Source: Hydrurus foetidus (Eukaryota). From it: 64,000 nucleotides of DNA. The DNA is taken from the NCBI GenBank assembly GCA_900617105.1, contig UYFQ01000858.1, forward strand, positions 1-64,000, given 5' to 3'. The stretch's first letter is position 1, and each line of letters starts with the position of its first letter. Position numbers and translations under genes: made by a program. Below are positions 1-64,000 of the stretch, piece after piece. Under the pieces are notes generated by a model. The model worked only from the letters and a program-made list of their open reading frames with translations. It searched no databases and had not been told where the DNA came from.

Positions 1-14500: not shown

Positions 14501-17500
14501 CTCCCCCTGAGCATTACTCCCCCTCCACGTGTTATCTGTGACAGATGAACTTGAACTTGAACTTGAACATCCCTCCCCCTGAGCATTACTCCCCCTCCAC
14601 GTGTTATCTGTGACAGATGAACTTGAACTTGAACATCCCTCCCCCTGAGCATTACTCCCCTCCACGTGTTATCTGTGACAGATGAACTTCAACTTCCCTC
14701 CCCCTGAGCATTACTCACCCTCCACGTGTTATCTGTGACAGATAAACTTCAACATCAGCGTGGTTATCCATTTGTGACGAAAAAGGAGAGACACACAGAA
14801 ATCTCAAGTAGTCCCGTTTTGCTCAATGATACCCTGTTAACGAAGGACGAAATTGTTCGGATATGGAGCACGAAACGGTGAGTCGACATGAAACCTTTCT
14901 TACGATCAAGGGACGTGTTTAATTGCTGATCTGATCCACTTGTGGTGTGAACCCCCTCCCCTGTAAACGGCAATTCACACACACTATCTGTACCATACTG
15001 TTTCCAGTTTTCAGTACGGTACAGTTGGTGTGTGGATTAAGAATGAGTTACAGGAATGGGTCCAGATTGAAAGTGGATCAGATTAGCAATTCCCTTGACA
15101 TCACTCTTCATCATATTTTCCTGGTCCCTTTTTCTTTTTTTATTTTATTTTATTTTTATTTTCCTGGTCCCTTTTTTATTTTATTGTATTTTATTTTATT
15201 TTATTTTATTTTATTTTATTTCTTTTATTTCTTTTTATTTCTTTGCACGAACATTTTGTTACCTCCAAATTGTTATGAGAGAAAAATTAATCAATAAACG
15301 TTAAAAATATGACGGCAGGATTGCTCTTGATATTTTGCACTAAATGATAACTAATCACGACTAAAAAGTAAAATTCAAATTTCTTTTCGCACAAAATGAA
15401 AAGCAGAATGGACCTCAGGAATGAAGAAGAAAAGAACATTCTCAGACTACTTTTGAAGGTGAAAAACAGAGGAACATTCTTTTAACGAATACTTGATATC
15501 TAAGATAATCAACTGCTTTCAACATTTATTTATCACATAATTTTTTTTGCACCATGTAATAATATTTTCATTGTCGAAGTCACAACTATACAGGAACATC
15601 ACTTTTATACACTCAAAAAGATGACCGCTGAAAACAGAACAACTATTCTCATATTCGTGAAATATGCTTCAAGAAAATCTTCAAAAGTGCTGTTATGTTT
15701 TGACTTGCACGATGTTATTATTTACTATTTTTACTAATTCATTCATTCGTATCTTTTCTTATTTGTGCGTGTTTTATTCTTGCAGTATAATGGCAGTTAT
15801 GAAAGTCACGCGGAGTACGTAGCGCACACACAGCAGAAAGCTGACTTGAAAAGCGAGAGAGGTCAGCTGAACGTTTGTATAGTATAGAGTAGAGTGTACT
15901 TTGCACTTGTGATATCTTATTGTACGATGATATATGTTGTATACCACTTTACATGCATATTCGCGATACTTATCAAGCGTTCGAATCTAATCGTATTTAC
16001 TCACATATTAGAAATGAGAATTGTGTACCCTGTCATGCAGTGCGCACTTGTGTTGTCTAGTTCCATTTATCTTGAAAAATAAAAACAGAAAATCAATCAA
16101 AAGAAAATCTCATGGTTAGATAGGGATTATACTTCCTTTGGAAATCAGATTTATGTGATATGATTTGATCTGCTCTTATCTGATTACGTTTGGCTTGGCG
16201 TGGTTTGGTTTGAGTTGAGTTGAGTTGAGTTGATTGCATTCTATTCTATTCTATTCTATTCTATTCTATTCTATTCTATTCTATTCTATTCTATTCTATT
16301 CTATTCTATTCTATTCTATTCTATTCTATTCTATTCTATTCTATTCTATTCTATTTTTATTTTATTTAATTTGATTTGATTCGATTTGATTTGATTTGAT
16401 TTGATTTGATTTGATTTGATTTGATTTGATTTGATTTGATTTGATTTGATTTGATTTGATTTGATTTGATTTGATTTGATTTGATTTGATTTGATTTGAT
16501 TTGATTTGATTTGATTTGATTTGATTTGATTTGATTTGATTTGATTTGATTCGATTTGATTTGATTTGATTTGATTTGATTTGATTTGATTTGATTCGAT
16601 TTGATTTGATTTGATTTGATTTGATTCGATTGAATCTGCTCTTACTTCATCCGATTTTAGGTTCCAACCAGATCATAGCATCTGGTCAAATCGCAGTGAG
16701 GAATGGCGCACTAAATCTCTCGGTGTCAGAACAAGAAAAACAGAACATGGATCCAGATTCGAGGTGATGAAGGGATAGTTATTCGATTTCAGCACTTCTT
16801 TTTTTCTCCTTTTTTGTCTTTTTTTTACCTATTTTATTATTGCTCTATGTTATTCATTTAACTTACTTCTCTTCATTTTATCTGCATTCTGTATTTTGTA
16901 TTCTGTATTCTGCATTCTGTATTCTGTATTCCGTCTTTCAGAGCCCGTCATCTCTTGAGAGAAATCGACCGAGCCATCGGACATAAAACTGCTTGCATCG
17001 ATTCGTACGAGCTGCACGCGTACGGACAGAGGTTCCCCGCACATATGCTCAGGTGCGTATACATGCATTCTAAGTTCAAAAGTAAACAGCCCTTTAAAGG
17101 ATTTTCTTGAAGCAATTAGACGAATATAGAGTGAGAATCGTTGTTCTCAGAGATTATTTTCGAGCACAAAAAATAGTATTCTTGTTAAGTTATGACTTCA
17201 CAGTACATCTATCTATCTGTCCGTGTGTTGTGTGATTATTAGATGTTCAGTTTCTGTTTCACTTGCTATTGTGCATTAATTTGATGATACACTTCCATCT
17301 CTCCGCCTAAATCTGTTTGTATTGCCTTTTCGGTATGTTGGTAAATTCCATAGTAGATAGATTGACCCTCTGCATAACCCTTCATTCTGTAGGTCGTCTT
17401 TCATTGGAGATAAATTGATGGATTGATTGGCACTCTAAACTGATTTATTGAATTATTGTCAAATTAATGCTGTTATTCCCTACTTATACAATTATTACAC

Positions 17501-20500
17501 TAATGCGATTATAATTATATACAACAAAGACTTTCAAATTCAATTATTCACTATTTTTGACATACCATTATTCTCCTTTATTTTACTACTGTTATTTTCA
17601 ACTTTTTCTTAGAGTTCAGTTGCAAGATTCTTTAGACTGTCTTTTAAAAGATCAAATATTGGACAGAGAAAAGGTACGAAACTTGCTCTAAAGGTTGAAG
17701 TCAAAACAGATGATGTTATGCCATGTAGTGATTTCGTGCAACTCTTACAGAATATGCAAGGGTTACGCGCATTCGATTTAATTTATCTGCTGGTCTATCT
17801 GTAATGAATCAACTACATCATCATATAACAGTCATTAATATATCCAACTTCAACTTCAACTTCAGCATTGTACCCTTCTTGAAGTAATTTATCATATTTT
17901 GAAGTCAGAGTTCTCTTTTTTCGAAACGCTCACTTTTGCCGTTTATTTTCTGTATAGGATGATAGGATGAAGGAAAGCAAAGAAGAAGAAGAAGAAGAAG
18001 AAGAAGAAGAAGAAGAAGAAGAAGAAGAAGAAGAAGAAGAAGAAGAAGAAGATGTTGATGATGATGGGAACAAAGAAAATGACAATGACGCACATGATAA
18101 TGAAGAAAATGGAAGAGATGATAGAAATCGAATGGCATCGTCTAATACACGTACGAAAAGAGCTTTAAAAAACAGCGATGCAAATGACGCATCTCTAACT
18201 CTTGATAAAAGAGAAGACAATTTTAAAACGAAATCAGGTCAACGTATATCGGAAACTGAGCCATCCGATCTTACTGAAAAGAGTATGAGATTAATGGTAC
18301 TGGACAAAGTTGAGCAAGCATCCAGTGACAGGTTGAAAAGAAAAAGGAGACGCAAGGTAAGACAGATTGCAGTGAAGAAAAAGAGCTGCATCGAGTGCGA
18401 AGAGCTGTATTTGCTATACTGACGATATTGTCGAAGATCCATCTAAACTGGAATACTGCACTCCTGCACTCGAAATCGCCGCTTAGAACAACGGTTATCA
18501 CTCTATATTCGTTACCTGTGCTTCGAGAAAATCCTCAAAAGTGCTGTCTTGTTTTGAATTCAACAATACTCAAAAACACTGAGTACCAAGGACTGTATAG
18601 AATTAGCGATATCATGCAGTATATAATAGCAACCAAAATGGATTCTTCCAATCAGCAAATATTATTATTACCATCAAAAACGTCATCACTTATAACAACA
18701 TGATTATTTTTCTCAATTGAATATTAATATTGCTTAGGAGTCCAATATCGCCAAAGATGTTTCTCGAGCAAAAAAGGTTCTGGCGTCACAGAAATTCACA
18801 GGAGAGAAACTTCATGAAGCGATTCTTATGGTGAGGAAAAAAAAGAAAAAAGAAAAAAGAAAATGAATGAAAAGGATTTTAGAGGGAAAAAAAGAGGAGA
18901 AAAGAAAGGAAAAAAAGAAAAGAATACAAGAATGCTTTGATTCCGACAATTTGATTGATATTCGTTCGTATACGAACCCATTCAATTGTTAAAACGTACA
19001 CGCACGTACGCACACTCACACGCACGTACGCATACTCACACTCACACTCACACGTATATACACACATTTTCTCCATAATTGTTGCGTTTACAGTTTAATT
19101 GGAATATCACGATTCTGTCCTCGGAAATAATCGCTCAGAACTACAAGTTACGCTCAACATTCCTTCAAACATGCCCAGAAAATGTCGCGTATCCGTGACT
19201 TCCGCAAACTCTCACTTCTCCTTATACGACAGTGTAACACTCTAATTAAGTTGACGCTTTCTCTCACCCCAGAAGAATCTAGGACCTGGGACGTGTGTGG
19301 CGTGTCGGTCAAATCCGTGTTCCTGGAAACCGTCAATTGATGTGGTGAGTAGTTCTCTTGTGGGAATGTGTATGCGTGTCTGTATGCGCCCTCTCCTATT
19401 TCCTTATCTGTCTCTCTGCCCCACTGCATATCACCCTCACACCTCCTCTTCCTTCCTCTACCTTTCTCTCTCTCTTCCTTTCTCTACCTTTCTCTACATT
19501 TTTCTACCTCTCTCTCTCTTCTCTTTCTCTACCTTTCTCCACCTTTTCCCTCCTTTTTCCTCCTTTTTCTCTCCTCTTCCAGGCAGCGTATAGTTTTCGT
19601 TTCAAGCAACTCAGTGTAGAGCTGGAGAGGGTCAAGTCAGACAGAACGCTCACAGCAGAATCAATCGTACGTCATTCGTTACGTTAGATTTAATTATTTT
19701 AGATTACGTTACGTTACATTGCATTACATTACGTTACGTTACGTTACGTTACGTTACGTTACGTTACGTTACGTTACGTTACGTTACGTTACGTTACGTT
19801 ACGTTACGTTACGTTGTACGTATGTGCATGGACATTCAATAGTGTAGCAGACTTTTTTGTACTTTGATTTCTATAGTAGGTATTTAATGTACTTCAATAA
19901 CACATAAATAATTCACCAATATTACGAACTTCATCATTTTTACAAAATAAAATTTCATGCAGCACAACTTGATAAGGTTTCATTAATTACTTTGCGCTCT
20001 TTGAAGCACATTTTGCTGGGAAAATAAGACTGATATCATAACACAATTAATACCAATATCAGAAATGATGATTTTTAATCAAATTAACTGATAGCACTAT
20101 GCTATCATTATTTTGTTTCTCTTTTCCCTCCAGATTAGTAGAGGAGCGGTAGAGGGAGGTAGCAGCATCTACAGAAGAGTTGACCTCATAGATGAAGTAA
20201 GTCATTGTGATGCAATATGAAATGATATGACATGACATATAAAATGATCTCCCCCTTCCTTTCTTCCCTCCCTCCTTCCTCCCTCCTCCTCCTCCCTCCC
20301 TCCCTCCCTTTCCTTCCTTCCCTCCCTCCTCCCTCCTCCTCCTCCTCCTCCCTCCTTCCCTCCCTCCCTCCCTCCCTCCCTCCTCCCTCCTCCCTCCCTC
20401 CCTCCCTCCCTCCCTCCCTCCCTTTACAGCTCTCAGAAGAGATGTCAGAAGTCAAGCACCACATGGAACTGAATCAAATTGACCGAGAGTTCCATGACGT

Positions 20501-23500
20501 ACTGGTGAGTAAGAGTGCGTACGTGTCAGTGGCCAGTCTACACGGATACAACACCATTCTCTGGAGGAGCCACGCACGACAAGCTCTGCAGAACAGACAG
20601 GTACTTCACTGACAACATCATGACCATCCAAGGCATTGATGACCGTGTTCATCAGTGAAACAAAGTCTCAATTTTTTGTATAGGGTAATGTCCCTCGTTT
20701 TCTGTAATTTTCCTGTATGGGGCAATACTATTTCGTTTTTAGCTATTTACGATTACTGAAAAGTTAGTGCGGTATTTGTAATTTATGCTTTTCGTAATTC
20801 ACAATCGCTTCTATTGTCATCATTCTAAACCTTACTAATGTATCTAATGATTTTACCGTACTGTGTACCGTACTGTGTATTTGTCGTAATTAGAAACAAG
20901 TACTGTATCTTAAATGATCTATACTTGTTGCTTCTAATATTCTTATTCTGATTTCGTTATTTCCATCCTCTTATAAATCTTTTCTTTTTTTCCATTTTTC
21001 CTTGTTTCATTTTGTTTCCTTTTTTCCTTTTTTCCTCTTTTCTTTTGAAGTTTTCGCCGATCGATTTTTCCCTTTGAGGATCGCTCGATCTGGATTCTTG
21101 CCTGATTTTTTTCTTGATCCCGATTTTCGATTCTTGCCGAGGTCGCCCGCCTGATTTTCGCCTTTGATCTTTCGCGTAAAGCTTTCTTTTGATCGGATTT
21201 TTCTTTCTATCGCTGACGGATCATCTTCTTCTTCACTTCACTTCACTTTCTTCGCCTGAAAAGAGTGGATCTTTAGTTGCAAAAGAAACCATCGAAAAGA
21301 TCTTGGACTCGATGCTGCAAGGTGATTCCAGAACATGAAGAACAAATTGCAACATTTCACGATATTAGATGTAATGTAACATGACATCATATCATCTGAA
21401 ATTCTCAAAAGAAGTCAAAATTCTTCTAAATTAGTCTTAATTTTGATGTTTTAGACTGGACGTTTGGAGAGTGGAGTTCTCCTGTTGCCGAGCTAACCGA
21501 TCTCGACCACACAGTAACGGAACGGAGAGCAATTACAAGTACTGTACCAGGTATTCGTTCATTGATGTCTGTTTGCAAACTTTTGCATCTATTCAATTTT
21601 TAACTGCACAGTGTTTTTTACTTTTTACGTGTTTACATTATTTCTCAATTACAACGCATCGGAATAAAAAAATTCCTGCCAATCATTTTTAGTACTGTTT
21701 TACTTCTTCTACGTATTTGTGACCCCCTCGAAACCTCATCATCCATCGCATAATTCTTCTCGAAAAATGAAGTGCGAGTAGACAGAGTCACTGCTCTGTT
21801 TCAAAAACACAACTCAGAAATCCAGAGAGAAAAAGAGAAAAAGAAGAATGGAGACGGAAGTGAAGTAACAGGTGATTCACGAATTTTCAATCATTTCGGT
21901 ATTTTGACATGTGTTGATATCACGTTTGTTTGCTTCCCGTAATCTGAGATCGTACATAATAGCAGTGAAATATTCGTATTTTGGAACATGACGTACTCCT
22001 TGTCCACAAGTATCATCGTATGATGAAAAATCACTCACTCTTCTTACAGTCACGATTGCCTCGATACGAAGCAATCGATTTAATTTCTTAACTATCATTT
22101 TAACATTATAATTCGTATGTATAACAAGATGTCGAGAAATCTATGAGTCCAAGGTCCTCGTCTGACAGTACGTTCGGAACACGTACAGTTCTGAGCAATT
22201 TAAAAGTAGCGAGAAATGGAAATAAACATGAAAAAATATTAGATGAGACCGAGGCAAATATCAGATTTGGTTTGTTCATGATAACTATCATGTACTTCAG
22301 GTAGGAGACATTATACGTGCGTATTTGATATGATTTACAAAACGGTTTTTCAGGTTTAATTTGCTTCACTTTTCTTTTTTGTTCTGTGCTCAAAGCAGAT
22401 TCCTCTCTGTCTCTTACGTGCATTTATAAATATCATCGCTACATTTCAATCAATTTAGAACTATTTATTACTTGAGAACTGAAGCAAGAGAGTTGGCGAA
22501 AAAGGAAAAAAACGCGAAATTAGCATCAGGTCAGTCATTTTTTAAAATTCAATACAAGTTAAGAATCAATGACTACTTAAAAAAGAACAGACAACATATC
22601 ATCAAATATGATACGGCAATTTTGAGAGGAAAATAATTCTTTTTATATCTCCCCTGATAACATATGTATGAAGCTGAAGTGTGTATTTTCTAATTAATCA
22701 AAACCAACTTTTTGCATTTAAAAAACACACACAAAAAATCACTTACGTACTTGCGACTTTTCCAGAATATGAGTGTCTTAAAAAGAAAAACAGCAGAGCA
22801 GTGATTTACGTTACATTGTGTTTATATTTGACTGATTATTACCGTGTTGTGAAATCTATCAAATGTACTTGATAAAACAGGTCGCACATATTTCATTTCA
22901 ATTATTATGTACCCCGATATTTGTCCGAATAGTTTTTACTGCAATTGCAATACGTTTCAAATTCAGCATTTACTGAATGATTTAGACTAGAATCAATGCC
23001 ATTTGAATGCCACTGAATATCATTACTATTTACTTTATTGCATCACAATAATTCTGATCTAACTACGATCTAATCATGATCTTATTTCTGTTTCTAAGAT
23101 AACCAAGCTGCTTCCCCGAGACTTGTCACAGTTTCAGAATCGAATGAAATAAATGAAATGAAGAAAAAAACATTGCGTAAGTTCCGATCCGATTTTCGAT
23201 CTGAGTGTTTGCGAAGCCTCGTATTTTGAGTTTTTAACTTGGCTTTTTCAAACTCGATCCTGGGAAAAATTACAACTTTTTATTTTGAAAACCCGAGTTC
23301 CCCACGTGTTTTGGAGGAAATCGTTTTTATTCTTGTTGTGACGAGTTTGAAATTCGTATTATCAAATACGAGGTTTCGCAAACACTCTATTTTAATTTTT
23401 GATTTTAATTCGATGGCTTCACTTATTGTTGGTGCTTGATATTTATGATATGATATGATATGATGTGATATGAAGTGATGTGATGTGATCGATGGATTTG

Positions 23501-25351
23501 TTGTGTCATTGTTTTTTTATTTCGTTACTATGTGAAGATTCATTTCATCACATTTTTTTATTTACGTATTTCAGGTGAACACAAAATCGGAGCAATAAAA
23601 AGTGAAAGAGGTGTCGGCCACACAAGACAAATAGCGCGAGTATTAGAAGAAAAAAAAGATGCTTTGCAAGGACTTAAAGTGAGCACATTAATACTATTTA
23701 TTAACCATTTATTCACCAGACGTATTTCTTACATTTCAATTTAGTTAACACATTCAATTCAATTTATCCCTTCTACTTTTGACATTAATTTTGTATTAGT
23801 TTATTTATTAAATTGTGTTTGTCAACTTGTGATATATTTTGCAGGCAAGAATATTGCGTCAGAATTTAGAGAGAAATCACGTACGTACGGTACAGCGAGT
23901 GTTTCGGGGGTACATCGGAAGAAAAGCAGGCGAGAACAAACGATTCACAGTGCCTCTGGTGTAATTGTTCCTCATTTGATATACTTGTGATGTGCTGTGA
24001 TGTGCTGTGATGTGATGTGATGTGATGAGATGTGATGTGATGTGATGTGATGTGATGTGATGTGATGTGATGTGATGTGATGTGATGTGATGTGATGTGA
24101 TGTGTGATGTGATGTGATGTGATGTGATGTGATGAGATGTGATGTGTGATGTGATGTGGTGTGATGAGATGTGATGTGATGGATGTGTGATGGATGGATG
24201 GATGTGATGGGGATGAGATGGATGGATGGATGTGATGTGATGTGATGTGAATGATGTGATGGTGTGCTGTGATATGATATGATGTGATGTGATGTGATGA
24301 GATGTGATGTGATGTGATGTGATGTGATGTGATATGATGAGATGTGATATGATGTGATGTGATGCGATGTGATGAGATACCGTGTAACGTGATACTAGTC
24401 AGTGCTAGTGAAGGAATGAACATGACCAACTACAGGATTAGAATGATGAAAAATTTGGAGTCGTAGCACTCCATGCAACGTACTTTCTAGACGGAGATGT
24501 AACAGATTTTGCAAACTGTTCAGTTCGTTTTTTTCTATTTTTCTTTATGAAACCACTCTAATGTTAAAATTACAAATATAACAACAGACTGAAAGTTGAG
24601 AGCGATCAAATAAGATGAATTATGATTAGTAACGTACTGATCTTCTACTTGTACTTACAGCATCTCTCTGGAGACTGAAGGTCGCAGAGATGACTGCAAT
24701 GCACTCCCTCCTCTCCGCTTCTGCGCTGTGTGTGCAACGCACGTACAGGTTCGTGCTTTCACAGTACTTACACCACACTCACTGGTTATGTGGTGAAAAT
24801 GCAGTAATTGCATGCAGACTATTTTTGTCGCATCGTTTTTAATTTAATGCTGTTGTATTCCACTATATATTATTTTGAATCTGGCGACTATTCAATTCAA
24901 TTCTTCACAGCACATTTGCTTTTATTTTCACTTTTTATGTTGTCTCTTGAGTCCTCCCCTAATCGCAAGCCCTCTTTTTTTCATTGCATATAAGCTCATT
25001 TTTTGATATTTCAAATAGTCTCCTTGTTCAACATCTATTTCCCCTTCTCTTTCTATCTTGTATTTCTTTTTCTCTCTCTCTTTTTTCTTTTTCTTATTCT
25101 TTTTCTGTTTCTCTTTCTATCTTATATTCCTATCTCGAATTCACAACTGTAGAGGACATCTTGGGCGTGAAGTGGCTCAGCGCAAACGGGCCGCGTACTT
25201 GCACTTCCTCTCCCTTATGCGTAAGGAAGAATCGACGGCTGAAAAAGAACAATACGAAACGATGCATCCGATCTCCAATCTAATCAGAGTCAAAACACAT
25301 CAAGTCAATGACGCGTTGCGGAGAAACATTGACGGGACAACAAGAAGATGA
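1..25351 (+). CDS. Large multi-exon uncharacterised coiled-coil protein with C-terminal IQ motif (5' end outside window; exon model incomplete)
   Basis: Dozens of short GT-AG-bounded exons join into sensible frames, e.g. ...IIGHSPYDLQ|SPETKTAAGKITILHQPAHSPIKYGQFRLAVGAASNTKY..., ...RELENLSESLRLAERKLAVCRKLITE|VDVEMNTIRK.... A poly-Glu exon lies near 17960-18356. The last two exons (24661-24748, 25153-25351) splice to VQRTYRGHLGR (IQ motif), with the stop at 25349-25351. Some exons show possible consensus errors. Confidence 0.7.
1010..1680. repeat. Intronic low-complexity tract: degenerate (ATC)/(ATCA) then (GGAGT)/(GTAGT)/(GTGAT)
   Basis: Direct reading. Confidence 0.85.
3251..3578. repeat. 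(CCT)/(CCCT)/(CACT) polypyrimidine microsatellite
   Basis: Direct reading; similar tracts at ~14260-14400 and ~20250-20422. Confidence 0.9.
6376..6581. repeat. (TTCTC)n microsatellite
   Basis: Near-perfect pentamer run before a splice acceptor. Confidence 0.95.
6746..6876. mobile_element. MITE family B copy (~130 bp)
   Basis: Core gaatccaaggtggaaatgaaatg.tgatttcaacactgctcaaac is shared with 26004-26135; imperfect TIRs tattaccaagacagaataaaatg ... cacttcattctgtcccagtgata. Confidence 0.65.
7495..9790. repeat. 2.3-kb compound pentamer microsatellite: (GGGAT)n, (TTATG)n, (GGAGT)n, (GCTGT)n, (GTTGT)n
   Basis: Direct reading; lies in one intron of the large gene. Confidence 0.95.
11416..11520. 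repeat. (TCTTA)n microsatellite
   Basis: Direct reading. Confidence 0.95.
12002..12148 (+). mobile_element. MITE family A copy (~145 bp)
   Basis: TIRs attgtcgaagtc ... gatttcgacaat; core atgaccgctgagaac..cgattctcactctatattcgtc...gcttcgagaaaatc recurs at ~15570, ~17068, ~18427 and ~26360. Confidence 0.7.
12588..12830. repeat. (TTTTC)n microsatellite
   Basis: Direct reading. Confidence 0.95.
14456..14756 (+). repeat. Five-copy minisatellite (55-72 bp spacing) that duplicates a splice acceptor
   Basis: Unit cattactccccctccacgtgttatctgtgacagatgaac(ttgaac)n...; AG ends at 14489, 14544, 14616, 14681 and 14741. Confidence 0.9.
15570..15714 (+). mobile_element. MITE family A copy
   Basis: attgtcgaagtcacaac ... 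atgaccgctgaaaacagaac ... gcttcaagaaaatc ... ttttgacttg. Confidence 0.65.
16239..16625. repeat. (TCTAT)n followed by (GATTT)n microsatellites
   Basis: Direct reading. Confidence 0.95.
17068..17205 (-). mobile_element. MITE family A copy (reverse orientation)
   Basis: ttagacgaatatagagtgagaatcgttgttctcag is identical to the 26360 copy. Confidence 0.65.
18427..18568 (+). mobile_element. MITE family A copy
   Basis: attgtcgaag ... tcactctatattcgtt ... gcttcgagaaaatcctcaaaagtgctg ... ttcaacaat. Confidence 0.6.
19704..19815. repeat. (TTACG)n microsatellite
   Basis: Direct reading. Confidence 0.95.
23987..24375. repeat. (GATGT)n microsatellite
   Basis: Direct reading. Confidence 0.95.
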
Positions 25352-26003
25352 GGAGTGCAAGATGAAAAGTGAACAGACGTGAGGCAAACATGAGCAGTGT
25401 TCGTGCTGGCCACAAGCGATGCACCACTCCCTTTATGTCGTCATCATTTCCTTGCAGTCAACTGCACGCTATTTAACATCGCGTGAGATCTCTTGGGAAT
25501 TTTCTTAAAAACCGTATTGTTTTGCGCTCGTACGTAGAGAGGGACAGTCATGCCTTTGCACGACATCTAAAACTGTGCGTGACATCAGCACTTACTCCGT
25601 CTCATCTGTCGGGAACAATAGCAATAGCAATAATAGCAATAACAATAATAATGTTCAGCAGCAACTGCATACCCTAGTGCACTACAATCACAGCTCATCT
25701 TTTCTTTCCTGTCTGTCTGATAGTCACGTTACACTCCATGACATTCAGGGCTATTCTGTGCGGCGAATTCCGGTGAATTCAATGACCTGTTTTAGACCCA
25801 CCGAATTCAATCGAATTCAGATCGATTTCTCACCTGAAGTCACCTGAGTTCGCCAATAATCGTCAAATCTGTGATTACATAGGTTGGCCATTAGGCACTT
25901 ACATACAATCAACTTATGAAGGTGCTATGATCTGCACATCGCGTAGAAGGACATACGTAAATACACAATATCGTACTAAAATTCGTACTATTCAATATCT
26001 GAT

Positions 26004-26135
26004 GTATTACCAAAACAGAGTAAAATGCCTGATAAACATACACGAATCCAAGGTGGAAATGAAATGGTGATTTCAACACTGCTCAAACCTGTTTTAATTC
26101 TGTGTTTCGGACATTTTATTCTGTCCCAGTAACAC
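26004..26135. mobile_element. MITE family B copy
   Basis: Left end gtattaccaaaacagagtaaaatgcctga vs reverse complement of right end gtgttactgggacagaataaaatgtccga. Confidence 0.7.
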
Positions 26136-26359
26136 TCTTTGTCTTCTTTCGTTTCACCTCATGTGTTTTACGCTGCACTCATTGAGTTGAGATGAGATAA
26201 GATAGTTTGATAATCTGCACCATTGAAACTGCATTTGGCGCATCCGTACTGATATTTCAATTATCTTCTTTCGCTTCTTTTCAATTGGTTTGAACGATTT
26301 TGAATAGTAGAAGCATTCGTACATGTTGGCACAAACACAACATGTCACCACCACAGTCA

Positions 26360-26499
26360 TTGTCGAAGTCAAAACAAGACACCGCTTTTGAAGATTATCT
26401 TGAAGCACATTAGACGAATATAGAGTGAGAATCGTTGTTCTCAGCGGTCATTTTTGAGTACAAAAAATGGTGTTCCTGTTTGTTTGTGACTTCGGAAAT
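26360..26499 (-). mobile_element. MITE family A copy (reverse orientation)
   Basis: attgtcgaagtcaaaac ... gtttgtgacttcggaaat TIRs with the family A core. Confidence 0.7.
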
Positions 26500-26562
26500 A
26501 CCACCATTGAATATGAGGACAATTATTGAATCAAAGCCATAGAATTGGTCAACAGCTGTTAG

Positions 26563-28194
26563 TTACATTACTGAAGTACTGTTTTTCGCAACGTAAACAA
26601 ATCCTATATCCAGCAATAGGTTTCGTCTATCTGCGTAACTTTTACCATTCCGAATGCTATTAACTAATATTCCCAGTTTCATTCCCCACGTTTCTTCCGG
26701 CCATTCGACTGTTGAGGGAACACTAAAACTTCTCGGCACTAACATGTGTCCCTCTCTGTCTCTAAAAGTCTTCAAAGCAGTGCAAACAGATGAGAACGTA
26801 AACGCTCTCTTTGACTGGTGCTTGTAATCAAACCCAAGGGCTATGAGTTCCTCCCTCCTGTCCGCATAACTCAAACCTTGCCGTATGCTATCCACTAGAG
26901 TGCCTAATTTCATGCCCCATGTTTCACGAGGCCATTCTATGCTGTCACTGGGTACAACGAATTTCTGTGGTACTCTCAGACAGCCATATTGATTTTTATA
27001 CAGCAGAAGTGCAGTTTTGGCAATATTGAATTTGGCTGCTGATGCATTGAAGCTGAATCCGATTCGAAGCAATTCCTGATGTCTATTCGCATAGTGACCG
27101 TTTCTTATCTTAGTAACTATCGATCCTAACTTCAATCCCCACGTTTCAACAGGCCAATCAAGCGTTTCAGATGGAACTACAAATCTTGTAGGAACCAACA
27201 TATGACCATTCAAATTCTTGAAATTCACTAAAGCTTGCATAGCTATGTTGAATTTTAAATCAGCCTGGTCAAGAACTATTCCTTTACTTACGAATTCTTC
27301 TTTTCTGTCAGCGTAACCTCCACTTTTAACTCTCACCACAACACTTCCTAAATGCATGCCCCACAACTCTTCAGGCCACTCATCTGTATTCTCAGGCACG
27401 ACGAATGAAAGAGGTACAATAGAGTTACCGTTAAGCTCCTTGAATTTTAGCAGAGCTCGCAGGACCAGTCCGGATTCATAGTCATGACGGGACTCGAAAT
27501 AGAATCCAATTTTTATCAAGTCTTCTCGTTTGTCCACGTAGCTTGCCCCTCGCTTGATGTTGTAAACAATCTCTCCAAGTCTTATTCCTAACGTTTCCCT
27601 CGGCCATTCTTTACTTGCATTCGGGACTGTGAAACGTCTCGGAACCATCATGGTCCCGTTTTCTTTCGCGTAGTGAACAAGTGCTACCTTAATGGCTTCG
27701 TAACGCGCCTGCGCCACACCAAAATAGAAACCGATGCTCGATAAATCATCTCGTTTATCAATATAGCTGATACCTCTCCTGATATTGTTTACAACGTCAC
27801 CGAGTTTCATTGCCCACATTTCTTCGGGCCATTGGTCATCTTGACCTGGTACGACAAACCGTCGGGGAACCATCATATCGTTGTACAGCTCCTTATATCT
27901 GATTAGTGAACGTCGGACGAAAAGGTACTTGTTAATATACCGTTGGCTCTGATTCCTTTTCCTCCCCACCTCGCCGTTGTAGGATAACTCGCCTGTTGAT
28001 GGCGCATTTGATGCCAGGGATTCTGACAGAGCCATTTCATTGTCCCAAACTCTAATTGCTGCAAAGGCTATTGAGCGCTGGCAACAATACGATCTTAGCC
28101 TCCTGCCAGGAGTTGTCATGATGGCATCGACCAAGTATAAAAGGAAGCAGTGTCGTAGCAAGGCGATCATCACTCCTATAGGTGATAACTTCAT
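26563..28194 (-). CDS. Helicase-associated (HA) domain repeat protein, six ~75-aa repeats, hydrophobic N-terminus
   Basis: Single ORF (first ATG ~28194); six repeats of AL..YK..NG.M.VP.RF.VP.....WP.E.WGMKLG..V..IR.G..Y.D.R..L..IGF, matching the stramenopile HA-repeat pattern. Confidence 0.85.
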   Translation of the reverse strand: MKLSPIGVMIALLRHCFLLYLVDAIMTTPGRRLRSYCCQRSIAFAAIRVWDNEMALSESLASNAPSTGELSYNGEVGRKRNQSQRYINKYLFVRRSLIRYKELYNDMMVPRRFVVPGQDDQWPEEMWAMKLGDVVNNIRRGISYIDKRDDLSSIGFYFGVAQARYEAIKVALVHYAKENGTMMVPRRFTVPNASKEWPRETLGIRLGEIVYNIKRGASYVDKREDLIKIGFYFESRHDYESGLVLRALLKFKELNGNSIVPLSFVVPENTDEWPEELWGMHLGSVVVRVKSGGYADRKEEFVSKGIVLDQADLKFNIAMQALVNFKNLNGHMLVPTRFVVPSETLDWPVETWGLKLGSIVTKIRNGHYANRHQELLRIGFSFNASAAKFNIAKTALLLYKNQYGCLRVPQKFVVPSDSIEWPRETWGMKLGTLVDSIRQGLSYADRREELIALGFDYKHQSKRAFTFSSVCTALKTFRDREGHMLVPRSFSVPSTVEWPEETWGMKLGILVNSIRNGKSYADRRNLLLDIGFVYVAKNSTSVM

Positions 28195-28403
28195 TGGCAA
28201 TCACTAGAAGCATTGCAGTATGCGTTGTTTTCGCACGAATTTAGCAAGTTTTGCACAAGCATGCTGAAAGCTACTTCTGCAAGCAGAGGAAAACCCTGCA
28301 ACAGTTTTCTTCAGATCTCTCTACTATTTATCTTGGCAATGTAACAGAATCTTGATCTTCACTCTTCACTGTGATCAAATCAAATCTGGAATCGATTCGG
28401 AAG

Positions 28404-28737
28404 TGTTGGATATATCTGAGTTCATGACACGAACACATTGAGTGTACTTATGCATCCGTACGGTGTACGGGTTAATTTGTGTGTGTATGCACGTACGTGC
28501 TTGTGTTGCGAAGATGTATGGACCTGAACAATGACCGTGCTTCTATGGTAGCGAAGAGTTTGAATTTGTTTCTGGGTGAAATCGACTCGTTGCTTTCTGT
28601 GGATGAGAAGCACAGTCGAATTAACAAGTGATCATCGATACTATCAATCCCATTTCACGAGTCTTGATAACTGAGCCAGTGTCCTCAAGGTCCACGTTCC
28701 GTCCGAGCAGAGTCCGGAATTCAAAGGTTCTTCAACA
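28404..28737 (+). repeat. 5' LTR of Copia element
   Basis: tgttggatat...ttcttcaaca; direct repeat of 33613-33946. Confidence 0.98.
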
Positions 28738-28749
28738 TAATTCGACTGT
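28738..28749 (+). promoter_or_regulatory. Non-tRNA primer-binding site complementary to LTR-internal 28612-28623 (putative self-priming)
   Basis: TAATTCGACTGT is the exact reverse complement of ACAGTCGAATTA at 28612-28623; no TGG start. Confidence 0.8.
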
Positions 28750-28761
28750 CGAGGCATTGAC

Positions 28762-31700
28762 ATGCCACCCAAACGCGCAGTTGAAGCAATGAAAAGCACT
28801 GAGGAGTGCATTCTTCAAATCGGCAAGTTTAACAATATTATCAAGTGGCGAGAAAGCATGCAGACTATAGTCACAGAACTATACGGCATACTAGGGATGT
28901 TCTTCACGACGAACGTGAGATACGAACAACCTCGCACAACAATTAAATATCCAGAGGATTCCGAATCAGAAGATTCGACATCAGAATCGGAGATAGAGGC
29001 CCGCCCGGCCATATCCCCTGAAGTACGTGCGGCGTACCTTGAGGGCAAACCTGCGCGCGACGCGGCGAGAGAGATTCGCAATGAGAGACGCCGCAGAAGT
29101 AACGATCGCTCGAGAGCCAAATACAAAGAGGAAGATTACCTTCAAAGAAAGCGCGACATAAAAGCGCAGAAGGAACACGAACGGACTATTTTCCCGATGA
29201 TGTGGAAACGTATGTCTACGGACTCACAGAGTCGCGTTAGAGAGGAGGAAGGCTATCGCACGGCATACCTCACACTGGACTGTGTGTTACTCTGGACACT
29301 CATCAGAAGAACACACCTCACCCACATGTTCGGGGATACAGACCCCATGAAGGAGATAAATCAGCACGAACAGGAGAGTAAGTACGGCATGATGAGACAG
29401 GGAGAGAGGGAACTGATCACTACATTCAAGGCGAGGTTCGATGAGCAGATCCTAGCCAACGATGCAGTTGGAGTAGCGAAGATCACAGACACACTCCGCG
29501 CACTAGACTTCATCGGGAAGTTAGACCCGAAACGCTACAGACGTATGATGACGGAGATGCGAAACGATGCACTCAGGCAGAAGCCGGACGCGTACCCAAA
29601 GTCCCTAGCATCGGCATTCAGGATAGCGTCACAGTGGCGCACCGATGGTAGTTCACCGATGGCACCCACACCCCCAGGGGCATCCGCCTTCGTAACTGAG
29701 GAAGTCCACGTCACCGCATCGAAGGATACCGAGAAGCGAGCCGGGAAGACCGGAGGGTACAAGAAGAAACAGTTAGCAGACATAGACTGTTACGCGTGCG
29801 AAGGGAAGGGGCACTATGCTAAGAACTGCCCCAACAGAAAACCGTCGGCTGAGAAAGTCCACGTCACAAAATCTGAACCAGACAGCGAAGAGGAGAGTGA
29901 TCGAGATGACTGGGGGGTTGCACTCATCACAGCAAGTGAAATGTGCATGTTCTCTCGGTACGAAGTACTGCTCGATAACGAAGCATCGTTAAACATCTTC
30001 AGCAATAGAGATCTACTCACCGACGTCAGACAAGCAGTTCAGCCGATCAAAGTAAGCGGGATACAATTAGGCGGAGGCGTCGACGTCGACAGAGAAGGAG
30101 ACTTCGGCGAATTTGGAACGGTGTTTTACAGCGGCGATGCTTCAGCCAACATCCTATCCTTCGCGGCACAAGTGGATGCAGGAGCAATCATCAGATATGA
30201 CCATCTACAAGACTGTTTCACGCTACAGCCGAAGGGGAGCATGAGAGTATATAGATTCGGGCGAAAGTCTATCCCAGGAAGCGGAGGACGATTCTACTCA
30301 TGCGATTGGAGAAGCGTCGACGTCGAGACTGCCATGGTGACAACAGTCGAGCAGAACTTACGTGCATTTACAAAACGTGAGATCGAGAGAGCACGAGCAG
30401 CGAGGGAACTCATGGCGCGAATGGGATTCCCTTCAGTGGCGATGGCGATGTCAATAGTAAACTCCGGGAGTAATTTTGATATATCATCGAGAGACTTTCA
30501 AGTCGCTGAGGCGATATGGGGAAGAGACATGGCATCCTTGAAGGGCAAAACGACGAAGCGAGCTACTGTAGCTGCAGATATCACGATCAAAGCTAAGATT
30601 GTTCAGCAGGAACAGGTGCTAGCGATTGACATTATGTTTATCGACAAAATTGCTATTCTAATAGGCGTGGCTACTCCGTTAGGTCTGACTATAGCATACA
30701 GTCTCAACAACGTCGTGCTCAAGAAGTCAAGTCGAGCTGTAGAGCATGTCAGGAAAGGAATTGCCCACTTCCTCGGCGTGCTGGGATCGCAGGGATTTAA
30801 GACATCTGTTATCATGAGCGATGGAGAGGGCGCAGTGGTGGCACTGGTGGACGAGCTTGGGAAACTGGGAGTGGAAGTCGACATCAGCGGAGCAGGAGGA
30901 CATGTAGCTAGAGTTGAGAGGAGAATACGTGTTATTAAGGAAAGACTTCGAGCTACCGTATCACACCACTTACCTTTTACTTTGTCGAGTGTGGGCATCG
31001 TGATGTGCGTACTGTACGTAGTCTCACGGTTAAATTTCGAACCATACGGTGAACGAGAATGGGGTCCTAGCCCAAGAGAAGCTTTCATAGGTAGAAAGCC
31101 AGATGGTAAAAGAGACTTCAGATGTGCATTTGGAGACTATGTACAGTGCACAGTGGCCAATACAGAGTCGACTCTCAGATCTCGCACAGAAGACTGTGTA
31201 GTTATGCTGCCGCTTGGAAACCGTACGGGTACGGTGAGGATGTTGTCTTTAACTACCGGAAAGCTAGTGAACCGAGATCAATTTATAATCATGCCAATGC
31301 CTGAATCAGTTATTAAAAGATTGAATGCGCTCGCACTAGCAGATGGAAGGGTGATGGGAAAGAGTGAATTGGTGGGAACCGATAACATCAATGAAACAGT
31401 CAACGGTAAAACAGAGGGGTTACCAGAGACGATAGAAACAACCATAAATGAGGGTGTAGACCCATCGATTACACTACTGGATGCGAATTACAACCCTGAG
31501 TTGGTATACGAAGAAGCCGGCGACCAGATCGATGAGACTCAACTCGACGAGCCGCATGCGGAAGAGTCCGGACTCGCAGATGATATGATTCCACCACAAA
31601 CAGTACGATTCGAACCGAAGGAAGTAGCGATGGATGACTTGATGACCAGCTTCAGAAAGTTGGCAGTTGGACTACCTCACACAGTATCGGCCGAGACTGT

Positions 31701-33546
31701 CGATGAGCAGGGTGTACCGGAGGACTACGGCGAGAACGGTGCAATCGACATGGGAGCGACAGAGGAACCAGTTACAGTGACCTCTACACCCAACACTTAC
31801 TCAGCATACGGACACAGGGTAGTCCCAAGAGCGGATCTGATGGATATGTTCAGAGGAGACAAACAGACCGCAGCACTACTCACTAGGAACTATGACTCAG
31901 CAGGAGGAGATTGGGGTGAATATGTGATGAACATTTCAGTAAACGAAGCACTGAGGACAAGGGGAAAGGATGCAGAGACAGTGATACAAAAGGAGTTAGG
32001 ACAGATGATCGAGAAGAAAGTCTGGACTCCCGTAGACATTCGAGGCCTGTCGCACGGAGAGAAAGCTCGCATCATACGGTCAAGTATGTTCTTGAAGGAG
32101 AAATTCTTGGCTAGTGGTGAGTTCGAAAAGTTGAAAGCGAGATTAGTTGCAGGAGGAGATCAACAGGACAAGACATTGTATGATGATTTGTCAGCTCCTA
32201 CTGTTGGGACCAGCTGCGTATTCACCCTGTTGTGCATCGCAGCTCACGAAGGTCGGAAGGTCACTGTGGTAGATATTAGCGGGGCATACTTGAACGCAGA
32301 CATGAACACTGGGCTAACAGTTCATATGCGATTAGACAAGAGCATGACAGGCATGATGGTGAAGCTGTCACCACAGTACGAGAAGTACATGGACGCCAGA
32401 GGATGTGTTGTGGTGAGGTTGGACAAAGCGCTGTACGGATGCGTGGAGTCAGCAGCACTGTGGTATGAGAACCTCAGGGAGAGCCTGAAGAAACTTGGAT
32501 ACACACCGAACGCTATAGACACATGCGTATTCAATAAGCGCAACGAGAACGGCGTACAATGCACTATCGCTGTGCACGTGGACGACTTAATGATTACTAG
32601 CACAGACTCAGACATGATCGAGTCGCTCGCTGTAGGGCTGGCGAAGAGATACGGAGATATCACTCGCAAGGACGGCCCGATCGTGAACTACCTAGGAATG
32701 GTGTTCGACCTGACTGTACGTGGAGTAGCTAAGGTGACGATGACGGGGTATGTAGATGACATGCTGAAAGAAGTGGGGACGAGCAAGGGAGCGCGTACCC
32801 CGGCGACAGAGGGTCTCTTTGAGGTGAGACCGGATGCACTCACGGTGAGTGAGGGACTGAGGGTGATGTTTCACAGACATGTGGCTAAGATGCTATACCT
32901 GGCGAAGCGAGCCAGACCGGACTGTCTGACTGCGGTCGCATTTCTTGCCACGAGAGTGACCAAGTGTACAGTTGACGACCTAGCGAAGCTCGATCGCCTT
33001 ATGAGATACGTATGGGCGACTCGGGAGAGAGGAATAGTGTTTACACCTGGAGCGTCAGGGATTGTTGTGAGTGTCCTTATTGATGCAGCATATGGAGTGC
33101 ACGCAGACGGGAGGTCCCATACGGGGAGCTGCATCGTAGTGGGCGATAGAGGAGCAGTTCACTGCAAATCTTCCAAGCAACAGATTGTAACGAAGTCGAG
33201 CACGGAAGCTGAGCTGGTGGCTCTGTCCGACTCCGCGAATCAGGCACTTCACGTGAGAAGCTTCATCATCGCACAAGGACACGTGTGTGGCCCTGTCATC
33301 ATACACCAAGACAACATGTCCTGCATGGCGCTCATCGACCGAGGACGGTCAGGAGCAGAGCGCACGAGACACATCTCAATCAAGTATTTCTGGTTGAAAG
33401 AGAGGGTGGATATGGGTGAGGCGAAGGTGAAGCACCTCGGGACAAAGGACATGTATGCGAACATGTTGACGAAGCCACTCCAGGGAGCACAGTTCAAGAC
33501 GGAGAGAAAGGGCGTCACAGGGTGGCCGGACAAAGATTTAGAATAG
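28762..33546 (+). CDS. Copia gag-pol polyprotein (1594 aa)
   Basis: Zn knuckle CYACEGKGHYAKNC; protease LLDNEAS; integrase DIMF/SDGE/VERRIR; RT KARLVAGG, DISGAYL, KALYG, HVDD; RNase H DAAY, SSTEAELVA, QDN, ANMLTKPL. Confidence 0.97.
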   Translation: MPPKRAVEAMKSTEECILQIGKFNNIIKWRESMQTIVTELYGILGMFFTTNVRYEQPRTTIKYPEDSESEDSTSESEIEARPAISPEVRAAYLEGKPARDAAREIRNERRRRSNDRSRAKYKEEDYLQRKRDIKAQKEHERTIFPMMWKRMSTDSQSRVREEEGYRTAYLTLDCVLLWTLIRRTHLTHMFGDTDPMKEINQHEQESKYGMMRQGERELITTFKARFDEQILANDAVGVAKITDTLRALDFIGKLDPKRYRRMMTEMRNDALRQKPDAYPKSLASAFRIASQWRTDGSSPMAPTPPGASAFVTEEVHVTASKDTEKRAGKTGGYKKKQLADIDCYACEGKGHYAKNCPNRKPSAEKVHVTKSEPDSEEESDRDDWGVALITASEMCMFSRYEVLLDNEASLNIFSNRDLLTDVRQAVQPIKVSGIQLGGGVDVDREGDFGEFGTVFYSGDASANILSFAAQVDAGAIIRYDHLQDCFTLQPKGSMRVYRFGRKSIPGSGGRFYSCDWRSVDVETAMVTTVEQNLRAFTKREIERARAARELMARMGFPSVAMAMSIVNSGSNFDISSRDFQVAEAIWGRDMASLKGKTTKRATVAADITIKAKIVQQEQVLAIDIMFIDKIAILIGVATPLGLTIAYSLNNVVLKKSSRAVEHVRKGIAHFLGVLGSQGFKTSVIMSDGEGAVVALVDELGKLGVEVDISGAGGHVARVERRIRVIKERLRATVSHHLPFTLSSVGIVMCVLYVVSRLNFEPYGEREWGPSPREAFIGRKPDGKRDFRCAFGDYVQCTVANTESTLRSRTEDCVVMLPLGNRTGTVRMLSLTTGKLVNRDQFIIMPMPESVIKRLNALALADGRVMGKSELVGTDNINETVNGKTEGLPETIETTINEGVDPSITLLDANYNPELVYEEAGDQIDETQLDEPHAEESGLADDMIPPQTVRFEPKEVAMDDLMTSFRKLAVGLPHTVSAETVDEQGVPEDYGENGAIDMGATEEPVTVTSTPNTYSAYGHRVVPRADLMDMFRGDKQTAALLTRNYDSAGGDWGEYVMNISVNEALRTRGKDAETVIQKELGQMIEKKVWTPVDIRGLSHGEKARIIRSSMFLKEKFLASGEFEKLKARLVAGGDQQDKTLYDDLSAPTVGTSCVFTLLCIAAHEGRKVTVVDISGAYLNADMNTGLTVHMRLDKSMTGMMVKLSPQYEKYMDARGCVVVRLDKALYGCVESAALWYENLRESLKKLGYTPNAIDTCVFNKRNENGVQCTIAVHVDDLMITSTDSDMIESLAVGLAKRYGDITRKDGPIVNYLGMVFDLTVRGVAKVTMTGYVDDMLKEVGTSKGARTPATEGLFEVRPDALTVSEGLRVMFHRHVAKMLYLAKRARPDCLTAVAFLATRVTKCTVDDLAKLDRLMRYVWATRERGIVFTPGASGIVVSVLIDAAYGVHADGRSHTGSCIVVGDRGAVHCKSSKQQIVTKSSTEAELVALSDSANQALHVRSFIIAQGHVCGPVIIHQDNMSCMALIDRGRSGAERTRHISIKYFWLKERVDMGEAKVKHLGTKDMYANMLTKPLQGAQFKTERKGVTGWPDKDLE

Positions 33547-33612
33547 AATATTATTCCATAACAATATGCTAGTTTAGTTATTGCGTACAAATGAGTCGTA
33601 GCATGAAGGGTG

Positions 33613-33946
33613 TGTTGGATATATCTGAGTTCATGACACGAACACATTGAGTGTACTTATGCATCCGTACGGTGTACGGGTTAATTTGTGTGTGTATGCA
33701 CGTACGTGCTTGTGTTGCGAAGATGTATGGACCTGAACAATGACCGTGCTTCTATGGTAGCGAAGAGTTTGAATTTGTTTCTGGGTGAAATCGACTCGTT
33801 GCTTTCTGTGGATGAGAAGCACAGTCGAATTAACAAGTGATCATCGATACTATCAATCCCATTTCACGAGTCTTGATAACTGAGCCAGTGTCCTCAAGGT
33901 CCACGTTCCGTCCGAGCAGAGTCCGGAATTCAAAGGTTCTTCAACA
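33613..33946 (+). repeat. 3' LTR of Copia element
   Basis: Direct repeat of the 5' LTR, followed by TSD GGAAG. Confidence 0.98.
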
Positions 33947-34267
33947 GGAAGAATTTCGGAAGATGGATGGCCGTGTATGACGGCAGTTGCGGCTAAGTAC
34001 CTTACACGGTTGGTCGCATTGTGAATTGTGAATGTATACTGTTCGAACATCTGGCCGGGTATCCCGTATCCCGGTATACTGTACCAAGCAATAGAACCCT
34101 CAGTCCTCAGTTAATTTTAAAAAACAATTCTTCTTCAAATTCAAATTATTACAACCCATGTTACATGTTACACATTCTACAACTGTCCCGTTGAAGGATC
34201 TCCTCGTGTTGATGTCATTCTATGAAAATAAATTCGGGGAAGTGGAGATTATTTTCGATACTTCAGG

Positions 34268-36817
34268 ATGAAAAAGAAACATTGCAAGTCAACGCAGTTA
34301 AATAGATTTGTGGACATGATGATAATGTTACTTTTAGTATCAATGGTTGGTTCTACTTCTACAATATTGATGGAAGGATTTTCACCTACCTATTGCATTG
34401 ATCCATTTATCAAGGAAATTGTGGGGAAGCGAGCATCAAAATGCTTTTTCGGTGGATCAGCTCTGAGCGAACTCGCCTACTTGAGAAATTTATCAGCATC
34501 GGATTATCAACGTTCTCACGAGCTACTTGCCTACCAATATTTTATTAATGACACTTCAAACATTCACCGTCGATCCTGCGCTGATGCTGATTTCGAATAC
34601 ATTCCCATGCTGCCGATTTCATGGAGATCTGGGTATCCCACTTCAACGAGATGTACTGCTGGAGGATTCTGCCCTCAGACAGAAGTCATAGGAGATGCTA
34701 ACTGCTCACTAAAAAGCCTCATCACGGACATTTTGAGCATTGTGTCTCACATCAAAACTTCTCGCGATGAGAACATGAATGAGGGCATTCCTAAGTTCAC
34801 TGTTGCTTCTACTTATAATCTGAAAACAGTTATGGCGTTTGGTCTCGAATCTGCCAAGCGGTCTGGTCCTGTGTATTCCGCGGTGACATCATTTGTCACA
34901 AGCCTCTCTATCGGTAAATCTCCAAAAAGCATCAATTCGCAATTTCCGTTTGATTTGAGTTCGTGAAATTGAGAAAGTCTGAAACATTCTATCTTTTGCA
35001 AATAGAATATAGAATATATACAGCCAAAACAGAATAAAATGTCCCAGAATATACACAAATCCAATGCAAAAATGATGGTTACAACCTTGCTCAAACATGA
35101 GTCCAGACTGCATTTCGCACATTTTATGCTGTTTTGGTAATATATTATCTTTCTCGTACTCTTTCTCTTTTTGTTTCTCATTTTGTTCCTGTTCCTGTTC
35201 CTGTTTCTTTTCGTTCCTGCAGGTCATTACGAAAGACAGCCTCAGTGTACTGACGTGCTCCGTAAATCTTGGAAACAGATAGTTGAGATTCCTTTTGTGT
35301 CACTGCTTGAGGAGTCAATCGGAAGGGGGACGAGGTTGCTAAATCGGAATGCAGAACATTCCCAGAAGAACGAAGAATATTCTTCGTCTTTATCATTGTC
35401 AGTGAGTGAGAGTGAGGGTGAGGGTGCTAATAGAACGACAACTTTTTATTTTGGAGGTAGGTTGCTCTTGTGGCTGCCTGAGCGGGTGTGCAGTATACGC
35501 CACGTCATCGCCACTGCACTACCATCCCGCACAGACACAGTAGTGCTGAACATTTCCGAGAGTCAGGCGTACGGCCCTGTTAGGGGGGAAGCCCTGGGGT
35601 ATCTCTTCAGGAGTGTGTTCTGTTTGGTGGCTAGGACAGACAGCTACTCCTCTGCTTCCTTCTATGACGCGCTTCACGCTGGATGCATCCCAATCGTTAT
35701 CAGGTGAAACACCACAGAGCAAAACAGAATTATATGTCTGAGAACGCGAACGAATCTAAGATTGTAACAAAATTGTGATTTCAACATTGTTCAAACTTAT
35801 TTGCAGTCTCTTTTTTTTTTCTGTTTTACTTTGTTTTCTTCTGTTTTGGTAATACGAAACACACCATCTGTTCTCATTATTCAGAGCAGAGCAACACTGT
35901 CTCACATCGCGACTTATCAATAACGTGCGTACTTACTTTTATTTGAAATCTGCGCAGTGATTGGTATGTGTTCGCTTTTCCTTCTGAAATCCGATACGAG
36001 GAATTCGTGATAAGAGTGGAAGAAGAAGATTTCGTGAAAAATCCCCACACGGTTTTGGATCAAATAAAGACCCTGTACCCTAAGATTCTGCAAAATAAAA
36101 TGAGAGATCGTATGACGTACTGGTTGCAGTATCTTTCGTACGGTACGAGAAGGATTGCAAACAGAGGCAACACAGAGATGGAACTCATACAGACGAACTG
36201 AACAAATACTCAAAATGTTGGCTGTAAGTGGGAGTGAGAGTGATGGGACAACGGTGAAAACATTTGACTACGAGACTGTCGTACCTTTTGAAATGATGCT
36301 TCGAGAAATGAAATTCCATAATCAACAAGTAAAGAAAAAATCGGAAAAAGAGATTTTAAAGTTTAACAAAACAATAGCAACACCGTTAAAATCTCGAACT
36401 GCGATAACTGATAATATAATGAAAATTAAAGGCGAAGATAAAGATGAAGACAAAGAGGAGGATACGAGTGACAGACACTGCTACAGTCCGCACAGCTGTA
36501 CAACACGAGTACGTTCTATGACTTTCCCAAGTCTCAACGAGACAAGAACACACATGTGTGTGCATAAACATCGATTTATGGGAAGGTATAAAATGGTGTT
36601 TTTCATGCAGTGTGTACGTATCATTTGGCCGATAGCTCCCGGTAAAATGAAGCCGGGAGATCTAGTACCTAATGCTCTGAATTTAGACCAACAAATATTC
36701 ATACAAATGTTTCATAATGTCAGCAAGAAAACTACGACTGAGTGGTACAGCAGCTGGGTCACGTACCCTCCTAGCACGAACGGACAAACAGGCACCGTAC
36801 TTACATTATCCACGTAA
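34268..36817 (+). CDS. Exostosin/GT47-family glycosyltransferase-like protein (exons ~34268-34913, 35223-35703, 35958-36137, 36193-36817)
   Basis: N-terminal signal anchor; GT47-type motif SVFCLVARTDSYSSASFYDALHAGCIPIVISDW..FAFPSEIRYEEF; GT-AG introns restore the frame (the last, 55-bp intron is tentative). Confidence 0.8.
35015..35142. mobile_element. MITE family B copy in GT47 intron 1 (a further degenerate copy at ~35715-35855 in intron 2)
   Basis: ccaaaacagaataaaatgtc ... cattttatgctgttttggtaata TIRs; core similar to the 26004 copy. Confidence 0.55.
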
Positions 36818-37907
36818 CGGAACATACGTGATAAATTACACAACATCATTTTTAAACTTACCGCTTTCACGTGTTGAAAAACGCTTGATGGGTATAGTAT
36901 AGAAAGGAGGCGTACATACGCAAAAGCGGCACTTTTTATATTTGTTTCTCTTTTTATAAAAGAAGAATGGTCTGTACGAATGAATAAAAAGACTTCCAAG
37001 CTACAGAATTGTATTTTAGAAACATCTTGAAATATGAATAAATCACAATTTGCATTCACTTTTAATTGACGCTTCAAAAGGAAGCATTTTATTTCTACAT
37101 TTGGAATGTTCCCCAGAAGACTCAAATGTTCTGTCTCCGTATTGAAGATAAGAAAGAGATTAAGATTGTTAGATACAGTACTTTGAAAAAGGAGAAAGCA
37201 TATACATTCAACTAAAGAGCTGTGCGTTAGCATCTAAGTGAATCTTTCCATTTATCGTAACATAGACCATTACATTCCGGAATCTTCAGGTCTAGGATCC
37301 AGGGAGTGTAGTATCTTCCATTCTCTTATATAGAACCCAGTAATCTCCTCTGTTACTCTGTCTTTTTTCCTTTCCTTTCCTTTCCTTTCTTTTTTTCTTT
37401 CTTTCCTTTCCTTTCCTTTCCTTTCCCTTCCTATCCTATCCTTTCTTTTCCTTTCCCTCATTTCAGTCATCTATATAATATATTTTGTATGATCCGTGGT
37501 GCACAAGAATGAAAAGTTGCGTATAGATGAGAGAAGGAGAGGAAAGAGAAGCATACGGGTTGCAGAGAAAGCCGTCAACAACGAACAGCCAAGCTAAGCT
37601 GGCTGCACTATTAACAGTCCTCATCCGGGTTGATGATGTACGTAGGTACGTGTCATGTGCGTAAGTACTGTTGTGCTTTGTTCTGGACACAGAAATGCTC
37701 AATACTTCAAATTGGTGAGAAGACATTCCCAGGACAAAAACGGAGACAGATTGATCTAAGTGATAGATACCTCCAGAGACGCCATGTAGACTGGTCCACC
37801 ACAGTGCGTGATGTGCATGCGACCACCTCTCATTCCGCCCGTACGATATGATCGATATCATGAGGACTTATTGCGTGGCATTGCGTTGTACTGTACCGCA
37901 TAACATT

Positions 37908-38046
37908 AGAGTGTTTTTGCAAACCCGATTTTGACCACTTTTCGCAGCACTGCTTGTCGTATATGCACTCAAATTCACCGTTACTGCACGCTCCTCAATC
38001 CGTGTGTGTTGCCGAAAGTGCGAAATCGGGTTTGCAAAAACACTCC
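37908..38046. mobile_element. Small MITE with ~23-bp TIRs, possible 3-bp TSD ATT
   Basis: gagtgtttttgcaaacccgattt ... aaatcgggtttgcaaaaacactc; ATT on both flanks. Confidence 0.7.
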
Positions 38047-38711
38047 ATTGCATAGCAGTGCGTTGCAAGCATTGTATTTCATGTCATGTCATGCCACTGA
38101 ATCGCACTGCAGTGGGCCACCATGGCATGGGTTGAGAGGCAGAGAAGGAGTGCTGAGACAGAGATGAGATACTGATCTCCAGGGGGAAGTGTACAGCAGT
38201 CAGTGAATTAGATACTGTCTGAGCTCATCGTAACGTACTGCAACGCATCAAAGTGTGCGTATTGATATTGATGTGCTTTGACGTACTGTACTGCCATGGT
38301 CCCTCTTTTTCTCTTCGATCTTTTCCCTCTCCTGTTGAGTGCTATTCATATCCGATATCGGATACCCAGTAGTCAGAGGCACGACTTAAGTTCTATCCAA
38401 GTTTCTTCCTGTAAAAGAGCTAGGGCCCTAGCTACTTGTAGTGTTCATTCGAAGGGTGCCCTATCCAGGGTACAGGGAAAGAGAGGGGCCTCCAGACCCT
38501 GGCTCCTCCGCAGCTTTCTTCTTTCTTCTTTCGTCTCTCTTTCTTCCCTCCTTCACTCTTTATACCTCTTTCATCCCATGCACGCAGAAGGTGTAAGGCC
38601 TTGCACTGCGTGAGTGGCGATGTCCAACAGAATAGGAAAACGCTGTGTTCAACTCGTTAAAGGAGCGCACACTCAGAGTCTTGGAATCTGACCCAAAATC
38701 CCTCCCTATCT

Positions 38712-40902
38712 TTATCCCACATTGCCCAATGGTAGGCGGGTGAATCTTCTTCTCAGCGAGCTCTCCGAAGGAACACTCACACTCACAGGGGCAGATAGGT
38801 CAGACACATTTAGTGGGGCATTGGCACTAGCATTAGCAAAAGTTGATCCCCTTTGGGAAGGACTAGAAAGGATGCCTTGAGATGGGAGTAACTGTTGAGG
38901 GGGCGGAACAGGGACGGACTCTGGATCTGACATGGAATCAGGGATGGACACGGGGACGGATCGGATGGTGGCTACAGGCACTGGTACTGAGTGTGGTGTG
39001 AATATCCTCCTACCCATAGGGGGGGACTGAGTAACCGATCTCATTGAAATAGGAGCGGATGGAGCGGGTATAGAGGATGGGGGTAGTTCTCCGTCATCGC
39101 TATCGTCTGAGTCTGACTCGCTGTCTGACACCATGATGCGTCCCATGTACCGGATGAGCAGCAGAAACTGCAGTGTGTGGATATGTCAGGAATGTAGTGT
39201 ATTGTAATGTGGTGATGCAGTGTAGTATAGTGTAGTGTATTGTGCGGGTAATTGAGGGTCTGTTCAATATGGTGATAATGGCGATTGACGATGGATTACG
39301 ACAGGCTTCACAGTTAATACTGATGAGTGGATATTGCGGTCATGCACCAATCAATCAGAATTACAAGAAATGCTTTTGGCTTGTAAATCAGATCAATTAT
39401 AATATCTAAAACTCACCACCATAAATCCGAGTTGCAGAAGTGTAACGGAGCCGACACCTATCACCCATGCGGTCGTTGGGTAGTAATAAAGATACCATCT
39501 GGGAGTAAAGTAAAAATAGAGAAATAAGTGACGTTAGGTATAAATCAAGTGAGAGCGAAAAAAACGAAATAGATAGAGAATGAGAGGAGAAGGGAAATAA
39601 AAAAGGGAGTGATAACTGTCCACCATCTTATAGATCGGCATATTGGACAGTGATAGTGACTGTCATAGATAATTGTAATTGCAATAAGTGCTGTGTAATG
39701 ATGGTGACTATTCTAGATGTGATAGTTGGAATGTGACAGTTGGAATGTGACATCTAACAAATGAGAACGATGAGAATAGTTTCATTCGCTGCTAGAGATC
39801 AGTATATTTTCCAGAATGTTATCAATTCTAGTGAGGAATATAGCTGCAAACTTCGAGAAGAAATCGGGAACGCTTATACAAAGAGGTGTAATTACTACTA
39901 GGCTATTGCCACTCACCAAAATAGATTACTAGTAAGGTAGTTGTAGTACTTTGTGCCACATGCTACCCACACTATCAATCGTAGTTACATTTCGTTGACA
40001 GGATGTCTGTGTATATCAGCAAGCAAACCACACCGTCATGATTACGAGAAGTTGACTTACGTTAGACCAGACAGCATGGGCATCACGGTGATCTTCGCGT
40101 CATTCATATCGATTTCCGCTGAAGATAATTTCAACTCTAAAAACTCAGAAGTCAAAACTACCCCAGGAACCTTCGAACGAGAAGGTTCAGAAGGTTCCCG
40201 AAACTCATTCATTACAGTCACAAAGACATCGGAAGCCTCAGCAATAGGTAAGAGTCCCATGATTCTCAAAGGATATTTGACGATAGAATCGAGAAAAAGA
40301 GAGACGCACGATTGGTACGGCACCACTACAGGCCGAGAAGATGTCGCAACTAAATCTCCAGCTGAGTCAACAACCTTGGCGTAAACCATAAACTTTCCCA
40401 TATTCATGTTCTTAGAGGAGGTCGCAAGATTAAACTTCAAATCTATCGAGTATCGAAATCCTGCCCTCAAGAATCTATTTCGGCCTTTACCACTGCACGC
40501 TTCAGTATTTGTAGAATATTTGACGCGACTTCTTTCACTCACATCGGCCGAGTCATTAATGGTGGGTGCATCTTTCTTTTTGCCTGATTCGTTCTCATCC
40601 AATAGACAAGTAGCAGCATAATACCACTGTTTTTCACGCGATGTCATGCTTATTCGAGCTACAGGTGGCGATTGTGCGAAGTCAAAGTAAATTGGTTCAC
40701 TAATCAGAGCCTTCGGAAGCAGAGTTGTGTTGACCAGATGATACACGAGTACCGAAAAAACAATCATAAGCAGAAAAATAGAAACATATTGAAAGATGGG
40801 CACTAGAACATTCCTTATGCTGCGAAGGGAGTACCATGCGACTTTAGAAATCAGGCGACGCAACCAAGTCGATGGAAGCGAAGCTCTGTCGCTCTCATCC
40901 AT
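38712..40902 (-). CDS. SEIPIN: Seipin (lipid droplet biogenesis protein); exons 40902-40061, 39498-39417, 39167-38712
   Basis: TM1, then EPIYFDF, YSIDLKFNLATSSKNMNMGKFMV, SSRPVVVPYQS; splicing gives SGLTWYLYYYP and TM2; acidic/Pro-rich C-terminal tail. Confidence 0.9.
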
Positions 40903-41627
40903 CAGTTGGTTGCGCAAGGTATCAGTAAGATGTGTGGGAATTCAACTGTTGTGTGGATTGTGGATTGCAAGCTGAAATGAAATCGAAATGTGTAGGTCTA
41001 GGTCACGAGTTGTCAACATGAGCGATGCCGGAATCCGTTGAAAAAGAGTCCACGGTATGCACGGTATTTACCGGTATTTTGATCTGTGAAAAAAGGGGTA
41101 GCCGGGGTAGCCTGGTAGCCTGCAGCAGTATAGCCACATCGAAAGAATGAAGTCGTGGAGAGAAACATCTGCTTCATATGCTGAAGATAGCCAATTCCAA
41201 AATGCAGTCGTCCGTTTTAGATAAAAGCTGCCATGTCGCTAAATCTACTATGTATACTGCAGTGAAAATGCTGATTCATCTCTGCTGAACACAACCGACC
41301 AAAATAAAATAAAATTGTGAAGTTTAGGTTCCTGAGATATCACAATTGGCTGTGGTATATCGAATTGATTGCATTGAAATGATCTTCATCGCATCAAGCG
41401 CAGAATTATTCAGCAACCTCCTCATAGAACAGTAGCTGATACGGTAGACCGATCTACAGCATTCTACTTCTCAGACAGTGACGTTTCTGGTGTGTCACTT
41501 CCACTTTCCACTTTCTATTGCACCGAATGTGCTCATGATTTAGCTCTGAGAAGTGGAACAGGGCGAATATCGCAGGCTTCGTCAAGAAAATCGTTCCGTT
41601 CTGAAGACTTGCCTACTACCGACAGCA

Positions 41628-43500
41628 ATGTCGTCTGGCGTGAAGGTACTCCTTATTTTGGGACTGTGCGAGGGATTCAGCTACTCCTTCCGTCAATCTA
41701 CCCGAACGCTATCAACAGTGACGAGATTTTCGTCTTTAACAGACACACAGTCATTCGATGCTACAGAAGTTGTCGTCATAGGGTCTGGTTTGGGTGGACT
41801 GTCGTGTGCAGCTGTTCTAGCAGCGAGCGGCGTGAAAGTTACTGTACTTGAGTCCCATTATGAGATTGGTGGATGTGCTCACGAATTCTTGTATCGAGAT
41901 GATGGTTCGACAGTAGCAAGTGACAGAATGAAACCTGAGGATCACAGCAACGTTTACCATTTCGAAGCTGGACCGTCACTGTACTCTGGTCTATCACAAT
42001 CGAGATCACCCAACCCTCTGAAGCATGTGTTCCAGATGATCGGCGAAGAGCCCAAATGGATTACTTACGACATATGGAAGGGTGAGATGACTTGTCACTC
42101 TTATAGTGGTGATTACGTATGCCTGTTAATAATCTTATTGGCTGACAGGTTATTTTCCGGAAGCTGTTGATGGTAATCTACAAGGCATCGGTGCTGGAGC
42201 GTTCGAGCAGACACTGCAACAATATGGCGGACCCACTGCTCTGTCTGACTGGCAGAAACTAGCAGCAGCTCTGCGACCACTTACTGATGGGGTAATGTCT
42301 CTACCTACTGTTGCCATCCGACCCGACCTAGGAGCATTGCTTACTCTAGGTCGCTACCCTGTGGCCATTGTAAAAACAATCCAACAAGGCCAGAACTTAG
42401 TGCGACCTTTTTCAGATTACTACAAAGAACTTGGCACAGAGGATGTTTTCCTTAAGAACTATTTGAACCTGCTGTGCTTCCTTCTTCAGGGTCTGCCAGC
42501 TGAGGGAACATTGAGCGCAGTTATGGCCTACATGATCGATGATTTCTTCAAACCGAATGCTGTGATGGATTTCCCTGAAGGAGGATCTGGTGCCATTGCG
42601 TCAGCATTGGAGAGAGGAATTATGAAATATGGTGGCAAAGTTGTGAGAAGGGCTCATGTGGAAGAGATAGTGATTGAGGAGGGCAAAGCAGTGGGGGTTC
42701 GATTGAGATCAACCAGTGCAAATGGAGAAGGAAAAGTTGTGAGGGCCAGTAAAGGGGTAGTGAGTAACTGCGACATGTGGAGCACATATAACATGATTCC
42801 TAAAGGAATAAAAGGGGCGGAGAAATTAGACGAAGAAAGGGAAGTATTGCTTCAGAACACAGAGATGTGTAAATCGTTCATGCACTTGCATTTGGGCATA
42901 GATGCTGCTGATCTGCCCCCTAACCTGCCCCCTCAATGGACTGTGTGTGCAGACTGGTCGCTACCCATTGATGCACCAGGGAACGTTATTGTCGTCTCTG
43001 TTTCCTCCTTATTAGACCCTTCTCTAGCCCCTAAAGGTCGCCATGTCATTCACGCGTACACAGCAGGCAATGAACCATACGCAATATGGGAGAAATTCGA
43101 CAAAAAAAGTGATAAATTCGTTGGAACCAGCGAAAGTCATAAAGAGGAGTACGAGAAATTAAAGACTGACCGGTCTGCCTGTTTGTGGGCAGCTATTGAG
43201 AAAGAAATACCGGATGTGCGGGCACGCACTAAAGTGCAGCTAGTCGGAACACCACTGACGCATGCGCGTTTCAACAGAAGACATCAAGGAACGTACGGTC
43301 CTGCTATAGCAGCTGGGAAAGGAACATTCCCCGGCCAAGCTACCCCATTGAAAGGATTATATCGGTGCGGAGACAGCACTAACCCAGGGATAGGGGTGCC
43401 TGCTGTAGCTGCTAGTGGAGCAATGGCTGCGAATGCGTTGATACCTGTGTGGAAACACATCGAACTGCTCAACAGAATTAAAATGCCCGAGAAAGTTTAA
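41628..43500 (+). CDS. Carotenoid isomerase (CRTISO)-like / phytoene dehydrogenase-family FAD enzyme, probably plastid-targeted; exons 41628-42081 and 42149-43500
   Basis: [13 protein letters not shown] motif, [58 protein letters not shown]; signal peptide ending CEG-FSY (ASAF-like). Confidence 0.92.
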
Positions 43501-43914
43501 TCACTTACTCGTAAATTTTCTTTTCTTGTTTTATTATCTCATTTATTTACAGTGTTCTACACATAATAAAAATTTATTCGATGTGTAATCTATTGCCGAA
43601 GATGTATAACAAATTATTGATTTTTGAAAATAATCTTCAGTTCAGCTTCATGGAGAACGTCACGTGTGGCGATGTTGTGAGATTCTATTTTCTTGTTCGT
43701 TATGACAACAAATTAAATGTCCGATTTTCTGATTTGCATGATATCGTTAGCCTCACTCCTTTCTCCTACACTAATAATGCACAGGTGCAGTCTTTATAAA
43801 GACAAAATTGAAAATGAGCAATGCAGTCTTTTCGATCACGCAACTTTCTTGACCCTTCCCCCCCCACCCCTCACCTAATGTAAAAAAGGAAGGAGCATAA
43901 TCACGCAACGTTAG

Positions 43915-44048
43915 TTGCGTGATGACCCAAAGTCCCGCTCACAAAAATTCCAGGAGTTGCGTGTATCTAGAAATATGTCTCTTGCGTGATGACCCAAAGT
44001 CCCACTCACAAAAATTCCAGGAGTTGCGTGTATCTAGAAATGTGTCTC
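43915..44048. repeat. 67-bp tandem duplication, probably within a degenerate MITE (~43825-44050)
   Basis: ttgcgtgatgacccaaagtccc.ctcacaaaaattccaggagttgcgtgtatctagaaat.tgtctc occurs twice; tcacgcaac/gttgcgtga inverted motifs nearby. Confidence 0.75.
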
Positions 44049-44205
44049 GGTAGAACAAAAGGATGTTTACTTTATCATGTACAGTGGTTTATCTAAAAAA
44101 AATCAAATTTTACAGTCGCCATCCTATTCTGGAGAACAAGATTTTCTTTCTAAGGTAAATGACATGACATATAGTGACGTGTTATTTGCAATGTGCACAG
44201 AACAG

Positions 44206-46148
44206 CTAATACTTGTTGTGAATAATTTGTATTAGGTCGTTTTCTATTACATAAACCATTTCTCTGACTGTGTTAACACCCGAGGGTGAGCATGTGAAAT
44301 GGCAATAAACAGTCACACTGGTGCGACTATTTTCATTAGATATATCGAGCAACGAAAATTTCCCTTTCAGATGTGGAGATTTCCTGAACATTGTTGTGTA
44401 ACGGTCGAATGCAGCTGATGAGGAAGACCAATTCTTTTTAGAGTCAGGGAATGTCACGCTAATGTCTTTCGCCAAGTAGCCCACAGCAGCTGGAATATTG
44501 TGATTGTTAAAGGCTTCGTAGTATCCGCGTAATACTTTAAGAGCGTTTGCAGAGGGAATGACTGAGGAGCTACTGTGTCCTTGTCCTTGTCCTTGTGAAG
44601 AGGCAGAGATGGAGACAGTAGCAGACACCTCTGAGGAAGATTCTCCCGTATAGCTGATAGCACTGCCCACACTCTTGGCTCCCGCCATTGAGTCAGTTTC
44701 ATTGTCACCGTCACTCTTCCTCACGTCATCTCTAGGAGAGTTCTGCTGGAATAGAGAAGACAGCCCTGGGCTCCCATTTAATTTATCTTTAGCTGTTTCG
44801 CCTTGATCTGCATCTACCACTGAGGATGGCCCGTACCCTGCCACCCAGTTGAGCATGTCGTAGAAGTTGAAGCAGGAGCTCTCACTTCCTGAGTCAGCAC
44901 ATCCTTGGAATCCCACCTCAGGCACAGCTGTAGTAGCATCTAATCAGCACAAACAGCAACAGCAAGATAAAATGATGATAAGAAATCGGCTTAACAACAG
45001 AGTAAATAAGGTGGCATCGACAATGCGGATAAATATGACAGGTGTTAATTGCATGGAGTTCGTTAGAAAGACATCAATTGTCAACTTGAAAGATCCATGC
45101 CTCCCATAATTCAGTTAAGATGATGAACAGTAGTCTCACCTTTCTGTTTTACCAGCGCTTCTCTGTCAAGAATGGACTGGGGACACATCGAGAATCGTGC
45201 TGGTATTTGTATTATTTGAGCTGTTGTGTCGGGTCGGAACGATTCTGCTAGGAACCCTGCGATGGGATCCACTGTATCTCCAGGCTCCTCGAAGTGAGTG
45301 TGATCTGCTCTAGGACACACGCGGAGACGCTTCACATGAGAAGCACATTTTTCAAATAAAGTCTCTGAGTGTTTGCATGGAATGACTTCATCGAACTCTC
45401 CGTGAACGAAGAGGGACGGACAGGTGACGGATGTTATCCTCGTAGCGCTGTCCCATCTATTGTCGATAACACCTGCCAGTAAGCCTGATATCATGTTCAG
45501 TGAACCCTTCAAGTCCCGCACAATATCACAAATAGATAAATACGCTGCGACAGTTACTAATGCACCAGGCGGGGTTCCTGCGAGACAAAGTTCAGAAGCT
45601 AGCTGTATCGAGGGCCCTGTTCCGATACTGTATCCCATTAGAATAATGTTCTTAGGAGGATATCCCAGGAAAAGTAGGAAGTTGAAAGCGGTTCTCAGAT
45701 TATCATTCACGGATTCCTCTCCAGCAGTCCCTTCTGCAGGACCATAACTGGGATACTCGATCGCAAATACAGATGTATTAAACCTGAATGAATGAATAAT
45801 GAAATTAGCGGATGATACCAGCAAATGTTGAGTTCTTTGTACTGTCACCATTGGGCGTAGAAAAAAGTGATACTCTTGAAATCTCCTAGTGAGCCACCAT
45901 TGCCGTGTGAGTATAACAAAATGCTCTTGGTGCCTTTTCGAATGAGATGATTCGGAAAGTAATGTCCAGCTTCATTCTTTAGCCAGATGAGCCCCTTGGA
46001 ATGAGTACCTAGTTTTTAACAGTGATCGCGCGCAGCCTTGGAGTTACAACGGTAGAATACGCAGAATGAGATGACATTTGGTTTGCTCACCCGAATACTT
46101 CCGTCCGCCTCCAGGCAACAGAATTTTGTTGACATAATCTAGACTCAT
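44206..46148 (-). CDS. ABHD17-like alpha/beta hydrolase fused to a C-terminal SnoaL/NTF2-like domain; exons 46148-46091, 46008-45849, 45783-45140, 44939-44206
   Basis: LLYSHGNG, EYPSYG, GYSIG nucleophile, HGEFDEVIP, ADH; C-terminal VLRGYYEAFNNHNIPAAVGYLAKDI; all junctions GT-AG and in frame. Confidence 0.85.
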
Positions 46149-46340
46149 CGGGCTGAAATCCAGAGGCGGCGTCCCACCTCTGGAAATGTCTGTAGGAACT
46201 GATTTGAAGCTAAATACGCAGGTCGTTCTGGTTTGGATTAGATACATGAATCTAATGAGTGCTGGTTTATGTTGGTGTTCAAATCCGTTTGTTTTTTCAA
46301 AATTTGCAGTGAAATTTGAATTTTCACAGATCTGGGATCA

Positions 46341-47065
46341 GATCCCAGTGCTGTCAAAAAGTCCGCACGGTTACTTTAGCCCCGGTAACTTCATGAATAA
46401 ATTTCAAAAAACACTTTGGAAAATTGCTTTCATGTAATTTGATAGTGCTTTCCGTGAATTCAAAATAAAAAAAGTCCAAAAATAATTTTATTCCACTGAT
46501 GTTTTTAATCACCTCAATATTCGCTTTTCCCAAATTTGACCAAACTTGTTTTCAGAGAGAAATAGGGTGGTCATCAAGTTAAGTGTACTTAACTTAGTAT
46601 GGAACCGCGAGGGTTTGACTTGAAACGGAAGATTTCTCGAGATACAATGACTTCAGTCGTAAATCGAGGTGTTTTCCCATGGAATCGGTGAAAATCACAC
46701 CCGAAAACAGTAAAAAAAATCTCGATTTACGACTGAAGTCATTGTATCTCGAGAAATCTTCCGTTTCGAGTCAAACCCTCGCGGTTCCATACTAAGTTAA
46801 GTACACTTAACTTGATGACCACCCTATTTCTCTCTGAAAACAAGTTTGGTCAAATTTGGGAAAAGCGAATATTGAGGTGATTAAACATCAGTGGAATAAA
46901 ATTATTTTTGGACTTTTTTTATTTTGAATTCACGGAAAGCACTATTAAATTACATGAAAGCAATTTTCCAAAGTGTTTTTTGAAATTTATTCATGAAGTT
47001 ACCGGGGCTAAAGTAACCGTGCGGACTTTTTGACACCGTGCGGACTTTTTGACAGCACTGGGATC
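46341..47065. mobile_element. Foldback-type non-autonomous DNA element with ~330-bp near-perfect TIRs and a 52-bp spacer
   Basis: Arm 46341-46668 is the reverse complement of 46721-47065 apart from ~2 substitutions, a 2-nt indel and a 19-bp duplication (47016-47053); GATC at both outer ends. Confidence 0.9.
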
Positions 47066-47204
47066 CCTGTCCATGAAAACGATCGGTACTTTGTTGGGAG
47101 GCAAGAATATAATGCGACCCAATTAATGGTGTACTGAATTAATAGTTTGATGTACTGAATTAATATTTTGATGTACTGAATTAATATTTTGATGTACTGA
47201 ATAC

Positions 47205-47310
47205 ACCCTAACTCTAGCCCTAACCCTAACCCTGACTCTGAGTTTAGCCCTAACACTAACTCTAATCCTGACCCTAATTTTCACCCTAATCCGAACCCTA
47301 ATCCTAACCT
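47205..47310. repeat. Degenerate interstitial telomere-like (CCCTAA)n
   Basis: ccctaactctagccctaaccctaaccctgactctga...ccctaatccgaaccctaatcctaacc. Confidence 0.8.
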
Positions 47311-47375
47311 TTAGTATTGATTTCAGTGCATCAAACTATTAATTCAGCACACGAATCTCTCCATTCAGTACACGG

Positions 47376-49430
47376 TGTAGTCGCGGCCGGATTCGAGTAC
47401 GAAGAATCCGGGTAAAGACGGTATGCTTTGGTAAACTGTTAGGTTAGTTACAGTTTGTGAAGAAGAGAGCAAACAGCTAACGACAGACACAAACGATAGG
47501 CTACAAGGGTGCTGATGCTGATGAGCGTCCGTTACCGGTGGACAAGTGATGTGGATGAAAATAGACTATGGGTACGTGAATTATATACAACCAACACAGA
47601 CCTGTAAGGTGCGAGTGGTTGAGGGATTCGAAGACTTTGCAGTCTTCGCGGACTTAGCACGTGGTTTGATGGTGTCCTCATCAGGCTCAGCAGCGCGTTT
47701 GGAGATAGGCTTATCTTTAGAACGCGAAGCTGGGCCTGGAGTAACATCAAAACCAGCAGCCCGAAGCTCGTTAGCTGAGTTTCTGAGAGTAGTCAGTTGC
47801 GTCCACCAAACGAATCGAAAGTCTTTCAAATCGTTGATTGGAACAGTCTCACCGTTCACCTTGCGGCGTAAGATGAGCTGCCAATTGACGGGGTGGGTAG
47901 GCAACTGACGCTCTAGAATCTTAACAGCCTTAAGCTGTTCCTCAGCAGTAGTGCTGGGAAAATTTGCTACCAATGCACCCAGGGCAGTATCGTTACAGGA
48001 GTCAGTCTCAATATTGTTCAAATCAAATCTGAAATTGAACGATGAGACTTGCTCGAGGAACGATGCCTGACCCAAAGGTGTACCGATGGACGCATCAGGT
48101 ACTGCCTTGAGGAGTTCTTTGCAGAATCTCTCGGTAGTCCATGACTTCCACTCTTCGCACTCGTCGCGAATTGCTCTCTCAGTGCAATACTGCCTTTGCA
48201 GGAGTGTTACAAGAGATTGCTCGACGTCTAATGGTACCACGTCAAGAAACGTATAAGGGCAACCATTCTTGCGAAGGTCATTGGTGATGCTTAAAACTTC
48301 CAGATGAGTTGGAACCTTGCTGAGCTTTCTAACCTTTTCATGAGGTAGTAGATAGCGAGCAGCAAGGTTTGAAACAACAACATCGTCAGTAACACCACCA
48401 ACGGTAGCAAAAGTTGCAACACTCTGAACATTTCTGTTCATGACATTGCTGTCTGAAGTGAGCAACAAGGAATCGGTTTGCACCGGGTTTGCAGGCAAAA
48501 CTGCGGCAGATAACACAGACAGAGGCAACACATCAGACACAACGACAGGTACAGAAATGACAGTGTCGGTGGTGATGTTGGCGGTGTCGGCGGTGATCGC
48601 GGTGGCGGATATCATCGTGGATGATGATGGTGATGGCGCTGGTGGCGAAAGCGCCGGCTCCAAAAATACTCCATCCACTCGCTGGGGAAGTTGTTGATGT
48701 TCAACAGAGACTTCCCCAGCTTGGGATATCGCTAGATCCGCTGGCAGAGCTCCAGATGGGGCGGAAGATGGCTGCAAAAAATTTTGCAAGGGGTTTCCCC
48801 CTCCCACGCCGGGGGCCAAATTCGAGGAGGGATTAGAGGCGAAAGATAGATGGGCTGCGACGTCAGTCGCAGCAACAGATGGCTCTGGAAGCGAGGGAGG
48901 ATTCGCCGAGTCGGAATCTCCCGTTGTGCTAGCGTCCTGGCTGTTGGCGACGATTTCGTCGACGGCGTCAGTTGATGGCGCTTCCTGAGAAATCGACAGG
49001 GGAGCCGTCGAAACGGCCGATGCCCTGGAAAGTCTTCGTCGGTTGCTGGAAACCATACTGGTGATCAGTGCCAGATGGTCGTCGGATGTCGGCGGTTGAA
49101 AATCTATCTAGCTCTCCAGTAACGAGAGTTCGTCTAACAACTCTCAATATTAATATTGTAGTCGCGGCCGGATTCGAGTACGAAGAATCCGGGTAAAGAC
49201 GGTATGCTTTGGTAAACTGTTAGGTTAGTTACAGTTTGTGAAAGAAGAGAGCAAACAGCTAACGACAGACACAAACGATAGGCTACAAGGGTGCTGATGC
49301 TGATGAGCGTCCGTTACCGGTGGACAAGTGATGTGGATGAAAATAGACTATGGGTACGTGAATTATATACATACGTGAATTATATACAAACGTGTACGAA
49401 GCGTACGGTGAACGTACGTGCTAGGCTACA
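47376..49430 (-). mobile_element. Internally deleted (gag-only) LTR retrotransposon, probably Gypsy-type
   Basis: Full LTR 49157-49430 (TGTAG...CTACA); truncated LTR copy 47376-~47590; 4-bp TSD ACGG at 47372-47375 and 49431-49434. Confidence 0.85.
47581..49056 (-). CDS. Truncated gag-like protein (491 aa)
   Basis: Lies between the LTR copies; low-complexity N-terminus, helical middle, basic linker; ends at VCVGC (apparent first half of a Zn knuckle) with the stop supplied by LTR sequence. Confidence 0.65.
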   Translation of the reverse strand: MVSSNRRRLSRASAVSTAPLSISQEAPSTDAVDEIVANSQDASTTGDSDSANPPSLPEPSVAATDVAAHLSFASNPSSNLAPGVGGGNPLQNFLQPSSAPSGALPADLAISQAGEVSVEHQQLPQRVDGVFLEPALSPPAPSPSSSTMISATAITADTANITTDTVISVPVVVSDVLPLSVLSAAVLPANPVQTDSLLLTSDSNVMNRNVQSVATFATVGGVTDDVVVSNLAARYLLPHEKVRKLSKVPTHLEVLSITNDLRKNGCPYTFLDVVPLDVEQSLVTLLQRQYCTERAIRDECEEWKSWTTERFCKELLKAVPDASIGTPLGQASFLEQVSSFNFRFDLNNIETDSCNDTALGALVANFPSTTAEEQLKAVKILERQLPTHPVNWQLILRRKVNGETVPINDLKDFRFVWWTQLTTLRNSANELRAAGFDVTPGPASRSKDKPISKRAAEPDEDTIKPRAKSAKTAKSSNPSTTRTLQVCVGCI

Positions 49431-49936
49431 ACGGTAAATTATTTCCGGAATATAATCAAGGTGAGAAATTATAGAAGTGTGAAATCGGCAGTAGAATTTT
49501 ATATTACGAGAGAAACGAAGCGGCGACATAAATCCTGCAGGGATGTATCATATAAGAAAAATGGTGAAAATTGCGACTAGTTAGTTTCGAAAAAAAAAGT
49601 TTGAGAAGATCGATGGTTGACCTCCTGCGCTTCACAGATAAAAATTAACAATTTCTCGTCAAATCAACTTTGCAATCGTATTCCGTTCAGTACTGAAGTG
49701 CTTTTTACACTAAATCAGTGTGGAGCCATGTCGTACCTCAAACGATATCTTTCCCAACACAGCTGATTTCAATCTATAGAATTGACCCTCAGTCAAGGCA
49801 TGGACAGGCTGATGGCCACTAATTAAGCTCCAGCAGCACACATCATCTCATTCTGAACACGAACTCAAGCACACAGTCATAATCCCGTCAGACAAACCTC
49901 AGACCGGACCCTTTTACCTGAATTTGAATTTGAATA

Positions 49937-52900
49937 CCGTCGAGTGCCATATGTTTTGTAAAAAAAGCACGTATTACGGTACTTTACCGTCCACAAGGTC
50001 ATTTTGAGGCAGCCAACATATTATTCCACAGCTTAGTCAATTTGACAGCTCTACTAAAGCTTCCAAGTGATTCGAGTTCAGCGTAGATTAGTCTAACGGG
50101 CGATCCAAAATTTTGCGGAAACTGAGGAGTGCTGCATCCGCTGTGTTGGGACAAAGTTACTGAGGAGATTCACAACCATCGACTTCACGGGCAACTATCG
50201 CAGCTACGCAATCCTTCGTTGCATTTCAGCAGTTCTGGATCCATTTATAACAGTGACAAGTCTTGGGCACGACGAAGAAGTCTGAAAACCAACGGTGACT
50301 TCAGAATGTTTCAGAGAAAAATCGTTTTGGGGACGAAAACAGCACCAAAAATATGATATAATAGTCGACTAATGTGCGTGCATGGTGTCAGTTGCTCTGG
50401 CTTCACACACACTAGATGCCAACAATGTCAACATTCAATGGTCAGCTGGTCAGTTAAGTGTTGCACTGAACATGCTATCAGCCTTCAGCGCGAGTCCAAT
50501 TTTTTTTATATTGACCCCGTTGCTTTGATGCATGGATTTCTGCTATTTTGTCGAGACTTGGCAAGGAGAGGGATTTTCGTTATTGACGCGTATCGAGCAG
50601 ACAAAGCTGTCCCTATATTTCATTATCTCATGCACTCCAGAACTAGTTTGGACATCAAATTGTCCTCGTACTTTACGCCTTCTATATCTGAGGAAGATTT
50701 ATTGAGCACTATCATTTCAGTACGCAATGAATTACTAAAGAGGAACAAATTTGAAGTTTCACCTTATTCTTCTCCATCGCTAGTCTTTGGAGCGATACAG
50801 CTCTCGATGCTACGGAACCAGACTACGACTGTGGATGTTGAGACGAACACGGTAGAGAGAACACCAGCTAAATTGAGGAGATCACCATCAGATTTAACCG
50901 ATCGTTCAATCAAGAATGTCACTTCAAAGGTGATAACTTCTATAGATGGAGTTGTTGGAGAGAAAAACAGTTTGTACTTCTTGAAGTCAGCTGTGAAAAT
51001 ATTAGATTATAGAAAAAGGAAGCATGCAGTGTTACTGGAAGATGAGCAAGATCACAGAGGTAAAGAGGACGACGAAGATAGTGATTCACAAGAATGCGAT
51101 GAATATGAAGCATATATGAGTGATGAGCGATTAAGAACTGCACTTGATAAAATACCATAAAAAGATATAGTGTATAGTTCGGATGATATGGGGAATATTC
51201 TAGAATTATTCGAAGTCGTTAAAATGATGGTATCAGAAAGAAACGCAAGTCGCATCAACATGAAAGCATCATCATTGACTGTAGACATACTTGATACGAA
51301 TTCTTACTACTCGCAACTTAAGGCAAGGACATCATTAAGATGGTACGAAATGAAAGATAAAGAGTCGGAAAAACTAGGAAGAAAAATAAACGACAATTTC
51401 GAATCAGAAGTATGGGGAAAATTGATGCTCTGCATATTTGGGAAAAATATTGAAGATGTGAGTGCTGTTGCATATATCATTACAAAGTTTTATTATCTTC
51501 TGCTTGGATGTATATCTAATAATATGAAATCTAACATGTTGTACGTACGTTCATTTTTGATGATAGGACGGAGAGAAAGTTGTTCGAGTAATAGTAAACG
51601 TTACGTACTCTTACGCCATAATAGTCTCCGCTGCAACTGCTGTAAAGGAAACGGAAGCATGGAGCAATAATGTAAAAATGAAAACTATGAAATTATCTAA
51701 TAAATGGGTAAAAGCATTTTTGAAGAGAGGGGACTTATCGAGGCGAAAAATAACTCGTGATAACCGACGATGATGTTGTTGCAAATACACTTAAAATAGG
51801 TCAAGACTTGTATGTTCGCAATCAACACAATCCACGAACCTGTTACAATTTTGATGAAATAGCCCTCACATGGGCTATAGGTCCATCATACATGTACTGT
51901 CCTGGAAATCAACAAAGAGCAAGCAATATTGGAATTTCAAATTCAAAATTAAGAATAACAGCTGTCATTGCAGTCAAGGCAGTTGGAGAATTCGCTCCTC
52001 TAATGATAATAATTAAACATAGCTTAAGTTCAGAAAAAAGACAAGATCAAACTGGTATGACTGTAGTCAGAGAGTTGTTTAAGAAGCCTGGATTCACAGC
52101 TGCAGATGGATGGAGCTAAAAATTTGGCAAAAAGAATTGACATTCAATAATAGCAAAGATGTACATAAAATTATATCCATAATGAAACTGGACATGTCAT
52201 AACAAGCCAAGTGAAGGCCAAGTGAAGGATGGTTCTTTGGTTCGAAATAGTGATGCAACCTATAAAAAGTTGCTTCTATGGTGTGATAATTGCGGGAGCC
52301 ACAAAACATCTTGTGTGCGAGATATAATCGAGGAAGTGTGTATAGATCTGGCATTTATACCTCCAAATATGACATCAGAATTGCAGGTCCTAAATCTGGT
52401 TGTCAATGTACCCCTTAAAGCCCATATAAGAACGAAAAGAGCGAATAGACTATATAATGCATTTCAAACGTACAAGGAGGCAAGAGTCGAAAATAGCAAA
52501 TTAGAAAAATCGCTGCGTCAAAATTTAGACTTCGATCCTCCAAGACCAACAATGACAGAGGGAATATTAGACTTAATTCTTCTATTCAAAGAACAATATA
52601 ATGAAGCAAAGTTTCAATCGTGCATCAATAGAACATTTATAAAAACTGGGACATTACCAGTCGCGGACCCTGGACCTATCACTTTCATGAATTCTTGTTT
52701 CTTACCACCCCTTTGGGACCCTCAGCAATCCTCAAAAACTGAATTGTTATAAACGACAAAACAGAGCTTAAACAGCATCGACATGAGTAATATCTCTCGC
52801 ACGCTACAAGTGGACCTAGTAGCTGGAATACAAGACGACTAACGTCAAATGTAAATCAGCCAACTCTATAAAAATGAATTTCTGCGTGGTACAATGTTGT

Positions 52901-54082
52901 ACCTGAAGGCACTATGGATGAAGAACAGGAAAAAGCTATATGCCAACTCCAGAACCCAAATAATAGTTCTGAGTTAATGCTCAAATGTATTTAGTGACAA
53001 ACGAGTTCTGAAATTAATGACTCAAATGAAGTGATGATGAGGCAATGTAATGCAAGCATTCAAACGAAAATTTCAATTCAAATGAAACACTACTATGTCC
53101 TTAGATTTTAATTGCTACAATGTCCTTCGATTGTAAAAGATCAATGATCTTTTTACACCAAATTTCCGATTTATTTGAATGCAATATTATTTCAATTTTG
53201 TATCCTTCAGCTCTATGATTTAAATCTTCGGACAGGGCGCAAGTAAACTTATAATCTAAATTGTGAATAGCATAGTCTCAGTGGTCACTGACATTATCAT
53301 CCATGAACTCAGTCAATATGGCAGCCTCCTCTTTAGCTACATTTCCTATAGCTCCGCACATGTTGGCAGTCATTCCAATCCTTCCGATGAATCGACAGTT
53401 ACCGGTGGCAACATAATTTGGACACAGTTTGAGCCTGTCAGTAGTGTACAGAAATGAAATTGAATTTACGAGGTCAGTGTCACTAATGTCACTTGTCTAG
53501 GCAAAGAATATAAGCATCCAATAAATTCGACATTTTGCATCGGAAGTCAATCAATGGACCCCTATTAACGCGCATCGAATTCGTTTTCCGGAAAGCGGTT
53601 CAACTCGCAGGCTGAATCTTTCTTGACTTTCAGGCTCCGGCGCAATGCAAATGCGCCTTTTCCCCTTGATCGGACCGCTCTCATCCTAAAAGTGATGTCT
53701 TTGAAAATTTGGTCCGTTAGTTTCCAGACGATGTTGATCCATCGCAATGAAAACTCAGTTTCTGATTGTGCCCATCAATGCGTCCGCTAAAATATGAGAA
53801 TTGGCTCTCTGCCAAACAAATCGACGGTAATCCCACGATACCGCGGCTGGCGGTCAATCCATATTATTCAAAATCAACAGACGAAACGATAGTGGAGATC
53901 GTCAAGATTACCTGTGAAGAAGCTGGAGGCAATTTGGTTCTGTCTTGCGATTGCTATGTGACGGGGATTAAGGATGATGCGTAAACGATAGTTATCTGTC
54001 GGAGTTGCTCTCAACATGACGTAATACCATATTTTCACAACACACCACTCATACGAAATACAAAACATGTGGCACTCGACGG
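49937..54082 (+). mobile_element. Tc1/mariner-superfamily (pogo-like) DNA transposon, decayed
   Basis: 24-bp TIRs ccgtcgagtgccatatgttttgta / tacaaaacatgtggcactcgacgg (1 mismatch); TA at both flanks (49935-49936, 54083-54084). Confidence 0.92.
50129..52752 (+). pseudogene. Pogo-like DDE transposase pseudogene with long N-terminal extension
   Basis: ORFs at 50129, 50372 and 51170 share one frame, broken by single stops; CENP-B-type HTH LSNKWVKAFLKRGDLSRRKIT; YNFDE, WCDNCGSH, IPPNMTSELQVLN (35-residue spacing, third D replaced by N); frameshifts. Confidence 0.85.
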
Positions 54083-54350
54083 TACGCGATACGAATATTG
54101 CTGAAATATCTTCGAATTTCAGAATCTATTTACATTCGGTTAGCAATCAATCGGCTTGGGCGCATGATCGATCGTGTCACCCCTCTACTCTCTGACGCTT
54201 CAGCGGACCATGGACAGATCATGGACCGTACGCACTGTAACCATATAACCAAACGGGTGGCTTCACATCTTTCATACCCAAACCTCAAACCTCATGTTCT
54301 CAAACCAAATCAAGCTCACAACTGTTGACAGTCCCTCATAGCAAAATGAA

Positions 54351-57300
54351 ATGATCCTTCTTTCAGCTCTCTTTATGCTGCTGGGAGGAGATGGAATCAA
54401 TCATCTCTTCCCGAGGGGGCGGCTTCGAACTCATATTTCATCTCCTATTGAAGCAAACTTACCGGAGGCAACTGGAAGGTTGGAGCGAGTTGAAGTTGGG
54501 ATCAACGGTGCACCGCTTCAGTCCGCCACAAAAGGCGCCCGACTTGGTGCTAACTTAGGCTATTTCTATCTGCAGAAGGAGCTAAAACTGTCTGAGCACC
54601 ATATGGTGAAGATAATGGAGAAGTATCCTTGGATAATGTATCTGAAAGTTGACACAAACCTCCGTCCAACAGTGGAGGTGCTAAAATCATTTGGTTTTCG
54701 CGACAAAGATGTTAGATCCATGCTAGAGACAGTTCCCCCGATACTGGGCATTAATCACGAATGGACTCTCCCGGAGAAACTTATCTCGATTCAGAAAATG
54801 TTTAACTTGAACAGGGCAGGCTTGGTGAAGCTAGTCGTTCATCAACCATTTCTTCTCACCTGCTCTATCGACCGTAACATTAGAGTCAGTGAATTTCTTA
54901 GTGAGGTTGTGGGTCTTAGCCCTGAAGGCATTCGAAATTGTTTGCTATGCTGTCCAGAGGTAGCTATGAGCGGCATCACAAAAATGTCAGCATGCTGGTC
55001 TGTGCTCACAGATATTTATGGGTTGTCTGATAAACAAGCAAGGGCATTGGTAATATACTACCCCATAGTGCTCACTCATCGCACTTTGAAGACGATCCAG
55101 GATAAAGTTTCTTTTTTCTCGGAAGAGTTGAATATGAGTCCACCATTTCGGGAAGTGCAAAAAGTCATCATGCGCTACCCTCAACTGCTCTGCATTGATC
55201 CTAACGTCTTCATGAGACCTAATGTGGCCTTGTTGAAGATATACTTGGATATTGACCGGGATGGGATTTCGAAGTTGATTTCTTTTTTCCCTTCCGCACT
55301 GGGGTACAATCCTCGGACACTCGAGAAGTCTTTACGAAAATCACTCTTCATGCTCACTGGTCTCGATGAGTACAACACTGTGAGAGGAAACGCCCAAGAA
55401 GTTGATGACGATGATGATGACTTGCGCATATTTGAGGGGGAGGAGCAGGATGTGAGTCACTTAGGACATCTGGACCTCAGACGCGGCCCTCTGTCAGAAG
55501 AAGAATTAGAAACCATCGAGAGTGTAGCTACGAATATTCTAGATGTCAAAGATGGTGACATACTATCCCTACATATTCTTCCGTCTTCCATGGATCCCTT
55601 TCGATTTATGAGTCCTGTTGAAAATGATGTTGAGGAACCCCACCTTGTCATCTCCAACTCCTACAAAGAAGGTCTCGCACAAGTTCAACTCGCCACTGGA
55701 CTGGATGACGTGAACACTTACACCGATGATGAAAATCAGTTGGATGAATATGATGACGAAGATGACGTAATAGAGATGCAAGACAATATGTATGGGAACA
55801 GTGTTAGCTACGAGAAGGCGAGTAGACGGGAAGACAGAGAGGAATACCAAGACCAATCTGTATCACCCCCTCATCCTGTCGGCGTAGACGTTCTCGCAGA
55901 TATAGTCGATAGAAAAAAATCAAGATATGACAGAAACAATGCATTTCACGCAGCCAGCATAGCAGACGTCATACAAGCAGCTGTGTCAGTGACGGTTTCC
56001 AGTAGTGCTGTAAGTACGGGTGGTGCTGTAAGTACGGACGCGCACATACACGCACCTATCAGTAGTGGTGTAGATGCAAGCAAAGGTCTGGAGTTTGATT
56101 CCATCACATCTGAGGATGTGAATGTGACCGAGATGGAGGGGAGAACTCCGGATTGTGTGCATCACATAGATGCGTCATCCGCTCCTCTTACCTCACACAC
56201 AGGTGCGGTACATGAGTTAGAAGCCACGAGGCTGATGATGCTTGTGTACAGCACATTGAACATCGATAAAACAAGAGCTATTAATGTTGTGAAGTGCGCC
56301 CCCTGGGTATTGTCCTATCGACCAGAGAGAAGTCTCAGGACTCTATCTACTATAGGATTTAGTCTGGGAATGAGTCGCACAGAGCTCAGTCGACTAGTGC
56401 GATCCTATCCCAGAGTACTGTCTCTCAGTGTGGATGGGAAGATCAGTGAAGTCTTGACGGCACTAGGAAATACAGCGGAGACCTGTCTGTCACTACAAGA
56501 TAGTGAGGAGTACATGACCAGATCTTCTTTGTTCAAGGTGAGGAAGGGAGTCCCTCAGAACGCGGAGGAGTCAGACGGGGATGCGGAGAGTGAGTTAGTG
56601 CAGGTCATTCTGAACCTTTGCGAGACAGCTTCAACTTCAACTTCAACTTCAACTATAGTGAACTCAAATATGTCCGACTCTTTCCCATCTTCATTTGATA
56701 TGAGTGAGGATGATGGTGGACGAGGTACTGCCAAAGGAGACACTGAAAGAGGTAGTGTAGGAGGTGGCGGTGTCTCTCCATTTGATGTGGACGTGGATGC
56801 AGTTGAGAAAAGCACACAGACGATGCCAGATGGAGCAATAATGGAACAGGAGAATGGCAGTGAGGATCTTATTACATCCCAGGAGATGGGCGTGGCGTGC
56901 AGCAGCATCGCTCTTAGTAGGAGGAGGGATCCCGTACGAACCATGGTGCGTACAGCTATCCTAAAATGGCCTTTACTGCTTGGCACAAGTATGGGTAAGA
57001 TTAATACGGGTATAGAGGAGTTGTTAGCACTGCAGATACCTTTCGATCAGCTCATACAGATTGTGAGGAGAAATCCTAAGACCCAGTCTAAATGGAAAAA
57101 CAAAGTGCTGTGTCTTGTGGAAGAGGCAAAGAGGAAGAGAGCGATGAGACTGAAGAAAGAGGAAGAGAAAAGAAGTAGAGACGAAGACTCCAGCAGAACA
57201 TACTACGAACATGAGATATATATTGGTGACGTTGTGGATGAGCCCTACATGGACTGTGAAAACGAAATGGAAGTATTAATACTCAGGGAAGAAGAAAAGA

Positions 57301-57578
57301 AAAAAGTGAAATTAGAAAAAACAAAAAGAAAAGTAGCCCTCATCAAAAAAATTAAAAAAGTTTTGTTGCCTGAGATAGAACGCAGTGGAATTCACTTACC
57401 CATGAATAGAGCTCTTCCAGGACCCAGAAAAAGTCCTAATATAGCGGAAAAATTGGATGATTTTAATTCAGTGATTGACACTCTGAGCATTGATGTGGAT
57501 TCTAATCGAAATGTGAAAAAAAAGAAAGTGTTAAATAAAGTGCCAAAAAAATCGAAATCTAACCCTATGGCAGAATGA
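54351..57578 (+). CDS. mTERF-repeat protein (1075 aa), probably organelle-targeted
   Basis: Repeated mTERF-type units (IMEKYPWIMYLKVDTNLRPTVEVLKSFGF, LVVHQPFLLTCSIDRNI, VIMRYPQLLCIDPNVFMRP, LVRSYPRVLSLSVDGKI); hydrophobic N-terminus; single exon. Confidence 0.88.
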   Translation: MILLSALFMLLGGDGINHLFPRGRLRTHISSPIEANLPEATGRLERVEVGINGAPLQSATKGARLGANLGYFYLQKELKLSEHHMVKIMEKYPWIMYLKVDTNLRPTVEVLKSFGFRDKDVRSMLETVPPILGINHEWTLPEKLISIQKMFNLNRAGLVKLVVHQPFLLTCSIDRNIRVSEFLSEVVGLSPEGIRNCLLCCPEVAMSGITKMSACWSVLTDIYGLSDKQARALVIYYPIVLTHRTLKTIQDKVSFFSEELNMSPPFREVQKVIMRYPQLLCIDPNVFMRPNVALLKIYLDIDRDGISKLISFFPSALGYNPRTLEKSLRKSLFMLTGLDEYNTVRGNAQEVDDDDDDLRIFEGEEQDVSHLGHLDLRRGPLSEEELETIESVATNILDVKDGDILSLHILPSSMDPFRFMSPVENDVEEPHLVISNSYKEGLAQVQLATGLDDVNTYTDDENQLDEYDDEDDVIEMQDNMYGNSVSYEKASRREDREEYQDQSVSPPHPVGVDVLADIVDRKKSRYDRNNAFHAASIADVIQAAVSVTVSSSAVSTGGAVSTDAHIHAPISSGVDASKGLEFDSITSEDVNVTEMEGRTPDCVHHIDASSAPLTSHTGAVHELEATRLMMLVYSTLNIDKTRAINVVKCAPWVLSYRPERSLRTLSTIGFSLGMSRTELSRLVRSYPRVLSLSVDGKISEVLTALGNTAETCLSLQDSEEYMTRSSLFKVRKGVPQNAEESDGDAESELVQVILNLCETASTSTSTSTIVNSNMSDSFPSSFDMSEDDGGRGTAKGDTERGSVGGGGVSPFDVDVDAVEKSTQTMPDGAIMEQENGSEDLITSQEMGVACSSIALSRRRDPVRTMVRTAILKWPLLLGTSMGKINTGIEELLALQIPFDQLIQIVRRNPKTQSKWKNKVLCLVEEAKRKRAMRLKKEEEKRSRDEDSSRTYYEHEIYIGDVVDEPYMDCENEMEVLILREEEKKKVKLEKTKRKVALIKKIKKVLLPEIERSGIHLPMNRALPGPRKSPNIAEKLDDFNSVIDTLSIDVDSNRNVKKKKVLNKVPKKSKSNPMAE

Positions 57579-57660
57579 AAATCTTGGCAATTTTTCTATC
57601 TAATTATATGTTCTGTATAGTGCATTGTAAATACTATTAATAATGTCACTATAAATTATT

Positions 57661-58395
57661 TTATCTCTCATTGAATTTCATTATCACATGGACTTTTTTA
57701 TTTTGCAAAGTTTTCTTATCAAAGAAATTTCCATGCTTCTGCAAGAGGGTTTCCAGCATGCCAACCACACATTCTGTAAAATATCCTGAACTATTTGATC
57801 CAAGCAAAATGAGACAACATCGTGACGTTGCTGGTTTGATGAGGGATCGAGACAAGAACGTGTCTAAGATGTTTTCTATAATTGACTGAGGGGTGGTTAA
57901 GCTTGAACAAGGGTTGGTGTACGTGTACGTGTACGTTGCGGCACCAGATAGTAGATAGTTGATGGTGGTTGCAATATACAGTATAAGCGATTCACAATCA
58001 CTAGAGTATGCGGACTGCACTCACCACAAAGCTGCAGCACGCATGGTGATAAATTGATTTTGCGATACGATAAATGACAAACGGTTTTGCACACTCGCTA
58101 CAGGTATCAGATCTGGGATCTCTAGAGTCAGTCGAGAAAGTTGAGCGCAGAAAATGGCCCTTAAGGGACACATCGCACACAAACTGTACAGCATGTATAC
58201 GTCCACATCAGTGCATGGCTGTGTTTGGCTGAGAAGGCGCTGCATTGCTTGTGATATGTTTGCAAGTCGAAATGCTCGTAAAACTGTGCCAATAAATTGT
58301 GCATGAGTATGCTAGGCCGACACTCCCAGTGATGGCGCTGTAGCTAAACGTGTCAGCGATAGTATGATCGTGTCAGAGTTATTTACCACCTGCGA
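57661..58395 (-). pseudogene. Possible decayed gene fragment
   Basis: One frame runs ~245 codons with only two in-frame stops (TAG 58312-58314, TGA 58021-58023); protein-like composition, family not recognised. Confidence 0.3.
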
Positions 58396-58492
58396 AGTTA
58401 TTTACGGAGACCTCCACTGTATAATCCGGTGCTTTATCCTCCGAACGATTCATGACCTATTTTGATAAAGTATTAATTAATTTAGTATGATA

Positions 58493-59032
58493 TAGAGACC
58501 GGGTCGGGTCGCTCATAAACTGCTCCTCATAATTTCATTTCGAAACCGTGAGTGGTGTCCGGGTCTATCGATTATTTCCAATTTCCAATTACGTTAGTGC
58601 CGATTGCGTCAAAGCCAATTATCTGCTGCAGCAAGATAACCGCTCAGATATAGTAGGACGTACGAGAAATTTCTTCGATTCTGTCAAGAATTAGGGTCAC
58701 CTTACGTCAAAAATGACCCCAACTCTTGACAGAACCGAGGAAATTTCTCATATCCATCGATCCATCTCAAATTTCGCTGTAAACCACTATACAGATGATG
58801 AATTAGATGAAGTGTTAGTAGAAAATGATGACTTGGTAAGAAAAATTGGACGCTGATTCTGATATTGAAGTCGAAAAATTTGCACAATTTTATAGATGGT
58901 TTTTACGAGCCGTCCAACTAGAATGGTTTTTTATTGATTTTTCGTCAATCAGTAGTGATGTCCAGCTCAGTCCATAATAAACCGTGGATTATGAATTATG
59001 TGACCAACCCACTATGAGCGACCCGATGTCTA
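58493..59032. mobile_element. Possible MITE (~540 bp)
   Basis: tcgggtcgctcata (58504-58517) and tatgagcgacccga (59013-59026) are inverted; TAGA/TCTA ends; subterminal cataatttcat/atgaattatg; no clear TSD. Confidence 0.5.
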
Positions 59033-59610
59033 CGCAAATGCAATGGAATGGCCTACTAAACTAAACGGAATGCTAAACGGAATTCGAAATGTGTCTCGTG
59101 TCTCGTGTGGATTGTGGATTGTGGCGTGCGGCGTGTGGAACCCGCAACGGCACTGCTGGCTGCTAAGCACCACGCTAGGCATTTGTGGGGCGGGTGTCTG
59201 CCAAAAGTCAGTATGAATTGGCAGGATTTTTGTCGCCAATTTGCCAAAAGCATTTAGAATAGTCCTAATTTGATTTTTGAGGATTTAAAATGATTCGACA
59301 ACTCAGTAGAAGCTCAAAACAGTCCTAAAATCATGATTATGTAGATTATTAGAATGTGGATCCCAAGTCTCAGATCAAAAACTCCTTCGGTTTCCGGTAA
59401 CCGGATCATTTAGCCGTATATTTCAGTAATGGGAGTCTTTTCCGGCGAATAGCTGGAAGTTCCAGAACTTCGTGACGGATCTGAATTGTTCAGGTAAGTA
59501 TTTTTCGTTGTTAAATAGCGGAGTAATCTTTAATCTGCTGTACTGTCGAAATAGCGGCACTTCTAAGATCGTCCCGCCCTACAAATGCTACACCACGTGT
59601 TCAGTTTCGT

Positions 59611-59704
59611 TTGTTTTTGTTTTGTTTTTGTTTTTGTTTTTGTTTTTGTTTTTGTTTTTTGTTTTTTGTTTTTGTTTTTGTTTTGTTTTTGTTTTTGTTT
59701 TTGA
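59611..59704. repeat. (GTTTTT)n microsatellite
   Basis: Direct reading. Confidence 0.9.
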
Positions 59705-59906
59705 ATAAAATTCTATGACTCCACTGTCCCCCAAAGGGATGGTGGGAAATTTCAAGATCTCCCTCCTGACGATGCCTTACGATCACGTCATCAATGTTCA
59801 GCACTGCTGCGAAGTGCGGCAATTAAGATGATTATGAAGCTCATGCAACAGCGCTGTAGCAAAAAATTCAGTACGAAAAGCACTGCGAAAGAACCTATTC
59901 TTGCCG

Positions 59907-62397
59907 ATGGCCGCAATCGTTCCTGTAATCTACAAAGCCATGGCTACATGTGGTTCGTCCAAGTCAACAGAGGCTGGCAGAGTTTCTGCATTAAGGCATG
60001 CAGATATTTTCTGCTCCAACAAACAGATTGGTTTGGATACTAAAGGAATCGCTTCTCTTGGAAGGCTGTCCGAGAGTGAAATCTGCAAGCAGGAATTTTT
60101 CAAAGAGTTTGCTACGTACCTGGCAGAGCATGCAAAAAGGAAAAGCACTGGATTATTGTTGATGCCTGGGACAGCGATACAGTATCTATCAGCATTAAAG
60201 GAGCATGCACAGAAAAAGTTCTCGACAAACCCTTTTTGGATCGAGAAGTCCCTCGATACGTGGTATCCTTATCTGCGTCTTGCCATCGAGACAAACATCA
60301 GTCGTCAGCAAATGATCAATGGTTTTGCCGTGTCGGAAAGCTCTCAAGCTATTGGTCGAAGTTTGCTACTTTCTATCAACGAGACGTTGATGTCTACGGG
60401 AACTGCAGAGGCAATGAAGCGACGTCTCGCAATAGTTATGACATTTCTCGCGGTTGGAAGATCTGGGGAGTCGGCTTTGTCTACTTGGACATCTGCCATT
60501 TGGGATCGGCAACTTGGGAACCTTTTGATAAATTGGAACGAAAAAAAGACTGGTGTGTAGAAATCTTGAACTCTTGTAAAAACTAATCTAGATCACTAAT
60601 TCACTGATCGCTCTTGTTCTAACCGCGAAATTCTAAGGGGACTCGGACCCCATGAACTTCTTCTCGGACGTTTCCTCGATGGAGATTGACTTTTATCACG
60701 CAATGGCGTCTTATTTGATCATGGGTGGTGGAAATTCGAAACTTAGCAAAGGAACCCCGTCTAATTGGATACTTCCAGACCTTGCTAGGAATCTGGATTC
60801 TGCATCGTCACTTGTCACAAAGTATATCAGAGAGGCCTTGGCAGATTGCGCAGACAAATCGATTGCTGACAGCTGTAAAGACTACGAGGGGACTTCATTA
60901 AGGTATGTTGAACTGTTTCAAATTAATGTCAAGGTGTGCACAGCACTAAACTAAGCTATATGTATCAGAGTCGGAGCGGCGAGTCTCTTATCTTCCCACA
61001 AGACAACAAGATTCATCGACATTGTCCTCCGGGGCGGCTGGGAGGCAAAAGGCATCAGCAGATTATTCATCTATATAGAAGGGATTCAATACCCAATATC
61101 ATGCGCCGGTCGAGCGCTAGCTGGTTGGAGAGACTCTCACTCGACCGTGCACCAACCGGAGTGTTGTTTCTTGGACTCACGCAATATGACTCGAATTGGC
61201 AATCTTGTCGTGAAACTATTCCACTGCTCCGTCCCCGACATGCACGCGAATGGCAAGTTATGGCCTCTCGCACTGTGCATGTTTGCCACTGTCCTGATGT
61301 ACCTGCCTGAGATGCGAAGCAAGTACCCGAGACATGAGCTACTGACAATACTGATCGACAAGGCAAATGAATGCGACATCTCTTTAAAAGATCTATTGGA
61401 GTGGGGGAAAGCGGTCAAAGAAAGGTTCAATGAGTCGAATATGGAGGCAAGTCTGAATACAGGAGAGACGCTAATACCGGTACTACTCGAGAAGATAGTA
61501 GTCCTCGAGAAAGTGGTCGCGAGCAATCAAGAGGTACACCTAAATGTTATCTACTTCTGAACAATTACACTCTAACAATTCGTATATAATCCATTGCAGT
61601 CAATTTCCAACATGGCATCTACTATTGAGTCAATGCACGGTACCATCCACGAGATAAATGCAAAACTCAGCATGCTATGCTCGACACAGAATACCCCCCG
61701 AAGTGCCAGTAGTGGGTGCAAGAGGTCTCGCAATGACGGCACTCTCATTGTAGACACCCAACCCTACGCAGCTGCAGTGCAGGAGGAACCTGTCGCTAGA
61801 GATGTCAGTGTTGCAACCATTTTTAACAGTCACTTTAGACCTTCAGCATCAGGATACAATCCGGCAACACTTAGCTCAAAGGCCACAGAGACATTCATAT
61901 ATGATTGGTATGCGAGGGGACTCGGAGCAGTGAAAGGAAACGAAGTTGAGTTGATGCAGCGGTCCTGGATGTCAGCTATTGGCAGCAAGGTCTCAACAGA
62001 CAATCTTCTTGACGCCAAGAGTCTCATGAAATTGGTTGAAATGCTTGCCACCAAGAGCCAACTGGATTCTCTGAAGGGCACACAGCCCAATGCAGCTACT
62101 GATCCAGCTTATGGCGATTGGGAACATCTGATTAGGGGTATCTGCAAAGTGCTTACCACTATGACGAATGATTTCCTGACCATGAAAGAAGGCAAAGTCG
62201 GTAATGCCAAGGCTCTCACGCTTGGAGCAATGGCGAGACGTTGGAAGGTCAAGAAATTTCCTGCTCCGACTGAAGATGAGCTACAACAATTGCGCAATGC
62301 GATGAGTAACAGCAATAGACACAAGACATCAAGCTCAAGCTCAAGCTCAAGCTTCAAGAATGCAAGCATCAAAGCGAAAAGTGCAATCTTGAAATAA
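59907..62397 (+). CDS. Crypton-like tyrosine recombinase, ~757 aa; exons 59907-60552, 60638-60902, 60969-61533, 61600-62397
   Basis: Three GT-AG introns join the ORFs in frame (2274 nt). N-terminal FATYL...TAIQYLSALK; box I AVGRSGE; EKKTG; GTSLRVGAAS; RGGW; LFIYIEG; GRALAGW; C-terminal FIYDWYARGL resembling GCR1_C-type domains. Start codon uncertain. Confidence 0.85.
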
Positions 62398-62503
62398 AGT
62401 ACAAGTAACTGTTTAAGAAATTATCTCGATAGTAAATCTTCTCTCACGTATGTAAACTAACTAACACGCTTTAAAACTAATTGTGACTTCCAAAATATCT
62501 CCT

Positions 62504-63923
62504 ATGTGGGGTGAAGTTGTTAGAACAACTGGATTGGGTCGGTGGTCGACTGGGGTGAGTGTCTAATATGGGTCTCCTGCTGCTCTGCTGCGGTCATTTT
62601 GGGAGCTGTGGCACTCTGTGTGGAGATGCCGGAAGATGATGGCGATGATACAGCATTGCTCAGTGGTACTTCCAATGTGGGGTGAAGTTGTTAGAACAAC
62701 TGGATTGGGTCGGCGGTCGACTGGGGTGAGTGTCTAATATGGGTCTCCTGCTGCTCTGCTGCGGTCATTTTGGGAGCTGTGGCACTCTGTGTGGAGATGC
62801 CGGAAGATGATGGCGATGATACAGCATTGCTCAGTGGTACTTCCAATGTGGGGTGAAGTTGTTAGAACAACTGGATTGGGTCGGCGGTCGACTGGGGTGA
62901 GTGTCTAATATGGGTCTCCTGCTGCTCTGCTGCGGTCATTTTGGGAGCTGTGGCACTCTGTGTGGAGATGCCGGAAGATGATGGCGATGATACAGCATTG
63001 CTCAGTGGTACTTCCAATGTGGGGTGAAGTTGTTAGAACAACTGGATTGGGTCGGCGGTCGACTGGGGTGAGTGTCTAATATGGGTCTCCTGCTGCTCTG
63101 CTGCGGTCATTTTGGGAGCTGTGGCACTCTGTGTGGAGATGCCGGAAGATGATGGCGATGATACAGCATTGCTCAGTGGTACTTCCAATGTGGGGTGAAG
63201 TTGTTAGAACAACTGGATTGGGTCGGCGGTCGACTGGGGTGAGTGTCTAATATGGGTCTCCTGCTGCTATGCTGCGGTCATTTTGGGAGCTGTGGCACTC
63301 TTCGTGGAGATGCCGGAGATGATGGCGATGTACAGCATTGCTCAGTGGTACTTCCAATGCGGGGTGAAGTTGTTAGAACAACTGGATTGGGTCGGCGGTC
63401 GACTTCGGTGAGTGTCTAATATGGGTCTCCTGCTGCTCTGCTGCGGTCATTTTGGGAGCTGTGGCACTCAGTGTGGAGATGCCGGAAGATGATGGCGATG
63501 ATACAGCATTGCTCAGTTGTACTTCCAATGTGGGGTGAAGTTGTTAGAACAACTGGATTGGGTCGGCGGTCGACTGGGGTGAGTGTCTAATATGGGTCTC
63601 CTGCTGCTCTGATGCGGTCATTTTGGGAGCTGTGAAACTCTGCGTGGAGATGCCGGAAGATGGTGGCGATGATACAGCATTGCTCAGTGGTACTTCCAAT
63701 GTGGGGTGAAGTTGTTAGAACAACTGTATTGGGTCGGCGGTCGACTGGGGTGAGTGGTCAATATGGGTCTCCTGCTGCTCGCTGCGGTCATTTTGGGAGC
63801 TGCGATACCCTGTGTGGAGATGCCGGAGCGATGATACAGCATTGCTCAGTGGTACTTCCAATGGGGGTGAAGTTGTTAGAACAACTGGATTGGGTCGGCG
63901 GTCGACTGGGGTGAGTGTCTAAA
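62504..63923. repeat. 171-bp tandem array, 8 full units plus a partial ninth
   Basis: Unit starts at 62504, 62675, 62846, 63017, 63188, 63357, 63528, 63699 and 63861. Confidence 0.97.
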
Positions 63924-64000
63924 TTGGTCTAAGATGGCGCCGCCGAGGTCGACAGTCGAAGCAGTTTAGTTGAGTTCGGTTCTTCGATTCTAGTATGTCG

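What the first reader, a model, noticed from the sequence alone, without database searches (positions are those of the whole stretch)
28612..28749. Copia retrotransposon with a Tf1-style self-priming signature instead of a tRNA PBS
Seen: the 12 nt directly after the 5' LTR (28738-28749, TAATTCGACTGT) have no TGG and no obvious tRNA complement. They are the perfect reverse complement of ACAGTCGAATTA at 28612-28623 inside the LTR. The 3' end of that 12-mer would pair exactly at the LTR boundary, where minus-strand synthesis must begin. The rough chance of such an anchored match in a 334-bp LTR is 323/4^12, about 2e-5. Established: Tf1/sushi-type Gypsy elements anneal the first ~11 nt of their transcript to the PBS and cleave them off as primer, whereas Copia elements are classically tRNA or tRNA-fragment primed. 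Inference: transcription starts near 28612 and this Copia lineage primes itself, which would be an independent origin of tRNA-free priming. I cannot confirm it is undescribed without a literature or Repbase search.
Basis: partly seen in the sequence, partly recalled or inferred. Interest (0 to 1): 0.92.

Follow-up and report, generated by a model that had tools for sequence, protein, structure and literature searches.

The report
Self-priming Copia retrotransposon in golden alga
An intact Copia-type jumping gene, likely from a golden alga, has at its primer site 12 bases that pair with its own terminal repeat instead of a tRNA end, and dozens of relatives keep such a pairing with different letters, so this algal lineage likely starts copying itself with the front end of its own RNA, a trick shown in fission-yeast Tf1 and already predicted for one plant Copia group.

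Summary
Confirmed. An intact Copia element (28404-33946; identical 334-bp LTRs, 5-bp TSD, one 1594-aa ORF) has 28738-28749, directly after the LTR, as the exact complement of LTR 28612-28623 (4 of 20,000 shuffles). In a blind test 30 of 49 metagenomic relatives show an LTR-anchored self-pairing; with hand curation 48 of 54 (1 weak, 5 unjudgeable). All 47 tabulated primer sites differ, none has TGG, 566 of 574 pairs are Watson-Crick, and the LTR arm begins at an initiator-like C|A in 26 of 47 (background 5%). Best reading: Tf1-like self-priming (0.85). The start site and the cleavage are inferred; no RNA data were available. This lineage looks diatom-Copia-like and far from plant Copia, so a separate origin is likely but not tree-tested. 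I found no paper describing it in algae. This scan already found the same feature on other DNA (diatom genomes; 31 notes). Added here: a chrysophyte-like host, the initiator test, a conserved NAAT start of the primer site, and no Tf1 'pretzel' signal.

The parts
28399..28403 (+). left target-site duplication GGAAG
   Evidence: empty-site contig in run X3
28404..28737 (+). 5' LTR, 334 bp, TG...CA, identical to the 3' LTR
28404..28611 (+). predicted U3 (208 nt), ending in the C of an initiator-like C|A; no TATA near -30
   Evidence: inferred; only TATA in the LTR is at 28411
28612..28623 (+). predicted self-primer: first 12 nt of the predicted transcript (ACAGTCGAATTA)
   Evidence: complement of the primer site; helix in the minimum-energy and centroid folds; mean pair probability 0.85
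28624..28737 (+). 114-nt loop (rest of predicted R-U5), template of the predicted minus-strand strong-stop DNA
   Evidence: role inferred
28738..28749 (+). primer-binding site, 0 nt after the LTR's CA, starting with the lineage's NAAT motif
28762..33546 (+). single intact gag-pol ORF, 1594 aa: Gag with CCHC knuckle (aa 343-358), protease (D405), integrase core (D623, D687, E719), RT (aa 1122-1340, HVDD), RNase H (D1441, E1484, D1517, N1567)
   Evidence: assignment of protease, integrase and RNase H residues from motifs recalled from known Copia proteins, conserved in 43-45 of 45 aligned relatives
33605..33612 (+). polypurine-tract-like GAAGGGTG abutting the 3' LTR (GGGGTG|TGTTG in many relatives)
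   Evidence: role inferred
33613..33946 (+). 3' LTR; holds the second copy of the primer sequence at 33821-33832
33947..33951 (+). right target-site duplication GGAAG

Best explanation
This is an intact, recently inserted Ty1/Copia retrotransposon whose primer site pairs with a 12-base stretch of its own LTR, and it likely primes reverse transcription with the first bases of its own RNA rather than with a tRNA. Shown: the anatomy, the anchored complementarity, its element-specific covariation across a large aquatic lineage, the lack of a tRNA-type site, and an initiator-like C|A at the 5' end of the pairing arm. Inferred steps: (1) RNA polymerase II starts at or within a base of A28612; (2) nt 1-12 fold onto the primer site across a 114-nt loop; (3) inside the particle the element's RNase H cuts near nt 12/13 and frees a 3'-OH, by analogy with Tf1, with the conserved NAAT/AUUN end of the helix as a possible recognition feature; (4) RT extends through U5-R, and plus-strand synthesis from the PPT copies the primer and so rewrites the primer site at each cycle, which would explain the near-perfect Watson-Crick match and the fast joint turnover of both arms; (5) integrase inserts with a 5-bp duplication.
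For: Single-element chance about 2e-5 to 2e-4. Blind anchored test: 30 of 49 relatives at p<=0.05 against a Markov null, about 2.5 expected. Hand curation: 16 more and two 15-bp cases, 48 of 54 in all. In the 47 tabulated elements (46 relatives plus this one): duplex 9-25 nt, median 11; own-LTR score >=9 in 46 of 47 against 58 of 2162 cross pairs; 47 different primer-site 10-mers; none with TGG in the first 8 nt. Close relatives (RT-RH 86-90% identical: L064, L066, L067) have different but still matching arms. Arm begins at C|A in 26 of 47 (17 of 31 in the blind set; background 5%); CA at 0 or -1 in 31 of 47 against 53 of 419 chance duplexes, Fisher p 8e-15. TCA-type initiators are reported for oomycetes and diatoms (PMC3599244, PMC4686930). 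566 of 574 pairs are Watson-Crick, 4 are G-U. The helix has pair probability >=0.5 in 40 of 46 predicted leaders. RT-RH identity to this element spans 39-57%.
Against: No RNA evidence for the start site, the cut or the primer. The two side helices that Tf1 needs (the 'pretzel') give no signal above shuffles: mean longest complement 4.5 and 5.3 nt against 4.9, so the Tf1 model does not transfer whole. The own LTR is the strictly best partner in only 36 of 47, because short A/T-rich sites cross-match. 18 of the 48 positives were placed by hand, which favours matches, and the blind test looked only for Watson-Crick pairs, which favours the low G-U count. L030 has only 7 bp. The whole 179-nt leader folds no better than shuffles (z -0.78). 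This element's own initiator context (GC|AC) is weaker than the TC|A of many relatives. The host tRNA set could not be searched. Relatives share ancestry, so counts are not independent events.
Confidence: 0.85

Rival explanations
1. The helix is a structural element of the RNA leader (packaging, dimerisation or translation control), and reverse transcription is primed by something else, such as a nick elsewhere, a protein or an unrecognised RNA.
For: Long-range leader pairings are known in retroviral RNAs (recalled). The Tf1 side helices are not detected. The primer site lies close to the gag start (mostly 11-55 nt from the junction to the ATG).
Against: The helix starts at the first base after the LTR's terminal CA, where minus-strand synthesis must begin, and ends at an initiator-like C|A. 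It is almost free of G-U pairs (4 of 574), as expected of templated copying. No other primer site is evident.
Confidence: 0.07
2. The primer has the same sequence but is supplied in trans, as a short abortive or processed LTR transcript or from the second packaged RNA, without an intramolecular fold and RNase H cut.
For: Sequence covariation cannot tell cis from trans. No pretzel signal. Loop length varies widely, arm start to junction 57-291 nt.
Against: The intramolecular helix is predicted to form in 40 of 46 leaders. The tested precedent, Tf1, works in cis through RNase H (PMC7175516).
Confidence: 0.05
3. The site binds a host tRNA half or internal tRNA fragment, as in Osser, Bianca or FunCo1, and the LTR match is secondary.
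For: Half-tRNA priming is known in Ty1/copia (PMC6317226, PMC5445492). The first four bases of the site are partly conserved (NAAT in 31 of 47). No host tRNA set was available (no tRNA gene in the window).
Against: 47 of 47 sites differ and follow their own LTR, even between elements 86-90% identical in RT-RH; a tRNA-primed lineage keeps one or a few sites. Four conserved bases are too few for a primer.
Confidence: 0.02
4. Chance match in one element.
Against: Replicated blind in 30 of 49 relatives.
Confidence: 0.01

Closest known systems
Tf1/Tf2 (Schizosaccharomyces pombe), Tj1, Tosmo and the Tf1/sushi group incl. Tcn1 (Ty3/Gypsy chromoviruses)
   Same: [quoted passage not shown] Similar helix length (median 11 here).
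   Different: This element has Copia domain order and an RVT_2-type RT, no chromodomain hit, no detectable 'pretzel' side helices, and a conserved NAAT start of the site. Self-priming is shown by experiment in Tf1 and only predicted here.
TAR lineage of plant Ty1/copia (Houba, Osr-1)
   Same: Copia superfamily, 5-bp TSD, single ORF, self-priming predicted from the same sequence criterion (10 bp or more starting 0-5 bp after the LTR; 89% of 203 elements; PMC6317226).
   Different: Land-plant hosts. This lineage scores only 61-91 bits on RVT_2 and hits no integrase or Gag-associated Pfam family at E<=0.01 (17 of 17 proteins), and its nearest Atlas clusters are mostly diatom-labelled. No direct tree with TAR references could be built.
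CoDi elements of diatoms (Maumus et al. 2009, PMC2806351; branch 1 of Ty1/Copia in PMC2774666)
   Same: Stramenopile host, Copia order, short TG...CA LTRs; nearest Atlas clusters have Bacillariophyta as commonest phylum (score 0.97, phylum known for only 3-4 members each). The motif style resembles CoDiII as I recall it.
   Different: Host here is chrysophyte-like. The main texts searched say nothing on CoDi priming (0 hits for tRNA in PMC2806351; 0 for PBS in PMC2774666 and PMC8147415). Membership in a named CoDi clade was not established.
Fungal GalEa Copia with a Conserved Hairpin Site (PMC5445492)
   Same: Copia elements without a tRNA-type site, thought to prime in an unconventional way.
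   Different: The GalEa hairpin is local, palindromic and conserved in sequence, and the authors found no LTR complement; here the partner lies 57-291 nt upstream in the LTR and varies freely.

Membership tests
Ty1/Copia superfamily | Pol order protease-integrase-RT-RNase H | tested here: met
   motif positions 405, 623-719, 1122-1340, 1441-1567 in one ORF; integrase and RNase H called from recalled motifs, not from a Pfam hit
Ty1/Copia superfamily | RVT_2-type reverse transcriptase | tested here: met
   PF07727, 89.9 bits, cut-off 31.6
Ty1/Copia superfamily | TG...CA LTRs and 5-bp target-site duplication | tested here: met
tRNA-primed Copia (whole or half tRNA) | conserved primer site complementary to a tRNA 3' end (TGG) or tRNA half | tested here: not met
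   0 of 47 with TGG in the first 8 nt; 47 of 47 different 10-mers; host tRNA set itself not searchable
Tf1/sushi group | Ty3/Gypsy domain order, chromodomain integrase | tested here: not met
   Copia order; no chromodomain family at E<=0.01
Tf1/sushi group (mechanism) | primer site complementary to an LTR stretch at the 5' end of the RNA | tested here: met
   complementarity shown; that the arm is the RNA's 5' end is inferred from the C|A signature
Tf1/sushi group (mechanism) | three-duplex 'pretzel' leader | tested here: inconclusive
   no excess of perfect complement for either flank over shuffles; a crude test without G-U pairs or bulges
Tf1/sushi group (mechanism) | RNase H-dependent cut that releases the primer | not testable with these tools
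   needs biochemistry or a transposition assay
TAR lineage (plant Copia) | clusters with TAR in RT/RH/INT trees | not tested
   no TAR reference sequence could be obtained through the tools; indirect evidence against
TAR lineage (plant Copia) | self-primer criterion: 10 bp or more complement starting 0-5 bp after the LTR | tested here: met
   12 bp at offset 0
TAR lineage (plant Copia) | land-plant host | tested here: not met
   a neighbouring host gene's nearest named relative is a chrysophyte protein at 80% identity, diatoms about 50%; one gene only
CoDi clades (diatom Copia) | clusters with CoDiI, CoDiII or CoDi6 in an RT tree | tested here: inconclusive
   Atlas neighbours mostly diatom-labelled; no named CoDi sequence among 240 listed homologues or cluster members
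Fungal GalEa | Conserved Hairpin Site (palindromic 9-mer plus local complement) | tested here: not met
   partner lies inside the LTR, sequence not conserved

The most novel reading that the evidence does not exclude
A very large Copia branch of stramenopile algae (chrysophytes here, diatoms in the scan's other notes) is self-primed throughout, evolved this independently of both Tf1/sushi and plant TAR or kept it from the earliest LTR elements, and does so with a simpler signal than Tf1: one initiator-anchored helix ending in a conserved AUUN motif, with no pretzel.
Probability: 0.4. Interest if true: 0.78.

Novelty: new variant of a known kind. Interest (0 to 1): 0.56.

Why it matters
If true, tRNA-free priming is not confined to one Gypsy clade and one plant Copia clade but is the rule in a large algal Copia lineage. 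That bears on whether self-priming arose repeatedly or is ancestral, a possibility raised in PMC3601003. It would free these elements from host tRNA supply and from silencing by tRNA fragments (inference). It gives a second enzyme family in which to ask how an RNase H cuts an RNA-RNA duplex. In practice, annotation tools that require a tRNA match would miss these elements, and the pairing predicts their start site to within a base. This copy is intact with identical LTRs and an empty allele in nature, so it is a good candidate for a test.

Tried and rejected
No whole genome is held, so no host tRNA search and no other genomic copies; no second copy or solo LTR in the window. Sequencing runs: no RNA holder listed; the four runs laid are contigs and cannot show RNA ends. 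Variation at the two arms among copies within those runs was left unexamined. Viral-contig scans: nothing confirmed. A Gag-anchored metagenome scan confirmed nothing. No Rfam match at 28300-29000 up to E 1, so no ribozyme or tRNA-like family. No solved-structure relative by sequence for RT-RH. A rooted tree with TAR, CoDi or Ty1 references could not be built: homologue lists held no named element; the tree is a quick, midpoint-drawn tree without outgroup and shows only that the pairing is spread over all sampled subclades. 24 of 78 loci were left out as fragments without the pol-to-gag spacer; L003, L036, L039, L041, L043 lack the LTR arm or the junction and could not be judged. The Asp-to-Asn change at the fourth RNase H acidic position in this element's subclade was considered as a self-priming adaptation and rejected: many self-pairing relatives keep Asp. 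A tRNA-Ser(CGA)-like reading of the arm was considered by eye and dropped (no anticodon stem). Look-ups of earlier notes by sequence and for chrysophyte wording returned nothing.

Full report
Observation. The element runs from 28404 to 33946. Its LTRs (28404-28737, 33613-33946) are 334 bp, identical, begin TG and end CA, and GGAAG flanks both ends. One ORF (28762-33546, 1594 aa) carries a CCHC knuckle, protease, integrase core, RT and RNase H motifs in Copia order (the protease, integrase and RNase H assignments rest on motifs recalled from known Copia proteins). The 12 bases directly after the 5' LTR are the exact reverse complement of 28612-28623. The composition-aware chance is 2.2e-5, and 4 of 20,000 resampled LTRs reached 12 with offsets 0-5 allowed. 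A sediment run holds the empty site, which confirms the ends and shows that the insertion is not fixed. Identical LTRs and an open ORF mean a recent insertion.

Host. No genome is held. One neighbouring gene (42133-43500) has as nearest named relative a chrysophyte protein (labelled Ochromonas / Hydrurales sp. CCMP1899) at 80% identity, with named diatom proteins near 50%. Runs holding the element with a stated habitat are freshwater or sediment metagenomes. The host is therefore likely a chrysophyte; this rests on one gene.

Relatives. A protein search found 479 full-length relatives at E<=1e-30 among 7993 scored candidates, none of the 120 listed bearing an element or organism name. A metagenome scan gave 78 loci. 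For 49 of them a script could build the spacer between the end of pol and the start of gag. In a blind test (any junction after NCA, 8-260 nt before the called ATG; longest perfect complement 40-330 nt upstream; Markov null) 30 of 49 reached p<=0.05, where about 2.5 are expected. Of the 19 misses, 13 showed a 9-16 nt pairing at an LTR-like end once mis-called start codons, G-U pairs or one mismatch were allowed, two more (L006, L048) have perfect 15-bp pairings at variant LTR ends, one (L030) has 7 bp, and three lack the needed DNA. Five further loci were examined by hand: three positive, two without the junction. Total: 48 of 54 positive, 1 weak, 5 not judgeable; 24 of 78 loci were fragments and were left out. 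Hand curation favours matches, so the blind figure is the safer one.

Covariation and controls. In 47 tabulated elements (46 relatives and this one) the duplex is 9-25 nt, median 11, and its LTR arm starts 57-291 nt (median 144) before the junction. All 47 primer-site 10-mers differ and none has TGG in its first 8 nt. A score of 9 or more is reached with the own LTR in 46 of 47 cases and in 58 of 2162 cross pairs; the own LTR is strictly best in 36 of 47. RT-RH identity to this element is 39-57%, and positives occur across the sampled subclades of an unrooted quick tree. L064, L066 and L067, 86-90% identical in RT-RH, have different arms that each match their own site. 566 of 574 pairs are Watson-Crick, 4 G-U, 4 mismatched; the blind test selected on Watson-Crick pairs, so this is partly built in. 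The start of the site is partly conserved: NAAT in 31 of 47.

Is the arm the start of the RNA? No RNA run was listed and contigs cannot show ends. The indirect test is where the pairing stops. The arm's first base is the A of a C|A in 26 of 47 elements (17 of 31 in the blind set) against 5% background; CA at 0 or -1 occurs in 31 of 47 against 53 of 419 chance cross duplexes (p 8e-15). TCA-type initiators are described for Phytophthora (commonest form TCATTCT) and diatoms (TCAH+1W) (passages of PMC3599244 and PMC4686930). Pairing that ends at an initiator is what self-priming predicts. This element has GC|AC at that place. The helix appears in the minimum-energy and centroid folds of the predicted leader, although the whole leader is no more stable than shuffles (z -0.78), and has pair probability of 0.5 or more in 40 of 46 leaders.

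Mechanism. Most likely, transcription starts at about A28612, the first 12 nt anneal to the primer site over a 114-nt loop, the element's RNase H cuts near nt 12/13, and RT extends the freed end. This follows Tf1, where the first 11 bases pair with the PBS and RNase H cuts between bases 11 and 12 (passage of PMC7175516). Plus-strand copying of the primer would rewrite the primer site in each cycle (established for tRNA primers, recalled), which would account for the clean pairing and the quick joint change of both arms. One Tf1 feature was not found: the two side helices of the 'pretzel' (passage of bioRxiv 10.1101/2022.12.06.519325) show no excess over shuffles in a crude test. Rivals are a structural helix with another primer (0.07), the same primer supplied in trans (0.05), a tRNA fragment (0.02) and chance (0.01).

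Comparison with what is known. It works like Tf1 but is not a Tf1/sushi element: it has Copia order and RT type. Self-priming in Copia is not new as a prediction: PMC6317226 (passages, section on Ty1/copia and one supplementary table read; the large element table and FASTA file could not be read) predicts it for 89% of 203 plant TAR elements and cites an earlier proposal for Houba and Osr-1. Fungal GalEa Copia lack a tRNA site but have a local hairpin (passages of PMC5445492), and Dictyostelium Skipper lacks one without any LTR complement (passage of PMC5006619). This lineage appears far from plant Copia: 17 of 17 proteins scanned give only a weak RVT_2 hit (61-91 bits), some a zinc knuckle, and no integrase or Gag-associated family (that plant Copia hit those families strongly is recalled), and the nearest Atlas clusters are mostly diatom-labelled, on 3-4 labelled members each. 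PMC2774666 and PMC5445492 place CoDi-like elements in a branch apart from the other Copia lineages (passages), while PMC2806351 puts one diatom group, CoDi6, with Tnt and copia. I could not place this element on a tree with named references, so a separate origin from TAR is likely, not shown.

Novelty. Seven library searches on priming listed no paper that, by title, abstract start or the passages I read, reports self-priming in algal or other stramenopile Copia. Term searches in three papers that treat CoDi elements found no discussion of their primer; the supplement of PMC2806351, Repbase, GyDB pages and subscription papers were not visible and may bear on this. The scan itself has noted the same feature before on other DNA: 31 notes in at least 6 genomes hold the search words, and seven of the eight shown concern diatom-type Copia. 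These are unchecked notes, read after my own test, and are not counted as evidence. Verdict: a real, lineage-wide feature; a new variant of a known mechanism; interest 0.56.

Noticed in passing
L021:3005-3542: A 538-nt GT...AG stretch interrupts gag of a relative; removing it restores one frame whose product aligns across the junction with L023 Gag. A possible spliceosomal intron inside a Copia gag.
   Followed up: partly
window 33460-33462 (aa N1567): The fourth acidic residue of RNase H (ADxxTK) is Asn in this element and 43 of 45 aligned close relatives, while many other self-pairing relatives keep Asp.
   Followed up: partly
window about 30410-30435 (aa 551-558): The region before the integrase core has a conserved RMGFPS motif and no evident HHCC zinc finger (expected motif recalled).
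   Followed up: no
L007, L048, L004, L006: Some relatives have LTR ends that are not CA (CG, or C followed by a site starting CAAT) yet keep the pairing.
   Followed up: partly
L025, L029, L065: A subclade with short arm-to-junction distance (57-74 nt) and 9-bp helices.
   Followed up: no
L005, L016, L032, L078: Contigs with two elements head to tail sharing one LTR, either tandem arrays or assembly of circular repeats.
   Followed up: no
window 26563-28200 (-): ORF of repeated helicase-associated (HA, PF03457) domains; the element sits about 200 bp from the upstream end of this reading frame.
   Followed up: no
window 28489-28500: Perfect 12-bp palindrome GCACGTACGTGC in U3; long U3 hairpins also occur in L036 and L041.
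   Followed up: no
window 47581-49107 (-): ORF with a Gag-like look ending in a CxxC start; possibly another retroelement.
   Followed up: no
same assembly, other piece: Earlier notes on this assembly describe Brevundimonas-type DNA, so the assembly is probably mixed or metagenomic.
   Followed up: no
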